A DNA stretch of 64,000 nt from a virus: IMG/VR virus record IMGVR_UViG_3300042301_004349, positions 107,172-171,171 of that record. The stretch is one strand, 5' to 3'. Made by a program: the position numbers and the translations under genes. The notes under the pieces are model-generated. The model was not told the origin of the DNA, ran no database searches, and was given only the letters and a program-made list of their open reading frames with translations. The number at the start of each line of letters is the position of its first letter. Position 1 is the stretch's first letter. Below are positions 1 through 64,000 of the stretch, in pieces.

Positions 1-639
1 TGTAATATCTAATTCAGTTACTAATCCTGTTAATCCAGCACCATTACCTACGAATGAACCACTGAATGAACCACTAACTGAAGTAAATACACCTTGTTGT
101 GCATAAATTGTTCTCCAACGTTTGCTGTTTGTACCTAAATCAAAAGCAATATCAACATCTGGTATAATAGATGAGCTGATGTCTGCGCCAAAAGTTACAA
201 AATCTGTATTAGCGTCACCAACTGTAATATTACCACCTAAAGTAATGTTACCATCAATTGTTGCGTTTCCACTTAAATATAAGTTAGAACCTGTAATTAT
301 ACCTGTAGTAATACTTAAAGGATTAATTGCGCTTCCACTTACAGCACCTGCTAAATCTAAACGAGTATTACCAGCTGCTTTTAAAATGTAAAGATTCTTA
401 TCTGTAGAATTATAGAAAGAAACACCTTCTAATTGACTGTAACTAGAGATATCTGGTGCAGAAGAACCATAGTATAATTGAGGAACTGCTTTGTATGAGG
501 TTGAATCTCCTACAAATAATACAGGACCTACTAAATTACCTATCGAGCCTGTACCTAATATAATTTCACCAGCATTAACAGGTGAAAGGGTACCGACGTT
601 GGCTATCGAACCGCGACGGTGTTTAATTATTTGGGCCAT
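1..639 (-). CDS. Tail fibre/virion structural protein, N-terminal part (runs off the window; not in ORF track)
   Basis: ATG at 639 reads MAQIIKHRRGSIANVGTL... and stays open to base 1. G/S/T-rich with a fibre-like FDLGTNSKRWRTIY segment. Late motif at 676-684. Confidence 0.7.
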   Translation of the reverse strand, partial: MAQIIKHRRGSIANVGTLSPVNAGEIILGTGSIGNLVGPVLFVGDSTSYKAVPQLYYGSSAPDISSYSQLEGVSFYNSTDKNLYILKAAGNTRLDLAGAVSGSAINPLSITTGIITGSNLYLSGNATIDGNITLGGNITVGDANTDFVTFGADISSSIIPDVDIAFDLGTNSKRWRTIYAQQGVFTSVSGSFSGSFVGNGAGLTGLVTELDIT

Positions 640-688
640 ACTTTTTATTTATAATTTAATGGAATTATGTCTATTAATAAATATTAAG

Positions 689-949
689 TTAGAACGTACC
701 CAAATCAACTGATTGTGGAGTTGTTTCGTCTCCTAAAGTATCTATGTTGTCTATTGTTAGAGAAGCCGAGGATACACCAGGCATATCATGAATTACAGCA
801 TCTCCATACACGGTTATTGCGGGGATTGATGATGTTTGTTGATAGAAGGTTGAGGATCCACTAACTACAGTTAAATCACCTTCTATTACTAATCCACTAC
901 CTGATAGGCTTAATGGGGATAATATTTGTTCTAATCTAATTCGTGCCAT
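689..949 (-). CDS. Hypothetical virion protein
   Basis: 86-aa ORF packed within the structural operon. Confidence 0.55.
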   Translation of the reverse strand: MARIRLEQILSPLSLSGSGLVIEGDLTVVSGSSTFYQQTSSIPAITVYGDAVIHDMPGVSSASLTIDNIDTLGDETTPQSVDLGTF

Positions 950-950
950 T

Positions 951-2183
951 TTATGTTACTTTACCTACTACTATAATGGTATCAGTTGAAACTAATGTAT
1001 ACCCTAATATTGAAGGATTAATTGTTAATATTGAATTAGCACCAACGTCTACAAACGATACAATTGCTTGGTGTGGTATATAAAGACCATTTGCTGTAAA
1101 TGTAAAGTTTGCTAATGTTGGGTTTGGTATAAGTGACCCTTCTGGTGGGTTTAGTATACTTACTCCAACAAATGTTGCTGTGTTTGATGTTACAGTTGTA
1201 GCTGTTCTTGTGTTATTTGTTTGTAAATATTCAAGATCACTAGCTGCTGTATCTGTAATAGTAACATTGGTAGAACCTTCAACAAATGATGTACCACCAC
1301 CTATATTTGGTCTAATACCAATTGTTTGTACTTCTTCAGCATCACCTGTTGTTGTTTCTAAACCAAATACTATTTGAGATTTAGAATAAAACATATCACT
1401 GTTTGCTAATTCTTTATTAATAGAATCAGGAATTATATATCCATTTAATGTAATACTAAATGTTGTTTTTGCAATTCTATCATTATCTGATTCTACTGCT
1501 ACTGTTGTTGCAAATGAATCAATTCTAGATCTAAATTGAAAACGTTTTGGATCACCCCAATATGAATCAGAAGCAAATTGTATTGCTTCAACAATTTTAT
1601 TATTTTGTTCTACATAGTTTGTAAATATAATACATTCATATGTTACAGTAACATAATCAGGTACTACAGATACATAAAATTGAGATGATGGGATTTTATT
1701 TGTTAATATTGAGAATTTATCATAATGGTTTTTAGCATTGTATTTTGTTTCAAACACTTGAAATAAATGAGCTTTGTTACCATCTATTTTATTGCCTAAA
1801 GTTCTATTTTTTTCAACATTATTACGTCTAAATACTATAATAGGGACTCTAACCTTATTATTTGAATCTCTTAAAAATCCGTCTTGTTGTATTGATTTCC
1901 ATCTTTCAGGAGAACCATATATTATAGGAACATTAATCATTTCCCCATCTTGGAATACTTGGGGTTTAATAGTGTTGTTAAAATAATATATAATAGCTGC
2001 GTCTAAATCTTGTAAACCAACAGAAAAATCTTTTATTTTATCGTTTTTACGAGAAATTTCTCTAGCACGATTTTGAGTAAAAGAAGTAGTAGAAACTGGC
2101 TTGCCTATTGATTTATCATAGGCTTCTATTTGTGACTGTGCAGCCTCAAATGGTTTTGTTGTTTCTATTGATCTTTTTCTCAT
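951..2183 (-). CDS. Tail terminator / sheath stabiliser (T4 gp15-like) with C-terminal extension
   Basis: VPIIYGSPERW...VPIIVFRR and VPDYVTVTYE segments; follows the gp13/gp14-like genes. Confidence 0.55.
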   Translation of the reverse strand: MRKRSIETTKPFEAAQSQIEAYDKSIGKPVSTTSFTQNRAREISRKNDKIKDFSVGLQDLDAAIIYYFNNTIKPQVFQDGEMINVPIIYGSPERWKSIQQDGFLRDSNNKVRVPIIVFRRNNVEKNRTLGNKIDGNKAHLFQVFETKYNAKNHYDKFSILTNKIPSSQFYVSVVPDYVTVTYECIIFTNYVEQNNKIVEAIQFASDSYWGDPKRFQFRSRIDSFATTVAVESDNDRIAKTTFSITLNGYIIPDSINKELANSDMFYSKSQIVFGLETTTGDAEEVQTIGIRPNIGGGTSFVEGSTNVTITDTAASDLEYLQTNNTRTATTVTSNTATFVGVSILNPPEGSLIPNPTLANFTFTANGLYIPHQAIVSFVDVGANSILTINPSILGYTLVSTDTIIVVGKVT

Positions 2184-2536
2184 TATATTCTACCTTGCTT
2201 TTCTAAAGCCATTAATTTATCTAAAGCATTCATTGCTCTAAATAATTGGTTGTATAGTTTACTAATTTCTTTTGCTGTAGAAGCAATATCTGGATTTGTG
2301 GAGAAAGTGAATACATCAAATTCTCTTTTATTTTGAATGATGGTTCTCTTAATATTATCAATTTTAGGTAGATTAATTACTTGAGAAGCAGACATTTCAG
2401 GACGATTTGGGTCCTGAGGTAATGGGACTAAAAGTCTACCTGTTTTATATAATTCTCTTTTTTGCTCAGGAGATAAATCTGAAATAGAAACTTCAGGACT
2501 TCCCATGATTTCGTCTAATATATCTGTTAATTTCAT
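2183..2536 (-). CDS. Hypothetical protein, putative head cargo
   Basis: N-terminus MKLTDILDE matches the motif shared by several ORFs here. Confidence 0.55.
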   Translation of the reverse strand: MKLTDILDEIMGSPEVSISDLSPEQKRELYKTGRLLVPLPQDPNRPEMSASQVINLPKIDNIKRTIIQNKREFDVFTFSTNPDIASTAKEISKLYNQLFRAMNALDKLMALEKQGRI

Positions 2537-2538
2537 AA

Positions 2539-2877
2539 TTAATATTGTCCTATTTTTTCAATTGTTTGTAATCTAGGAATAAATTGTAATAAACCGTCTA
2601 CTTTATGAGTAGTTGATGAAGCTATTTTAATTTTTTGAATATCTTCTTCTGGTGTTGTTGATACAATGTATTTAAGTTTTAGTAAAGCAAATTCAGCTAC
2701 ATTAGTTGCTTTTGCGTCTAAAAAATCACTTTGTTGTACAGTTACAACCACAACTCCAGGAAGAGCTCTAATCTCATTATAAATCAATACTTGATTATAA
2801 TTTGAATTAGTTTTTATCAATACTTCTATTCGGTATATAGATAAAATCTCGTTTAATATATTTTCTAGTTTCATCAT
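2539..2877 (-). CDS. Hypothetical protein, putative head cargo (start corrected)
   Basis: ATGA overlap with the upstream stop; begins MMKLENILNE. Confidence 0.55.
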   Translation of the reverse strand: MMKLENILNEILSIYRIEVLIKTNSNYNQVLIYNEIRALPGVVVVTVQQSDFLDAKATNVAEFALLKLKYIVSTTPEEDIQKIKIASSTTHKVDGLLQFIPRLQTIEKIGQY

Positions 2878-3467
2878 GATTCTAATATATTTAATCTTGT
2901 CATTCTTGTTAGAGAACAAGTCAAGATATATATAATAAGGTTACCAGTTGCATTTGCCGATTGAGCTGATATAGGAGTTCCAGCAGCTGTATAAAACTGA
3001 GCATCTGTTGATGTTACCTCATAATATCTGTCTCTATCAACTACTATATCTCCAACCTCTGGTGTGAAATTGAATTGTTCAACTGTTAATTTTGGTATAC
3101 TTATTGTAATGTTTTGAGTAGGGTCGGAACCATATTCAGCATCTACATAAGATAAAGCAGTTCTTTCAATTAAACACTTTATTTCCATTGGAGGATAATA
3201 CCACTTCTCCATTGACTCACCATACATATTAGCTACTGTATTATCTAGGTCACATTTAAAGTATCCTACTTTCATACCAGCAAAATTAATTGCTTGTTGA
3301 ACAGTAGCTGCTGCCTGTCCACTAGGACCAGGAGATGGAGTTGGTGGTGCTGGTGGTGGAGTCGGTGTGGTAGGAGCAGGAGAGCCTATTCCACCTCCCC
3401 TTGGTGGGGGAGCAACAATAGGAGCCTGTGAAACTGTTCCTCCTTCTTTTATAATTCCTTTAGCCAT
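2874..3467 (-). CDS. Head closure / neck protein (T4 gp14-like) with Pro-rich N-terminus
   Basis: NMYGESMEKWYYPP and PEVGDIV motifs; immediately downstream of the gp13-like gene. Confidence 0.55.
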   Translation of the reverse strand: MAKGIIKEGGTVSQAPIVAPPPRGGGIGSPAPTTPTPPPAPPTPSPGPSGQAAATVQQAINFAGMKVGYFKCDLDNTVANMYGESMEKWYYPPMEIKCLIERTALSYVDAEYGSDPTQNITISIPKLTVEQFNFTPEVGDIVVDRDRYYEVTSTDAQFYTAAGTPISAQSANATGNLIIYILTCSLTRMTRLNILES

Positions 3468-5464
3468 TATTTAATATAAATTGGTAATGGAATAGATGCT
3501 AAAGTATCTTTTAAGAATCCAGCTTCTTGTTGTTTTCTTTCAAGTTGACTCTTACGAGAAACTTCATTTAGCATCTCTTTTAATTCCAAAATTAAATCTT
3601 CTTTTTCTTTTCTAGCATCTGTAATCAATTCAGAACCATTTATTGGTCCTATACCTTGAATACTTGTAGAAGAATATTGAATACGAATATGTGCTTCAAC
3701 TTCCCTAGCTAATGCTAAAGTATATTTAAATATCCACATTCTACCAACAGTATTAATGTTCATATATACAGGATTTCTATAAGGAACATTCATTACATCA
3801 GTAACAACGTTCTTTCTTCTATCTCTTAATATAGAATTTTTATTACTCTTTTTAACATATTCAAAGAATAAGTTTAAATCGATAGAAGGTCTTGGGAATA
3901 TTCTTAATTTATTATTTTGTAATTCAAATGAATAACCAGCACGTCTGATAGTGTCATTTAATTCAATTGATTGAATCTTTTGTAAGTCAAAATTCATAGG
4001 CATTAGCAAAAAGTTAATACCAGGGGAGAATTGACCAAATCCAAATGTTTCAAGTAATGATTGAACACCAGTACCTGTGCCTGCATATGGGTCAAAATAT
4101 CTAGCGATTGCTGGAGGTTGTTCATGATATACTCTTCGAACCTCAATTGTATCTCCAAGTTCTAATGACTCTGATACAGCAGCCCATTCATTTAAATCAT
4201 AATCCTGTTCACCAGGAATTAATTTCAAACTACCTTTTTTAATATCATAATTTCCACCAACACTTGCTTCAGCTCCATAACCATCAGCAATAACTGATGT
4301 TATTGTTGTTAAGTTGTTGCTTAATACTTTATCATTAAATGTATCAACAGTTGTTTGAATATAAACTGTTGGGATAGTACCATTTGATCCTGTAAATCTT
4401 GCTCCATTACCTGCAATATTAGGTGTTGTAGTAAAGAAATAGATATGAGAATAACCTTCAGGTATACTATAATTAGATCCTGAAGTTACTCCTGTGAATT
4501 GAGCACTAGTTCCATTAATTCTAAAATTAGTAATATTAGAATATGATAATGAAGAAGAAATATTTAAAGTTGTTGCAGGAGAACCTGTAACAAATGTCAT
4601 AGGTGTACCAAATGAAGCAGAAGATACTGCAGTTAATTTAGCTGCTATATTTGCTGCTGTTAATGCTGCTGTACTTCCAGTTACAATATAAAAATTAGTA
4701 TCTGTATCAACCCCTGTATCATCTCCTACATAGAAATTAGTAATTGTATTGTTACTACCTGTAACAACAAATGATGTTGAACCTGATGTAATACTAACAC
4801 TAGCTGCATTCCATGATGAAGTAGCAGCATTATAATATGGTGTAACAACAGTTGCACCACCCGTTCTATTAAATTGATTATACACAAACTGGCTCAAATC
4901 CATTACAAGATTACCTGGTCCTGTGTATGTTGGATCAACAAATCCAGATCCCAAAGTAAATGAGTTGATATAGCTAAAGTCAGGCGCGATAAAATCGTTG
5001 ATAGAGGCGGAAATAACCCAGATCTCATTATCTACGATAGACGCTGAATAAGACTGATTAAAGTTTACTTCAGCCCAATTCGCTGGTCTTGGAGCAGACC
5101 AACTAACAGGAGAACCAATATCATCACTTAATATATGAGTATAACCTATATTTGAAAATGGAGAGGTTTCTGAGCCTTCCATGTTGATATAGTTGTCTCT
5201 AATTTTATATTGGTAAACTAAGTTACCATATGTAGTAACTGCTTCTTCAAAAGCAGCATATATAGTTAAATCGCTAATGTTTAATGTTGACAAACCTATA
5301 CCTGTACCTAAACGTTGAGCAACGTACTTAGCAGCATTCTTAGCATCACGTAAGAATTCAGGATCATCAGTATAATATTCAAAGGGGCAATTGCCCTTTA
5401 CATTTGAAAGATATGATACATCACCATTGTAATTATCATATAGTTGCATTAAGTTAATCGCCAT
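3467..5464 (-). CDS. Neck / head-tail adaptor (T4 gp13-like) with large internal insertion
   Basis: YVAQRLG...FEEAV N-terminus and WIFKYTLALAREV...INGSELI...PLPIYI C-terminus. Confidence 0.65.
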   Translation of the reverse strand: MAINLMQLYDNYNGDVSYLSNVKGNCPFEYYTDDPEFLRDAKNAAKYVAQRLGTGIGLSTLNISDLTIYAAFEEAVTTYGNLVYQYKIRDNYINMEGSETSPFSNIGYTHILSDDIGSPVSWSAPRPANWAEVNFNQSYSASIVDNEIWVISASINDFIAPDFSYINSFTLGSGFVDPTYTGPGNLVMDLSQFVYNQFNRTGGATVVTPYYNAATSSWNAASVSITSGSTSFVVTGSNNTITNFYVGDDTGVDTDTNFYIVTGSTAALTAANIAAKLTAVSSASFGTPMTFVTGSPATTLNISSSLSYSNITNFRINGTSAQFTGVTSGSNYSIPEGYSHIYFFTTTPNIAGNGARFTGSNGTIPTVYIQTTVDTFNDKVLSNNLTTITSVIADGYGAEASVGGNYDIKKGSLKLIPGEQDYDLNEWAAVSESLELGDTIEVRRVYHEQPPAIARYFDPYAGTGTGVQSLLETFGFGQFSPGINFLLMPMNFDLQKIQSIELNDTIRRAGYSFELQNNKLRIFPRPSIDLNLFFEYVKKSNKNSILRDRRKNVVTDVMNVPYRNPVYMNINTVGRMWIFKYTLALAREVEAHIRIQYSSTSIQGIGPINGSELITDARKEKEDLILELKEMLNEVSRKSQLERKQQEAGFLKDTLASIPLPIYIK

Positions 5465-5502
5465 TATTCACTAGTATTTGTCATGTATAAATATTGAATA
5501 TA

Positions 5503-6171
5503 TTATTTCCCATATTCATAATCCAATATCTTACCAACTAGGTCCGATCTATGGTTAGTTGCTAATTTAATCCACTGAATTTCTTCAATTTTTTTAGATA
5601 ATTCAATGACATACAACAATCCATTTAATTCACCTGTTGGATTTTTAATATCAGTTTGTTCATTATCCCCATTAATTACTATCTTACCATTTTTACCTAA
5701 ACGTGTTAATATAGCTAACATTTCACCTTTAGTTAGATTTTGAGCTTCTTCAACAATTAAAATATCATCAATTGTTTTACCACGAATGAATTGAACAGGT
5801 AATGCTTTAATTTTTTCTTCTTGTACTAACTTCGCAACCTCATTTTTATCAGAACAACATTTAGATAGGTTTTCTAACAACGCTTCCATATATGGATCAA
5901 ATTTTTCACTTAAGGCTCCTGGTAGGAATCCTAAACTTTTGCCTACTTCAACAGCAGCACGTGTATTGTATATACAATCTATTTGTTTTCTTTTAAGGAA
6001 ATCTAATGCTGCTTGTGCACATACTAATGATTTACCACTTCCTGCTCTACCTGTTATTATAACAATTTGGTTTTCTACTATTAATCGTTTTGCTTCTTTT
6101 TGTTCTTCATTTAATTGAACTGCGTTAATTGATTTAATTTCACTTTTGCGTTCGCGATTAGGTTCTCTCAT
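5503..6171 (-). CDS. phoH: PhoH-family ATPase
   Basis: GRAGSGKS Walker A, LGFLPG, FIRGKT, EEAQN, TRLG and GDNEQTD motifs; likely start is ATG 6171. Confidence 0.93.
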   Translation of the reverse strand: MREPNRERKSEIKSINAVQLNEEQKEAKRLIVENQIVIITGRAGSGKSLVCAQAALDFLKRKQIDCIYNTRAAVEVGKSLGFLPGALSEKFDPYMEALLENLSKCCSDKNEVAKLVQEEKIKALPVQFIRGKTIDDILIVEEAQNLTKGEMLAILTRLGKNGKIVINGDNEQTDIKNPTGELNGLLYVIELSKKIEEIQWIKLATNHRSDLVGKILDYEYGK

Positions 6172-6206
6172 ATGTAACGGTTGTTTAATTTCCAATAAAT
6201 ATTAAC

Positions 6207-6236
6207 AAAAAAAGCCCGACCTTACGGGGTCGGGCT
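6207..6236 (-). terminator. Rho-independent terminator after the capsid gene
   Basis: AGCCCGACC/GGTCGGGCT stem followed by T7 on the minus strand. Confidence 0.9.
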
Positions 6237-6279
6237 ATTTAGAACTATAATACTGAGATTATAGTGGGGCTAGTTTAGA

Positions 6280-7875
6280 TTAAACTGTTTCTAAACCGTG
6301 TACAATCACTTTACCATAGAATTCAGGACGAACCATTTTCTTAGCGTAACGAGTCATCAAACCTTTACGTGGAGTAAATGTTGTTGGATCGTATACTAAT
6401 GGAGTCATCATTACTGGGATATATGGAGCGAATACAGCACCTGTTTCCAAGAACTGAGCACCTTTGTAACCCATCAAGATGATGTTTTCAGTGAAGTAAG
6501 GGTTTTTGTAAACTTTGTAACGGCTGTTTAAAGAACCGATCTTTTGGATACCGAAGTTGAATTCAGCTTTATCACCATCACCATCAGAAGCAAATCCTGG
6601 GATTGATTCTAAGATAGTAGCTACAGTTGGAGATACTACTAAGAAGTTAGCACCACCACGTAATGTTAATTGGTGAATCTTGTTAGAAACTTTCTGTAAT
6701 TTAGTTCCTAAAGTTTGGAACCAACCACCTTGAGTGTTGAAGAAAGTGTTTGTTAAAGCAGCGAAAGAGCTACCGTTCCAAGCCACGTTGTTCTGAGCTG
6801 ACCAATATTCAGTTGTAGAAGTTGGTACGTTCTTAATCAACATTTCTAAGATTTCTAAATCGATTTCCATAGAGATGTACTGGCTCATTAAGCTAGTTAA
6901 TTCAGCTTCAGCATCGATTGAATGGTAAGCATTCAAATCCTGAGCGAATTCTGGAGTCCATTGTGCTTTTAACTTACGAGTCTTAGCAACAACTGCTTCA
7001 GACTTCATGTTAACATCCAATGAAGGGATAACGATTTGAGAAGCGCTATTAGCGTTAGGAACGCTATAATCAGCTCTATCTTCGAAATCACCACGAGCGT
7101 TATCACGGTTAGCTTTGTTGAAGAACAATACTACGTTTTCTTTAGCACCACCGTCTACTACGTAAACGATATCGCTACCTACAACTTTAGTGTACTGAGG
7201 TAATACTTTAGATTCGTCAGCAGTAGAACCACTAATGAAAGTACCACGAACAGCTTCAACATCTAAATCTGTAATACCAGCAGCACCAGTAACAGTTACT
7301 TTTTTCAAAGTAGTTAAAGATACTGTTGTATCATAATTAACATCAGCTAAAGTAGCAGAAGCAGTAGCAACTGAAGCAGAAGCAAATGATTGAGAGAATT
7401 GGTTGATTGAATAACCAAATTTACCAACACCATACAAACCTTTTGCTGTATCAGTTGATTTTAAATCAGTAGAAGCACCATATAAAGATCCTTCAAATGC
7501 TTTCTTATCTGTACCATATTTGAAGTCAAGATAGAAAATAAGACCTGAAGGTAAGCTCATAGATTGAACTGAAACGAATTCTTTAGCGCTGATATCACCG
7601 AATACACGACGAACTAACGGTAAAGCAACTCCAGCCCAGTTCTCACCGAAACCAGCACCGAAAGTAGCTGCACCACCACCTAAACCAGTGTTGTTGCTTT
7701 CTACTACTAATTGCTTAGCTTGGTTTTCTAACAAGATAGCCATGTTGTTCTTCTCGATTTCATTCTTAAGACCTTCTAAAAGGCCAGACTTAGTCCACTT
7801 AGAAACTAAGGTATTAGCTGTATCCATTACACGAGCGTAAGGATTAGCTGATTCTAATAATTGTTGAATTTCCAT
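6280..7875 (-). CDS. gp23: Major capsid protein (T4 gp23-like)
   Basis: LPLVRRVF, VQSMSLPSGLIFYL, AKTRKLKAQWTPEFAQDL, APYIP and GLMTRYA motifs. Confidence 0.95.
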   Translation of the reverse strand: MEIQQLLESANPYARVMDTANTLVSKWTKSGLLEGLKNEIEKNNMAILLENQAKQLVVESNNTGLGGGAATFGAGFGENWAGVALPLVRRVFGDISAKEFVSVQSMSLPSGLIFYLDFKYGTDKKAFEGSLYGASTDLKSTDTAKGLYGVGKFGYSINQFSQSFASASVATASATLADVNYDTTVSLTTLKKVTVTGAAGITDLDVEAVRGTFISGSTADESKVLPQYTKVVGSDIVYVVDGGAKENVVLFFNKANRDNARGDFEDRADYSVPNANSASQIVIPSLDVNMKSEAVVAKTRKLKAQWTPEFAQDLNAYHSIDAEAELTSLMSQYISMEIDLEILEMLIKNVPTSTTEYWSAQNNVAWNGSSFAALTNTFFNTQGGWFQTLGTKLQKVSNKIHQLTLRGGANFLVVSPTVATILESIPGFASDGDGDKAEFNFGIQKIGSLNSRYKVYKNPYFTENIILMGYKGAQFLETGAVFAPYIPVMMTPLVYDPTTFTPRKGLMTRYAKKMVRPEFYGKVIVHGLETV

Positions 7876-7901
7876 TTTTAAATGAATTTTTGTTTTTAAT
7901 T

Positions 7902-9053
7902 TTAATACTTTGTTATACCTGCTAACTTTTGGAATCTAGAAATTTGTTCGTTTGTTTCAACGATTTGTTTGCTAGGTGAATTGCCAGCTGGTTTTGAAGC
8001 GAATCCTTTAATGATTCCTTCTTTTACCATACCTTTTGAAGTTTCTTTAGCTTCTAAAGACTCGTTAAGAGCTTCAAATACTAATTTAGCTTCGTTTGGT
8101 GTAGTTGCTTTGTCAAAAGCGTTAATTACTTTAATTTTGTTGTCTTCAGATAAATTTTTAGCTTTGAAAATCTTGTTAACATACAATAACTTAGCGTTCA
8201 ATAAGTTAACTTCATTCAATTCATTACGTAAAGTTTTGATTGTAGCAACTGCTTCATCCAATTCTTTTTCGTCTTTTTTAGCTTTCTTAGCTTCATCTAC
8301 TACATCTTCATTTGCTTCGTTTGTATCTAAAGCATCTAATTCAGCTAATAGTTCTTCTAAGTTGATTTCGTCTTCTGCCATTTCTGGTTCAGCACCATCC
8401 ATTTCAACTTCATCATCCATCATTTCTTCTTCACCTTCAGCTTCGCCGCCTTCTAATTCAGAATCTACGATGTCTTTGATAATGTCTTTTAAATCTTCGA
8501 TGGTTAAATCAGCTACTGACATTTCTTCTTCAGGCATTTCTTCAGTCTCTTCTTCAGTTTCTTCTTGACCTTCGTTTCTGGCACTGAAATCAGATCCAGA
8601 ATGTGTACCCATTTTTGAGGTACCAGCAGCTGCTAATTTTTCTAATTCAGCATACGCTTTCTTAGCCATAGGTCCACCTTTTTTAATAAGAGATTTAATA
8701 CCGTTGATGATAACTTCTAAACCAGCACCGGCTGCATTAGATGGATCATATCCACCACTTGCTCCAGTTACTTCGTCAATCTCTTCATCAGAACCTTCTT
8801 CAAGTTCTAATTCAGCTAAAAACTCGTCTAAATTCAACTCTTCTTCCATGTTTTCTTCATAGGAAGGAGCTACTTCATCGATTTCTTCTTTACCTTCGTC
8901 ATCTTTTGCCATTTCTTCTAACTTAGAAGCTAACATAGACTGTAGATGAGGAGTTAAAGTTTCTTCAAGAGCAGCTTTTGCATTAACTAACGCAGCTTCG
9001 CGAATAGTTTTTGCTTCAGCAATTGCTTGCTTAAATAATTCTTTGTTTGTCAT
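7902..9053 (-). CDS. Prohead core / scaffold protein
   Basis: Very acidic coiled-coil protein between protease and capsid genes, with many LxE sites. Confidence 0.75.
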   Translation of the reverse strand: MTNKELFKQAIAEAKTIREAALVNAKAALEETLTPHLQSMLASKLEEMAKDDEGKEEIDEVAPSYEENMEEELNLDEFLAELELEEGSDEEIDEVTGASGGYDPSNAAGAGLEVIINGIKSLIKKGGPMAKKAYAELEKLAAAGTSKMGTHSGSDFSARNEGQEETEEETEEMPEEEMSVADLTIEDLKDIIKDIVDSELEGGEAEGEEEMMDDEVEMDGAEPEMAEDEINLEELLAELDALDTNEANEDVVDEAKKAKKDEKELDEAVATIKTLRNELNEVNLLNAKLLYVNKIFKAKNLSEDNKIKVINAFDKATTPNEAKLVFEALNESLEAKETSKGMVKEGIIKGFASKPAGNSPSKQIVETNEQISRFQKLAGITKY

Positions 9054-9132
9054 TTGTCCTTAAATTTTTTTCGGAAATAAGCTTATTAGAGGGGAAGCTT
9101 AATAGAGGGTTGTATAATACCTGAACTACAAT

Positions 9133-9164
9133 AAAAAATGGGTAGTCCATTTTAGGCTACCCAT
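9133..9164 (-). terminator. Terminator-like hairpin overlapping the late motif
   Basis: ATGGGTAG/CTACCCAT stem plus T-run. Confidence 0.6.
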
Positions 9165-9196
9165 AAATATATGTAGATACGAAAAACCGTGAACTG

Positions 9197-9805
9197 CTAG
9201 CAAAGAGGGCAAACGCCTGTTTGGTTGCAAATAATTTCTGTGATTAATCCGCTTACTTTACTATAATCTTTACTAACTTGTGTTGTTTTACCTTCAGATA
9301 ATGACATGTAAGCACCAGGTGTTGAAGGTACTGATACTAGATCCCAACATAATAGTTCGAAATCGTCTTGTACTTCTACTGTTTCACCCAATTGCTTAAC
9401 ACTACCCATACCACGAGATGAAATACCTAATGGAATGCCTGCTAATACAATTTCTTGTGCGATTTTACCTGATGGGGTGTTTAGTAATTCTAATTCACCC
9501 ATAACATCGTTACCTTCCCACCACACTTTAGTAATGATGTGAGAAACGTTATTTAAATTAATAATTGATGATTCTGGGTGGTCTAATTCACCTGTTGCTG
9601 TTCTAGTAGCTACCGGCCCTTTAGTATACATTTCCACTTGCTTTCTAAGAATATTCATAGGGTAAACACGTCCATTGCCGTTTTTAACTTCGGCTTCTTG
9701 TAATTTACCTTTGATACGCATTCTACTACCATTCATTTCTTTACCTTCAGATAAAGTAAGTTTGGCTACGTGGAATGGTGTATGGTCTACTAATAGTTGT
9801 TTCAT
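9197..9805 (-). CDS. gp21: Prohead protease (T4 gp21-like)
   Basis: NGNGRVYP, GELDHP, GISSRGMGS and DLVSVPS motifs. Confidence 0.93.
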   Translation of the reverse strand: MKQLLVDHTPFHVAKLTLSEGKEMNGSRMRIKGKLQEAEVKNGNGRVYPMNILRKQVEMYTKGPVATRTATGELDHPESSIINLNNVSHIITKVWWEGNDVMGELELLNTPSGKIAQEIVLAGIPLGISSRGMGSVKQLGETVEVQDDFELLCWDLVSVPSTPGAYMSLSEGKTTQVSKDYSKVSGLITEIICNQTGVCPLC

Positions 9806-9807
9806 AT

Positions 9808-10905
9808 TTATTTACTATTTTCTTCTGCTAGTACTTCACGTACAATATTTTCTAATGTTGCTTTAAATTTATCAAAAGCAGCACCCACATCTACTTTACC
9901 AATTGGTCTTAATGGAGTTAAAATATAAGCAGTTGTTGGTAATCTATCATCATGTTCTTCTACATCTTCTTCAACATTAAATTGTAATTTGAATTTTTCT
10001 AAAAGAGTTGATGGTAATTTTGCCCAATAACTATATCTTAATACGGCTCTATTATTATCTGTACCAATATTTTGTAAAACAAATTTATCTGAGAATGGTT
10101 TTAGAGTGTCATTCATTTCAATGAATTTAGCTGCTTGTTTTACAGTGTCATTTGGTTCTTCACCAGGAAACATATTTAATTTAGTTTCTTGAAGATTATT
10201 TACAAAATCTCTACCTACATAATAGCTATCACCTTTTACTCTAATATAACCACCTTGAATAATTGGATTTTTTTCAATTTTTGCAGTTCCATATTCTTTT
10301 TCACGTGGGATTCTTGAACCAGCACCACTTTGTCTATATCTAGAATTAGGAATAATTACATAATCAATTTCAAAATATTCAGGAGTATTATCAATTACTT
10401 TAAATTCAATTGAAGATCCAGTATCACCCATATTCTGTCCAGTACCACCAAATACTTTATTGGCCCAGTCTAAATTTTCTTTAACAACCTTCATACCATT
10501 TTCTTTATCAACTAATTCACCTTTCTTTGGTGATTTAGGAGATTTAGTTTTAGCTTTCGCTTTTGGTCTTTCTTGATGAGAATCAATACCAGATAATTTC
10601 AATTGACTATAGTATGATGGATTTTCTTTTAAATGATCCATAGCAATTTTTTCTGCTTTTTTAGGATCATCTGTATGTTCCATTTCAACTTTAATACCCA
10701 TTGCTAATTCAACTGGATTGCACTGGTATTCTTGTTTTTTAACTTCAGATAAAATTCCTTTATTTTTTAGAATTTTAACTGAGTCATCAAATGATGTTAT
10801 ATTGTTAATGTATTGAGGAAAAGTCATACGAATAGCTCTCATGAAGTTAGCTTGAGATAAATTTCCTTCTAATAATTGGGTGTATTGATTTTGTATACTT
10901 TTCAT
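9808..10905 (-). CDS. Hypothetical modular head-associated protein
   Basis: Contains the common phage motif GIKVEMEHT...IAMDHLKENPSYY. Confidence 0.6.
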   Translation of the reverse strand: MKSIQNQYTQLLEGNLSQANFMRAIRMTFPQYINNITSFDDSVKILKNKGILSEVKKQEYQCNPVELAMGIKVEMEHTDDPKKAEKIAMDHLKENPSYYSQLKLSGIDSHQERPKAKAKTKSPKSPKKGELVDKENGMKVVKENLDWANKVFGGTGQNMGDTGSSIEFKVIDNTPEYFEIDYVIIPNSRYRQSGAGSRIPREKEYGTAKIEKNPIIQGGYIRVKGDSYYVGRDFVNNLQETKLNMFPGEEPNDTVKQAAKFIEMNDTLKPFSDKFVLQNIGTDNNRAVLRYSYWAKLPSTLLEKFKLQFNVEEDVEEHDDRLPTTAYILTPLRPIGKVDVGAAFDKFKATLENIVREVLAEENSK

Positions 10906-10918
10906 ATGTGTTTATATT

Positions 10919-11047
10919 TTATCTACCTTGTCCTCTATATTTTTTTGGTTTTTGTTCTGTTGGGCCATAACCTTTTTTTGCTTTACCCGTTGTTTTTTTA
11001 CCAAATGAAATCTTTTGAGAAGAAGATGATGATTTTGCCTTTGCCAT
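10919..11047 (-). CDS. Small basic 42-aa protein (not in ORF track)
   Basis: MAKAKSSSSSQKISFGKKTTGKAKKGYGPTEQKPKKYRGQGR; fills the gap and overlaps the upstream stop. Confidence 0.7.
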   Translation of the reverse strand: MAKAKSSSSSQKISFGKKTTGKAKKGYGPTEQKPKKYRGQGR

Positions 11048-12207
11048 TATTGGTTTAAGTTTTTAATTTTGTTATTAAGTTGATTAACCATTTCTGAGAT
11101 ATTAGCAACATTCTTTTGGGTTGCTTTCCAATATTTAATTCCTTCTTCCCCTTCACTTAATTCTTGTTTCATACGAGATGTATATTCAACAATACGATCA
11201 ATTTCAGCTAATTTACGTTTTACTTCACGGATAGCTTTATGTAATTGTTCAGATTTAGTTCTATATGTTACTTCTTTTTTGAACTTACCATAGGATACTT
11301 CATTAAGTACTCCTTGTTCAATAATATCGTTTAATTTCATTTCGTATATTTTTTTATAATCAAACATTTTTGAGTTTTTTGGTAGTGTTAAATCTGCTAC
11401 TGTCCAACCCATTTTCTTTAAAAATTTTACTGCTCTATTTTCACCTTTTTTCTTCCCAAAAGCACGAGGTGTAGCATAATTTTCACCTGATCCTGCACTA
11501 AAAGAAGCACCACTACCAGTTACATTTTCCTCGTTCATTATTTCACGAGCGTATGCTTTAATAGCTGATTTTAATGCTGCTCTTTTTTCTTCATCTAGTC
11601 CTTCTCTTCTTATTAAATTTATATTTTGTGTAAAAAGTTGGGTATGAGATTTAAATATATCAATAGTTGATTTCATTACTTTATAAAGTATTTCAACCCC
11701 TTTGATAATTGGTTGTATCCATCCTAAATAAGAACTCCAATCTGTAAAGGTAGAAATAAGCTTGTCTAACCCTGCTTCAGATATATATTTTTTAATAAAA
11801 TCTTCAATTGAAGTTGGTATAACACTACGCATCTTATCTATCACATATGTAGCAATAGATGCAATTCCTGTAGCTGCTAAAAGTTTCTTCCACCCTTCAA
11901 GACTAGTAATTCGAGCTACTATATCATTGATAGAAGTAACTAAATTATTTAATCCTTTTTCATTTAAAAAGTTTGTTAAGAGTCTTAATGTGCCTGTTCT
12001 AAATCTATACCAAATATCATCTGCAAAACGATGTAATATTCTTGAATTTTGGATTACCTGCCACATAACAGCAGCAGCATCTTTCCAATCATTAATTTTA
12101 GTAATTACATCATCATATTTGTCTTGAGCATATGCTTTCACACTATCCAAGAATGCTTCTTGTAATAGTTGTTCTTGTAAAAGTTTATTTTCTATGCTCA
12201 ATTCCAT
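11047..12207 (-). CDS. Hypothetical modular head-associated protein
   Basis: 386 aa with apparent three-module structure and an internal MKLNDIIE. Confidence 0.6.
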   Translation of the reverse strand: MELSIENKLLQEQLLQEAFLDSVKAYAQDKYDDVITKINDWKDAAAVMWQVIQNSRILHRFADDIWYRFRTGTLRLLTNFLNEKGLNNLVTSINDIVARITSLEGWKKLLAATGIASIATYVIDKMRSVIPTSIEDFIKKYISEAGLDKLISTFTDWSSYLGWIQPIIKGVEILYKVMKSTIDIFKSHTQLFTQNINLIRREGLDEEKRAALKSAIKAYAREIMNEENVTGSGASFSAGSGENYATPRAFGKKKGENRAVKFLKKMGWTVADLTLPKNSKMFDYKKIYEMKLNDIIEQGVLNEVSYGKFKKEVTYRTKSEQLHKAIREVKRKLAEIDRIVEYTSRMKQELSEGEEGIKYWKATQKNVANISEMVNQLNNKIKNLNQ

Positions 12208-12899
12208 TATTTGTATCCTAACTTAGTTAATACTTTTTCAACTTCGCTACGTACAGTAGATTTACTAATTTTACCTGGTTCAAATCCTAAAGTTTTAAAC
12301 CAAGCTTCAAAAGCTCCAGGAAATTCCTGAATGCTGTTAATATTTTTGGATTTATTAGCTACAGTAGTTGCAGATGATTGAGCTCTATTTAAAGCAGCAA
12401 CATCTGAAGGTATGTTAGATGATTTTTCAGGAGCTGTTGCTTCTTCATTTAAATTCTTACCTAACTCATCTACTATTTGATAAACAATAGATTGTTGTGC
12501 TTTTAAATATCCTGCTTCTGCTTCAACAGCCTCATCATATCCTCTATATGTGCTTCCCTCTTGTCTACCTATAATAAGAGAAAGACCATTTGGTTGAATA
12601 CTAATAGTGCTTTGAGTACTGTTTTTATCAGCTGTATTTACTCCTTTTGATAATGAACTGTTTCTATTACCAGCAAATTCTTTTGCTAATTCTACTAATG
12701 CTTTAGCTTCTTCAGTAGAAAGAGTTACTTCATTCTCACTCCAACCACCACCTAATACACTAAGGGTTATTTGATTATTACCCTCTTTACTAGTACCTTT
12801 TTGAATATTTAAAGTATCAACAGCTTCGTCTAGTTTAGATTCAGTTATTAAACCAGCTAATTGCTGCATTCTTCTAATTTCGTTAATTTGTGTTTTCAT
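12207..12899 (-). CDS. Hypothetical protein, putative head cargo
   Basis: N-terminal INEIRRMQQLAGLITE. Confidence 0.6.
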   Translation of the reverse strand: MKTQINEIRRMQQLAGLITESKLDEAVDTLNIQKGTSKEGNNQITLSVLGGGWSENEVTLSTEEAKALVELAKEFAGNRNSSLSKGVNTADKNSTQSTISIQPNGLSLIIGRQEGSTYRGYDEAVEAEAGYLKAQQSIVYQIVDELGKNLNEEATAPEKSSNIPSDVAALNRAQSSATTVANKSKNINSIQEFPGAFEAWFKTLGFEPGKISKSTVRSEVEKVLTKLGYK

Positions 12900-12900
12900 T

Positions 12901-13755
12901 TTATTTAACAGATTTTAATTCGGCTACTAATTGATGATAAGTTAAAAGTGTAATGATGTCTTCATCTTTTACACTTTGATTTTTGTCTAAAGGTTTAATT
13001 AAATTAACTACTTCATTGATTTTAATCTTGATAGTATTATCTTCAACCTTTTCAACTAATTTAATTAATTGTTTTTTAATTCCGTCTATGTTGTTATTAA
13101 CAAAATCTTTTAATTTTGTAGTACTAGACACGTTATTGATAAATTCTTTTAGTACTAATTTTTGATCATTAGTTAAATCGCCATATTTCTCATTGAATTT
13201 TTCAATAAGCATTTTGTAAGCTAAAATACGAGTGCTCTTATCCATTGCACTATATTCTTCCATTACACGGTCCTTAACTTCTTCTTTATTTATCTCTTTA
13301 CGAGTAATATGCTCAAGTAAAGTTACTTTATTATCAATAACATTAGCTGGGTCTACAAATTCTAATGTAGAATAAGCTTCCATTAGTGTATAAACAGCAG
13401 CGTGTTGTTTGTAGTTATTTACTTTTGCTTTGAAGAATTCTTCTAAATTATAGTGTGACTTAATTTCTTTAATTAAGTTATACTTTTCTTTACGAAGAGC
13501 CGTACGATTTAAACGGGAATGAATTTCTAAGGTAGTATTAATTAGCGATTCAGCTTTACCTTCAGAAATAGCTTTATTAGCAGTTAATGTTTGGTATAAT
13601 TTATATTCCTTAGCTAATTCAGATTTGCTAAAATACTTTTTAATTAATGGTAAAGATGCGGAATCCTTACCAGAAATAGTGTCGGATGTTACTTGTCTCA
13701 ATAAGAGTTCAAATAAAATTCCAGTATTTTTGTATTTGTTATGTTTTATTTTCAT
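12901..13755 (-). CDS. Hypothetical helical protein in the head module
   Basis: 284 aa directly downstream of portal; late motif at 13777. Confidence 0.65.
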   Translation of the reverse strand: MKIKHNKYKNTGILFELLLRQVTSDTISGKDSASLPLIKKYFSKSELAKEYKLYQTLTANKAISEGKAESLINTTLEIHSRLNRTALRKEKYNLIKEIKSHYNLEEFFKAKVNNYKQHAAVYTLMEAYSTLEFVDPANVIDNKVTLLEHITRKEINKEEVKDRVMEEYSAMDKSTRILAYKMLIEKFNEKYGDLTNDQKLVLKEFINNVSSTTKLKDFVNNNIDGIKKQLIKLVEKVEDNTIKIKINEVVNLIKPLDKNQSVKDEDIITLLTYHQLVAELKSVK

Positions 13756-13786
13756 AAAAAGTATATAATCACTGCGTATAAATATG

Positions 13787-15649
13787 TTATTTTTCTATAC
13801 CCTTGATGTTATCTTCATTTAATAAATTAGATTCTACAGGTTTTGTATTCTCGTATAATGTTATCTTTTTCTGTTCAGCAGCTTCTTTAGCTTTTTTCAA
13901 TTCAGATAATGCTAGTGGTGAACCACCCTTATACGCTGTTTGCATTGGGTTTTTATCCTGGTTAGCAGTCATATTGTATTCCTTACTACCAATTGGGTCT
14001 TTACCAAATGAACTTTTCTGAGTGCCGAATATAGATGCTTTTTGTGTTGGGCGACCAACTGGATCTTTTTCATCATATCCTATTGGTACAGCACCTTGTC
14101 CACTTCTACCCTTACCATATAGTGAAGCTAAGTCATGTGGTGTACCGAATGATCTACCTGTTTTAGCTGGGTCATTACCTTCATTTTCAACTTGTTGAAG
14201 TCTAAATGCACGTTTTTTATCCTCTAATACTAAATCACGATATTCATCTATTTGATCATCACTAAATTGGAATATTCTATCGTATATAAAATCAGATGGG
14301 ATAATACCTGTATCAAGAGCATCTTTAGCTAATGATACTTTTTCCTTCCACATTGCTACCTGTTCTTGTTGGTAGATGATTGAAGGAGGTGTTAATGATA
14401 ATTCAAAGCTTGTTAATGAATCACCATCAAATCCTTGTGTATATAAGTGTACTAATGCAATTTTATGCAATTCAGATACAATTACTTTTTGGATACGTTC
14501 AATTGTACGAGCAAATCGAATATCTTCAGCAGCTAATGTAGCCTTACCAGTTAAATCTTTTTCAAATCCAAAGAATGCTTTAGGTACCTTAAGAGCAGCT
14601 AACATTTCATCACGTAAGAAGTTTACATCCTCAATACCGTTGTATTCTAAACCTTTTAAGGTATCAATTTTAGTATTTTGGTTTGCACCCCTAACTGGTA
14701 TAATAAAATCTTCAAGTGAATTTTGAATATTGAAACGTAAATTATATTCACCTGTTTGAGCATCCATGAATGGAGTCTTCTTCATTTTATTGGTGATACG
14801 CTCCATGTAGTTATCAACTTCATGAGCTGGTATTCCACCTACGTCTACATAAAAAATACGTTTTTCTGGAGATCTCATAATACGATGTATTAACATCGCA
14901 TCTTTCATTAATGTATATTGCTTGTAAACCTTACGAGCTGGTTCAATAAATGAACGTCCATAAGGAAGATAATTAGCATCAGCATATAATCTAAAGTGAG
15001 CAACTTCATAGTTTTCAAAGCGCTTCTTCATATTACTTTTATCCATATGAAGCGTACTTGCTAATGCATTTGGATCATATTCATAATAAACCTCAAATGG
15101 GTTTTCAGGATTTAAACCTTCTCTTCTAGCTAACTCATATGATGATAAAGGCATAACATTATATACCCCCATTTCACTATTAATTTCTAAGAATAAGTAA
15201 AAATCACCGTATTTACACATTTGGCGAGTCCAGGGCCAAAGATTAAATTCGATATTTAATATATCATAAAATAAATTATAAAGTACTCTTTGTACTTTTT
15301 CATCTGAAGAACGTATTTGTAATACTTCTCCAGCTTCATTTTTTAATGTAGTTTCATCAGCAACAATATCAAGAGCAGAAGCAATAATCGATTCTGAATC
15401 CATTGCTTCGTAATCATTGTATAATTGTGTTCTTAATGTCTGATAGTTAATAGCAGGATTGAACATAGCTGACATGCTAGTTCTATGTAAACGTGTAAAA
15501 CGGTCTACTAAGCTATTTGTTTGTACACTTCCATAGGCTTGAACACGATCCGTGTCTACCACTTTTAATTGATTTCCACCAATGTTTCTTACGATAACAT
15601 CAGTTGAAAATAATCTTCTTAGCCTTGAAAATAAATCTGTATTAGCCAT
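13787..15649 (-). CDS. gp20: Portal protein (T4 gp20-like)
   Basis: DAMLIHRIMRSPEKRIFYVDVG, EDFIIPVRG, TKIDTLKG and AALKVPK motifs. Confidence 0.93.
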   Translation of the reverse strand: MANTDLFSRLRRLFSTDVIVRNIGGNQLKVVDTDRVQAYGSVQTNSLVDRFTRLHRTSMSAMFNPAINYQTLRTQLYNDYEAMDSESIIASALDIVADETTLKNEAGEVLQIRSSDEKVQRVLYNLFYDILNIEFNLWPWTRQMCKYGDFYLFLEINSEMGVYNVMPLSSYELARREGLNPENPFEVYYEYDPNALASTLHMDKSNMKKRFENYEVAHFRLYADANYLPYGRSFIEPARKVYKQYTLMKDAMLIHRIMRSPEKRIFYVDVGGIPAHEVDNYMERITNKMKKTPFMDAQTGEYNLRFNIQNSLEDFIIPVRGANQNTKIDTLKGLEYNGIEDVNFLRDEMLAALKVPKAFFGFEKDLTGKATLAAEDIRFARTIERIQKVIVSELHKIALVHLYTQGFDGDSLTSFELSLTPPSIIYQQEQVAMWKEKVSLAKDALDTGIIPSDFIYDRIFQFSDDQIDEYRDLVLEDKKRAFRLQQVENEGNDPAKTGRSFGTPHDLASLYGKGRSGQGAVPIGYDEKDPVGRPTQKASIFGTQKSSFGKDPIGSKEYNMTANQDKNPMQTAYKGGSPLALSELKKAKEAAEQKKITLYENTKPVESNLLNEDNIKGIEK

Positions 15650-15682
15650 TTGCTTATTTTAGTATGTATAATAATAAATATT

Positions 15683-17260
15683 CTAACCCAACAACCATCG
15701 TGTATCTTCTACATTTCCACGACCATCATCTATTTTGTATGGGTTGCCACCAGATATCCACTGCCCACCCCCATACATTTGATCTCCAGTTTTTCTAAAG
15801 TTTAATAAACTAGAAACCGCTAAATCACGACCTATTTGCGCAAATCTGGATGCTGTGTCTCTAATAAACAGACCCATTGATAATGATAATACTAAATCAT
15901 CATTGTACCCATTTTGTGCTTGTCCCTTACCGTGCATCCATATAAACACTCTTAATTCTTCAAGTAAGCGTTTCGAATGAAAGGTAAATGATTTGTCTCG
16001 AAGGTACGACTCCATTTTTGAGATAACAAGTGGTCTTGTCTTTGCTGATGTAGTAAATCCAGGAACTGTTTGCCCTGAGTCTAATTTTGATAGATATTTG
16101 TCAGCACTTAATTCACCATATGAACGAGGTGAATAGTATAAATTAGCGTATTCACGGTCTATAATAGTATTTACAACATCCCAACCAATATTAGCATTTT
16201 CCACCACTAAAAGCGCATTATTATATTCAGTAGCAACTGATACTAACATGTTTCCATATTCACGTGTGCCTATTTGAGATTTAAATTCAGCCACTTGTTG
16301 ACATGCTTCAAGATCAATAACTTGGAATGCAGAATAGTCACTTCCATCACCTCGGGCCACGTCAGCCGATACAATATAATTTTTATTATAATCCGGGTAT
16401 TGCCATATCCAAAAATCACCACCCATGAATCGACGTTCAACAGGGTCCATTATAAACCCATCATAATATTCTAATGTTTCTGGGTCAATTACTGTTGCTC
16501 CAGATCCTAAAAAGTCACAATCATATTCCTGCGCGAAATCTCTTGCAGTCATATTTTCTTTTTCATTCTTAACCCAAGCAGCATCTCTATCAGGGTGAAC
16601 ATCCCATTTTAGTTGGATAGGAACAAAACTATTTTTACTTAATTCTGCTTCAACCCAAGTTTTATGGAACCAGTTACCTACACCGTTTGGTGAAGATAAT
16701 GCTACGCAACCACCCCCTGTTGAAATGGTAGGTTTAATCGCGGTATAAATTTTATCAATACCTTCAATAAAGGCGGCCTCATCCATAATCAACCAAGATA
16801 CAGCAAATGAACGACCAGCATCACTAGAGGCTGATGTTGCTTTAATAAATGATCCGTTTGATAATTTTAATGAGGTTTGGTTTGATGCTACTGGTTTAGA
16901 ACCTTTTAACCATGATGGTAAGTTATTATACATGAATTGAACTTTCTCAACCATGTTTTGTGCAGTAAGTTGCTTAGTAGCAATACACAATATTGCTTTG
17001 TCTTTATGGAATAACATTAACCACAAAGCATAACCAGCACATAATGTAGAAATACCTAACTGACGAGACTTATTAATAATATTGTAATCGTTTGCTCGAA
17101 ATGATTTTAATACATCTTCCTGGAAAGGGTATAGATGGAATAAAATTCTGCCTTTAATTGGGTGGGTAATGAAACAATATTTTCTAAAGAAATGGACAGG
17201 ATCAGAAGCACATTTAATGTATTCCTGTTTAATTATATCTTTTATATTTTGATCACTCAT
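15683..17260 (-). CDS. gp17: Terminase large subunit (T4 gp17-like)
   Basis: KSRQLGIST Walker A, DEAAF Walker B, SSPNG, DVARGDGSDYS and NDDLV motifs. Confidence 0.95.
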   Translation of the reverse strand: MSDQNIKDIIKQEYIKCASDPVHFFRKYCFITHPIKGRILFHLYPFQEDVLKSFRANDYNIINKSRQLGISTLCAGYALWLMLFHKDKAILCIATKQLTAQNMVEKVQFMYNNLPSWLKGSKPVASNQTSLKLSNGSFIKATSASSDAGRSFAVSWLIMDEAAFIEGIDKIYTAIKPTISTGGGCVALSSPNGVGNWFHKTWVEAELSKNSFVPIQLKWDVHPDRDAAWVKNEKENMTARDFAQEYDCDFLGSGATVIDPETLEYYDGFIMDPVERRFMGGDFWIWQYPDYNKNYIVSADVARGDGSDYSAFQVIDLEACQQVAEFKSQIGTREYGNMLVSVATEYNNALLVVENANIGWDVVNTIIDREYANLYYSPRSYGELSADKYLSKLDSGQTVPGFTTSAKTRPLVISKMESYLRDKSFTFHSKRLLEELRVFIWMHGKGQAQNGYNDDLVLSLSMGLFIRDTASRFAQIGRDLAVSSLLNFRKTGDQMYGGGQWISGGNPYKIDDGRGNVEDTRWLLG

Positions 17261-17286
17261 ATATTAATTGTTGTATATAAATATAT

Positions 17287-17313
17287 AAAAGAAACCCCAA
17301 CTTACGTTGGGGT
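17287..17313 (-). terminator. Rho-independent terminator upstream of terminase
   Basis: ACCCCAAC-GTAA-GTTGGGGT followed by TTCTTTT. Confidence 0.8.
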
Positions 17314-17345
17314 CGGTCCTACAAGACTATTGTAGGAGGGGAGCT
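17287..17345 (-). ncRNA. Candidate late small RNA: two hairpins ending in a terminator
   Basis: Late-like motif at 17348-17355, then an 8-bp hairpin, then a GUAA-loop hairpin with U-tail. Confidence 0.35.
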
Positions 17346-17356
17346 TTTATAAATAA

Positions 17357-18052
17357 TTATTTTACTAACATTAAGTAACCTAAACCTCCGATTACTATAT
17401 AACTTCCTATACGTTGGAATTTAGATTTTACTTTTAATTTCTTTAATTGTAAATCTATTTGATTGTATTGATCTTCCCAACCTGCAATTTCTTTATCTTT
17501 ATTGATTAAGATTGTTTTATACTTATTTTCTTTATTTTCAAAACCAGTAATAATATTATCTTTAATAACTACTTTTGCTTCTAATGTAGAAATAGTACTA
17601 TCTTTCAATATAATAATTTCTTTAGTTCCATCTAATTCTACTAAATCTTTAGCAGCAGCAACTAATACTGGTTGGGCTACTGGTAGTGGGTTAGTAATTG
17701 TGTCTTTAGGATAACGAGTGTTAAATGAACTAACTAATTCGTGTTCTGTAAACGTATCAACTTTGTTTTTTTCTACCTCAATAGTTTCAACAATTTTAAT
17801 TACTTTTGTCTTTTGGTGTTCTATATTATATGTTAATACTTCACTAACTTCATTTAACGAATCAATGACAGCATCATCTTTTTTAATTTCAGCAAATAAT
17901 GAATCATTTACTTTATGTAAACTATCCATTTCAACTAGAAATGCTTTGTGATCAGCATTGCTACTACACTTTTCGAACAATACACCACCTATTGCTATAA
18001 TAGCTACTACTATAATAACTTTTGGTAACCATTTTTTAACTAATAACATCAT
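17357..18052 (-). CDS. Membrane-anchored coiled-coil protein, possible spanin
   Basis: N-terminal hydrophobic helix followed by Cys, long coiled coil, C-terminal hydrophobic helix. Confidence 0.45.
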   Translation of the reverse strand: MMLLVKKWLPKVIIVVAIIAIGGVLFEKCSSNADHKAFLVEMDSLHKVNDSLFAEIKKDDAVIDSLNEVSEVLTYNIEHQKTKVIKIVETIEVEKNKVDTFTEHELVSSFNTRYPKDTITNPLPVAQPVLVAAAKDLVELDGTKEIIILKDSTISTLEAKVVIKDNIITGFENKENKYKTILINKDKEIAGWEDQYNQIDLQLKKLKVKSKFQRIGSYIVIGGLGYLMLVK

Positions 18053-18056
18053 ATCT

Positions 18057-19217
18057 TTATTTTTTTATTCCTGCGTAATATTGCATTCTGTGTTTAAATG
18101 CACTTTCATTTAAATTATCCATTTCATCTTCATCCTCAAGTGGATTTTCGATTGGTGGTGTTGGGATGTATTCTTTACCTGCTTTTTTAGCAATATCTTT
18201 TTGCAAATATTCTGATTTAGCAACTAAAGCATCAATTCTTTGTTCTAAGCTTGCTTTTAAGTCAGTTAAACCCTTAATTTCTCTAGCGGTACTACCTACG
18301 TCATTAATGTCGCCAGGTGTACTTCTATATCTTTTAGTTTTTAATAGATTAGATTTAACACTTCTTAAACGATCAGATAATTTTGAATATTCCATCCAAT
18401 CTTGATAATCTTCATCTGAAATAGTTGATGCAGATTTTGATTTTGTTGCTGTTGCCATTTCAGGTTCTGGTTCTTCTCCTGATGCTTTTGCTGCTGCAAA
18501 TGCTGCTTCTACTTCTTCATCTGACATATCTTCTTGTCCTGATATTCCTAGTGATGTTAACTCACGTGGAGTGAACATATTGCCTAAGTCTCTTCTACCT
18601 CTTGGGTTATAAAATAATTCCTCATCCCCCGTTGCTGTTGCAGACGGAGCTGCAGCTGGTCTTGGATTTGTTAGACGAGGTGCTGCTTGTTCAGATGATG
18701 AAACAATAACACCAGCATCAACTAATTCCATAAAATCTTTATTGATTGGGTTTTGTTTGTTGTAACCCATATCACCAGCTACGTTCATTTTTGATACTGC
18801 TGATCCTGCTGCTTGAAGAGCGGCTAATATTTTAGCTTTTTTACCTGAGAATCCTGCAATTTGCTCATCAGTAACATCATCTGATAGTTGATAACGAACA
18901 CCAACATTTGCCATTTCATCCAATTCTGTTGAAGACATACCTGGTTTAGATAGTTTATTAACTCTAATTTGAGCTGCTTGCATATTTTTATTAATAGCAT
19001 TTATTTCAGCATCCTTTCCAGGTTTGTCTGCTGGGGCTACTTGTTGGGTACTTAATTCTTGTCTTTTCTTATTAAGTGCGGCCAATTGTGCTTTTTCAGC
19101 AGCCAATGCCATATCTTGTGCTTTTTTATCCTCAGCAGCACCTTCTTCAATTACTTCAAGTAATGCTTCACGGATAATATCTTGCAGTTCAGATTTTTTC
19201 ATAGTATCGTTATTCAT
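18057..19217 (-). CDS. Hypothetical protein, putative head cargo (start corrected)
   Basis: Late motif at 19229; N-terminal ELQDIIREALLE and C-terminal RMQYYAGI. Confidence 0.6.
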   Translation of the reverse strand: MNNDTMKKSELQDIIREALLEVIEEGAAEDKKAQDMALAAEKAQLAALNKKRQELSTQQVAPADKPGKDAEINAINKNMQAAQIRVNKLSKPGMSSTELDEMANVGVRYQLSDDVTDEQIAGFSGKKAKILAALQAAGSAVSKMNVAGDMGYNKQNPINKDFMELVDAGVIVSSSEQAAPRLTNPRPAAAPSATATGDEELFYNPRGRRDLGNMFTPRELTSLGISGQEDMSDEEVEAAFAAAKASGEEPEPEMATATKSKSASTISDEDYQDWMEYSKLSDRLRSVKSNLLKTKRYRSTPGDINDVGSTAREIKGLTDLKASLEQRIDALVAKSEYLQKDIAKKAGKEYIPTPPIENPLEDEDEMDNLNESAFKHRMQYYAGIKK

Positions 19218-19236
19218 AATTTTATACGTATAAATA

Positions 19237-19755
19237 TTAAAGATTTTGTAAAATTGTAGCGATACGTTCTTCTGTTGTACCTTCAACCTTAATTAATTTA
19301 TTAGGTTTATATTCATCTAATGATAATTGTATAGCTACATCTATTTTTCTACGATATTCTAAATCAGTTTCACGAATACCATTATCTTCCATTTCAACGC
19401 CATTGGGAGATACATAAATAACCAAATCATAATAACCACGAAGATGCATAGCTGCTTCAACAAATGAACGTTTTTCCCAACCACCAATAGTTTTTGATGA
19501 TAAAGTAAACGAACACACATCCCATATTGTACGATCTGTAATAATCTTAGGTTGTAATAATTCACTAGCACGTTCTGCTAGAAATATAAATTGTCCTGGT
19601 AGTATAGAATCTGTATTCAAAGGAATACCTAATCCGCTAAGATATTTACTACGTTCAGTTTGAATAATATAGTCTTTAAATTGTTCTACCTCACCCAATG
19701 CTTTGGCTAATGTAGTTTTACCTACAGACATTGTTCCTGCTAATCCTATTCTCAT
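19237..19755 (-). CDS. P-loop nucleoside/nucleotide kinase (NadR/AAA_28-like)
   Basis: GTMSVGKTT, ITDRT, YDLVIY and EDNGIRE motifs. Confidence 0.7.
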   Translation of the reverse strand: MRIGLAGTMSVGKTTLAKALGEVEQFKDYIIQTERSKYLSGLGIPLNTDSILPGQFIFLAERASELLQPKIITDRTIWDVCSFTLSSKTIGGWEKRSFVEAAMHLRGYYDLVIYVSPNGVEMEDNGIRETDLEYRRKIDVAIQLSLDEYKPNKLIKVEGTTEERIATILQNL

Positions 19756-20009
19756 TTTTTATTCCTTTCGTTTATTTTTTTCATCTGACGCGCTACTTTT
19801 TTCTGTTGCAGTGCTTCTTTAACCTGTTGTTTTATACGCTTCTCAGCACCTGGTTTATATTTGATATCTACCTCAATAGGTCCTTTATCAAATTTATCCA
19901 AATCATACTTCCATGTTTCGATAGTGTTATCATCCTCGTAAACTCTGTTGAATTTACGAGGTTGATCTACTGGTTGTGTTTCTTTAGGTCTACCTCTTCT
20001 TTCTTCCAT
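19752..20009 (-). CDS. Hypothetical protein with N-terminal AT-hook-like RRGRP
   Basis: 85 aa; early-type promoter at 20013-20036. Confidence 0.6.
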   Translation of the reverse strand: MEERRGRPKETQPVDQPRKFNRVYEDDNTIETWKYDLDKFDKGPIEVDIKYKPGAEKRIKQQVKEALQQKKVARQMKKINERNKK

Positions 20010-20035
20010 ACTTAAATATATGAATTGAATCTTGC

Positions 20036-20266
20036 CTAAACTCTAGCACCTGCTGCTTTACCTGCTGCTGTTTTGTGGAATGGTTGACCGTTACCGTCTT
20101 TTTTTCGATCATCCCATTGTTCTTTAGTGAATTGGAAACCAAATAACCAATATTCAGCTAAACGCTTATTACCTTGTGGTATATAAGCGGGACCATCCCA
20201 GTTATGCATTTTTCCATCTAGATAGTATACTATACTTCCATCTGCTGTTTTAATTCTTCTTGTCAT
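20036..20266 (-). CDS. Hypothetical protein (GKxHxxDGPA motif)
   Basis: DGKMHNWDGPAY...EYWLFG. Confidence 0.6.
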   Translation of the reverse strand: MTRRIKTADGSIVYYLDGKMHNWDGPAYIPQGNKRLAEYWLFGFQFTKEQWDDRKKDGNGQPFHKTAAGKAAGARV

Positions 20267-20270
20267 TGTT

Positions 20271-21671
20271 TTATTTTAAAAGTGATTCTGCTACGTAAAT
20301 ACCATGTGCACCTGAAACTGTAATACCACGAGCTGATAGAGCATCACCTACAAAGTGTACATTTGAATAATTTGTTAATGATAGATCATTGTAATTAACT
20401 AAAGGCTCAGGTGATAGATATTTTACCTCAGGCATGTAAATACCCCAATCATTTTTCAATTTTGGGAATACAATCTGCATATTAGTAATAAAATCTTCAA
20501 TATATTGAGCATATTCTTCTCCTAATGCATTAAATAAAACATCCATTGTATCTACCTGTACAGCAGATACTGTATTATTTTCTGATGTTAATCCTGGTTT
20601 GCGAGTTTTGTTTGGTGAATAGTAAGTACCAGTTCCATCAATCTGTAGTTTTTGAACTACATCGCGTGACCAAGCAAATGGATCTTCAATACCTTTAATT
20701 TCCATTAATATACCAAAGTTAGTCATTTGATTTTCAAATTCCTTACCTTTTTTAGCATGACCATTATAACTTACATCCCCATAAGTTTCTTCCACAGCGA
20801 CGTAAGCAGCATTGTTGTTAGTACAAAAGCTACGGAGAGATACATTATCAAATTTTTGATAGAGCTTAAAATCATAACTTATATCAATTAGTTTTTGGAA
20901 ATATTTTTGTGGTGCTTCAAATCGAACACCAATTTGTACTGATTTAGGCTCAGTTGGTAATTTGTAAGTATCAGACAATTGTTGAGCAAAGTCAATACCT
21001 GATTTACCTACAGCAAATATTAGTTTTTCATAGGCATTTATTGCTACAAACTCATTTTCGCCTTGTTTATACTTAATAATTAAATCTTGGAAATCAATAT
21101 CAGTAATAGTAGTATTCCAACTAAACTTAACACCTTTATCTAACAAATATTGATACCATGTTTTAGCAATTTCATGTAAGAAATTAGATCCAATGTGCCA
21201 TACAGGAAACATTCTCAAACCAAAATATGGTTTAATGAATTCAGGTTCTTTTTGTGGATCAGACATAAATATTTCTTCTGGTTTAGGGTGAAAACGAGTA
21301 AAGTTGTCTACTACTTGTTTCATTAATTCCATTGCTTTTTCTTCACCACAATATTTAGCTAATTGACCACCAATTGCAGTGTGGTATGTTAATTTACCAT
21401 CACTCCAACCACCAGCACCTAACATACCAGTCATTACTTCTTCAGGTAAACGATTAATTGGATCGTTACCTTTATCCATAATGGTAATAAATTCACCCGG
21501 GTACCCATTATCTACTAATTTAGTAGCAGCGTTAATACCTGCTACACCCGCACCAACAATAACAATATTTTTATATTGTTTTTCTGGTTTTGTTCTTACA
21601 ATCCTTGATGTTGATCTAGGAGTATCAAACAGCTCCTGTGTTCGTCTAAATGAATTTTGATAGTCTCTCAT
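20271..21671 (-). CDS. FAD-dependent oxidoreductase (uncharacterised family)
   Basis: Rossmann IVGAGVAG, GAGGWSDGKL, AVGKSG, RSFCTN and VGDA motifs. Confidence 0.85.
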   Translation of the reverse strand: MRDYQNSFRRTQELFDTPRSTSRIVRTKPEKQYKNIVIVGAGVAGINAATKLVDNGYPGEFITIMDKGNDPINRLPEEVMTGMLGAGGWSDGKLTYHTAIGGQLAKYCGEEKAMELMKQVVDNFTRFHPKPEEIFMSDPQKEPEFIKPYFGLRMFPVWHIGSNFLHEIAKTWYQYLLDKGVKFSWNTTITDIDFQDLIIKYKQGENEFVAINAYEKLIFAVGKSGIDFAQQLSDTYKLPTEPKSVQIGVRFEAPQKYFQKLIDISYDFKLYQKFDNVSLRSFCTNNNAAYVAVEETYGDVSYNGHAKKGKEFENQMTNFGILMEIKGIEDPFAWSRDVVQKLQIDGTGTYYSPNKTRKPGLTSENNTVSAVQVDTMDVLFNALGEEYAQYIEDFITNMQIVFPKLKNDWGIYMPEVKYLSPEPLVNYNDLSLTNYSNVHFVGDALSARGITVSGAHGIYVAESLLK

Positions 21672-21717
21672 AAATTTTTCTTAATTATTAAATATACTAT
21701 TTTGTTTTGCCATTCCC

Positions 21718-21795
21718 AAAAAAGAAAGGGCGCACCTTTTGAGTGCGCCACAGCTGCATTAATATTGTTAAATGCGACAGGCTATGAATCTGTCT
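21718..21795 (-). ncRNA. Candidate pseudoknotted RNA element fused to a terminator
   Basis: P1 GACAG/CTGTC; loop CATAGC pairs with GCTGTG; GCATT/AATGC hairpin; terminator GGCGCAC/GTGCGCC with U-rich tail. Confidence 0.45.
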
Positions 21796-21807
21796 ATATG
21801 TTTAGTT

Positions 21808-22296
21808 TTAGTTATTTTCTTTATCTCTTACTACAGCACCTACAAGTAATCCTAGGAATAATACTAAAGCCCCAGCAGCAAATAACATTACACCTCGCTC
21901 ATCACTCCATGCCCAGTTACCACCAATAAAGAAACTAGGAAGGCCTATAGCTATAGCAACTTGTTGTATTTTATCACCTAATCCTTCTTCTAACATTCCT
22001 TCATTTAAATTTGAAAGAACTTTACTTACTTTTTTAATATTATCGATAGTAATATCTGACATTGAAAGTTGGTCTGCAGGTTTTCCAATTGCTTGAGCAG
22101 CCATGTCTTTCATTTTAGAAATTTCTTCATCAGAAAATTTATTAGCAACTTGTTTAACTTTATCAGCAATTTTATTTTTTACTTTATCAAAAATCCCAGA
22201 TAAAGATATTTCTTCAAGTTTTTCAGCATATTGTCCCTCAGTTATAATGCCTGCTAATTTTTGCATTTTGAGAGTTTGTTCATTTAAGATAGTCAT
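21808..22296 (-). CDS. Hypothetical protein with C-terminal TM helices, putative head cargo
   Basis: LNEQTLKMQKLAGIITE N-terminus. Confidence 0.6.
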   Translation of the reverse strand: MTILNEQTLKMQKLAGIITEGQYAEKLEEISLSGIFDKVKNKIADKVKQVANKFSDEEISKMKDMAAQAIGKPADQLSMSDITIDNIKKVSKVLSNLNEGMLEEGLGDKIQQVAIAIGLPSFFIGGNWAWSDERGVMLFAAGALVLFLGLLVGAVVRDKENN

Positions 22297-22317
22297 ATTT
22301 TTAAATTTAAATTATTA

Positions 22318-22911
22318 TTAAACAGAGGCTATTTTTTGTGCCAATTGCATTACTTCTGCTGTTTTAAACGCTGCTGCCCCCCCTTCTAATCCTTTTACAA
22401 TTAAATTAACAGCATTAACTGCTTCTACTCCTGAACCTATAGCGGCGGCTGCTAATATAGCTGCATATATTCCATGAGCCATATCATGTAAATTTGATGA
22501 TTCATCAAATGGGTCTTGATCACCATATTTTTTAGGATATGCTTTTTTTAATAAAAATGCAATTCCTTCAATATATTTGTGTTCTAATTTATGACCTGCT
22601 TTTTGTAAAGCAGATCCTATTTTTGTAGACCCTATAGCCCCATAAGAAAAATATTGAGCAATTAAATCAGCACCTTTACCTAATAAATTTAATAAACCAG
22701 GTGCACCTGCTGTAACTGCAAATAAGGTTAAAAGTCCTTCTTTCATTTCTCCATCTTTAGGAGATGGTTTGATTGATGATGAAGCTGATTTGAGATCCCC
22801 TAAGAAATCTAATAAACCTTTCTCAGCAGCTTGTTCAGCTTTAGCTTCTTCCTCAGTAAGGATTCCTGCTAATTTTTGCATCCGAAAGTATTGTTCATTT
22901 AACATTGTCAT
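22318..22911 (-). CDS. Hypothetical protein, putative head cargo (start corrected)
   Basis: LNEQYFRMQKLAGILTE N-terminus; late motif at 22924. Confidence 0.6.
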   Translation of the reverse strand: MTMLNEQYFRMQKLAGILTEEEAKAEQAAEKGLLDFLGDLKSASSSIKPSPKDGEMKEGLLTLFAVTAGAPGLLNLLGKGADLIAQYFSYGAIGSTKIGSALQKAGHKLEHKYIEGIAFLLKKAYPKKYGDQDPFDESSNLHDMAHGIYAAILAAAAIGSGVEAVNAVNLIVKGLEGGAAAFKTAEVMQLAQKIASV

Positions 22912-22933
22912 AATTTTATATTTTATAAATATA

Positions 22934-24088
22934 CTAATGCAGTGAAGGAGTTTTTTCATAGTCTAAGACTAATGTTTTTCCTCCTTTAGTTGGTTCTAAT
23001 TTTGCTTGTTTCAAAGGAATTGTTCTAAAATCAATTCCGTATGTTTGATTCTCATGGCGAGCCAATGATATAATAGGCATATCCTCTGGTTTTAGGTCAT
23101 TTATATCATTCATATTTTTAGTTGTTTTAATGGTTAATACACCATTTTGAAAACTATAATCTGTAGATGCAAACGAACGTTGAACTATTTTTGCTTTATC
23201 AGGACCAAAAGTAATATTTTCTAAATTTTCTTCTATTCCTGGGTAATTTAATATAAAAATCCTGCCATATTTTCTTTCATCTTCAGGATCCATCATATCA
23301 AATATCTTAGGATTAAACATATTTGGTTTTAGGATTAATTTATCAATTTTTCCTTCTTTACCATTTTCTATAAATTTGTTTAATAAATCACCAAACTTTT
23401 TTCTCTCACTGCTCCACCAATATGGGCCATCTTTTTTAACTGATATGTTTTGTTCTCCATCTGATGTAGTTAAAGATACATCTCCTTTAAGACCTATTTT
23501 ACTCCCTGTAGTTCCCATACCTGATGCTTTTGTGACATTAGGTATATTAATTTCTTTATTTTCTTTATCTATAAATTTAACATCTATAGGTCCCCCGTTT
23601 TCTTCTATAAAATTATTTACAGCGTCAACTAATTCTTTTTCATTAGATACACCAGCACCACCACCTGTTTGTCCACCCAAATTTGATGATTTATATATTG
23701 AACTTATATTTACAGTAGTTTCTTGGTTATTTAGTTGTCCTGTAATTTTAACATTACGAGCATTATTAACATTTCTGATGGCTCCAATTAAATTAGATTT
23801 TTCTTCTGGTTGATCTGATTTAAAAATTTCATCACCCACTATTATAGTATTAGCAACAAAATCATCCTCACCTTTATTTCCTAATTTAAATGATTCTTGA
23901 CTATAAAATATATTTACAAACTGTTCAGGACGTTTTTTAATTGTATTTAACGATAACATAGCTTCTTCTAATTCGATTTCGCTTATTATTTCTTGTAAAA
24001 TAGATAACTTTGTAGGATTATTCATATCAACAATCCCATCATGGCAACGAAATGACCACTCATTTAATATTTTATCTATAACTGTCAT
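22934..24088 (-). CDS. Putative PD-(D/E)xK-fold nuclease-like protein
   Basis: NEKEL...KGDVSL...NISVKK motif. Confidence 0.4.
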   Translation of the reverse strand: MTVIDKILNEWSFRCHDGIVDMNNPTKLSILQEIISEIELEEAMLSLNTIKKRPEQFVNIFYSQESFKLGNKGEDDFVANTIIVGDEIFKSDQPEEKSNLIGAIRNVNNARNVKITGQLNNQETTVNISSIYKSSNLGGQTGGGAGVSNEKELVDAVNNFIEENGGPIDVKFIDKENKEINIPNVTKASGMGTTGSKIGLKGDVSLTTSDGEQNISVKKDGPYWWSSERKKFGDLLNKFIENGKEGKIDKLILKPNMFNPKIFDMMDPEDERKYGRIFILNYPGIEENLENITFGPDKAKIVQRSFASTDYSFQNGVLTIKTTKNMNDINDLKPEDMPIISLARHENQTYGIDFRTIPLKQAKLEPTKGGKTLVLDYEKTPSLH

Positions 24089-24089
24089 A

Positions 24090-24632
24090 TTATGCTTCTG
24101 CTGGAGTTTCTTCTGCTGGTGCTTCAGGAGTAGGTGGGGATTCAGTTCCTGCTAAATCATTAAATGCTGCTTCACCAGCATCTGGTGCTGGTGCTTCTGC
24201 AGGAGCTGCGGCATCGCCTGCACCCGCATCTGCTACTGATCCTGCATCTTCTTTAAGTGCAGGAGATAATGATAATAAATTTGATACAGCTTGGCTTGCT
24301 CTATTTGTAGCGCTACCCATAGCTAAATCATATCTTTTACCTGCTATTTTAGCTATAAAAGTACCACCTGAATATATTAACTGAAAGTCTAATCCATTGA
24401 TTAATTCAATATTGAGTGTTGTTGGTTTTGGAGCAACAACAGTAACGCTGCTTAAATATCTACTAAATGAAGGAGACATTATTGATTCAACAGCATCTTT
24501 TAATTTAGGAAAACGATATATTAAATATAAAGATTTTTCAGCACGCTTGATAGCCTGCTCTTCCTCTTGCAATCTTTGTTTGATTGCTTTTTTAATATAT
24601 TTTTCTAATAATATTTTTTTAATATTCTCCAT
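24090..24632 (-). CDS. Hypothetical protein with Ala/Pro/Glu-rich tail
   Basis: 180 aa, within operon. Confidence 0.6.
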
Positions 24633-24990
24633 TATTTTCGATTTCGCTAGTTTCTTCAGTTAAATATTGTTCTATACTATTCATGTAATCTGAAGCTAGA
24701 GTAATATATGCTGATACCCAACCTGGTAGTTGTTGGTTTGGTTCGATCATTTTATAAATTTTGGTTGCATTTTCAACCATACTTCTTAATTCACTTTTAG
24801 CCATTGTAGCTTCATGATCTTCAGTTTTAGGCCAAGATAAGTGAGTTTCTTTGACCAAAGCAACAGCAATTTTTTTACGACGGCTAGCAAGATAAGAATC
24901 TGTCTTATTTACTTTACCATCGTTATTGATGTCTTTATCTTCTTTTCCTACTGGATCTAAACCTTCTACTAAATGTGTTAATTTAATCAT
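24619..24990 (-). CDS. Hypothetical protein, putative head cargo
   Basis: [10 protein letters not shown]-terminus; Ca-loop-like [12 protein letters not shown]. Confidence 0.6.
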
Positions 24991-24992
24991 TG

Positions 24993-25424
24993 TTATTTCA
25001 TTGATTGTTTTGTAGCTGTAGCATACATAACTTTTTCAGCGTCTTTGCCATATTTGTCAAAGCTGTCTGATTTTTTCATTGCTTTAACATTTTTTTCTTT
25101 TTTGGCTTTTTCACCTTTAGTCATTTTACGCTCTTTAACTGGTTTGTCCATTGCTTTTAATTGTTCTTCAAGCTCTTTTTTCTTAGCCTCAAGTTCAGCA
25201 ATGCTGTTATCCATATCATCCATCATATCACCAACGATTTCTGAATCTACATATTGGTTAATATTGGAAGGGATTGCAGATTTGATTTGATGTGCTTCTT
25301 CAATCTCTTCTTCGATTTTATTAATTTTAGCTGTTAAAGCAGCTTTATCACCAGCCTCGTCAATCATTTTTAAACGATCTACAATTGCTTCTTTGATAAG
25401 TTGACGTAATTGATTAGTGTTCAT
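24993..25424 (-). CDS. Hypothetical protein, putative head cargo
   Basis: [11 protein letters not shown]-terminus; [15 protein letters not shown]; late motif at 25439. Confidence 0.6.
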
Positions 25425-25454
25425 TGTGTGTGTTTATATATAAATATGTAAATT

Positions 25455-26471
25455 TTAATCTAAATCTTGTAATCCTGTATCATCCTTTGTTAAATCACGA
25501 GCAATATCTCTAATTTCCATTTCAGCCCAACGTTTTTGGGATGGAGTTAATGTACCATTGATTGCTTTTTCAACAAACGGAAAAAATTCATTATCGGATA
25601 ATTTGTAAACAGATGCAAAAAATAATTCACGAACACGTGGATCATCTACATCAGATGAAATGTATAAATCATTAATAGCATCATAAATAAATTTACCATA
25701 ACGTAAATCTTCAGGTTCATTTGAAACCTTATCTACAGCGTTAATAATTGATTGATTTTTTTCTTTATCTGATCCAAATCCTTCTGTGCCTACGATTTCA
25801 TACAATCCTTTTATAATCTCATGTACTAACATAGGAAAACACATTGCTTGTGCTTTAATTATAAACTGATCATTTTCATCATCATATTCCATTTCGCTTT
25901 CACCGCCTTGCATTTTTTGACCTTGTGCAATTGCGGCTAACATCATTGCAATAGCATTATCATCATCATAAGTACCAAATACTAATTTTAATATTTCACT
26001 ATATTTGCCTACTAATTCTGGATTGATTTGGTCTATGTATTCTTTAAATAACATGAATGCAAAAGCTCCTCTAACAGAAGCACCTTGAGTGATACCGTTG
26101 ATAAGACGACGTTTTGCTTTCATCTTTTCAGGATCATCTTCACCAAACTCAGGTTGTGAAGGGTCTTCATTATTAGGATTCATTTCAATATCCATATCAT
26201 TACCTATGCTAGCAATAATTTTAATATTAGCATAATCAATAATTGGGTAAGCATCAGTAACCATTTGAACAGCTATTGCTTCTAATTCATCATGGTATCC
26301 TTCTTCAGCGGCTACTATTTGATCTAATACTTCTTTAGAACGCATCATTGTTTGCATCAAGGGTCTATTACCAACCATTTGACGTAATGATTCACCAGAC
26401 TTGCCTTTTAAGGCAGCCATAGTTTCAGGGGAGAATATTCTATCGTATTCTACTTCTAATAATTTAGCCAT
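25455..26471 (-). CDS. Hypothetical protein
   Basis: 338 aa, within operon. Confidence 0.6.
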   Translation of the reverse strand: MAKLLEVEYDRIFSPETMAALKGKSGESLRQMVGNRPLMQTMMRSKEVLDQIVAAEEGYHDELEAIAVQMVTDAYPIIDYANIKIIASIGNDMDIEMNPNNEDPSQPEFGEDDPEKMKAKRRLINGITQGASVRGAFAFMLFKEYIDQINPELVGKYSEILKLVFGTYDDDNAIAMMLAAIAQGQKMQGGESEMEYDDENDQFIIKAQAMCFPMLVHEIIKGLYEIVGTEGFGSDKEKNQSIINAVDKVSNEPEDLRYGKFIYDAINDLYISSDVDDPRVRELFFASVYKLSDNEFFPFVEKAINGTLTPSQKRWAEMEIRDIARDLTKDDTGLQDLD

Positions 26472-26722
26472 TATTTTCTAGATTGAAATCTTTTAACAAT
26501 TTTATCTACCATTTCTTCTTCATTCATTGAAGCCTTTGGTTTTGGCTTAACATCAGGATTTCCTAATGGACGACGTGGTTTTGGTTTATCAGTACCTGGT
26601 TTAGCAGGGATTGTTGTAGGTTCTGGGCTGATGCCTGGTTTAGAAGGGGCTAAAGCAGGATTTTCTGCTAATACCTTTTCTATCGCTTCACGGATAGCTT
26701 GTTTTAATTGATTAATTTGCAT
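26471..26722 (-). CDS. Hypothetical Pro-rich protein
   Basis: QLKQAIREAIE N-terminus. Confidence 0.55.
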   Translation of the reverse strand: MQINQLKQAIREAIEKVLAENPALAPSKPGISPEPTTIPAKPGTDKPKPRRPLGNPDVKPKPKASMNEEEMVDKIVKRFQSRK

Positions 26723-29339
26723 TATTTTTTTCGTTTATATGTTTACGAAGTAATTCTTTAAATTCTTTTATATGGCCTGGGTGGTCTGCTAAATATTCAT
26801 TTACAATATACTTATGTGCCTCTGCCAACCCTCGTTGTTGTAATACTGTTAATAAATCTGCTGGTGAAGCTAATGGTAAAGCATTGTTACCACCCTCATT
26901 ACCAACCAATACATAGTTACTATTACCTGGTTGTACGTTAATGGATGCTATAATTTGTTGGTTTGCTAATCTAATAATATAGATTTTACTAGCACCAATT
27001 TGGATTACTCTTCCTACTCTACCTGAAGTACCTAATAAATTATTACGACGAGAAGCACCTCTATCACCATTCGGATCAACACGGGATGCATTAATTGCAT
27101 TTATTCTTCTAAATATAGCTCTTGGTAAACGAAGGAAAGCTGCTTCTAATCCTATTGCATTCATTTCTTCACGAACGTTAATATCACCTGTTAGTGGAGC
27201 TGCTTGAGTTTGTTGACGAGGAGCATTTGGAACACCAGCTGGTCTTCCTCTTCTACCTGTTGTTGGGGCTGCTGCCACACCAGCGGCAGCTGGAGCTGCA
27301 GTGCCTAATATTTGTGCTACTTTTGAAGTAGGAATATTTACAACAACTAATTTACCTGATGTAGAAGATATTGAGTAACTTGTTCTTGGATTTGCAGTAT
27401 TAACAATATAAGGAACATCATTGTATATAACAGATCTAAGTCTGCTACCAGCTTGCATCGGTGGGTTAGCACCAATAATAGCTTTTCTAACATCACCCCC
27501 TTGATAACTTGCTACATTTTTCATAGCATTGATATATTGTTCATCACTAAATGCCATGTTTTTAGATCTAAAATGATCAAATAAAGCAGAATATACTGCT
27601 GTATCTCTGGAAGGGGAATTTAAGGTTTTTTGTCTCCAATCTAATCCTTGTCGACCATAAAGTGCTGTTGGTATTAAACTATTTAATCCTCGGGCCAATT
27701 CATGAACAATTATTGGTGATTCCTCACTATTAGTTAAAATTACATCAGCGGGACTGCCTCTCCATTCAACTGTTCTTTTATCTTGAGGGACAGATCTTAG
27801 GAATGAAACATATGCTTCTTTATCTATAGTAGCAGGAATATTTTCTTCATATCTAATCAATGATAAGGCATTCTTTTGGAACCCTTCATTATCTTTTTGT
27901 TGAGAAAATATTTCTTGTACATCTTCATCATCAAAAGGTACTTTAGAAACTTTATCATTTTCTATTTTATATGAAGCAAATGAATTAGAATCAATTAATA
28001 TTGTTTTATTCTTAAGGTCTTTAGCAATAATAGATGAATTATCATCTGTTTTTGCCTTTTCAATTACATTATTTAATACACTTTTATCAATAATTTCATC
28101 AGAAACTAATGATATTAAATTTTTAAAAGGTATTTGACTTAAATCTGGGTAGTCTAGTAAGTATTTTGATGTACGTTTATTTAATTTAATATTTGGATAA
28201 TCATCTTCTTCAGTAAATAGACCTACTTTAATATCATCTCCTAAAGTTAATTTAATAATATTTTCATTATCTTTAGTAACATATATTCTTTCATTTTTAG
28301 GAAGTTCCCATTTTTCAAATTTAACTAAAAACTTTTTAACTTCAAATGGAATAGAATCTAAAGATAAAAATTTCAAATTGATTTTATCTCTCATATTTGC
28401 TATGATAGACTTTACATCTTGATTTGAAAATTTATCTAAGTTTTTAACTAAAGTAAGACTATCTAAAATACCAAAATTAGTAGCAATAGTATTAGCAATT
28501 TGAGGATATTTAGGTAAATATTTTTCTACGAAAGTATCATTACTAATATCTTGAAATAGGTCTTTACCTTTTCTAACAACTAAATATTGTTCTTTAACTT
28601 GAAAAGAAAATTTAATCCATTCTCTAATACCAACAGGTCTATTTTTATAAGATTGATTTAATTTTTCTTTAGAAGATAAGGGGATGTACTTAAATACACT
28701 TCTTAAACCAACAACTGAAGGAAAATTAGATTCAATAAAACTCCATGGTTCCCATCTATCCCACTCTGTAGCTCTACCACCAACATCATTGTTTGATCTA
28801 TCTGATGCTTTATAAGTATTATCACTACCAACAACAACCACAAAGAAACTCTTACGATCACTATTAGGTAGATTTGTATCTTTTACAAGATAAAATGTTG
28901 GGTTTTTTCTACCATCATCGTAACGATAGTTACCAAATGAACCTCTAGTAATACACCAAGATTCACCTCTACCAAAAGTTAAACAATTTTCTTCTTTAGA
29001 ACCATTATAAATAATTAAACCATTTTGATCATAAACAACATCTGGTGTAGTGTCTACTTCATCTTCAGGTTCTTCAACACCTTTAGTTGATGTAACTAAT
29101 TTTATTAATTTAGATAAATTATATTTACGTAAATCTTTTTCAGTAACTTTAGGTGAATTTTTTAAAGAATCAAAACGTTCAATATATGCTTTTAATTGAG
29201 CATCACTTATTTGAATATTTAAATCATCAGCTTCTTCCCTAAATTTAGCCATCAATTTATTAATCTCACCTTCTGAATATTCATTAAGTGGGAATAAATT
29301 ATGGGTTACGTGTAATATAAATTTGTCTATTGCTCTCAT
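26712..29339 (-). CDS. Large hypothetical protein
   Basis: 875 aa; ESWCITR motif; RRGRP in an Ala-rich linker. Confidence 0.65.
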   Translation of the reverse strand: MRAIDKFILHVTHNLFPLNEYSEGEINKLMAKFREEADDLNIQISDAQLKAYIERFDSLKNSPKVTEKDLRKYNLSKLIKLVTSTKGVEEPEDEVDTTPDVVYDQNGLIIYNGSKEENCLTFGRGESWCITRGSFGNYRYDDGRKNPTFYLVKDTNLPNSDRKSFFVVVVGSDNTYKASDRSNNDVGGRATEWDRWEPWSFIESNFPSVVGLRSVFKYIPLSSKEKLNQSYKNRPVGIREWIKFSFQVKEQYLVVRKGKDLFQDISNDTFVEKYLPKYPQIANTIATNFGILDSLTLVKNLDKFSNQDVKSIIANMRDKINLKFLSLDSIPFEVKKFLVKFEKWELPKNERIYVTKDNENIIKLTLGDDIKVGLFTEEDDYPNIKLNKRTSKYLLDYPDLSQIPFKNLISLVSDEIIDKSVLNNVIEKAKTDDNSSIIAKDLKNKTILIDSNSFASYKIENDKVSKVPFDDEDVQEIFSQQKDNEGFQKNALSLIRYEENIPATIDKEAYVSFLRSVPQDKRTVEWRGSPADVILTNSEESPIIVHELARGLNSLIPTALYGRQGLDWRQKTLNSPSRDTAVYSALFDHFRSKNMAFSDEQYINAMKNVASYQGGDVRKAIIGANPPMQAGSRLRSVIYNDVPYIVNTANPRTSYSISSTSGKLVVVNIPTSKVAQILGTAAPAAAGVAAAPTTGRRGRPAGVPNAPRQQTQAAPLTGDINVREEMNAIGLEAAFLRLPRAIFRRINAINASRVDPNGDRGASRRNNLLGTSGRVGRVIQIGASKIYIIRLANQQIIASINVQPGNSNYVLVGNEGGNNALPLASPADLLTVLQQRGLAEAHKYIVNEYLADHPGHIKEFKELLRKHINEKNNAN

Positions 29340-30202
29340 TACTTATTGAACTTTACTTTTGCTTTATCAGTATTAGCTACAAATTGTTTACCTTTTTTAG
29401 ATCCTGCTACTTTTTTACGAGCAGTTGCTGCACGTTCTGCTTTAGTTAATCTATTTGCTTTAGCACGAGGTAAACAACGAGTAGTTGCTTTATCTTTTTT
29501 CATTGTACCACAAGGACCAGTTATGTTACCTTGTGTATCAATTCTAACCCAATCTTCTTTTTTAAACCAATCGCGTAGTGATTCAGTTAAACTTTTTACA
29601 TTGAAATATTTTTTTAAATCAATATTATTACTCTTAGCATCTTCTAAACTAATTGTTTCAGGAACTATACCTTCTTCCCACTCAGTTTCAGGGGTAGCAA
29701 GTTTAACATCACTATTATTTAAAATGATTGCTTTTATTTCTGGTATGTTTCCTATTTTAAAAGCACCTAAGCGGTGATTTCCATCTAAGATTAAATATTT
29801 TCCAGGCAATAGTGGGTGGTTTAAGGCTACGACTGGTGGGAACGATTCTATACCTTTTTCTTTAGCAACCTTTATCATTTTTTCAACATAAGATTTTTTC
29901 TCTGTGTTGAAGTAATTAAGATCTTTATTTGGTTCGTTACCAATACAATCGTTAATTTTTAAAATTTTTATTTCACCACTTATATTTTCAGCAATGTCGC
30001 TTCCTTGAAAATCCGGATATATAATAGTATTATCTTCTATATCATCTACTTCCATCAAACCTTTACATACTTTAACAGCACGGCCAGAAAGATAAGCTGA
30101 TGGTTTTTCACCAGCAGCTCTACGACGATCGTAATAGGCTTTGCCTTTTTTGCAAAGCTTTTCTAAAAGAACTTCATTTAATATTTCTTGTAGTTTTATC
30201 AC
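29339..30202 (-). CDS. Protein with internal ParB/sulfiredoxin-like domain
   Basis: FPPVVAL...YLILDGNHRLGA; MIKLQEILNE N-terminus. Confidence 0.6.
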   Translation of the reverse strand: MIKLQEILNEVLLEKLCKKGKAYYDRRRAAGEKPSAYLSGRAVKVCKGLMEVDDIEDNTIIYPDFQGSDIAENISGEIKILKINDCIGNEPNKDLNYFNTEKKSYVEKMIKVAKEKGIESFPPVVALNHPLLPGKYLILDGNHRLGAFKIGNIPEIKAIILNNSDVKLATPETEWEEGIVPETISLEDAKSNNIDLKKYFNVKSLTESLRDWFKKEDWVRIDTQGNITGPCGTMKKDKATTRCLPRAKANRLTKAERAATARKKVAGSKKGKQFVANTDKAKVKFNK

Positions 30203-30468
30203 GACTTATATATCTTTAATAATAACTTATCATGGCCTTTTATAACACGATGCCAAGTATGTCTTGGTATAAATATCGGTTTGTCCATAGATATTGGTAG
30301 TTCATTTTCTAGTTGAATCAACCAATTATTAGAATTAATAGATTCTATAAGACGATTTTCATCGTCACGATGCCAAAGGAGTTCGATAGGATCTATACTC
30401 TCATCGAACTCTCTTATAATATATTCTTTTGTTGTTTCTAGATCAACATATGGTCTACCAGTATCCAC
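30199..30468 (-). CDS. Small cupin-like protein
   Basis: WHRD and FIPRHTWHRVIKG motifs. Confidence 0.55.
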   Translation of the reverse strand: MDTGRPYVDLETTKEYIIREFDESIDPIELLWHRDDENRLIESINSNNWLIQLENELPISMDKPIFIPRHTWHRVIKGHDKLLLKIYKS

Positions 30469-31093
30469 TAAATGATGTTTTAAAACCTAATAATTTAGCA
30501 TATCTTGGTAAACGACATGACCAATATGATGCTTTTGTTCTATCTTTTTTCTGAGAGCAATTATGACGAGCTGCGAATGCCTTGCGTGCTTTAGGATTAT
30601 TTAGTTTTGCACGTAATCCTGTAGTATCACCAAATGATACTTTTTTAATTTTACCTTTATCTCGAACATAAACATAGAACTTTTTAGAACCACCACGCTT
30701 TGGTTTTCCAATTGGAGGTGTTTTCTTTTTATCTTTAGTCTCGTCTATTTCCATAGACTCATGTAAATCAACTAATTCATCTAATGAAATTGGATAATCT
30801 AATGGTACTCTAATACCGTTATACACCCCATATTCACCTATGTTTGATTCTAATAATTCAGCATCATCTTCAGTTACAGATAATATACCTTTATTGTATA
30901 ATTCACGTGCTTCACGGAATAGAGAAAAATAATTTTCAGATAATGGGCGATAGATATTGTGAATTAATTGTTTACCTTCTGTGATATGATATTTCATACC
31001 TTCAGATAACATTATTTCTTGTCCTTCTGATATTAGTTGAGGGCCATTACATCCGCAATCTTGTTCTTCAATTAAATCACTTAATTTTATCAT
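30455..31093 (-). CDS. Hypothetical protein with basic C-terminal domain, putative head cargo
   Basis: MIKLSDLIEE N-terminus; KVSFGD...FAARHNC...YWSC. Confidence 0.6.
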   Translation of the reverse strand: MIKLSDLIEEQDCGCNGPQLISEGQEIMLSEGMKYHITEGKQLIHNIYRPLSENYFSLFREARELYNKGILSVTEDDAELLESNIGEYGVYNGIRVPLDYPISLDELVDLHESMEIDETKDKKKTPPIGKPKRGGSKKFYVYVRDKGKIKKVSFGDTTGLRAKLNNPKARKAFAARHNCSQKKDRTKASYWSCRLPRYAKLLGFKTSFSGYW

Positions 31094-31368
31094 ATACTCC
31101 CAGCGCGTTTATCAGTTAGATATTTAATTTCGGTTCTTAGTGAAGCCACTTCAGCAACTAAATCTAGTATTTGTTTACGCATTTCATCTTTCTCTTGGGA
31201 AGATTGTGCTAATAATGCTTCTAATTTAGCGATTCTATCTTTACAATCATGACGAATAAAATCATCGTCACGTTCTCTTTTCATAGCACGTTTTTCATAA
31301 AAACGAAATGCTGTGGTTCCTCCTAATACTGTTACTGCTGTAATTATTACTGAATAAATATTTTCCAT
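31090..31368 (-). CDS. Single-TM coiled-coil protein (possible holin/lysis accessory)
   Basis: N-terminal hydrophobic helix plus coiled coil; late motif at 31401. Confidence 0.45.
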   Translation of the reverse strand: MENIYSVIITAVTVLGGTTAFRFYEKRAMKRERDDDFIRHDCKDRIAKLEALLAQSSQEKDEMRKQILDLVAEVASLRTEIKYLTDKRAGSI

Positions 31369-31408
31369 TATATGTACTTATATATTTAGTTACTGATAGC
31401 AATAAATA

Positions 31409-31993
31409 TTAGGATTGTGTTATTGATTTTACTTTTTCAATATATTCTTGGAATTCTTTAATTAGTTCATTATTATTTCCACCAGACCATTGTTCCATTT
31501 CACCATTTTCAGTAACAATTTGTTCAGGATGTACATCATTTATTAAATCTTGTAATATTTGTTCAAGATCACCTATAAATCCTTTAGCGTTACGTTGAAC
31601 CATGTCTTGGACGTACGCTTCATATTTACCATCTAAACGCAATTTGGTTTCTCTTTTAATAACACAATCAAAGCATTCTTTATGTATTGCATACATTTTA
31701 GTATCCAATACTTTCTTTTTCATTGCTTTACCGCATTTAGGACATGTTAGTGGAATTTGAAGGGCTTTTTTAACTAAATCTAATTTGGATATGGTCATCT
31801 TAATACCATTCTTAATGGTCCATTTTTTACCATTCTCTTCCCAAATATCTCCTTCTTTATAATCAACGGAAACTTTAGTATAACCTACTTGAGTAGAGAT
31901 TTTATCTCCGTATTTTTTATTAACTATATTTCTTACTCTTTGTACATCTCTTTCTCGAAACTCTTTTTTCAAAACACTTTCGTTACCTATCAT
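31409..31993 (-). CDS. Zn-ribbon hypothetical protein (start corrected)
   Basis: CPKC...CFDC; ATGA overlap with the upstream stop. Confidence 0.6.
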   Translation of the reverse strand: MIGNESVLKKEFRERDVQRVRNIVNKKYGDKISTQVGYTKVSVDYKEGDIWEENGKKWTIKNGIKMTISKLDLVKKALQIPLTCPKCGKAMKKKVLDTKMYAIHKECFDCVIKRETKLRLDGKYEAYVQDMVQRNAKGFIGDLEQILQDLINDVHPEQIVTENGEMEQWSGGNNNELIKEFQEYIEKVKSITQS

Positions 31994-33378
31994 AAACCTA
32001 ATTCTTTTAGTTGTTGGATTGTATCGGCAGCTGAAGTATGTAGAACACCAATACCTCCTGCTTCTTTCCATCTTTGAATATTATCTGCTCTATCATCAAT
32101 CAATATTGATCTAGGAGATGCATAAAATTGTTTGTATTCTGCTGATTTCAATAATAAAGGAACACCTGGTAAATTTGTGTTTACCCATTTTTGTTTTCCT
32201 GTTCTTGATGATTCTTGTCTTGAAGGGGCTGAGAGTAGTTTAGGTAAATATGGTTTAATGTAGCTCCATAATTCTTTGCCATCTTTCATCCATTCCATTT
32301 CAGTCCAAAATGACTCACCAGCATCAGTTATTGGTTGCCAAAAAGCAGCATCACCTTTAACATGATTTCCTCTAATGTTTTTACCTGTTAATTTTTCGTA
32401 AGCACCTTCAAAATCAGCAATAACGCCATCCATATCACAATAGATTTTGTATTGTTGTTCTTTTGATTCAAATATCATAGGATTAATTTGTGCAAATTTT
32501 CTCATTATTTGACCAGCTTTAGAATTTGCTTCATTTTCAGTATCAGAACCTGTGGTTCCGTCTAAAGGTTGGCCTTTTTGTTTTTGTGATAGGTGTACTA
32601 ATTCATGAGAAACAGTTCGGCAAATATCAGCCATATTACGATTACCCGTGTAAATCCATATCTTATCGTCTTGTGGACTATATAACCCCATTGACTTCAT
32701 TTCCCTCGCTTTCTCCGTATCCCTACTTATCACGATTTTTCCCCCTCCCCCCTCAATACCCAATTCACGTAGGGTAAATCTAATGAACTCCTTTAATAAA
32801 GTCAAGTTTTCTTTGCCTTCTTTTAACTCTTCTTTTTCTGTGTCACCCATTGTGTAACCAGCAGCATTCATGAATTGCTTCACATCGATGCCATCTGGTA
32901 AGAATTTTTTAATTAGGTTTTCACTTTTAGCTTTAATTGCTATTCTAAAATCAGTAGCACTTATATTATCAAATGTACCTGCATTAAACAATTCAGCATT
33001 CTTATATTTTTCATTTTTCAATATTGATGAAAAACGAGTAAATTCATCTTTACCAAAAGCAGCAATAATTTTTGCTTCTGGATTTGATGTGATTAGATTA
33101 TAAGTTTCACTAACAGGGTTTTCATCTACAATTAAAAAATTAACATTTCCTGGGAGTAATGTTTTGTATAGTTCCCACACTCTATAACTTTCGTCTGCAG
33201 TAACTCCTTCACGAGTTTTAGGTGAAATAAAGATTTGAACCTCATCACACATATCAGATAAACGTTTAACAACATTAAAGTGACCTTTATGTGGTGGTTT
33301 AAATGCACCCGGAAATACACCAATGATGTATTGTTTTTCCTCTAATAATTGTTTTGCTATGTGTTGTCCTAAATTCAT
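31990..33378 (-). CDS. Fusion of HxGH nucleotidyltransferase-like, HExxH zincin-like and HAD 5'-nucleotidase-like domains
   Basis: PGAFKPPHKGH; TVSHELVH...ENEAN; YCDMDGVIADF...LSAP...ILIDDR. Confidence 0.75.
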   Translation of the reverse strand: MNLGQHIAKQLLEEKQYIIGVFPGAFKPPHKGHFNVVKRLSDMCDEVQIFISPKTREGVTADESYRVWELYKTLLPGNVNFLIVDENPVSETYNLITSNPEAKIIAAFGKDEFTRFSSILKNEKYKNAELFNAGTFDNISATDFRIAIKAKSENLIKKFLPDGIDVKQFMNAAGYTMGDTEKEELKEGKENLTLLKEFIRFTLRELGIEGGGGKIVISRDTEKAREMKSMGLYSPQDDKIWIYTGNRNMADICRTVSHELVHLSQKQKGQPLDGTTGSDTENEANSKAGQIMRKFAQINPMIFESKEQQYKIYCDMDGVIADFEGAYEKLTGKNIRGNHVKGDAAFWQPITDAGESFWTEMEWMKDGKELWSYIKPYLPKLLSAPSRQESSRTGKQKWVNTNLPGVPLLLKSAEYKQFYASPRSILIDDRADNIQRWKEAGGIGVLHTSAADTIQQLKELGL

Positions 33379-34214
33379 TACTGTACAAATGATTTTACTT
33401 TAGATATAATTTCTGATTCAGATAAAACGGATTCTTTGATTTTTTTATCAATATTAATAAATTCGCGTTCTAACTGCTCTACTTGTTTTTTATAGTTTTC
33501 TCTTGATTTTTCTGCCGCTTTATCTTTTTTAGCCTGCTCATCAGGTGATAAAGGTTCATCTTGAGTCTTGCGAAAAGTGGATACAAATTGTTCAGGGTTA
33601 GTTTGGGTTAGTTGTTCTAACCAATCAAATAATTTACCTTGTTGAACTGCTTGATTAAATCCATTAATTTCTTTTTGATATTCTTGATCAGGAGCTTGAT
33701 ATAATACAAAATTATCTCCTAATTTATTTTTATAAGTGTCTATGTTCCCGTAAACATTATTCCACGTTTGGATAACACCCACTTTAGGTACTTTACGTTC
33801 ACGTTTAAAGTTTCTTAAAAATGATACAATAGGGTGAGCATAAACCATGATCATTAATGTATCATAATTAGACGCAGTATTTAATAAACCTGGTACTTCC
33901 TTTCGTTTATATAAACCACCAATCAATTTAGCCGCATTAGACGCGGTAGTATCCCAAATAAACGCTTTACCTGTTGAGAGTGCATTAGGTACGTCAACAT
34001 CATCTACTTGAGCAGAAGCCGCAGTAAGATTATTGAACATTTCGCTTGATTTATCTTCAATATACTTATCTGGGTTGATTATTTCAAAACCAGGTGTTAC
34101 TCCTTTAATTTTATTTATTAAAGTAGACTTCCCGGCACCGGCGCCCCCCGCCATGATTATCATTTTATTTTGAGGCATGGCTGCTTCCATTAATAAGTCA
34201 ATTAGTTTAATCAT
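33378..34214 (-). CDS. P-loop kinase (zeta-toxin/AAA_33-like)
   Basis: MAGGAGAGKS, INPD, IWDTT and RNFKRERKVP motifs. Confidence 0.7.
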   Translation of the reverse strand: MIKLIDLLMEAAMPQNKMIIMAGGAGAGKSTLINKIKGVTPGFEIINPDKYIEDKSSEMFNNLTAASAQVDDVDVPNALSTGKAFIWDTTASNAAKLIGGLYKRKEVPGLLNTASNYDTLMIMVYAHPIVSFLRNFKRERKVPKVGVIQTWNNVYGNIDTYKNKLGDNFVLYQAPDQEYQKEINGFNQAVQQGKLFDWLEQLTQTNPEQFVSTFRKTQDEPLSPDEQAKKDKAAEKSRENYKKQVEQLEREFINIDKKIKESVLSESEIISKVKSFVQ

Positions 34215-34279
34215 ATGTTGAATATAAATAGGTGACCTGGACGGACCAAGTCACCTATAAATATTTAAAATTATATTTA

Positions 34280-35062
34280 CTATGATATTTTAACACTTGT
34301 TGGCAACAACTCTGTCATAGGTTTAGAATTTGGATTTTCTAATTTATAAATTTCTTGGATATTTTTAAACATTTTAAAATTAGTTTCAATATCACTTATA
34401 ACTTTTAATTCCCATCCTTTACCTTGGATTTTATCACCTTTACCTTCACCACGTGTATTTGCTTTAACCCACAATATACCTGTATGAGTTACTTTTTCGT
34501 TATGAGTTTCATTCCAAGCTTGTGCATAAGCCGCTAATTGTAAATCATATGACGTATGTAAACTGTTAGATGTTTTAAGATCCAACAACCATATATTATC
34601 AAACAATCTAACAACTAAATCGGCAGTACCTGCATACTCATGTTCATCTGAGAATAGGTGGTATTCGGTTGCGATCAATTCTGGTTTATGTGTATTCCAA
34701 AAATCTGCAAATTTAAGAATCATTCTCCAAACATCTAAATTATATTTGGCATTACCATACTCATCAATCCAAGTAATTTCTTCTCCATTTAAGAATGCTT
34801 CTACTGCGTTGTGTACTTGAGTGCCCTCACCAGCAGCTTTACTAGCAATAATATCTGAATTATGTCCTACATCTTTTAACCAAGAATGAAAGAATTGGTT
34901 CTTAGGGAAATAATTTAAAATACTAGATACTGAAGGGTAATATTTACCACCTCTTCTGTAGAATCTTTGATCTAGTACATTTACTTGTTTATTATCATTG
35001 CTGTATTCAACGATACGCTTGATCTTTGGATCTTTGATAATATTTGAATTTTTGTCAATCAT
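34280..35062 (-). CDS. PD-(D/E)xK exonuclease
   Basis: YPSVSSIL, GTQVH, AGTADL, LDLKTS and QLAAY motifs. Confidence 0.85.
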   Translation of the reverse strand: MIDKNSNIIKDPKIKRIVEYSNDNKQVNVLDQRFYRRGGKYYPSVSSILNYFPKNQFFHSWLKDVGHNSDIIASKAAGEGTQVHNAVEAFLNGEEITWIDEYGNAKYNLDVWRMILKFADFWNTHKPELIATEYHLFSDEHEYAGTADLVVRLFDNIWLLDLKTSNSLHTSYDLQLAAYAQAWNETHNEKVTHTGILWVKANTRGEGKGDKIQGKGWELKVISDIETNFKMFKNIQEIYKLENPNSKPMTELLPTSVKIS

Positions 35063-36027
35063 ATTAATTGTAGTTTTTTCTCAAGTAAACTCTGAAGATT
35101 CAGAGGTTCTGTTTGCTCAAGAGTAGTTAGAAATGAACCAAATCCAATTTCATTTGCATCTTTACCATCTAATTCAACCATATAGACTTCCTTACCATAC
35201 GACATTAATTTTTCGGCGTGTTTTAAGGCATCTTTTTTAGCATCATTGTCTAGTGCAATGTAAATTCTATCAACATTTGATTTGACTATTTTTTCCATTA
35301 ACTTGTTATGTAATACTTTTCCAAGTAATGGAATGCAATTACGTTTAATTGTAATAGCATCAAACATACCTTCACAAAGTATGATTGGTGCGTTCCAATT
35401 TATATATAACTCTAAACCTATAATTTCCTTAGAAGCTACAGGTGGATTTTTATATTTACGATCTGAATCTTTGTAAGCGCGAGCTACAAAATAATTTAAC
35501 ATACCGTTAGCATCATAAGAAGGAATAATAACCCTACCAGCATATGGTCCTTCTTTACAAAAACCAATATTATATTTAATAATATCATCTACTGTTATTC
35601 CACGTCTATTCAAGAATTTAAATGCATGTTTTGATTCGATTTGAGCCACACGGTCTAATCCTTTTTCATTCAATATGTGTGAAAGTGGGTTAGTTAATGG
35701 TATGAATTCTGCGGGTAAAACGATGGACTCATTAGACACATCATCTGCCTTAAAAGCAGTAGGTTGAATAAGTAAACTTAAATCTTTGAATTTATCTGGT
35801 GATGCTTGTGCTTGTTTAAATAATGCTCGTATGGTTTTCCCCTTTGCATCACAAACCCAACAATGCCAAAAATTTTCCTTTTTAGCAGTAGTACGTAAAC
35901 TAACTTCCAATTTGTTTTTGTGGTGCGAACAGAATGGGCATTTAAAGGCATAATTGCCCTTACTTGTAACCTGCCCTTTGCCTAGTACTGATTCGACTAG
36001 AACTAATAATGCTGCATTTTCAATCAT
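35059..36027 (-). CDS. DNA primase (Zn finger + TOPRIM)
   Basis: CPFC...CWVC, RVIIP, CEGMFDA and LDND motifs. Confidence 0.88.
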   Translation of the reverse strand: MIENAALLVLVESVLGKGQVTSKGNYAFKCPFCSHHKNKLEVSLRTTAKKENFWHCWVCDAKGKTIRALFKQAQASPDKFKDLSLLIQPTAFKADDVSNESIVLPAEFIPLTNPLSHILNEKGLDRVAQIESKHAFKFLNRRGITVDDIIKYNIGFCKEGPYAGRVIIPSYDANGMLNYFVARAYKDSDRKYKNPPVASKEIIGLELYINWNAPIILCEGMFDAITIKRNCIPLLGKVLHNKLMEKIVKSNVDRIYIALDNDAKKDALKHAEKLMSYGKEVYMVELDGKDANEIGFGSFLTTLEQTEPLNLQSLLEKKLQLI

Positions 36028-36047
36028 ATAAGCATCAATATACGATC

Positions 36048-36503
36048 TTACTCTGCCTCAAACAAGTCTTTGCGAAAAAATTTACCTAAAATATTATCAT
36101 TTAAATAGCGATCATCCTCTAACACATTGTGTTGAAATAGATATTTTGTTTCCCAATATGTTAGTTGTTTACTTGTTTTACACAATTTATACACATATCG
36201 TTTTAGATTTTCTTTTGGTAATTTCTTTACCTCAAGAGAAGAACCATAATAAGTCATCCAGTCGCTTTCTGATATGACTAATTTTTTGCTTGGTTTTTTA
36301 CCACGAGCCACGGGTAGTGTTGCTAGTTCTTTTTTTCCTAATTTTTTATTTTGTTTATGAAAGAATGCTTTTTTACCAATATATTGTTTGCCTGTTGTTG
36401 TATCTAAAGTACAATAAACATACCCATAATATTCAGAGGGATCAAAATTAGGATCATTGATTAGATCCTCAACCTGCATAACAGGTTCCATAACTTGTAC
36501 CAT
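36048..36503 (-). CDS. GIY-YIG-family endonuclease (DenA/Seg-like)
   Basis: GYVY...YIGKK, ESDWMTYYGSS and NDNILGKF motifs. Confidence 0.75.
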   Translation of the reverse strand: MVQVMEPVMQVEDLINDPNFDPSEYYGYVYCTLDTTTGKQYIGKKAFFHKQNKKLGKKELATLPVARGKKPSKKLVISESDWMTYYGSSLEVKKLPKENLKRYVYKLCKTSKQLTYWETKYLFQHNVLEDDRYLNDNILGKFFRKDLFEAE

Positions 36504-36517
36504 AACTATATTTTATT

Positions 36518-36826
36518 TTATGTGTCGTATTTAACCAAAAACGTCATATCTGTTTCTGATGAAATAGGGATTGGTTTTCCAAATTTTGCAACCATTAAAA
36601 GTTCATTTCGTTCATTATATAAACCCAATGTTGTAACATAAGGTCTAAATTCAGAACCTGTTGTAAAACCTGCTAATGATGATGATATGTTAGTTCTATT
36701 AGATAGCAAAGTAGGATTGTAAGATAAATTATATTCACTTTCCTCAACAGTACATTTTACAAAATTTTCGTAAATTGTGTGTTCATTTCTAAAATTAATA
36801 TTAAAGGATCCTGTATAAACTGCCAT
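36518..36826 (-). CDS. Baseplate/tail structural protein, stand-alone C-terminal module
   Basis: Paralogous to the C-terminus of 40712..41668 (YVTTLGLYNERNELLMVAK vs YITTVGLYNDNNELLAVAK). Confidence 0.65.
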   Translation of the reverse strand: MAVYTGSFNINFRNEHTIYENFVKCTVEESEYNLSYNPTLLSNRTNISSSLAGFTTGSEFRPYVTTLGLYNERNELLMVAKFGKPIPISSETDMTFLVKYDT

Positions 36827-36848
36827 AATTATTTAATTTAAAAATGTA

Positions 36849-37664
36849 TTATATTTGGGTTAGCGTTGATTGTGCAAGTGTAAATTCACCTTGAGATATT
36901 GCATTTATTGTCCAAGTACAATAATAAATTCCTGTTGCTAAAGTAATATCAAGGAATGTACTATCTCCTGCACCTTCTGGTTGTGGTGTAGGTGAAAAAC
37001 TACCATATCCCGGTATTACTAATGTTGTATTACCTCTAAAGCCTGTTGTTACTGTAATTCTTAATCTAATTGTTACTGGGCCATTTGTAATTGTTATTGT
37101 TGGATTAATTGTAGTAGTTCCAACTCCCGAAGTACTTGTATTATTACCACTGCTATAATCAAATGTAGCTGTTGGGGTTGTAGGAGGAGGTGTACAACTT
37201 CCACTAATAATTATAGTACCCGCATTATACCCATCAATATTTCCTGTTCCTACTTGATACCAAGTGCCACCAGATACATAATACCCATCTGGTGCTAATT
37301 CTAAACTTGAAGAAAGATATAAGCGAGAACCAGTATATAATGTTATATTTGCAGCTTCATCTAATACAACACCAGTATAATCTATATTAATCGCAGAAGT
37401 ATCTAAATAAAATTGATTGCAGTTACTGCTTTCACAAGCACTACCAGATGTTGAACCAGAACAAAAAGTAAAAGGACCATAAAAACAGTCTCTCCATTTT
37501 CCATTAGCTAAACTACTAGTTAAACGTTGTTCATAATAAAAATCAGTTCCACAAAAACTCTCAGTTGGAACTGTAAGAGAATGACTATACCCCACAGGTG
37601 AACTATTATCTGTAAAGTATTGTGTTACTTTTGTGTAAATTTTATTTCCTGATCTTCTTATCAT
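36849..37664 (-). CDS. Cys/Thr/Gly-rich putative virion surface protein
   Basis: LYTGSRLYLSSSLELAPDGYY motif; late motif at 37669. Confidence 0.55.
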   Translation of the reverse strand: MIRRSGNKIYTKVTQYFTDNSSPVGYSHSLTVPTESFCGTDFYYEQRLTSSLANGKWRDCFYGPFTFCSGSTSGSACESSNCNQFYLDTSAINIDYTGVVLDEAANITLYTGSRLYLSSSLELAPDGYYVSGGTWYQVGTGNIDGYNAGTIIISGSCTPPPTTPTATFDYSSGNNTSTSGVGTTTINPTITITNGPVTIRLRITVTTGFRGNTTLVIPGYGSFSPTPQPEGAGDSTFLDITLATGIYYCTWTINAISQGEFTLAQSTLTQI

Positions 37665-37688
37665 TCTTTATAAATATTTTATTTATCA

Positions 37689-40600
37689 TTATTCTGGGTT
37701 TAATTCTTCAGGGCCTCCACTACCACCTCCACTTGGTGGGGAACTTGGAGGAGATGAAGGTGGTGAACCACCTGGACTTCCCCCTGATCCTGATTGACAA
37801 GCTGAAGCATTACAATCTGCTAAAGCAGTCAAACCATCTAGAGGAATATAAGTACCATTTCCATCATTTAAACTATCAATACCTATAATCTGAGCACATG
37901 TTGTACCACCATCAATTACATAAGTAACATTAAATTGATTATATAAATTAGCATTAGTGCTTTTACCGATTACAGTACCTGATAAATCACATTTATCTAA
38001 AATATAATAAGTGTATGTTGGGCTCGGACTCGGAGACGGGCTTGGGCTAGGACTTGGACTTGGACTCGGAGATGGACTTGGACTCGGACTCGGAGACGGG
38101 CTTGGGCTAGGACTCGGAGATGGACTAGGGCTTGGAGAGGTTGTTAAATTACCTTCAGCTTTAATTAAATAATATCTACTTGAATTTGCTGTTAAACTAT
38201 ATAATGGCCAATAAGCACTTCCTGTTTCAATACTAGAAGTTGTATATGTTAATGAACCTGTAGTGAAAACAGACATTGTGTGAGATGCTGAGGTATAGTT
38301 ACCAACCCATCCACCATCAGCTGGTGGATATAAAGGTGCTTCAAATGAGTATGAAGTTCCATTATGTAGTTGAATATATTCTGCATCAGTTGTAAATAAT
38401 GTAGTTATATCTTGACCATTTCCTTTAACTTTAAGATTAGTACCGGCACCTCCAGATTCATCAACCAAAATAACAGCATTTAGTTCTTGGCAAACTGGGT
38501 CTGAATATCTATATTCACGAGCTCTTACATTTATACTACCAGTAATTGTACAACCATTAGCATCAGCAACAGTTATATTCCAAGTACCTCCATTCAATCC
38601 ATCATTTAAGTTAATAGTTGCTGGATTTGATGTTGTAGGACCTTGAGAGCGTGATGTTCCTCCTTTTTGTACCAAATAAGTGTAAGGAGAAGTTCCACCT
38701 GCAATTCCAATACTAACACTAGTATCACATTGATTATATGTCAAAGATGAAGTTATACTAGTAATACCTGGTGTAACAGTTATAGAAGCGCTTGCAGCAG
38801 ATGTACATCCTGTACTTAAATCAGTTGCTGTTAATGTATAAGTCCCTGTACTACCAGTAACTATACTTCCTGTAGCTCCTGTATTCCATAAATAACTAAA
38901 TCCAGCTCCACTACCTCCACTAACAGAAGCTGAAACTTGTCCATTACCACTACCACATGAACCATTAGTTGCTGTTAAACTAATAGATATTGAACTTACA
39001 CTACTAATTGTAGCACTACCGGTAGCAGTACAATTATTAGCATCTGTTACAGTAACATTATATGTTCCTGCAGGTAAACCTGTTGGATCTTCTGTTGTTC
39101 TAACAACTGTAGATCCTGTAACCCACGAATATGTGTATGGGGAAGTACCTCCAGAAACAGTTATACTAATAGATCCAACATCTTGACCTGGTTCAGGGCA
39201 ATCGGATGTTGTTGAATTTATGGTTACTGTAGGAGATGGTGTTTGTGTTATGGTAACTAAAGATGAAGTACTACAAATACCATCCTTAACAGTCACTGTA
39301 TAAGTAGCAGGGGATAAACTTGAAAATAAAGTATTTGAAGTAAACCCTTGCCAATTAGTACCTCCATTTATAGAAGCAGAATATGGAGCTCCATAAGTTG
39401 AAGAACCAGTAACTGCTATCTTTCCATCATTACTACCCCCACAAGTTATATTGGTTGGGTTTGTAGTAATAGTAAATACATCAGCTAATACAGTGAATGA
39501 AGAAGTAACAATTGTTCCTTCACTATCTCTAACATATAATACATTATTACCTATAGGAGCTGTTGTAGAAGCTGTTGGTTGGTACCATTCACAATTAGCT
39601 AAATTATTATAAGTTCCACCACCAACAGAAAATTGATAAGGAGGAATACCATAATTTATTGAAAAAGTAACAGCTGAAACACCCCCAACACAAACAATTG
39701 GTTGGAAGGATCTAGACATTTCTAAAGGTAACTTATAAAGTTCTAAATCAATACTGGCGGTATTACTTTTTAAACAAGTATTATCATTAACAGTATAATA
39801 TAATTTATAATTACCTGGTGTTACTCCTAAAGTTTCACATTCATCTACAAAAAGAGAACCTGTAATTAAAGTAACATCAGGAAAACTATACCCTGGGTAG
39901 GCATATGTAGCTACTGAACTAGTGGCAATTGCTGTAGAATTACAACTATCAATATAATCATTAGCTAGAATATCTAATTTTTTAGTACGTTGTACGTTTA
40001 ATATTCTAAAATAATCATTAATTGCATTGGGTGGAGTAGGTAAGAAACACTTATAATTTTGGTTTGTAATTATTACTAAACCTTGAGAATAAAATATGTT
40101 TCCTACATGAACTTTATTTTGTAATTCAGCAATATATCCTGGAGGAGCATAGTAACCTGGTTGTACATAATATCCTGTAAAAGAAATATCATAAATATTT
40201 CCATAACCATCATCTGCTAATTGGTAACTACCACTTGCAGTTAAAATAAAGTTATTAGGTTTTATCTGTTCACCGTAAATGTTTTGATTAAATGACATTA
40301 CCCTAATAATATCATTTGATGATGTTGGGAAACTATTTACAAATGATGGGTTCTCATTAAAATCAAAATAAGAACCAGTAGATATAGTACTAGACTCAGT
40401 CATGTAAGACTCATAATACATTGAATTAATCAATGAATGAGAATTAAGAATACTTGAAGAGTGGTATTGATAGTATAAGTGATTTATCTGACGATAAACC
40501 AAAGATTCATATTGGCCCTCAGTTATAGGGCCATTATCTAAATCTATACTACCTGTTATATTTTTACCTTTTAATATGGTAAAATAAGCACCATCTTGAG

Positions 40601-40691
40601 GGACACAAGCGAAATCAAGGTCCCAATTTTTATTAGCTGTATAGGGAACAACGAATACGTCTGGAGTACTCAGTTTTTTGAATGATGCCAT
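37689..40691 (-). CDS. Baseplate-anchored adhesin with SprB-like repeats and (SP)n linker
   Basis: GGTSPYTYSW...LPAGTYNVTVTDANNC repeats; N-terminus paralogous to the middle of 40712..41668. Confidence 0.7.
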   Translation of the reverse strand: MASFKKLSTPDVFVVPYTANKNWDLDFACVPQDGAYFTILKGKNITGSIDLDNGPITEGQYESLVYRQINHLYYQYHSSSILNSHSLINSMYYESYMTESSTISTGSYFDFNENPSFVNSFPTSSNDIIRVMSFNQNIYGEQIKPNNFILTASGSYQLADDGYGNIYDISFTGYYVQPGYYAPPGYIAELQNKVHVGNIFYSQGLVIITNQNYKCFLPTPPNAINDYFRILNVQRTKKLDILANDYIDSCNSTAIATSSVATYAYPGYSFPDVTLITGSLFVDECETLGVTPGNYKLYYTVNDNTCLKSNTASIDLELYKLPLEMSRSFQPIVCVGGVSAVTFSINYGIPPYQFSVGGGTYNNLANCEWYQPTASTTAPIGNNVLYVRDSEGTIVTSSFTVLADVFTITTNPTNITCGGSNDGKIAVTGSSTYGAPYSASINGGTNWQGFTSNTLFSSLSPATYTVTVKDGICSTSSLVTITQTPSPTVTINSTTSDCPEPGQDVGSISITVSGGTSPYTYSWVTGSTVVRTTEDPTGLPAGTYNVTVTDANNCTATGSATISSVSSISISLTATNGSCGSGNGQVSASVSGGSGAGFSYLWNTGATGSIVTGSTGTYTLTATDLSTGCTSAASASITVTPGITSITSSLTYNQCDTSVSIGIAGGTSPYTYLVQKGGTSRSQGPTTSNPATINLNDGLNGGTWNITVADANGCTITGSINVRAREYRYSDPVCQELNAVILVDESGGAGTNLKVKGNGQDITTLFTTDAEYIQLHNGTSYSFEAPLYPPADGGWVGNYTSASHTMSVFTTGSLTYTTSSIETGSAYWPLYSLTANSSRYYLIKAEGNLTTSPSPSPSPSPSPSPSPSPSPSPSPSPSPSPSPSPSPSPSPTYTYYILDKCDLSGTVIGKSTNANLYNQFNVTYVIDGGTTCAQIIGIDSLNDGNGTYIPLDGLTALADCNASACQSGSGGSPGGSPPSSPPSSPPSGGGSGGPEELNPE
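38019..38138 (-). repeat. Degenerate hexamer repeat encoding about 20 Ser-Pro units
   Basis: ggact/gggct/ggaga-type units on the + strand. Confidence 0.9.
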
Positions 40692-40711
40692 TTAATAACA
40701 TTTCTTTTATA

Positions 40712-41668
40712 TTAGTAGTCTAACTTAATACGAATTAATGCTTCTTTAGTAAAGTCTTTTACTAATGGTTTGCTTAGTTTAGCAACTGCTAATAATTCAT
40801 TATTATCGTTATATAACCCTACAGTTGTGATATAAGTTTGTGGATTATCAATTAATGTAGTGTGAAGGATATTACCTGTATTATCAATAATTGATGGATT
40901 CGAAGTATAATTATATTCACTGTTCTTAATTCTTGTAAAAAAGAAACGTGATGAAATAGTTTCAGAAGACTGTAATCTAAATAATCTTCCAGCAGTTGTA
41001 GCACCTAATATAGAAGTATATAACTTAGCATTGTTATTATTATTAGTATTAGCAACAGTTTCAGGAGCTGTCATAAATCCGGTTAATGCACCTGGGTTTA
41101 AAACAATTAAACCTAAATCTGGGAACATATGACCATATACTGTTGTATTAGCTGGGGTTCCTGCAGATCCACTAACAATGTTAAAATATCTGTTACTATC
41201 AATAAATTGACTAGTAGTTAAAACATTACTATTATCAGTTAATGAAATTATACCTGAACTTCCACTTAAAGCTAAAGTTAAAGATCCTGGGTGTAATGTT
41301 TCTTTATAACGAGATCTTGCTACGTTAATTACATAAAATTGGGTTACATTAGTACCACCAATTTGAAAATTAGTAGCCTCAGTTCCATAAATTAAGTTTC
41401 TATATTGTCCATATACAACTTTAGTAGGAGATGAGCTAGTTACACTTGAATTAAAATAAGTTGAACCTGAACCAGAGATATGTGCATATTCAATAGAAAA
41501 TGCTACCTCACCAGCGTTGTACACATCTAAATAAAATTGTGATGCAGTTGCTTGAGCTGAGGAAGTTGCTACGGATGATAATGTAGCATTATCTCCACTC
41601 CATAGACCACGCACTACGGTTTCTGCACTTATTACTGAGTCTTCTGTATTATATCTATTAAATGACAT
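40712..41668 (-). CDS. Baseplate/tail structural protein
   Basis: Position in baseplate module; S/T/G-rich. Confidence 0.55.
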   Translation of the reverse strand: MSFNRYNTEDSVISAETVVRGLWSGDNATLSSVATSSAQATASQFYLDVYNAGEVAFSIEYAHISGSGSTYFNSSVTSSSPTKVVYGQYRNLIYGTEATNFQIGGTNVTQFYVINVARSRYKETLHPGSLTLALSGSSGIISLTDNSNVLTTSQFIDSNRYFNIVSGSAGTPANTTVYGHMFPDLGLIVLNPGALTGFMTAPETVANTNNNNNAKLYTSILGATTAGRLFRLQSSETISSRFFFTRIKNSEYNYTSNPSIIDNTGNILHTTLIDNPQTYITTVGLYNDNNELLAVAKLSKPLVKDFTKEALIRIKLDY

Positions 41669-41675
41669 ATGTTAA

Positions 41676-42338
41676 TTAAGGATTAACTTTTTGAATAATT
41701 AAAGGAACTGTAATTCTAGAACCACTATCTCTACCAGTTACAGTAACTGTAGTAGTTAATGAAGTTGCAGTAGTACCAAATAATGTGTTGATTGTAGTTC
41801 CAGTTAATGTAAATGAAGTACCAATTTCTGCTTTAGATAATTTAGTACCACTTGTTGTATTTAAGGCATTATTACCTACAGTAGCACCAGTAATACCAGC
41901 ACCTCTAAAAGTAGAAACTAAACGAACATCAGCAACACTCATTACATATCCATTAGTTTCAAAAGTACTATTTGCACCTAGATAATTTAATGTTTGTGGA
42001 GTAATGCTTAATGAAGCTCCTTGTCTTAAAAGAATTGAGGTAACACCTAAAGAAATAACAGGAAGTTTACTTGTACCTCTTGGTAAAGTTACTAACTTAT
42101 ATCTCATAATTTGAGCTTCATCTGGGAATGCTTCAATAATAGGCATAGCTTCAATTGCTTCACCATAATATGCTGAGCCTGATGGGTGAGTTGGGTTATA
42201 TAGAGTATAATCAACTTCATCATCTGCTAATGAAAATTGTGTAATCTGGAATGAGCCGTCATTACGAGCCAACAATTCGCGGCCCTTTTTGGTTAAAACC
42301 GCATCAACAGTTACAAAAGAAGGATTTAATATTGCCAT
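41676..42338 (-). CDS. Baseplate/tail structural protein
   Basis: DAVLTKKGRELLA...FSLADDEVDY; late motif at 42357. Confidence 0.55.
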   Translation of the reverse strand: MAILNPSFVTVDAVLTKKGRELLARNDGSFQITQFSLADDEVDYTLYNPTHPSGSAYYGEAIEAMPIIEAFPDEAQIMRYKLVTLPRGTSKLPVISLGVTSILLRQGASLSITPQTLNYLGANSTFETNGYVMSVADVRLVSTFRGAGITGATVGNNALNTTSGTKLSKAEIGTSFTLTGTTINTLFGTTATSLTTTVTVTGRDSGSRITVPLIIQKVNP

Positions 42339-42382
42339 AGTTTATTAGTTACTGTATATAAATATACAAGTTTTAAATTTTA

Positions 42383-45300
42383 TTATAATGTACCACCATC
42401 TAAACTACCACCCTCAAGCATTTTTGTTTTTACCTCACGAGTAATGGTATCAATGTTTGCAAACACATCTGGATGTAGGTTATCTGGGATTATAAAACCG
42501 TATGATGTTTTGCCGTCTCTTTTGATAAAGTTTATAATGGCATTTGTTTCATCTCTTAATCTTTTTAAGAATAATATTTTTGTGTATTTTGATGGATCCT
42601 CAAAATTATTAGCTTTAGTGCTATTATCAAATGCAGGGAAAATATCTAATACTAATTTATTATTTACAATTCTAGTATTTAAAATTCTATACTCAGATAC
42701 TTGTCCACTATTATTGTGGTGAACTATCATGTCGTAGTATCCTAGTTCAAATTTATAATCAACATCTCCATAAGTAGGATATAAAGAATGTTGTGGCAAA
42801 CCAGACCCTGTTGGTGGTTGTGGAATAAAGTTATATCCTATAAAACTAGTTAACTGGGTATTTAGAGTAATACTACTGGTTATAGCACCTGCAGTAAATT
42901 GTACAGAATCTATAAATCCTGTTGATCCAGAAACAGCACTAGGTAGTTGGTCTATTTGGTTTGATACTGATGCTATTCTTAAAAAACCAGGAGAATTAAA
43001 TTTAACGATGTAATTAGTTGCAGATAAATTCTTTTGTTTTATTCTAATTTCAATATTATCGTCCTTTGTTAAACTTTGTTGAGTTGTTACATTAAGACTA
43101 GTAATAGTAGACTCAGCAACACGGTATATATCTGGGATTAAATATAAATTATTAGTATCAAATGATTCATAATAATTATAAAACCCACAAGATGTTGTAA
43201 ATCCTCCTAACCCACCATTTGAGTAACAAAATCCTCCATCCTGCCACATTGTTATAGTATCGGTTAATCCCCATAACGTTATACTATTTGAAAAAGAAGC
43301 ATTACAATCTACACAATCATTTGGGTTAGGTAATGATACAGTATCAAATACAGTATATCCATAAATTGTTTGCCCCTTTTCAAATATTTTAATATTAGGA
43401 TTGTTTGGATCTACTATGTCTGTAGGTAGTAAATATGGAAATCCTGGAAGAGTTTGTATTCCGCCAAATCCTAGAGTTGTTCCACCATAACTTTGATAAT
43501 CTACATTATAAATGGCCCCTCCAGTAAATGGTGTAGCTACAACTTGGTCTAATATTGATACAACTTGACTACCACTTGCTATAACTGTACTTCCACTTAC
43601 AATTTCTAAAGACCAGGTAACGTTACCTCCATCAGACATTGTAATTTCTAATCCAATACTTGCAGTAATATTATACAATCCAGTTTCTGGTACTGAGTAT
43701 GAAGGGTATGTTTGAGACCCTGTACTTCCTATATGATAATCTGCTAATGAATCAACATTTTTAGTTACTGATGTAAATACATTAAATATAGTTTTATCTG
43801 ATCCTGTTGTGAATAAAGGATAAACTGGTACATCTCCTAATGAGCTAGTGATAAGACCTATTGAATGGGTAGCTTCTAATTCTTTAGAAACATTACCTCC
43901 TTCTGATTGAAAATATAGAACAGTATCACTTCCACTAGTATATAATAAAGGGGTATATGAGTATCCACTTTCAAATATTACTTTAGTTCCATCAAGATTT
44001 TTCTGATTGCTGAATTTCTGATTATCAAATAATGATACATCTAGAGTATCATCAGAAACGAATGTTCTTTGAACTTCTATCCAATTTTTATTTCGCTGGT
44101 TTAATTCAGTTAAATTACCTTCTTCATCTACAAGATACTTAATTACTACATCATTTCTATTTGGTAAAAATCTACTTTTAACTACTTCAGAAAATAAACC
44201 TAATTTTCTAACTTGATTATCTATAACAGCAGTTTTACCAAATGATATATCACCATCAGTATAATCATTATATGTTGCACTTGTTAATTTAACACCACTA
44301 TGTCTAGAACGTTCAAATGATTTTAAAGATTCATTACTATCTTGAACATCTGTTTGGAGTAAAATTGAACCAGATTGTTGTAAAGTTCCACTTATATAAG
44401 AATATATTGGAGTTAGTTTTGATACTTTTATTGAAGGTCTACTTACTAAAGAATTATTTAAAGTAACATTAAAATCAGTATGTTCAAATTGATATGAACT
44501 AGAAGTTGTTGTTACTAAGAATGGATTTGGGTTTGAATCTTCAAAATATTCATTAATATCAGGCCAACTTCCACTCAATTCTCCACTATAAAATGCTTCT
44601 CTATTACCAGGCAATAAACTATATAAATAATCATTATCCTCAGCAATTACCGGCCCATTATAATTAGCTTCATATATTGATTGGTTGGTAATATTAGGTT
44701 GTAGTCTTTTAAATTTAATTCTTTCTAAATTTTGAGGACGTATAGTAACACCAGTTAATAATGTAGATCTTCCAGGTACATAATCCTTTAACATTTTAAA
44801 TAAAGAATTATCAAAAAACTTTATTAACCCAATAAAACCAGCATAATCAAATTCTGTTGTGAAATTTGAACTAATATGAGAATGTCTTAAAGTGTTTAAT
44901 GTAGGATAACTTCCACTAAGTTCAAAACGAGGATCACCTATGTAATCATCAATTTCAAAATCAGAAATAACAGAAGAAATAGATGATGATAGAACATTAT
45001 CTATTTCATTTTGAGGTGAGAATGAAATATCAATTTTGTGATAATCTGTTGATCTGGTTGAAACAATATTGGTTGATTCTTCTTCAAGACGTACATGAGG
45101 AGATAAAACACTTCCTGTAATTTGAGTATTAATAACTCTAATTTTCTCACTATTACTATCTAATAATGTATTTTGTTTAGTATTACCTCCAAATTCTTTA
45201 ATAGGTAAAATACTACCTGTAATACCAAATACGTTAATCAAATGATCTAATCCTTTATTACTACCTTTTGATTTAAATAATAGAGGTAAATTATGGTATA

Positions 45301-46825
45301 TTCTCTTATATACCTCAGCAATTAAATCTTTTTTAGGAATATTATTTAAATCACCAATACTACCACTATTAGCTCCTAGTAAAGCTAAATCTAAATCTAC
45401 ATCCGCTTTACTATTATATAAATGAACTCCTAATGATTGTAAAGCATGAAATACAATATCTTTAGATATACCCTCTTCAAGATTATTTTCATTTTTATAT
45501 AAATCCGTTATTGATTTTAAATAAATCCATATATTATCAAAATACTGACCCATCATGTTAACAAATGTTAAGTATGGGGTATTTTCTGGGTCTTCAAGTA
45601 AATAACTAGGAATTAATCTTATTAAATTATCTTGATTATCTAGATCATAATCTTGTGATGATGTTATCCTACTGTTATACCAATTAGTAACAATAGATGA
45701 TGTTACTGGTTGTAATATAAAAGGTTTAGTGTTTGTTGTTTTTGGATAAGCGTATGAGCTTGATTCAAAATACATATATTTTTCATATCCATCAAAACCA
45801 GTAATAATTGAATTAATACTTGATGAATAATAAGCTAATTCTGTTGCTTTAGTGGATAAATTGCTAGATGATATAATAGATGAAGTAATCTCATAATTTT
45901 GAATCGTAGTAACTTTACTTACAAAATTTGCAATTCTACTTTCAGCTGAGCTAAATCTAATAAAATCATCAAAGTTTGTGTAATCTACGTTAAGATCAAC
46001 AGATCCTTCTAAATATTGGTTAATAAAATTAAAATTAGAACCTGTTAATTGATTAACTAAACTATTATAGTTGTGATAAGGTGTACTTATATTATTAAAA
46101 TCAACTTTAACACTAAAGTTAGGTCCTTTAATAGTTGGTCCTGCATCTAATATTAATAATCTATCTAAATTAATACTAAAGGTATAACTGTCAATAATTT
46201 CATCTACAACCCAAAAAGTATCTTTTACAGAAATGCTTTCCGAAAGTGGTTTATATAATTTGATTAGGACATAATGTGTATCTTCTGTTGTATCTAAATC
46301 AACATTAATAATAACAGGTGTATTATTTCTTCCAAAATTTGCTAAATAATATTTTAAATAAGGAGTATTATTAATCTCATTGATTAAAATATCTGTTTGT
46401 TCCTTTATTAAACTATTATTTAAAAAAGTAGAACCTACTTTAATTTCTGTTCTATCATCAGATATTTCTTTGATAAAAAGAGGTGAAAGCGGAGTACCTA
46501 TTTTATTTCTAAAAAAATTATATATTACTTGAAATTCACCATTACGATATTGTTGTTTTAAGTCTTCTATAGGATCTATCTCTAAAGAAGAATAAGTACC
46601 GTCTAAGTTTAAAGCAACATCTGATGGAGATTTATATGATAAATATGAATAAGATCGAAGTAAAGGTTTGCCTAAAATATCATTAATATGATATTCTACA
46701 TAATCTTCATCTAATCCAAAATTATTTACAATTTTGTCTTGGCCTAATAAAATAATATCTTTTTCATCAAACCTATTTGCTTGAGTAGTACTATTAATAT
46801 TTCCTATAATCCTTATCTCAGCCAT
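42383..46825 (-). CDS. Large baseplate wedge-like structural protein
   Basis: 1480 aa; LIPSYL...FVNMMGQYFD and LLFKSKGS...LINVFG wedge-like segments. Confidence 0.55.
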   Translation of the reverse strand: MAEIRIIGNINSTTQANRFDEKDIILLGQDKIVNNFGLDEDYVEYHINDILGKPLLRSYSYLSYKSPSDVALNLDGTYSSLEIDPIEDLKQQYRNGEFQVIYNFFRNKIGTPLSPLFIKEISDDRTEIKVGSTFLNNSLIKEQTDILINEINNTPYLKYYLANFGRNNTPVIINVDLDTTEDTHYVLIKLYKPLSESISVKDTFWVVDEIIDSYTFSINLDRLLILDAGPTIKGPNFSVKVDFNNISTPYHNYNSLVNQLTGSNFNFINQYLEGSVDLNVDYTNFDDFIRFSSAESRIANFVSKVTTIQNYEITSSIISSSNLSTKATELAYYSSSINSIITGFDGYEKYMYFESSSYAYPKTTNTKPFILQPVTSSIVTNWYNSRITSSQDYDLDNQDNLIRLIPSYLLEDPENTPYLTFVNMMGQYFDNIWIYLKSITDLYKNENNLEEGISKDIVFHALQSLGVHLYNSKADVDLDLALLGANSGSIGDLNNIPKKDLIAEVYKRIYHNLPLLFKSKGSNKGLDHLINVFGITGSILPIKEFGGNTKQNTLLDSNSEKIRVINTQITGSVLSPHVRLEEESTNIVSTRSTDYHKIDISFSPQNEIDNVLSSSISSVISDFEIDDYIGDPRFELSGSYPTLNTLRHSHISSNFTTEFDYAGFIGLIKFFDNSLFKMLKDYVPGRSTLLTGVTIRPQNLERIKFKRLQPNITNQSIYEANYNGPVIAEDNDYLYSLLPGNREAFYSGELSGSWPDINEYFEDSNPNPFLVTTTSSSYQFEHTDFNVTLNNSLVSRPSIKVSKLTPIYSYISGTLQQSGSILLQTDVQDSNESLKSFERSRHSGVKLTSATYNDYTDGDISFGKTAVIDNQVRKLGLFSEVVKSRFLPNRNDVVIKYLVDEEGNLTELNQRNKNWIEVQRTFVSDDTLDVSLFDNQKFSNQKNLDGTKVIFESGYSYTPLLYTSGSDTVLYFQSEGGNVSKELEATHSIGLITSSLGDVPVYPLFTTGSDKTIFNVFTSVTKNVDSLADYHIGSTGSQTYPSYSVPETGLYNITASIGLEITMSDGGNVTWSLEIVSGSTVIASGSQVVSILDQVVATPFTGGAIYNVDYQSYGGTTLGFGGIQTLPGFPYLLPTDIVDPNNPNIKIFEKGQTIYGYTVFDTVSLPNPNDCVDCNASFSNSITLWGLTDTITMWQDGGFCYSNGGLGGFTTSCGFYNYYESFDTNNLYLIPDIYRVAESTITSLNVTTQQSLTKDDNIEIRIKQKNLSATNYIVKFNSPGFLRIASVSNQIDQLPSAVSGSTGFIDSVQFTAGAITSSITLNTQLTSFIGYNFIPQPPTGSGLPQHSLYPTYGDVDYKFELGYYDMIVHHNNSGQVSEYRILNTRIVNNKLVLDIFPAFDNSTKANNFEDPSKYTKILFLKRLRDETNAIINFIKRDGKTSYGFIIPDNLHPDVFANIDTITREVKTKMLEGGSLDGGTL

Positions 46826-47154
46826 TATTTTTTATTCTTTGTATAATCTGTAATAATTGTTTTTGCTTCTAAGAGTTGTTGTCTTAAAGAAGTAATTTCA
46901 TCAAGCAATGCTTGAATATCTAAATCATCTGCTAATTTAACTCCTAAATATTCTGCTTCTTTATCTAAAATATATCTATGAGATTCAACCTCTCCTTCTT
47001 TAGGAATTTGAAAAAATAATTCTTCATACAGCTGGAAGAAATCTTCAATAGTAAAGTCAGGAGTAACTATAGTTTTAGAAAAAAAACTAAAATTTGTGTC
47101 TAATACACTTTCATTTCTTCTTAAAATAGTTTTATCAACTCTTATAGTAGTCAT
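46825..47154 (-). CDS. Hypothetical protein
   Basis: 109 aa, translationally coupled to neighbours. Confidence 0.6.
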   Translation of the reverse strand: MTTIRVDKTILRRNESVLDTNFSFFSKTIVTPDFTIEDFFQLYEELFFQIPKEGEVESHRYILDKEAEYLGVKLADDLDIQALLDEITSLRQQLLEAKTIITDYTKNKK

Positions 47155-48221
47155 TATCTAATTACTTTAAAAATATAATCTTCATCAAACACAATAGTTG
47201 AACCATCAATTATAGATTTAATTAAAATCTTATAAAATCTTTCAGGTTGTAATCCACTCATGTGAACTGTAAAGAAACTTGAAGTTGGATCAGCACTGAT
47301 TTTAGTGTAATTAGTATCAAAATCTACTATCCATTCATCTGTATCTAAATCTTTAATAGCCCAATATGATGAACTAGGTAATAATTTAGAACCAGTTACA
47401 TACAATTGATTTGCATTAAATGTTCTTGGTGGGTATTGATCTCTAACTCCTAATCTAAATTTATTAACTGAGTCTTGTTGAAATTCTTGTTTATTATTCT
47501 TTAATGAGACTACAGCTTTATGATTGTTAGTTACAGTTAAACTACCAGTAACGAATGTACTATCATCCCATCTGATTTCCAAACAAGGTGGGTAGATTGT
47601 GTGAGTATCTGAAGAGAAATATTTTAATTCAAATGGTGAACTTCCTGTTGAAAATTCAATACTACTTGAATGTTTTAAAATAAATCCTTCATTTTGTATT
47701 TTTACTGCAGCAAATGGATTTGTTTCAAAAGCATAAAAAGCAGCTACAGTTGGTGTAACATCTATTTCAATATCTTTTTCATCATTATTAGTAAATAATT
47801 GAGAAGCTGTTGGTGTTGCAAACCAATCACCCCCACCACTCACCCAAGTATTTATTAAAGTTTTATAATTCCAACTTACACCACCAGTTGTAGATGGAAC
47901 ATTTGCTAAACGACCTGTACCAACATCCCAAGATCCTGAGATAGGATGGCACATTATTCTATAGTCTAAAGGAATTTCAGAGGCATTTGCTAGGTATAAC
48001 TTTAAGTATGCTTTATAGCTGCTTCCAGACACTTTGCTAGCAATGGTATTAACTATTTCGCTAGTTGAAAATTTAATAAGTGCTCTAGAAGATTCTCTAG
48101 TATTTTCAATAGCACTTTCAAATGTACTAATTTCTAGAATTTCGTCCATCCCTGTATTAATTGCAGGGTAATATGAGAAAATTGTTGCGTCCTTTTCAGG
48201 GAATAGTTTGTATACGGCCAT
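47154..48221 (-). CDS. Virion structural protein (DNRLRE/CBM96-like)
   Basis: EKDATI...NTGMDEILE...SRALIKF and W..GGGDW motifs. Confidence 0.5.
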   Translation of the reverse strand: MAVYKLFPEKDATIFSYYPAINTGMDEILEISTFESAIENTRESSRALIKFSTSEIVNTIASKVSGSSYKAYLKLYLANASEIPLDYRIMCHPISGSWDVGTGRLANVPSTTGGVSWNYKTLINTWVSGGGDWFATPTASQLFTNNDEKDIEIDVTPTVAAFYAFETNPFAAVKIQNEGFILKHSSSIEFSTGSSPFELKYFSSDTHTIYPPCLEIRWDDSTFVTGSLTVTNNHKAVVSLKNNKQEFQQDSVNKFRLGVRDQYPPRTFNANQLYVTGSKLLPSSSYWAIKDLDTDEWIVDFDTNYTKISADPTSSFFTVHMSGLQPERFYKILIKSIIDGSTIVFDEDYIFKVIR

Positions 48222-48227
48222 GTAAAA

Positions 48228-48271
48228 GAGTTTCCGGTTATGCTACATATAAATATAGCAACCGGAAACTC
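48228..48271 (-). promoter_or_regulatory. Long hairpin with the late motif in its loop, just upstream of an ATG
   Basis: GAGTTTCCGGT..TGCTA / TAGCA ACCGGAAACTC flanking TATAAATA. Confidence 0.65.
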
Positions 48272-48297
48272 CTATTTAATTATGTGTTATTTAAATA

Positions 48298-48897
48298 TTA
48301 TGCTAACAATGCATGATATTCTTTAAAATGTTTAATTCTATCTGCCAATCCAATTGTTCCACCATTAACACGCTTAGTAATTTGTGTAACAACAGCATCT
48401 GTTGCACCACCATCGGCTAATTTATGTAAACCATTCTTACTAAAGAACCACGCTGCAGAAAGTAATGCATATTTGTCTGATACTACATCAGGATTTAATG
48501 TTATATTCTCATTAATTGCTTTCCCAAATTCGGTATAATTTGCTTTACCTGTTAATTGAATATATCCTCTACCTCTAAACTTAAATCCATCACCAGATGC
48601 TTCATCACCATTCGCCATGCGATTTGCATAAACTTTATTAGCAATCTTTTGTGGGTTTCTAGCATATGGGGTAGCTGCTGCTTCGGTTGGAAAATACTTT
48701 TTAAAAGTACCAACTAATCCTTTAGCAGAATAATTTAAATTTTCTTTTGTTGCTCTAAATCCACCGGATTCATGACCACATTGTGCCAAAAAATGAGCTA
48801 AACGTAATGGAGTATTTATTTGGAATTTTTCCATAACTCCTGGAATTTGGGCTATAACAGCCTCAGGAATGTGTCCTTTTAATTTTTCTAGGTTCAT
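48298..48897 (-). CDS. Endolysin, glycoside hydrolase family 19
   Basis: FLAQCGHESGGF, ENLNYS, FRGRGYIQLTGKANY and TKRVNGG motifs. Confidence 0.92.
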   Translation of the reverse strand: MNLEKLKGHIPEAVIAQIPGVMEKFQINTPLRLAHFLAQCGHESGGFRATKENLNYSAKGLVGTFKKYFPTEAAATPYARNPQKIANKVYANRMANGDEASGDGFKFRGRGYIQLTGKANYTEFGKAINENITLNPDVVSDKYALLSAAWFFSKNGLHKLADGGATDAVVTQITKRVNGGTIGLADRIKHFKEYHALLA

Positions 48898-48909
48898 ATT
48901 TTATTTAAT

Positions 48910-50739
48910 TTATAGTGTTACAATTCGTCCTTGAATATCTATATCAGGAAATCTAACTTCAAATATAGAAGGATCTAATGATGGGTATAGTATGTTATTT
49001 CTAATAGCACCTGGAATATCATAGCTATATATAGAATAATTACCTCCAGATTTATTTACAATTTCTACCTTAGATATTGATTGAACTCCTCTAACTTGTA
49101 ATAAAGTTGAATTCACATCAGATATAACTAATGGTTTATTTATCTGCATGTTTTCAATGCTAAATCTATCTTTTAAAGCTTTTATACAATTACTTAATAC
49201 TTCTTTATTATTAAATGTTGGTAAAACAGAAATATCAAAATTAATACCTATATTAATATAATAAGCATTTTTAATATTAATAGCATCTGTAGCCATTCTA
49301 TATTGTGATAAATAATTTTTAATATTATTTTTTAATACAGATGATGGCATAACTAGTTGTTTACTGGCGTTGTATCCTAAAGTATATAAACTGATAGATA
49401 ATGGATTATTATCTAATAATCGATCATTTCCTGAATTTTGAGATAAAGCAAAATCATTAATTGCATATACTTTAGCTACTGATCCAAAATGACTAGGCAT
49501 GCTAAGTACTCTATTAATATAATCTTCTTTAGTCACTACTCTGTTTTGAGAAGAAAATGAATAGAGAGTATTTTGTCTAATTTCTTCAACAGTATCTTCA
49601 TTTCTACCCCCAACCGCAGGTTCAGGATTAGTAATAATCATACTATTAAAAATATCTACATTTTGTGGAGAAGATACATTACCATTAAAAGTAATGTCAT
49701 TTAGGTTAAATTTTCTATTTACAATCTCATTAGATGAAATATTAGATGCAATTCCACCCCCCACTAGATATTTTATAGTTAACACACCTGTTGGTGCTAA
49801 TCCATATTCTCTGGTAGTTACTACTGTTGCCTTGTTAAATGAATTATTTGGATCATAAACATTAGCATTTATACCAATATTTAGATTATTTGGATTTGGT
49901 AGTATAGTAGAATCTGAAGAGGTATTAATTCCTGCTCCAAATTGTAATTCTAAATCACCATTTTCTTTAAATCTAGTAACAAATCTTTTAGGTGTTTCTA
50001 TATAACTTAATAAATAAGGAATAGAATCTGTATTATAGGATGGATTTGTAGCTTTTTGTGGTATACCTTGTTGAGCTAAATATGGTACTTCATACCAAAT
50101 TCCATTTGTACTATCTGTTACTTGTAATATATTTAATATTTGATCATCAGCTATAGTAGTACTGGTGAATTTTTGTGGAGTTGATCCAAAATCAACAGTA
50201 GTTGTTTTAATTTCTGCTGAAATAGCTTTTACAATTTTTGTAACTCTAGCAAATCCTGTACCTTCAAAAAATATAGTTCTGTTTTCTTCTTTTGAAAAAT
50301 CAACTAATTCCGTAGTTAAAAATTTTACACCATTTATACTTTCAACAACACTATTTTCAGGAATTATCATATAATAATTACTATCTGGGATTTGTGTATT
50401 GTTTAGTAGATTAGTAATTAATGGTACTCGTTGAGATATTTGTAAATCAACATATGAAGCATATGACATTTTAGGTCTATACCCCAATGCATAAGCTAAG
50501 GAAATAGCATTACTTTTTTCTTTTGTATATAAAAGTAAATTTTCTTGAAACTGAGTATCTAAATAGAAAGATAAAACATCCCCTACATAAGAAGCCATTT
50601 CAATAAACATCATCCCTGGTGATGCATCTGAGAAATCATTATGTACTGAAGGAAAGTAAGTTTTAGCATGATTAATCAAAGTTGATTTAAAATCACTAAA
50701 ACTTTTATTTAAATACGATATGTTTTTTGTTTCAGACAT
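48910..50739 (-). CDS. gp6: Baseplate wedge subunit (T4 gp6-like)
   Basis: IEMASYVGDVLSFY, LQFGAG, GGRNEDTVEEIRQ and RVVTKEDY motifs. Confidence 0.8.
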   Translation of the reverse strand: MSETKNISYLNKSFSDFKSTLINHAKTYFPSVHNDFSDASPGMMFIEMASYVGDVLSFYLDTQFQENLLLYTKEKSNAISLAYALGYRPKMSYASYVDLQISQRVPLITNLLNNTQIPDSNYYMIIPENSVVESINGVKFLTTELVDFSKEENRTIFFEGTGFARVTKIVKAISAEIKTTTVDFGSTPQKFTSTTIADDQILNILQVTDSTNGIWYEVPYLAQQGIPQKATNPSYNTDSIPYLLSYIETPKRFVTRFKENGDLELQFGAGINTSSDSTILPNPNNLNIGINANVYDPNNSFNKATVVTTREYGLAPTGVLTIKYLVGGGIASNISSNEIVNRKFNLNDITFNGNVSSPQNVDIFNSMIITNPEPAVGGRNEDTVEEIRQNTLYSFSSQNRVVTKEDYINRVLSMPSHFGSVAKVYAINDFALSQNSGNDRLLDNNPLSISLYTLGYNASKQLVMPSSVLKNNIKNYLSQYRMATDAINIKNAYYINIGINFDISVLPTFNNKEVLSNCIKALKDRFSIENMQINKPLVISDVNSTLLQVRGVQSISKVEIVNKSGGNYSIYSYDIPGAIRNNILYPSLDPSIFEVRFPDIDIQGRIVTL

Positions 50740-51149
50740 TATTCAAAGTTAATTTGTATTTCATCACTTTCTCCTGATATTTTCATACTATATTCAACTT
50801 TCACATTTACATAGTTTTGATCTGGTTCTGGAGTAATGATTACATTTTCTAAATTTATTTCAGGTATAAATGTTTGTATACCAACTCTTATATTATTATT
50901 AATTTTATTAATATTATCAGAATTGATAAAATCAAATATAGATTTTTTTATATCACACCCAAATTCAGGATTTTCAATCCTTTCACCTTTATTAGTTAAT
51001 AAAAGGTTAATTAAATTGTATTTTACTTGTTCTTTAGTACTATATGTGCTTCTAAAAGCAGAAGGCTTATTAAAAGGGATACTAAGACCAACTGCAATAT
51101 TCTTTTGCAAGTCTCTAGGATCGACACGATATATTGTTGGTGTAGGCAT
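50739..51149 (-). CDS. gp25: Baseplate sheath-initiator (gp25/GPW family)
   Basis: NLINLLLTNKGERIENPEFGC. Confidence 0.85.
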   Translation of the reverse strand: MPTPTIYRVDPRDLQKNIAVGLSIPFNKPSAFRSTYSTKEQVKYNLINLLLTNKGERIENPEFGCDIKKSIFDFINSDNINKINNNIRVGIQTFIPEINLENVIITPEPDQNYVNVKVEYSMKISGESDEIQINFE

Positions 51150-51151
51150 TA

Positions 51152-51502
51152 TTATCCTTGTTGCATCATTTGTCTCATTTCTTGAGGGCTGAGGTTATTA
51201 GCAGTATCATTAATAAAAGCAGCAAACGGATTATCACTGTTTGGAATTACTTGTAAATTAGATTGAGGTTTATTACCTGCGGGCATTCCGAACATTTCGG
51301 CCATTTTATTACCCATTTGTGATCTCATTCCAACACTATGAACATCACCACTATCAAATGATAATGAGCGATTTTCAGTAAGTGGTTGACTTTGTACAGC
51401 ATTTCCACTTTTTAATTGTTCCAATAACATTAAGCCAATTTCTTCACGAACTGCTTCGCGAACTGCTTCTTTAATAACTGATTTGAATTGTTTAGCATCC
51501 AT
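51152..51502 (-). CDS. Hypothetical protein
   Basis: QFKSVIKEAVRE N-terminus; late motif at 51506. Confidence 0.6.
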   Translation of the reverse strand: MDAKQFKSVIKEAVREAVREEIGLMLLEQLKSGNAVQSQPLTENRSLSFDSGDVHSVGMRSQMGNKMAEMFGMPAGNKPQSNLQVIPNSDNPFAAFINDTANNLSPQEMRQMMQQG

Positions 51503-51513
51503 AATAATAAATA

Positions 51514-52785
51514 TTAAGCTTTAAGATTTCGTTGATCTATGATTAATTTAAGTTCTTCAATGAGGATATCAGGATCTAATGTAAATGAACGTGATGATTG
51601 TAATACTTCATTTTTATCTGCATTTAAAGCAACGGCATAACGACGTGCATTTCCTGCTACGACGAATCTTGAATCGTTTTCTTCTTTTATAGCAAATGTA
51701 AATCCTTTGTAATCTGATGTGATTGCACCTAAATTTCCTGATGGTGAAAGTGCTGATAGAAGATTATCTAAATCGGTTCTATCAAATGCTGTTAGATTTG
51801 AAGGTTCTTCAAAAAATCCATCAATTTCTTTAAGTCTTTCTTTTTGTTCTTCTAATTCTTCAATAATCCTATCTAATAACAATCGTATAATAGAAACAGC
51901 AGCTAGTAATCCTGTTATTATTTTAATAGCTAATTCGTATTTTTTTCTAAATCTTTCTTTAGCAGGTGTAACAACATCAGGTAACGGACCTGGTGGGGTA
52001 GGTAATGGTAAGATTACATCAGCTAGTACTAATACTATATCTAGTACCGATAATATAAGTGAAATTCTTTCTAAAATATTTTTTATTGAATTAATTTTAG
52101 CTTCATTTTCATTTATAATTCTAATAGCATTATTTCTTAATAAAGTTGCTTTTCTAATGTCATCGTTAGATTGAATATTATCAATAACATCATTAACATT
52201 ATCAACTAATTCTTCAATTCTTTTATTTCTTACTGATATTAATTGACTGGTTATGGTTAAAGAGGCCATAATCAGTGGAATAGGATTTTTTTTAGCTGAT
52301 GCTGCAGCTCCTCTTAATAAATCTTTTATTATCCTAGCGTTTTTCCCTTTAACTCTCTTATGACTTCTTTTTAAAAATCCATTAATTTTCCCATCAGCTG
52401 CATTTAATTTTATTAGAATTGCGTCTCTACTATTATTAATTAATGTTTGGTAGTTTGCTGTTTTGCTAGTTATAAAATCTTGTAATTCTTTTATTTCTCT
52501 ATCAAAATTTCCCTGAAGGGTTTCTTTAATTCTGTCAACTTCTTCTCTAGTAATTGATTTATTTTCAATGCGTTTATCTAAATCAGCAAATTTTTTAAAT
52601 AAATCTTTTGTTAGACTTTCAATTTTATTTTTAGCTTCTTCAATATCATTTAAGATAAGTTGAATGGGGTTAGTACTTATTTGTCTTTTAATTATTTCAC
52701 CAACATTGCTTTTAAGAGATTTTAATTTACTCTTAGCTGATGCTGCTTTAGATACTAATCCTGATACGTTGAATAAATTAGCCAT
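51514..52785 (-). CDS. Hypothetical coiled-coil/hydrophobic virion protein
   Basis: 423 aa in the baseplate module. Confidence 0.55.
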   Translation of the reverse strand: MANLFNVSGLVSKAASAKSKLKSLKSNVGEIIKRQISTNPIQLILNDIEEAKNKIESLTKDLFKKFADLDKRIENKSITREEVDRIKETLQGNFDREIKELQDFITSKTANYQTLINNSRDAILIKLNAADGKINGFLKRSHKRVKGKNARIIKDLLRGAAASAKKNPIPLIMASLTITSQLISVRNKRIEELVDNVNDVIDNIQSNDDIRKATLLRNNAIRIINENEAKINSIKNILERISLILSVLDIVLVLADVILPLPTPPGPLPDVVTPAKERFRKKYELAIKIITGLLAAVSIIRLLLDRIIEELEEQKERLKEIDGFFEEPSNLTAFDRTDLDNLLSALSPSGNLGAITSDYKGFTFAIKEENDSRFVVAGNARRYAVALNADKNEVLQSSRSFTLDPDILIEELKLIIDQRNLKA

Positions 52786-53969
52786 TATTTTGCTACTCTT
52801 ACTTTTTGTGATTTAATTTTTTCTAATTTAGGAATTAAATTATCTACTGATTCTTTTAATCCTCTAGCAGCAGTATTAAGCTGAGTCATAGGACTACCTT
52901 CAGATCCATTTAATGCTGATGAACATATAGTACTAAAGGAAGATAAACCTATTAATAATGAGTTTAATAATCTAATAGTTTCATTACCTAACAATGCTGG
53001 TTCTTCAGGAACTGAATTACCATTTAATCCTAGTAAAATGGTTGGTGAATTAATTACAAATTTATCATCAGCATCTAAACTAATTGTATTTTTTGTATAT
53101 AATTCAATATTATTTTGAGCAAATATTAAAACATTTTCTTTTTTAGAGTTTATAATAACTCTATCAGATGTTAATATAGCTTGAGAACCTTCTAAATATT
53201 TGTTTGGTAATGAAGTAGTAGTAAGAGGATTTAATTTTGTCTTAGATACTTCTAATGGAACTTTTTGAGTAGATGTTAAATATAAAGCAGAAGCATCTTT
53301 ATTAATATCTTCAACATATAATTTACCACTTCCAAAACTATGACCATTGGTTAAAATAGTAATTGGATCACCATTTTGTCCACTATCACTCCAAAAATTT
53401 TCTCCTGTATTTATTTTATTTGTACTACCAAATCTTAAGGTATTTCCAAATCTTCCTTCAAGTATATAATCACCTTCAAAAGGTAAGATTGATTCAATAT
53501 TTTGATTTTCTTCAAAACCTAAACCTAAAGGAGCTTCAGGATCTGCTGTTTGAGCATTTTGGTGATTATTACCCCATAAATTTATATTTGTAATATAATA
53601 ATATGATGGAGTTGATCTTGAATTAGATGATTGTGACTTTACTGAAGGTAAAGAAAATACTAGAACTAATTCTCCTTTTAAAGGATAATATTTTTGATTT
53701 GGAAAAAGAGGCTTAGCTGTTGAATAACCTAATACAGTTTTACTTGTTTGGTTTTCTACGTAGTTATCCTCATTTTTACTACTATCATAAGATTTAAACA
53801 GAACAGTACCTATCCCTTGCCACCCACCACATTCTTCAAAAACCTTTTTAGAAGGTGTTTTTTCATCCATAACCGTAGCAAATACCTTTCCAACCTTAAA
53901 TCTAAAGGGAGGGGTAGATGATCCTGATGATGATTTTGTTATAGATGATAAACCATACTTAATTGCCAT
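52785..53969 (-). CDS. Baseplate hub / central spike-like protein
   Basis: YYPLKGELV, EGDYILEGRFGNTLRFGS and beta-repeat C-terminus. Confidence 0.5.
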   Translation of the reverse strand: MAIKYGLSSITKSSSGSSTPPFRFKVGKVFATVMDEKTPSKKVFEECGGWQGIGTVLFKSYDSSKNEDNYVENQTSKTVLGYSTAKPLFPNQKYYPLKGELVLVFSLPSVKSQSSNSRSTPSYYYITNINLWGNNHQNAQTADPEAPLGLGFEENQNIESILPFEGDYILEGRFGNTLRFGSTNKINTGENFWSDSGQNGDPITILTNGHSFGSGKLYVEDINKDASALYLTSTQKVPLEVSKTKLNPLTTTSLPNKYLEGSQAILTSDRVIINSKKENVLIFAQNNIELYTKNTISLDADDKFVINSPTILLGLNGNSVPEEPALLGNETIRLLNSLLIGLSSFSTICSSALNGSEGSPMTQLNTAARGLKESVDNLIPKLEKIKSQKVRVAK

Positions 53970-54354
53970 TTTCTAATATTTTAGTAGCATTAGTATCAAT
54001 ATGTTCTAATTGTTTTGTTTCATCTCCCATTTTCTTTACTTCAAGTAATAATTGCTCTTTTTCTTCTTCAGAAATTAGTAAGTCATTACTACCAGCAGAA
54101 GCACTATTAGTCATAGCTCTCTGTACAACAGATGCCATTCTTACTAAGTGATCATTGTTTTTTACCTGAACGTCCAAATATTCTTTAATAAGTGGAACGA
54201 TCATCACAGCATCCGCGGGGGTATTGATAAATGGTTTAAGAGCCATAATTAGCTCTTCGATTCTATCCTCAGTTTTTTTCGTAGTCTTGTATATATCCTG
54301 CAATAGATCCGAGAAAGTTTTTTTACCAAATATAACTTGGTTGAAATTTTCCAT
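53959..54354 (-). CDS. Helical late protein, possible terminase small subunit
   Basis: 131-aa helical protein; late motif at 54376. Confidence 0.35.
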   Translation of the reverse strand: MENFNQVIFGKKTFSDLLQDIYKTTKKTEDRIEELIMALKPFINTPADAVMIVPLIKEYLDVQVKNNDHLVRMASVVQRAMTNSASAGSNDLLISEEEKEQLLLEVKKMGDETKQLEHIDTNATKILENGN

Positions 54355-54398
54355 GATATTTATGTGTTATTTACGTATAAATATGAAAAAAATAAAGG

Positions 54399-55193
54399 TT
54401 ACATTTTTATATACCCGTGTTCATAAAATTCACTAAATAATCTAAGACGTATTGTATCTAATTTTTTAATAATTTTAGTAATTTGGGGTGTATCAACGTC
54501 CGTAATTTCACGAATATAAATGTATAATGCCTTTTTATTAAATATTTCTAAATTTTCTCGTTTACGGAATAATTCAATAATAGCATCTGCTGTTCGTGCA
54601 TCCTGTTGTTTTGGAAATATTGTAAATATATGCTTATCAACATAAGCAACATATTGATCTAAAAACATATTAAGCTCATTCTTCTCCTCATCTAGACCTA
54701 TATTATTATCGACGAATACATCATTTTCATCGTTTACTTCGTCCATATTTACCTTTTCTTGTAGTTTCTTATAGTTGTTCTGGTTGTAAACTATTAAGTA
54801 ACGTTTAGCAATGGTACCAAAATATGAATAAGCTTTACCTTTATCTTGATTATATAAGTGAAGTTTCTCAAGAAGAAAAGCTACTACTTCATGTTTTAAA
54901 TCCTCAATTGTATCTGTGTCGGTATAATAAAACTTAAATGTATGAATAATATTTTCTGCTAGTTTATAAAAACCGTATGCAATGCGAGAATTATATATTT
55001 TATTACGAATATCCTGATCAGTGTGTGACAGGTATTCAACAATAGCATTTTCAGTGTCCTCTGTAAAATATATTCTAGGCTGTTTTGGTTTACGTTTACG
55101 TACGCTTCCCTTCTTAGTTAAAGCAGGACCTAATTGTTCATCTAAAAACTTAGCAGCATCAAAATTATCATTATCGTAATATCCGTTATACAT
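54399..55193 (-). CDS. gp55: Late-transcription sigma factor (T4 gp55-like)
   Basis: IYFTEDTENAI, YKLAENII and KGKAYSYFGTIA (sigma region-2-like) segments. Confidence 0.65.
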   Translation of the reverse strand: MYNGYYDNDNFDAAKFLDEQLGPALTKKGSVRKRKPKQPRIYFTEDTENAIVEYLSHTDQDIRNKIYNSRIAYGFYKLAENIIHTFKFYYTDTDTIEDLKHEVVAFLLEKLHLYNQDKGKAYSYFGTIAKRYLIVYNQNNYKKLQEKVNMDEVNDENDVFVDNNIGLDEEKNELNMFLDQYVAYVDKHIFTIFPKQQDARTADAIIELFRKRENLEIFNKKALYIYIREITDVDTPQITKIIKKLDTIRLRLFSEFYEHGYIKM

Positions 55194-55473
55194 TATTCTC
55201 TATCTTTTTATCTAAGTTGTTTAATAAAGTATCTCTCATACTTTTTATTTGTTCAAAAAATGTTCCTATCTCATCATCATTTTCAAAAGCACCTGATGAG
55301 TCTAATTGTGTAATAGTTTCATCTATTTTAATTACACTTGAAGTTAAATTACTGATCAATGTATCTTGTTCGTTAATTAAATCTTCGGCTTTTTCATTTT
55401 TCATTAATAAATTCCAAGTTGTAAAACCTAGAACTATAATTATTAATCCTAATATTCCAATTATGATTTCCAT
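55186..55473 (-). CDS. Single-TM coiled-coil protein
   Basis: N-terminal TM helix. Confidence 0.6.
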   Translation of the reverse strand: MEIIIGILGLIIIVLGFTTWNLLMKNEKAEDLINEQDTLISNLTSSVIKIDETITQLDSSGAFENDDEIGTFFEQIKSMRDTLLNNLDKKIENNV

Positions 55474-55474
55474 A

Positions 55475-55726
55475 TTAAAATCCTTTTAAAATGTTTTGTA
55501 AATTATCTGCGTTGGGGTTTTCCGATATAAGTTTATTCTGTATGTCTCTTTTAGATTGGCGTTTTGGTTTCGCTTCGGTTTCTAGTTTAAAAAAAGGTTT
55601 ATCGGATGTTTTGGGAGATTGGGTCGCCTCAAACTCCTTACATAATGTAAGAAGTTGAGTGCGTTGAGGTTCGTTTAATTCTGTTTCAACCCAATGTAAT
55701 ATGTTTTGCCATTCTTGACTTAACAT
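55475..55726 (-). CDS. Hypothetical protein
   Basis: 83 aa, within operon. Confidence 0.55.
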   Translation of the reverse strand: MLSQEWQNILHWVETELNEPQRTQLLTLCKEFEATQSPKTSDKPFFKLETEAKPKRQSKRDIQNKLISENPNADNLQNILKGF

Positions 55727-55729
55727 ATA

Positions 55730-55897
55730 TTAGTCTTCGTTTTCTAATGAAATTTGATAACGAATTTCCTCAATTTGTTCTTTTAATTGTTCAAAGTGAC
55801 CATCATTGATTTGTCCTTCTCTAGCAATTAGATTTAGATTGTTAATCATAATGTCCAATTGCTCAACCTTTGCTAATAGTAGATCTTTGTATCTCAT
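55730..55897 (-). CDS. Hypothetical protein (start corrected)
   Basis: Starts MRYKDLL after the early-type promoter at ~55919. Confidence 0.55.
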   Translation of the reverse strand: MRYKDLLLAKVEQLDIMINNLNLIAREGQINDGHFEQLKEQIEEIRYQISLENED

Positions 55898-55948
55898 TAT
55901 TTTATTATTTTTAATACTCAATATACGAACGAAGAATGGCGTAGCCAA

Positions 55949-55980
55949 AGAAAGAGCGACTTGTTTTCACAAGCCGCTCG
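55949..55980 (-). terminator. Rho-independent terminator
   Basis: GAGCGGCTTG/CAAGTCGCTC stem followed by TTTCTTT. Confidence 0.7.
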
Positions 55981-56003
55981 ATAATTGTATTATTTTGTAA
56001 ATA

Positions 56004-56531
56004 TTAGAAGCCTTTAGATTTGCTGATTTGGCTAGCAACGCTTTGTAATACTTGCTTCTTTTCTTCTGGAGTTTTTGCTTTTCTTAAGTCATTGATGATT
56101 GAAGCCGCTAATGTACCGCCTACACCAAGTAAAGTAGCTAAAATTGGAGCAGCATCAGCAAGTAAACTTTCGCTTACATCTTCGTTCTCATCAATTTTTT
56201 CTTTCTTATCTTCGTCTTTAACTTTCTTTTTCTCAGCTAATACAGCTTGTAATTCTTGACGAACCATTTCTTTTAATTCGTCCTTAGTCATTTTTTTCTT
56301 TTTTGTTTCCATTTCGCTTATTTTATTTATTGCGGGTGAATGATTTAATATTGAGTTAATTTTTTCTTCTTGTTCAGGATCGTTAACAGACAATTCAAAA
56401 TAATTTACAACAGTTCCATTTTGGAATGCAGATTTATTTTTTAAATCATTTGAGCTAACATTAACGTTTAATTTTTCTAAACGATTTAATAATGCTGCTT
56501 TATCTTCTGCTTTTATTTTATAAATTGCCAT
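56004..56531 (-). CDS. Hypothetical protein, putative head cargo (start corrected)
   Basis: Late motifs at 56538 and 56624; internal ELKEMVRQELQAVLAE. Confidence 0.55.
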   Translation of the reverse strand: MAIYKIKAEDKAALLNRLEKLNVNVSSNDLKNKSAFQNGTVVNYFELSVNDPEQEEKINSILNHSPAINKISEMETKKKKMTKDELKEMVRQELQAVLAEKKKVKDEDKKEKIDENEDVSESLLADAAPILATLLGVGGTLAASIINDLRKAKTPEEKKQVLQSVASQISKSKGF

Positions 56532-56622
56532 GCTACTAATAAATATAAATAATTTAAACAAAACATAGCTCCCCTTGGCCAAAACCGTTTGAGAGCCACT
56601 ACCCTACAACTATCCGTATATA

Positions 56623-56817
56623 CTATAAATATGTAGAAACCTTAGATGTCATATGAGTAGCCAAACGATAATGCGCAAATACCGCAAGTAAAAACAAAGC
56701 CAACATAAGATGAACATAATGACCATAAATTCCTACTAATAGGGTATGGGTGGCATAAACTAGCATATGCCCTGTTATCCAAAGCATAATAACCATTAAC
56801 AGATTAATTTTATTCAT
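56623..56817 (-). CDS. Small hydrophobic protein
   Basis: 64 aa with two hydrophobic segments. Confidence 0.4.
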   Translation of the reverse strand: MNKINLLMVIMLWITGHMLVYATHTLLVGIYGHYVHLMLALFLLAVFAHYRLATHMTSKVSTYL

Positions 56818-56819
56818 AA

Positions 56820-57050
56820 TTATTTATTTTCATTATTAAAACCCACACGTACGCGATGGGTGTGATTCGATTTAGAAATATACGATATGCTGGGTGAAGA
56901 TATATGACGATAATAAATTACATCATCCCACCCAGGATTATTAGATGATGGGATAAGATCGTAATGGGTAGCCTTCTGACACACGTACGGGTCACTTGAA
57001 TCGAGCTGGGTATAATGGTTAAGATCGTGATTGTGTGGGAGGCGTATCAT
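56820..57050 (-). CDS. Hypothetical protein
   Basis: 76 aa, tightly packed between neighbours. Confidence 0.45.
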   Translation of the reverse strand: MIRLPHNHDLNHYTQLDSSDPYVCQKATHYDLIPSSNNPGWDDVIYYRHISSPSISYISKSNHTHRVRVGFNNENK

Positions 57051-57052
57051 GG

Positions 57053-57349
57053 CTAATGGTTTACTTGTTCGTATGTTTTTTCGAATATCTCTTTATCCAC
57101 TAACCAACGTTCACCGGTGATACCAACACATATATATTCTCTACCAAATCCTTTACTTAAATGCTTTTGGTTCTCCAATGTGGAAACATAAGGTACTTTA
57201 ATTTCATTCTTACCCACAAATCCGGAAGTACTAATACTACCATCTTCGTTTACATCTTCATCATCATAGTATCTACTGATGAATCCATCTTCATCCCCTT
57301 CTTCAAATATCTTAGCTTCAACTGTTGCTGTTTTTCTATATGTTTTCAT
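57053..57349 (-). CDS. Widespread small phage protein (…STLE…GE.W…IFEKTYE family; start corrected)
   Basis: MKTYRKTATVEAK...GERWLVDKEIFEKTYE. Confidence 0.65.
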   Translation of the reverse strand: MKTYRKTATVEAKIFEEGDEDGFISRYYDDEDVNEDGSISTSGFVGKNEIKVPYVSTLENQKHLSKGFGREYICVGITGERWLVDKEIFEKTYEQVNH

Positions 57350-57631
57350 GTTGTAAATATAACGTATATACCTTGCCACTTGAAACTAGTTTTGTTCAAG
57401 ACCTCTTTTTGGACCTATGCAAACGTGGGACAAAGGGGTATTTTCGGAAATGGTATATGCGTATATACCCATCGGCCCATGTTTACGGTGTTTGTGTTGA
57501 GAATACCCATAGTTTTTTTGCATTGACCACGGCCCGTCGATTGACCGCAATTACCGTGGGAGCACTTCGCTATCAAACCGCTATTGTACCGCTATCGTCT
57601 CGATACCGTCTGTAACCTTTTTTCGGTCACA

Positions 57632-57663
57632 CGCCCGAGTGCCCGGTTGCCCGGGTGCCCGTT
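57632..57663. repeat. Four tandem 8-bp (t/c)GCCCGnn units
   Basis: cgcccgag tgcccggt tgcccggg tgcccgtt. Confidence 0.75.
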
Positions 57664-57835
57664 ATAGCTCGTTGGGTTGTTTCTTACGATGGCGTCTACC
57701 TATCATCCATGTTTTCACACACACGGTAAGCGGACCTACCAGAATCACTAATTCACTATCGTTTATTGCGATACCGAATACTAGACCCTTAATCAATTGC
57801 AATTCAATCCACCTGTTTCTAAATAATACGTTCAT
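57662..57835 (-). CDS. Small hydrophobic protein (not in ORF track)
   Basis: MNVLFRNRWIELQLIKGLVFGIAINDSELVILVGPLTVCVKTWMIGRRHRKKQPNEL. Confidence 0.55.
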   Translation of the reverse strand: MNVLFRNRWIELQLIKGLVFGIAINDSELVILVGPLTVCVKTWMIGRRHRKKQPNEL

Positions 57836-57894
57836 GTTATTATACTTTTAATGTAATGGTTAATTTATTATTTTATCTAGCTGATTATCTAGTT

Positions 57895-58086
57895 TTAATT
57901 GACTAGTTCATCCAATATCGCTTGCGCTTCAGATTTACTTACCCAACCATCACCGTCTACATCTACTAGATTGCCTACGTAATACATATCGTTCATGTTC
58001 ATTAGGCTATTCACATTCACCTTACTAGCAGCCTGCTCAATTGCGTCGGCTTGTCTTTCTAAATCTCTTAATCGTTTCGTTAACAT
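57895..58086 (-). CDS. Early protein with EF-hand-like loop
   Basis: DVDGDGWVSKSE; has its own promoter cassette. Confidence 0.6.
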   Translation of the reverse strand: MLTKRLRDLERQADAIEQAASKVNVNSLMNMNDMYYVGNLVDVDGDGWVSKSEAQAILDELVN

Positions 58087-58140
58087 ATCTTTTAATTTTA
58101 TTATGACGTGAATATACGCTGCGAGCTCTGACCATCCACG

Positions 58141-58359
58141 TTATAGTCGATCGTCGTTTCTGAAGTCGATCTCATCCTGCTTTCTCATTTGAGCAAGCTG
58201 ATAGTTAGTGAATTCGATGTATTTCTTACCTTCAAGAGCATCATTCACAGCCATCATTCTATTCTCACCCACCACATACAGTCCGTCTTTTCGTCTTTCT
58301 AAACGTAATGGACCACTTAAATCGAACTTTTCCCCGTCATTGAATTTTAACATGCTCAT
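58141..58359 (-). CDS. Early hypothetical protein
   Basis: Own promoter cassette. Confidence 0.65.
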   Translation of the reverse strand: MSMLKFNDGEKFDLSGPLRLERRKDGLYVVGENRMMAVNDALEGKKYIEFTNYQLAQMRKQDEIDFRNDDRL

Positions 58360-58415
58360 ATTGTTTAATTATTTATTACGACGTAAATATACATAGCCAA
58401 CCCTGACCAACCACG

Positions 58416-58634
58416 TTAGAACGTAGTTGGACGGTTTTTCTTAGGTGCCTCGTCATCGTAGGCTTTATTAGCTATCCATACAGCCAGGTAGATGAACATT
58501 ACTTGAACGGTGTAGCCTAACCAGTTGTATGTTTCAAACTTAAACGCGGCGCCGAATGTGACGATACCCTCTATAAACGCTAATACCACTAACCCAATAA
58601 TTGAATACCCAATACGATCTAATACTTGCTTCAT
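58416..58634 (-). CDS. Early membrane protein (2 TM)
   Basis: Two hydrophobic helices; own cassette. Confidence 0.65.
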   Translation of the reverse strand: MKQVLDRIGYSIIGLVVLAFIEGIVTFGAAFKFETYNWLGYTVQVMFIYLAVWIANKAYDDEAPKKNRPTTF

Positions 58635-58694
58635 AACTTTAATTTTTATTATATGGTGAATATATGAACTGTGTTTTGACCCATCACGCTTTAT

Positions 58695-58985
58695 TTAAGC
58701 GAAGTGAGGCCACATCATTATTGTTCCTGGATCGTTCCACTCGAAGCACCATCCGTTTTCATCAGCCCACTCGTTAATGGAGTTATGAACACCGAATTCG
58801 TACTGATCGTAATTTTCATTACCGTAATCGAATAGCTCCCATCCGTCAGCATTCGTTTCCCCGTTCTCACCAGACATCCAGATGCCGTCACCTAGGTCGT
58901 CATCGAATTCCTCTACCGGTCTCACGAATTCCACCCCCCACTTTTGTCTCAATTCAGACATCATTTTTTCTCTCTTCATAACCAT
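58695..58985 (-). CDS. Early acidic protein (start corrected)
   Basis: D/E/W-rich; the ORF-track extension is the translated promoter cassette. Confidence 0.65.
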   Translation of the reverse strand: MVMKREKMMSELRQKWGVEFVRPVEEFDDDLGDGIWMSGENGETNADGWELFDYGNENYDQYEFGVHNSINEWADENGWCFEWNDPGTIMMWPHFA

Positions 58986-59044
58986 TAATTTTAAGTACGA
59001 CGTAAATGTACGCGGCTGGCCTTGACCAGCCACGTTTCACTTAC

Positions 59045-59329
59045 TTACTTTGAAGTGTACTGAGCTTTAAGCTCATCAATTATCGGCTCCATGTACTCAT
59101 TAATCTTGTCGGCGTCAGCCTTAATTTCATCACTAGCCCAATTCAACACACATGTATCATGGTAACTGCGATCCCACTCGATCGTGTCATCATGACGCTT
59201 AGCGTCTGGCTTGATGAATGTAACTGATGCACCCATCCCATCATCGTGAACCTCATATCCTAATGACTCAGCGAACTGGTAGGCGGCTTTGTTAATCGCG
59301 CTTTTAATTTCTTTCTTATTCATAACCAT
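59045..59329 (-). CDS. Early hypothetical protein
   Basis: Own cassette. Confidence 0.65.
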   Translation of the reverse strand: MVMNKKEIKSAINKAAYQFAESLGYEVHDDGMGASVTFIKPDAKRHDDTIEWDRSYHDTCVLNWASDEIKADADKINEYMEPIIDELKAQYTSK

Positions 59330-59393
59330 TAATTTTTAGTACGTTGTAAAGATACGAACGGGGCTTTGCCCCGCCCCGTTTTACTTAATTTTT

Positions 59394-59669
59394 TTAATTT
59401 TCTTCCCAATACACATCCATAATTTCTTCTACTTCTTCATCTTCCATATTATAATCTTCATATAACATCTCTGCTATATAATCACTATCACCATAATCAT
59501 CACTCCATTCAACCCAATACTTATTAAATTCACTTAAAAATTCTTTAATTCCAACTTCTTCTTCACTTATATTATTACTAATCCACTCTCTTCTCTTCAC
59601 ATCCAATTCACCACCATCCCATTCTTCACTCATCAACACTTCTTTCATTACTCTCAAATCGATTTTCAT
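59394..59669 (-). CDS. Early, highly acidic protein with a nearly cytosine-free coding strand
   Basis: About 30/91 residues are D/E; only 2 G on the + strand; own cassette. Confidence 0.7.
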   Translation of the reverse strand: MKIDLRVMKEVLMSEEWDGGELDVKRREWISNNISEEEVGIKEFLSEFNKYWVEWSDDYGDSDYIAEMLYEDYNMEDEEVEEIMDVYWEEN

Positions 59670-59724
59670 AGCTTTTAATTTTTAGTACGTTGTAAATATA
59701 CGCTGCGAGCCCTGCCCATCCACG

Positions 59725-59937
59725 TTAAGCTAACTTGTAGCTCCAACGGATAAGGTCCTCGTCCTCTATCTCATCCTCAAACACCATCGCTTGTGAGCCT
59801 AGGATGTCTTGAAGCTGGTAAAGGTTAACGCGCTTCCAGAAGCCGAAGCGTAGGGCGAACCGGCCACCCACTTGATAAATTGAGAAATCACCGATTTCAG
59901 ATCGGATTAGTGCGAGAGTATCTGCGCTTATGTTCAT
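59725..59937 (-). CDS. Early hypothetical protein
   Basis: Own cassette. Confidence 0.65.
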   Translation of the reverse strand: MNISADTLALIRSEIGDFSIYQVGGRFALRFGFWKRVNLYQLQDILGSQAMVFEDEIEDEDLIRWSYKLA

Positions 59938-59999
59938 ACTTTTTAAATTTAATTACGTTATAAATATACGCACTGAACTCTGCCCCGCCACGTTCCGTC

Positions 60000-60269
60000 T
60001 TAAAAGAAGAACGCGTTCCAAGCGAACGGATTCAGTACCTTGTACCTTACACCTACGCCCGCTTGAGGCGCTTTAACGTAAGGTGATTGAACGGCTTCAA
60101 ACACGCAGTTGGTCTTACCCACACGGATCAATTTCCCTCGGCAAGTGGGTGAGTGGTTCTCGGATGTCTCTTTACCGATCACTGCCTTCAGATCTGAGAT
60201 CTGATCGTTCGGGCCGATGCTTTTTCTCGCGGCTATTAATTTGTTTGAAACGTAAATACCAATGCTCAT
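60000..60269 (-). CDS. Early hypothetical protein
   Basis: Own cassette. Confidence 0.6.
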   Translation of the reverse strand: MSIGIYVSNKLIAARKSIGPNDQISDLKAVIGKETSENHSPTCRGKLIRVGKTNCVFEAVQSPYVKAPQAGVGVRYKVLNPFAWNAFFF

Positions 60270-60323
60270 AACTTTTAATTTAATTGTGATGTAAATGTAC
60301 GAACGGGGTCTTGCCCCGCCTCG

Positions 60324-60479
60324 TTAGAACTGGATGTAATCAATTGCTTTTTCACCTATTGACTTACCGTCTCTAGTAATTTCGTAATTAGGATCCATTC
60401 CTGAGATCATGATGTGAGCAATTAAGTCACCAATGCAAGTGAACTCAGCTCCGTAATATTCACATTTTAAACTGTACAT
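60324..60479 (-). CDS. Early 51-aa protein (not in ORF track)
   Basis: MYSLKCEYYGAEFTCIGDLIAHIMISGMDPNYEITRDGKSIGEKAIDYIQF, between two cassettes. Confidence 0.7.
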   Translation of the reverse strand: MYSLKCEYYGAEFTCIGDLIAHIMISGMDPNYEITRDGKSIGEKAIDYIQF

Positions 60480-60544
60480 AATATTAATTTTTAAGTGCAA
60501 CGTAAATATACGCTACTCACTTTGACCATCCACGTACGAACAGA

Positions 60545-60576
60545 AAGAGGGAGCCGGGTAGACACCCAGCTCCTCT
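60545..60576 (-). terminator. Terminator-like hairpin
   Basis: AGAGGAGCTGGGT/ACCCGGCTCCCTCT followed by TTC. Confidence 0.6.
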
Positions 60577-60607
60577 AACCATTAAAAATTAAAAGTATGA
60601 ACCGTTT

Positions 60608-61000
60608 TTAAGCCACGTCGGCTATTATCGTTAATGGGGTTAATGTACGGGGCTCGTAGCCTACCTTATAACAATCCCATTCAAATTTATCGTTAAAAAC
60701 ATAAACGTAATCTACTCCATAATCGGAAGCAACCGTCTCTAGTTCGTTAATCTTCACATCCCTAGACTCAGTCATCCATTTAGGTTCTTTCTTATCGCGA
60801 TGGTAAGCAACACTTTCATCTGTTGTTTTACCCAGTGCGCTCAAATCACCCAACTCTAACAACTCAGCTACTGTAGCGGGTGTGTTGTAGTGTTCCACTA
60901 GTAGCTGCCCTACGTGATCTGGGTATCCATCCCAGTGACAGTAGATTATATTAGCAATTTCACCGTTTACTTGAGTTCCAATCAATGATCTTGTAGCCAT
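60608..61000 (-). CDS. Widespread phage protein (YCHWDGYP motif)
   Basis: MATRSLIG...IYCHWDGYP...ELGDLSAL. Confidence 0.7.
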   Translation of the reverse strand: MATRSLIGTQVNGEIANIIYCHWDGYPDHVGQLLVEHYNTPATVAELLELGDLSALGKTTDESVAYHRDKKEPKWMTESRDVKINELETVASDYGVDYVYVFNDKFEWDCYKVGYEPRTLTPLTIIADVA

Positions 61001-61055
61001 AACTTTAATTTTAATTTATGATGTAAACATACGCTAAAAAACTATGCCACCCAAC

Positions 61056-61310
61056 CTATGCCTCAGCAACAGGTTTCACACCACCCAACATGTTAAGGAC
61101 ATCATCCTCACTCAATCCCTCAACACCGTTTTCCTCATCTTTTCTCATGGAAACAGCCATCAAAGCCAATGTGATCACTTCAGCCAGATCAGGATTGTCG
61201 TTAATAACATTTGCAAACAAATTCATTAACTCTTGACCCGAGCCATCACATTCTACGTGGATCTGGTCCTCATCTGTTAATTCTACTCTAAAAAACGGTT
61301 TCTTGTTCAT
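61056..61310 (-). CDS. Early acidic hypothetical protein
   Basis: Own cassette. Confidence 0.6.
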   Translation of the reverse strand: MNKKPFFRVELTDEDQIHVECDGSGQELMNLFANVINDNPDLAEVITLALMAVSMRKDEENGVEGLSEDDVLNMLGGVKPVAEA

Positions 61311-61381
61311 AACAATTAATTTTTTAAATTTTATTTATGTGGGAAAAATACGAAAACTTACTCTGACCTCCAAATTTATTT

Positions 61382-61597
61382 TTAATAAAACACCCTTTGA
61401 TGTACCCCATGGAGTGAACTCACCCTCAGCTCACGCATCCAGCTGAACTGGTCTGGTTGGCTCTGGGGCTTCACCGTACGCTTCGGTTGCTCAACACCGT
61501 ACTCTAAATTGATGGGTTCACCCTCCGTACGTACTCCGAACAAAAACACCGTAAAAAATTGCAATAAGTTCACTTGAAAACCAAATAGTTTGATCAT
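61382..61597 (-). CDS. Early hypothetical protein
   Basis: Own cassette. Confidence 0.6.
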   Translation of the reverse strand: MIKLFGFQVNLLQFFTVFLFGVRTEGEPINLEYGVEQPKRTVKPQSQPDQFSWMRELRVSSLHGVHQRVFY

Positions 61598-61630
61598 AAT
61601 TTAATGTTTTAATGATGTAAATGTAATAAC

Positions 61631-61768
61631 CTACCTTTGCCAAACCGCTCTACGATCCCCTATTATACAGACCTGGCGTTTAGGTGCTTTAAAGCGTCTA
61701 ATCTTTCGTTCCACTGAACATGAAACACAGAGCGAGATTAATACAACCGCTACGATAAACTTTTTCAT
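61631..61768 (-). CDS. Small putative lipoprotein (start corrected)
   Basis: MKKFIVAVVLISLCVSC signal/lipobox-like N-terminus. Confidence 0.5.
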   Translation of the reverse strand: MKKFIVAVVLISLCVSCSVERKIRRFKAPKRQVCIIGDRRAVWQR

Positions 61769-61786
61769 TGTAATAGTATTGATGTT

Positions 61787-61832
61787 AAAAAAATAAAGCC
61801 CGTGGGGTGGGTGAAACCCACCCTTCACGGAC
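61787..61832 (-). terminator. Rho-independent terminator
   Basis: CCGTG..GGGTGGG-TTTCA-CCCACCC.CACGG followed by a T-run. Confidence 0.75.
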
Positions 61833-61834
61833 AA

Positions 61835-62086
61835 TTAAGCAGCCACCTGTGAACTGATCGGTGATGCTTTCTTAGGAGCACCACGCTTGATCACCTCACC
61901 AGCTGCGATCTTCGCTGCGCGCTCAGCTAACTTTCTTTGACGTGCTGATTCACCATTTGCAGGACGACCCCTACCGATTGATCCACCCGCGGCTGCTCTA
62001 GCTGCTCTGGCTGCTAGACGTGCTTGACGAGCTGATGTGTTAGATACTGGGCGACCTCTTTGTGCTGATTTTACTTCTGTTGACAT
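61835..62086 (-). CDS. Small Ala/Arg-rich AT-hook-like DNA-binding protein
   Basis: QRGRP, GRGRP and KRGAP within an internally duplicated unit. Confidence 0.65.
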   Translation of the reverse strand: MSTEVKSAQRGRPVSNTSARQARLAARAARAAAGGSIGRGRPANGESARQRKLAERAAKIAAGEVIKRGAPKKASPISSQVAA

Positions 62087-62154
62087 AACCTTGATTTTGT
62101 TTTTTATTTAATTTTATATTTTAAAGATAAGACGTTTTGTTCTGACCACCACCT

Positions 62155-62454
62155 TTATTGTTCGACGGGCTCACTAATTGCTTTTAGTGTCTCGTAAAAC
62201 TCATAGGTGAAGATCGTTCTGGGTTCACCAAAAATGATCTCGTGATCAATCCGCTCGTAACGATAGTGGTTATTAGTTCGGGTTAAAAGGATCTTATCGA
62301 TTGCCTTTAAGCACATTTCTTCACCGTAGAAAAAATCATCACTGTCAGCCATCAAATTAAACTCCTGGCCACCTTTTGCTTTCCAATATGGGGTCTCTTC
62401 TGAACCGTAGTTTTCCCAGACCTGAGCCGTAATTCTAATCAATGTGTTTTTCAT
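62155..62454 (-). CDS. Early hypothetical protein
   Basis: ENYG...YWKAKGG motif; own cassette. Confidence 0.65.
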   Translation of the reverse strand: MKNTLIRITAQVWENYGSEETPYWKAKGGQEFNLMADSDDFFYGEEMCLKAIDKILLTRTNNHYRYERIDHEIIFGEPRTIFTYEFYETLKAISEPVEQ

Positions 62455-62505
62455 AACCTTTAATTATAATGTAAATATCGGAACAAAACCCTGCCAGACC
62501 AACTA

Positions 62506-62661
62506 TTACTTCACAAAGCGGCCGTTGCGAACATCTCGCTTACGAACAACCCCACGACGGTCTCTCATCTCAATGATGTAACGGTTCTTAAAAAGGTTGT
62601 ACAGAAACCCAGCACCCAACACCACCAATGCTGATGTACCCAAAATTTGAAATAACTCCAT
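62506..62661 (-). CDS. Small TM protein with basic tail (start corrected)
   Basis: MELFQILGTSALVVLGAGFLY... Confidence 0.55.
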   Translation of the reverse strand: MELFQILGTSALVVLGAGFLYNLFKNRYIIEMRDRRGVVRKRDVRNGRFVK

Positions 62662-62683
62662 TTGTTTTTTGTTTAAGTTTAAA

Positions 62684-62869
62684 TTATTCATTTACATACT
62701 GCTCATACATTTCAAGAAGATCTTCTCCGTCTATTTCAAACGGATCTTCATCTTCAAAAAAACCATGAAACCCATTGTCTCTAACGAGGAAAACATCTTC
62801 CCCGATCTGTGTGATGTCTGCACCCGCTTTGGTAAGACTCACTAACGCATTTTCAATTTCCATTTTCAT
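62684..62869 (-). CDS. Early acidic protein (start corrected)
   Basis: Own cassette. Confidence 0.6.
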   Translation of the reverse strand: MKMEIENALVSLTKAGADITQIGEDVFLVRDNGFHGFFEDEDPFEIDGEDLLEMYEQYVNE

Positions 62870-62918
62870 AACCTTTAAGTACGATATAAATGTATGAACA
62901 AAACGCTGCCCAACCAAA

Positions 62919-63131
62919 CTACTTAGGTGAAAAAACAGCTTGCATTGCGTCTAGTCCGTAACGAACTCCCGCGTGAAAAATAAACAACAAATCAGTGTCA
63001 CTAGTGATTTCAATAGCGATCCTTTGCTGACCTGTTTCTTCATCTAGGTCTCCTATGAGGGTGACCTTTTCCTTCAATTCCTCTTTTAAATAAGCGAGGC
63101 GCTCTGGGCGCATAAAGATTTCTGCTTTCAT
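62919..63131 (-). CDS. Early hypothetical protein
   Basis: 70 aa. Confidence 0.6.
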   Translation of the reverse strand: MKAEIFMRPERLAYLKEELKEKVTLIGDLDEETGQQRIAIEITSDTDLLFIFHAGVRYGLDAMQAVFSPK

Positions 63132-63143
63132 AACTATTAATTT

Positions 63144-63305
63144 TTATTTCAATTCCATTAATTTCTTCATCATACCCAATTCAATGATTACATCACCATT
63201 CTTCTCTAAATTCTCTTTTAATAGGGGAAGGAGATGAACTACATTAGGGTGGTTACTTATCCCTAATCCCTTAATGAATTCACTTAACAACATCTTCTCT
63301 TTCAT
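63144..63305 (-). CDS. Early hypothetical protein with C-poor coding strand (start corrected)
   Basis: Own cassette; starts MKEKMLLSEF. Confidence 0.6.
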   Translation of the reverse strand: MKEKMLLSEFIKGLGISNHPNVVHLLPLLKENLEKNGDVIIELGMMKKLMELK

Positions 63306-63362
63306 AACTATTAATTTTAAATGTGATGTAAATATACGAACAGAACTATGACCGAACAAAAC

Positions 63363-63998
63363 TTATCGCCTAGTTGCTTTAGGGCGCCCGCGACGGCCGC
63401 CAGTGCGTGCCTTCACCAGTGCTTTTTGAGCCGCGCGGGAGGAAATCATTTCACTTGTGAGTGAAGGTCGTCCGCGCTTGCCGCCTGTAGGCTTTGATGT
63501 TTTTGATGTTACACCAGAAGCTGGGCGTCCTCTCTTACCTCCACTACGCTCTCCGCGAGCTACTTTTTCTGCTTCGCGAGCTAACCTTACCTCTGGATCA
63601 AGTGCTGGACGTCCTCTACGGCCACCCTCAACCTTCTCCTTCTTGGGTTTCATCCCACGCGCGAGCGTAGCTGCCTCACGTTCATCCGAACGATTCATCA
63701 TGCGGAGTGTCTTCTTATGTTTGATCACGGACGGGTGAATGATCACCTGATCCAAACCAAAACAACGACTCGCACCTGAAGCATCACGTACCTCATATCC
63801 ACCCTCAGGCCATCCTGGCTCACCGGCTTCACGTTGTCTGATGAGTGAAAAAAATAAACGCCCCTCATAAAAGTACGGTGCGGGTAAAACCCTATCGTGT
63901 GGTTTAAAAACAGATAACTCAGGTTCAATATCGGCGTAGCGCTTCACAGTTCCACACTGTTCACCACCAACCATAAATGGGGTTTCTACTAGTCTCAT
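63363..63998 (-). CDS. Multi-AT-hook protein
   Basis: Four (R/K)RGRP motifs in a basic C-terminal half. Confidence 0.7.
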   Translation of the reverse strand: MRLVETPFMVGGEQCGTVKRYADIEPELSVFKPHDRVLPAPYFYEGRLFFSLIRQREAGEPGWPEGGYEVRDASGASRCFGLDQVIIHPSVIKHKKTLRMMNRSDEREAATLARGMKPKKEKVEGGRRGRPALDPEVRLAREAEKVARGERSGGKRGRPASGVTSKTSKPTGGKRGRPSLTSEMISSRAAQKALVKARTGGRRGRPKATRR

Positions 63999-64000
63999 AT

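Follow-up and report, generated by a model that had tools for sequence, protein, structure and literature searches.

The gene examined here lies on the minus strand at 59394-59669 of the 64,000-nt stretch we analyzed (the window), which forms the last 64 kb of a 171,171-bp virus record with terminal repeats, IMGVR_UViG_3300042301_004349. It encodes a small acidic protein of 91 residues, 30 of them Asp or Glu, and its coding strand is composed of A111 T82 G81 C2. The only G residues on the plus (template) strand within the gene are at 59473 and 59661, leaving a G-free run of 187 nt at 59474-59660. All six serines are encoded by AGT, leucine by TTA or TTG and the three arginines by AGA, every Asp, Asn, Tyr and Phe codon ends in T, and Pro, Thr, Gln, His and Cys are absent, so that the protein uses only 15 amino acids. 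The two C residues are in Ile3 (ATC) and Ala66 (GCA), and one ATCGAT is present at codons 3-4. The positions of the G residues, the codon choices and the ATCGAT had been set out in a preliminary description made from the sequence alone, and our recount confirmed all of them.

The template tract with a single G, at 59473, spans 59379-59660 on the plus strand, from codon 4 through the stop codon and the 15-nt 3' UTR up to a terminator stem. The terminator-like hairpin, at 59357-59380 on the minus strand, has an 8-bp stem (AACGGGGC...GCCCCGTT), is also the stem-loop of the next cassette, and is the first place where C reappears on the coding strand; three terminator-like hits were found here, against 0.1 expected. 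Upstream of the gene, at 59670-59724 on the minus strand, is a G+C-rich segment followed by the conserved motif TTTACAACGTACTAAAA (59680-59696) and a short A-rich leader. This element contains C, including 2-3 in the 5' leader, and so is not purged. The motif occurs in two exact copies (59334-59350 and 59680-59696) and five further copies within 2 mismatches in the gene array at 58.3-62.9 kb. The promoter in the preliminary description, which it called early, rests only on this repeated element: no sigma-70-type match was found in 59250-59800, and promoter function and early timing are inferred by analogy with the PeSL (promoter-early stem-loop) cassettes of T4-type phages (PMC2839356). It is possible that the element is a Bacteroidota-type promoter.

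The wider genome encodes the major capsid protein gp23, portal gp20 and a T4-type terminase, as well as a 1000-aa protein with an SprB repeat (37689-40691), probably a tail fibre or adhesin, which fits a Bacteroidota host. Fifteen of the DNA sequencing runs that hold half or more of the sampled words of the stretch are lake, freshwater or aquatic metagenomes. We read this genome as that of an uncultured T4-like phage of freshwater Bacteroidota.

Cytosine depletion in the gene and its relatives

In the whole genome the two longest G-free runs, 187 and 94 nt, are both in this gene, the next longest being 62 nt, and no other region has 6 or fewer of any base per 200 nt (mean G 29.3, sd 6.5, minimum 1 here). 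With the protein held fixed and codons drawn from the usage of the genome, 15.3 C are expected, and P(C<=2) = 1.7e-7. Residues that cannot be encoded without C (P, T, Q, H, A) make up 1.1% of the protein, against 21.2 +/- 5.0% in 207 genome ORFs, where the next lowest value is 8.2%. Both synonymous and amino acid choices are thus constrained at the nucleotide level, as the preliminary description had argued, and acidity does not explain the composition. The neighboring cassettes have ordinary C on the same strand (48 of 285 and 49 of 213 nt), and the cassette array at 56000-64000 has 36-42% G+C, against 27-35% in the rest of the window. The cassettes next to the C-free gene are therefore richer in C than the genome average, which may mean a different origin.

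Searches by megablast and tblastn with the region and the protein against GenBank phages found no match, and a search for related loci among viral and metagenome contigs found no confirmed relatives, but protein searches did. Five close homologues (66-96% identity) from a clustered protein database have 1, 2, 2, 3 and 5 C in 276-306 nt, and only 6 of 75 variable alignment columns involve C. A profile search of 1.84 billion representative proteins found more distant members, at 35-50% identity to the window protein, with 0 C in 315 nt (locus L007), 2 in 303 (L010), 0 in 276 (L011) and 7 in 300 (L014). Altogether, 10 distinct small homologues at 35-96% identity carry 0-7 C; ordinary C content in homologues had been named beforehand as the result that would overturn the claim, and it was not what we found. 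A 338-nt contig from an RNA library also covers the whole gene, and none of its 22 listed differences puts a C on the coding strand, although such contigs show only that the gene occurs in RNA libraries, without level, start or end and with DNA carry-over possible.

Substitution patterns pointed in the same direction. Between the window gene and its 66%-identical homologue at locus L002, dS is 0.66-0.92, yet the synonymous differences are A/G 12, A/T 2 and C/T 0, whereas the adjacent ordinary gene, compared between the window and locus L005 of another relative, shows C/T 10 and A/G 4 (Fisher P = 2e-4). Between the same two genomes, the window and L005, the neighbor gene at 59045-59329 has dS 0.41 and dN 0, while the C-free gene has dS 0.10-0.125 and dN 0.04, suggesting either that synonymous sites of the C-free gene are strongly constrained or that the cassette was exchanged recently. 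The gene sits beside different neighbors and different upstream elements in these loci, so the trait travels with the gene. In a 164-kb relative (locus L001) the gene is duplicated: a truncated first copy (5001-5150) runs into a repeat of roughly 300 nt (4690-4990 = 5150-5450) that also precedes the full copy (5451-5732), which looks like a recombination scar between repeated intergenic elements (4690-5460). In the same locus, an unexplained G-rich, C-free stretch of 115 nt (4583-4698) overlaps the end of an otherwise ordinary 106-aa gene and the spacer after it.

Several lines of evidence indicate that this is a real gene. dN/dS is 0.24-0.43, an alignment of 12 sequences shows invariant W52, G60-D61-S62, M84 and Y87, and the AlphaFold2 model is a confident five-helix bundle (mean pLDDT 92.6). 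No relative of the protein was found in Pfam or PHROGs, by a PDB sequence profile search (E > 0.6), by Foldseek against PDB and BFVD (E > 1), or in the ESM Atlas searched by features and by shape (TM up to 0.58, on unrelated rows). One distant homologue was informative. P0014 (locus L016, 4001-5479) is a 492-aa K/E/D-rich protein encoded between the portal-side genes and the gp21-type prohead protease in the head module of another T4-like phage; it carries the domain at residues 269-353 (hhalign 96%, 36% identity over 84 columns) with ordinary T, A, H and Q and with 18 C in 285 nt, so the predicted fold does not demand the reduced alphabet. A search for longer proteins with the domain found only P0014, and the head-module ORF of the window (11047-12207) does not carry it. 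The position of P0014 suggests a prohead core or internal protein, which hints that the domain may act at the very start of infection.

In the relatives, C-free tracts extend over other, unrelated small ORFs: four genes in L014 (3604-5124), three in L007 and two in L011, comprising at least seven further gene families, with C reappearing only in terminator hairpins after the stop codon. The same database and structure searches gave nothing usable for the seven other C-free ORFs. In L014 the C-free units have their own repeated upstream element, which occurs nowhere else in 8.3 kb. We pooled 13 C-free genes and compared them with 54 ordinary small neighbors from the same loci. C content is 0.6% against 13.7%, two-fold NNY codons are T 424 : C 4 against 796 : 356 (P = 2e-50), Thr is 0.5% against 5.3%, Ala is 0.4% against 5.7%, and net charge per 100 residues is -16.5 against -4.5. 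The lost C is made up equally by A and by T, with a rise in Glu and Asp.

A predicted 7-deazaguanine pathway in the phage genome

Outside the window, at about 44.9-54.3 kb of the genome (locus L019, 903-10312), a predicted 7-deazaguanine DNA-modification cluster lies beside the family-B DNA polymerase. It encodes a dUTPase/dCTP-deaminase-like protein, a phosphoribosyltransferase-like protein, FolE, QueE, an NAD-dependent epimerase/dehydratase, a long QueC (291 aa), a DpdA3 homologue (261 aa, phrog_19058) and QueD. The DpdA3 homologue is 33-36% identical (E about 1e-31) to CP220 gp056 and to the annotated DNA guanine transglycosylase of Flavobacterium phage immuto, and has over 1300 close relatives in metagenomes. 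It has no hit to Pfam TGT itself, but the study that defines the DpdA3 subfamily likewise found DpdA3 only as a distant TGT/DpdA homologue by HHpred (10.1101/2023.04.13.536721). That study reports complete replacement of dG in the DpdA3 phages CP220, phiST and immuto, in immuto by fdPreQ1. Immuto, like our genome, encodes DpdA3 with FolE, QueD, QueE, QueC and a phosphoribosyltransferase-like protein. Neither QueF nor a formyltransferase of the DpdN type of immuto was found in our genome, so the derivative may differ. It seems probable from gene content that G in this phage is fully modified; if so, a G-free template strand is one with no modified base at all.

We scanned whole genomes of other phages and viruses with 7-deazaguanine genes for base-free windows. 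Immuto, a cultured phage whose G is 100% replaced, has exactly one tract, gp143 (NC_055915.1, 68330-68686; locus L038, 4331-4687), which encodes an unrelated acidic hypothetical protein of 118 aa with 5 C in 357 nt. CP220, Cellulophaga phiSM, Chryseobacterium MA9V-3 (which has a weak DpdA3-like match) and Halovirus HVTV-1 have none; the longest base-free run in CP220, a 111-nt G-free run on the plus strand (NC_027997.1, 83687-83797), is well short of a whole gene. The two genomes that do have such a tract are related to each other, so the association is suggestive but confined to one clade and not independent.

What might keep cytosine out

The analysis shows, in our judgment with high confidence, that this is a real accessory cassette gene in which purifying selection acting on the nucleic acid keeps C out of the coding strand, and so G out of the transcribed strand, at all three codon positions and strongly enough to shrink the protein alphabet. 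The cause of this selection, like the activity of the promoter element, the modification of guanine in this phage and any role of the acidic product, is inferred at most. Our preferred but tentative reading, which we hold at somewhat less than even odds, is that the step being avoided is the addition of C opposite a template G by RNA polymerase. In this view, the polymerase would read the whole ORF without meeting one modified (or attacked) guanine and without needing CTP, and the transcript would stay makeable at full speed on freshly injected hypermodified DNA, under damage to the modified base on the template, or when CTP is scarce or poisoned. This covers two readings that sequence cannot separate, the modified guanine of the phage itself, whether it slows the polymerase or is a target of attack, and dependence on CTP through scarcity or chain terminators; nor can sequence alone separate a hazard on template G from a hazard on C in the finished RNA. 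Weighing against it, the four 7-deazaguanine viruses named above lack such tracts, CP220 despite complete replacement, the leader and upstream element of this gene contain C, and neighboring cassettes with the same upstream element have 17-23% C in an array richer in G+C than the rest of the genome, indicating that ordinary genes of this presumed early array tolerate template G. Nothing in our data shows that modified G slows the host polymerase or that CTP is limiting.

The interpretation offered in the preliminary description was only partly supported. It proposed that the gene is built to stay expressible under a base-specific attack, such as CTP depletion or viperin-like ddhCTP chain termination, a C-containing-motif mRNA interferase, cytosine deamination or guanine modification of the template, and that it may encode the inhibitor of that defense. 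Guanine modification of the template gains a concrete basis in the DpdA3 homologue and the FolE/QueD/QueE/QueC genes. However, no C- or G-directed defense was identified, literature searches on escape from ddhCTP by phages found nothing relevant, and, although an inhibitory product is not excluded, nothing here supports it; the number of unrelated C-free families and the ordinary C of neighboring cassettes count against its simplest form.

Among the alternatives, the one that survives best, although we consider it unlikely, is a hazard on the finished RNA: a ribonuclease or RNA-modifying activity at C in single-stranded RNA, either a host abortive-infection nuclease or a shut-off or early-to-middle switch enzyme of the phage itself, in the way T4 RegB cuts GGAG, would destroy ordinary messages while C-free messages persist. 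The exclusion is indeed per C, C is tolerated only inside base-paired terminator stems, several unrelated gene families share the trait, which fits a class of messages defined by stability, and the C-free units of L014 have their own upstream element. No candidate nuclease was identified, however, no C-specific bacterial or phage mRNA endonuclease that cuts at every C is known to us, and the 5' leader keeps 2-3 C.

Escape from the termination factor Rho is less likely still. Rho loads on unstructured, C-rich nascent RNA through pockets that bind pyrimidine-C steps, so that a C-free message offers no loading site, which matters if transcription outruns translation, and purine bias of coding strands driven by Rho avoidance has been reported for Bacilli (Nat Microbiol 2026, PMC13323073). 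The coding strand here is 70% purine, coding strands throughout the genome have G > C, and residual C lie after a purine more often than expected (19 RC against 3 YC events, P = 0.03), an excess that is partly forced by the genetic code. But Rho needs several YC steps over about 80 nt, so single ACN or GCN codons should be harmless to a purely pyrimidine-C-directed reader such as an E. coli-type Rho, yet Thr and Ala are depleted tenfold. U is raised rather than depleted (34.2% against 28.3% in neighbors), which differs from the Bacillus pattern, the transcripts are only about 330 nt with their own terminators, and neighbors of the same size with the same upstream element are not purged. Single cassettes rather than the genome are affected.

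We think it even less likely that selection is simply for a structure-free message, favoring fast translation initiation in hosts that lack Shine-Dalgarno pairing or in cold water. Predicted folding energies are indeed weak, at -7.9 kcal/mol per 100 nt for this gene and -9.3 on average for the 13 C-free genes, against -23.3 for the window neighbors and -18.6 for A+T-rich neighbors, but weak structure does not require near-total exclusion of one base or the loss of five amino acids, lowering G, or G+C in general, would serve as well, and only the first tens of nucleotides matter for initiation. Mutation, by strand-specific C-to-T deamination of an exposed non-template strand or R-loop-linked damage in a heavily transcribed unit, would fit the T-ending synonymous sites and the GC skew of 0.95 on that strand, which would favor R-loops, but is very unlikely because the trait follows the gene through at least four contexts whose neighbors have ordinary C, neighbors with the same upstream element are unaffected, A/G transitions run normally, A rises as much as T, and the protein is conserved with a confident predicted fold. 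Depletion of tRNAs was rejected because NNT and NNC codons are mostly read by the same tRNAs, yet NNC is excluded; no tRNA genes are in the window. Avoidance of restriction palindromes, which the preliminary description had raised as an alternative, can be all but dismissed, since, although a strand without C cannot carry a palindromic site containing G or C and the phage appears to invest heavily in anti-restriction DNA modification, one ATCGAT remains and is conserved in 5 of 6 close homologues, the exclusion covers positions that form no plausible site, and one site-free 276-bp stretch does not protect a 171-kb genome.

Full-text literature searches found no published description of natural cytosine-free genes, and no link between DNA modification and strand-specific base avoidance is known to be published. 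Genes restricted to three nucleotides and held there through deep divergence show that something in the infected cell acts on single C (or template G) positions of particular transcripts. They offer a simple, sequence-only signature for finding a hidden class of presumed early phage genes, tentatively linked to complete guanine hypermodification, and natural examples of proteins, folded by prediction, built from a reduced alphabet; gp143 of immuto, which grows on Flavobacterium sp. LMO8, is a ready cultured model. A bolder and, we think, improbable possibility is that three-letter genes are a deliberate viral coding strategy, in which phages that replace every guanine with a bulky 7-deazaguanine encode a small set of first-wave proteins on templates with no modified base and no need for CTP, so that these can still be made when the host attacks the modified base or poisons or starves C incorporation. 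The acidic products would then be the counter-measures, hypermodified DNA would have an undescribed transcription cost or vulnerability, and base-free ORFs could be used to find new counter-defense genes.

Comparison with known systems

In its working the gene resembles the synthetic G-less or C-less cassettes used for in vitro transcription, which can be transcribed with three NTPs because one base is missing from the template strand, but it is natural, encodes a protein with a confident predicted fold, and is maintained by selection across a gene family. Repeats of intense nucleotide skew (GRINS, PMC8256042) are reportedly tied to repeated sequence undergoing gene conversion, whereas this gene is single-copy with only one tract in the genome, and the trait spans unrelated genes. 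Its size, acidity (33% D+E) and position among presumed early accessory genes recall small anti-defense proteins such as Ocr, ArdA, Arn and Ugi, but the searches described above gave no sequence or fold similarity to a known mimic, and no evidence of any target was found.

The closest match in organization is the PeSL cassettes of phages RB49 and phi1 (PMC2839356), small non-essential ORFs each bracketed by a repeated promoter-like element and a stem-loop, which lie in a hyperplastic region and are swapped between related phages. The gene sits in such an array, with the repeated motif, the hairpin and neighbors that differ between relatives, but without a sigma-70-type consensus, as the host is probably Bacteroidota, and PeSL cassettes are not known to have a base-free composition. 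Also encoded near the C-free gene, both in the window (61835-62086) and in a relative (L002, 3-290), are small basic proteins with repeated RGRP (AT-hook-like) motifs.
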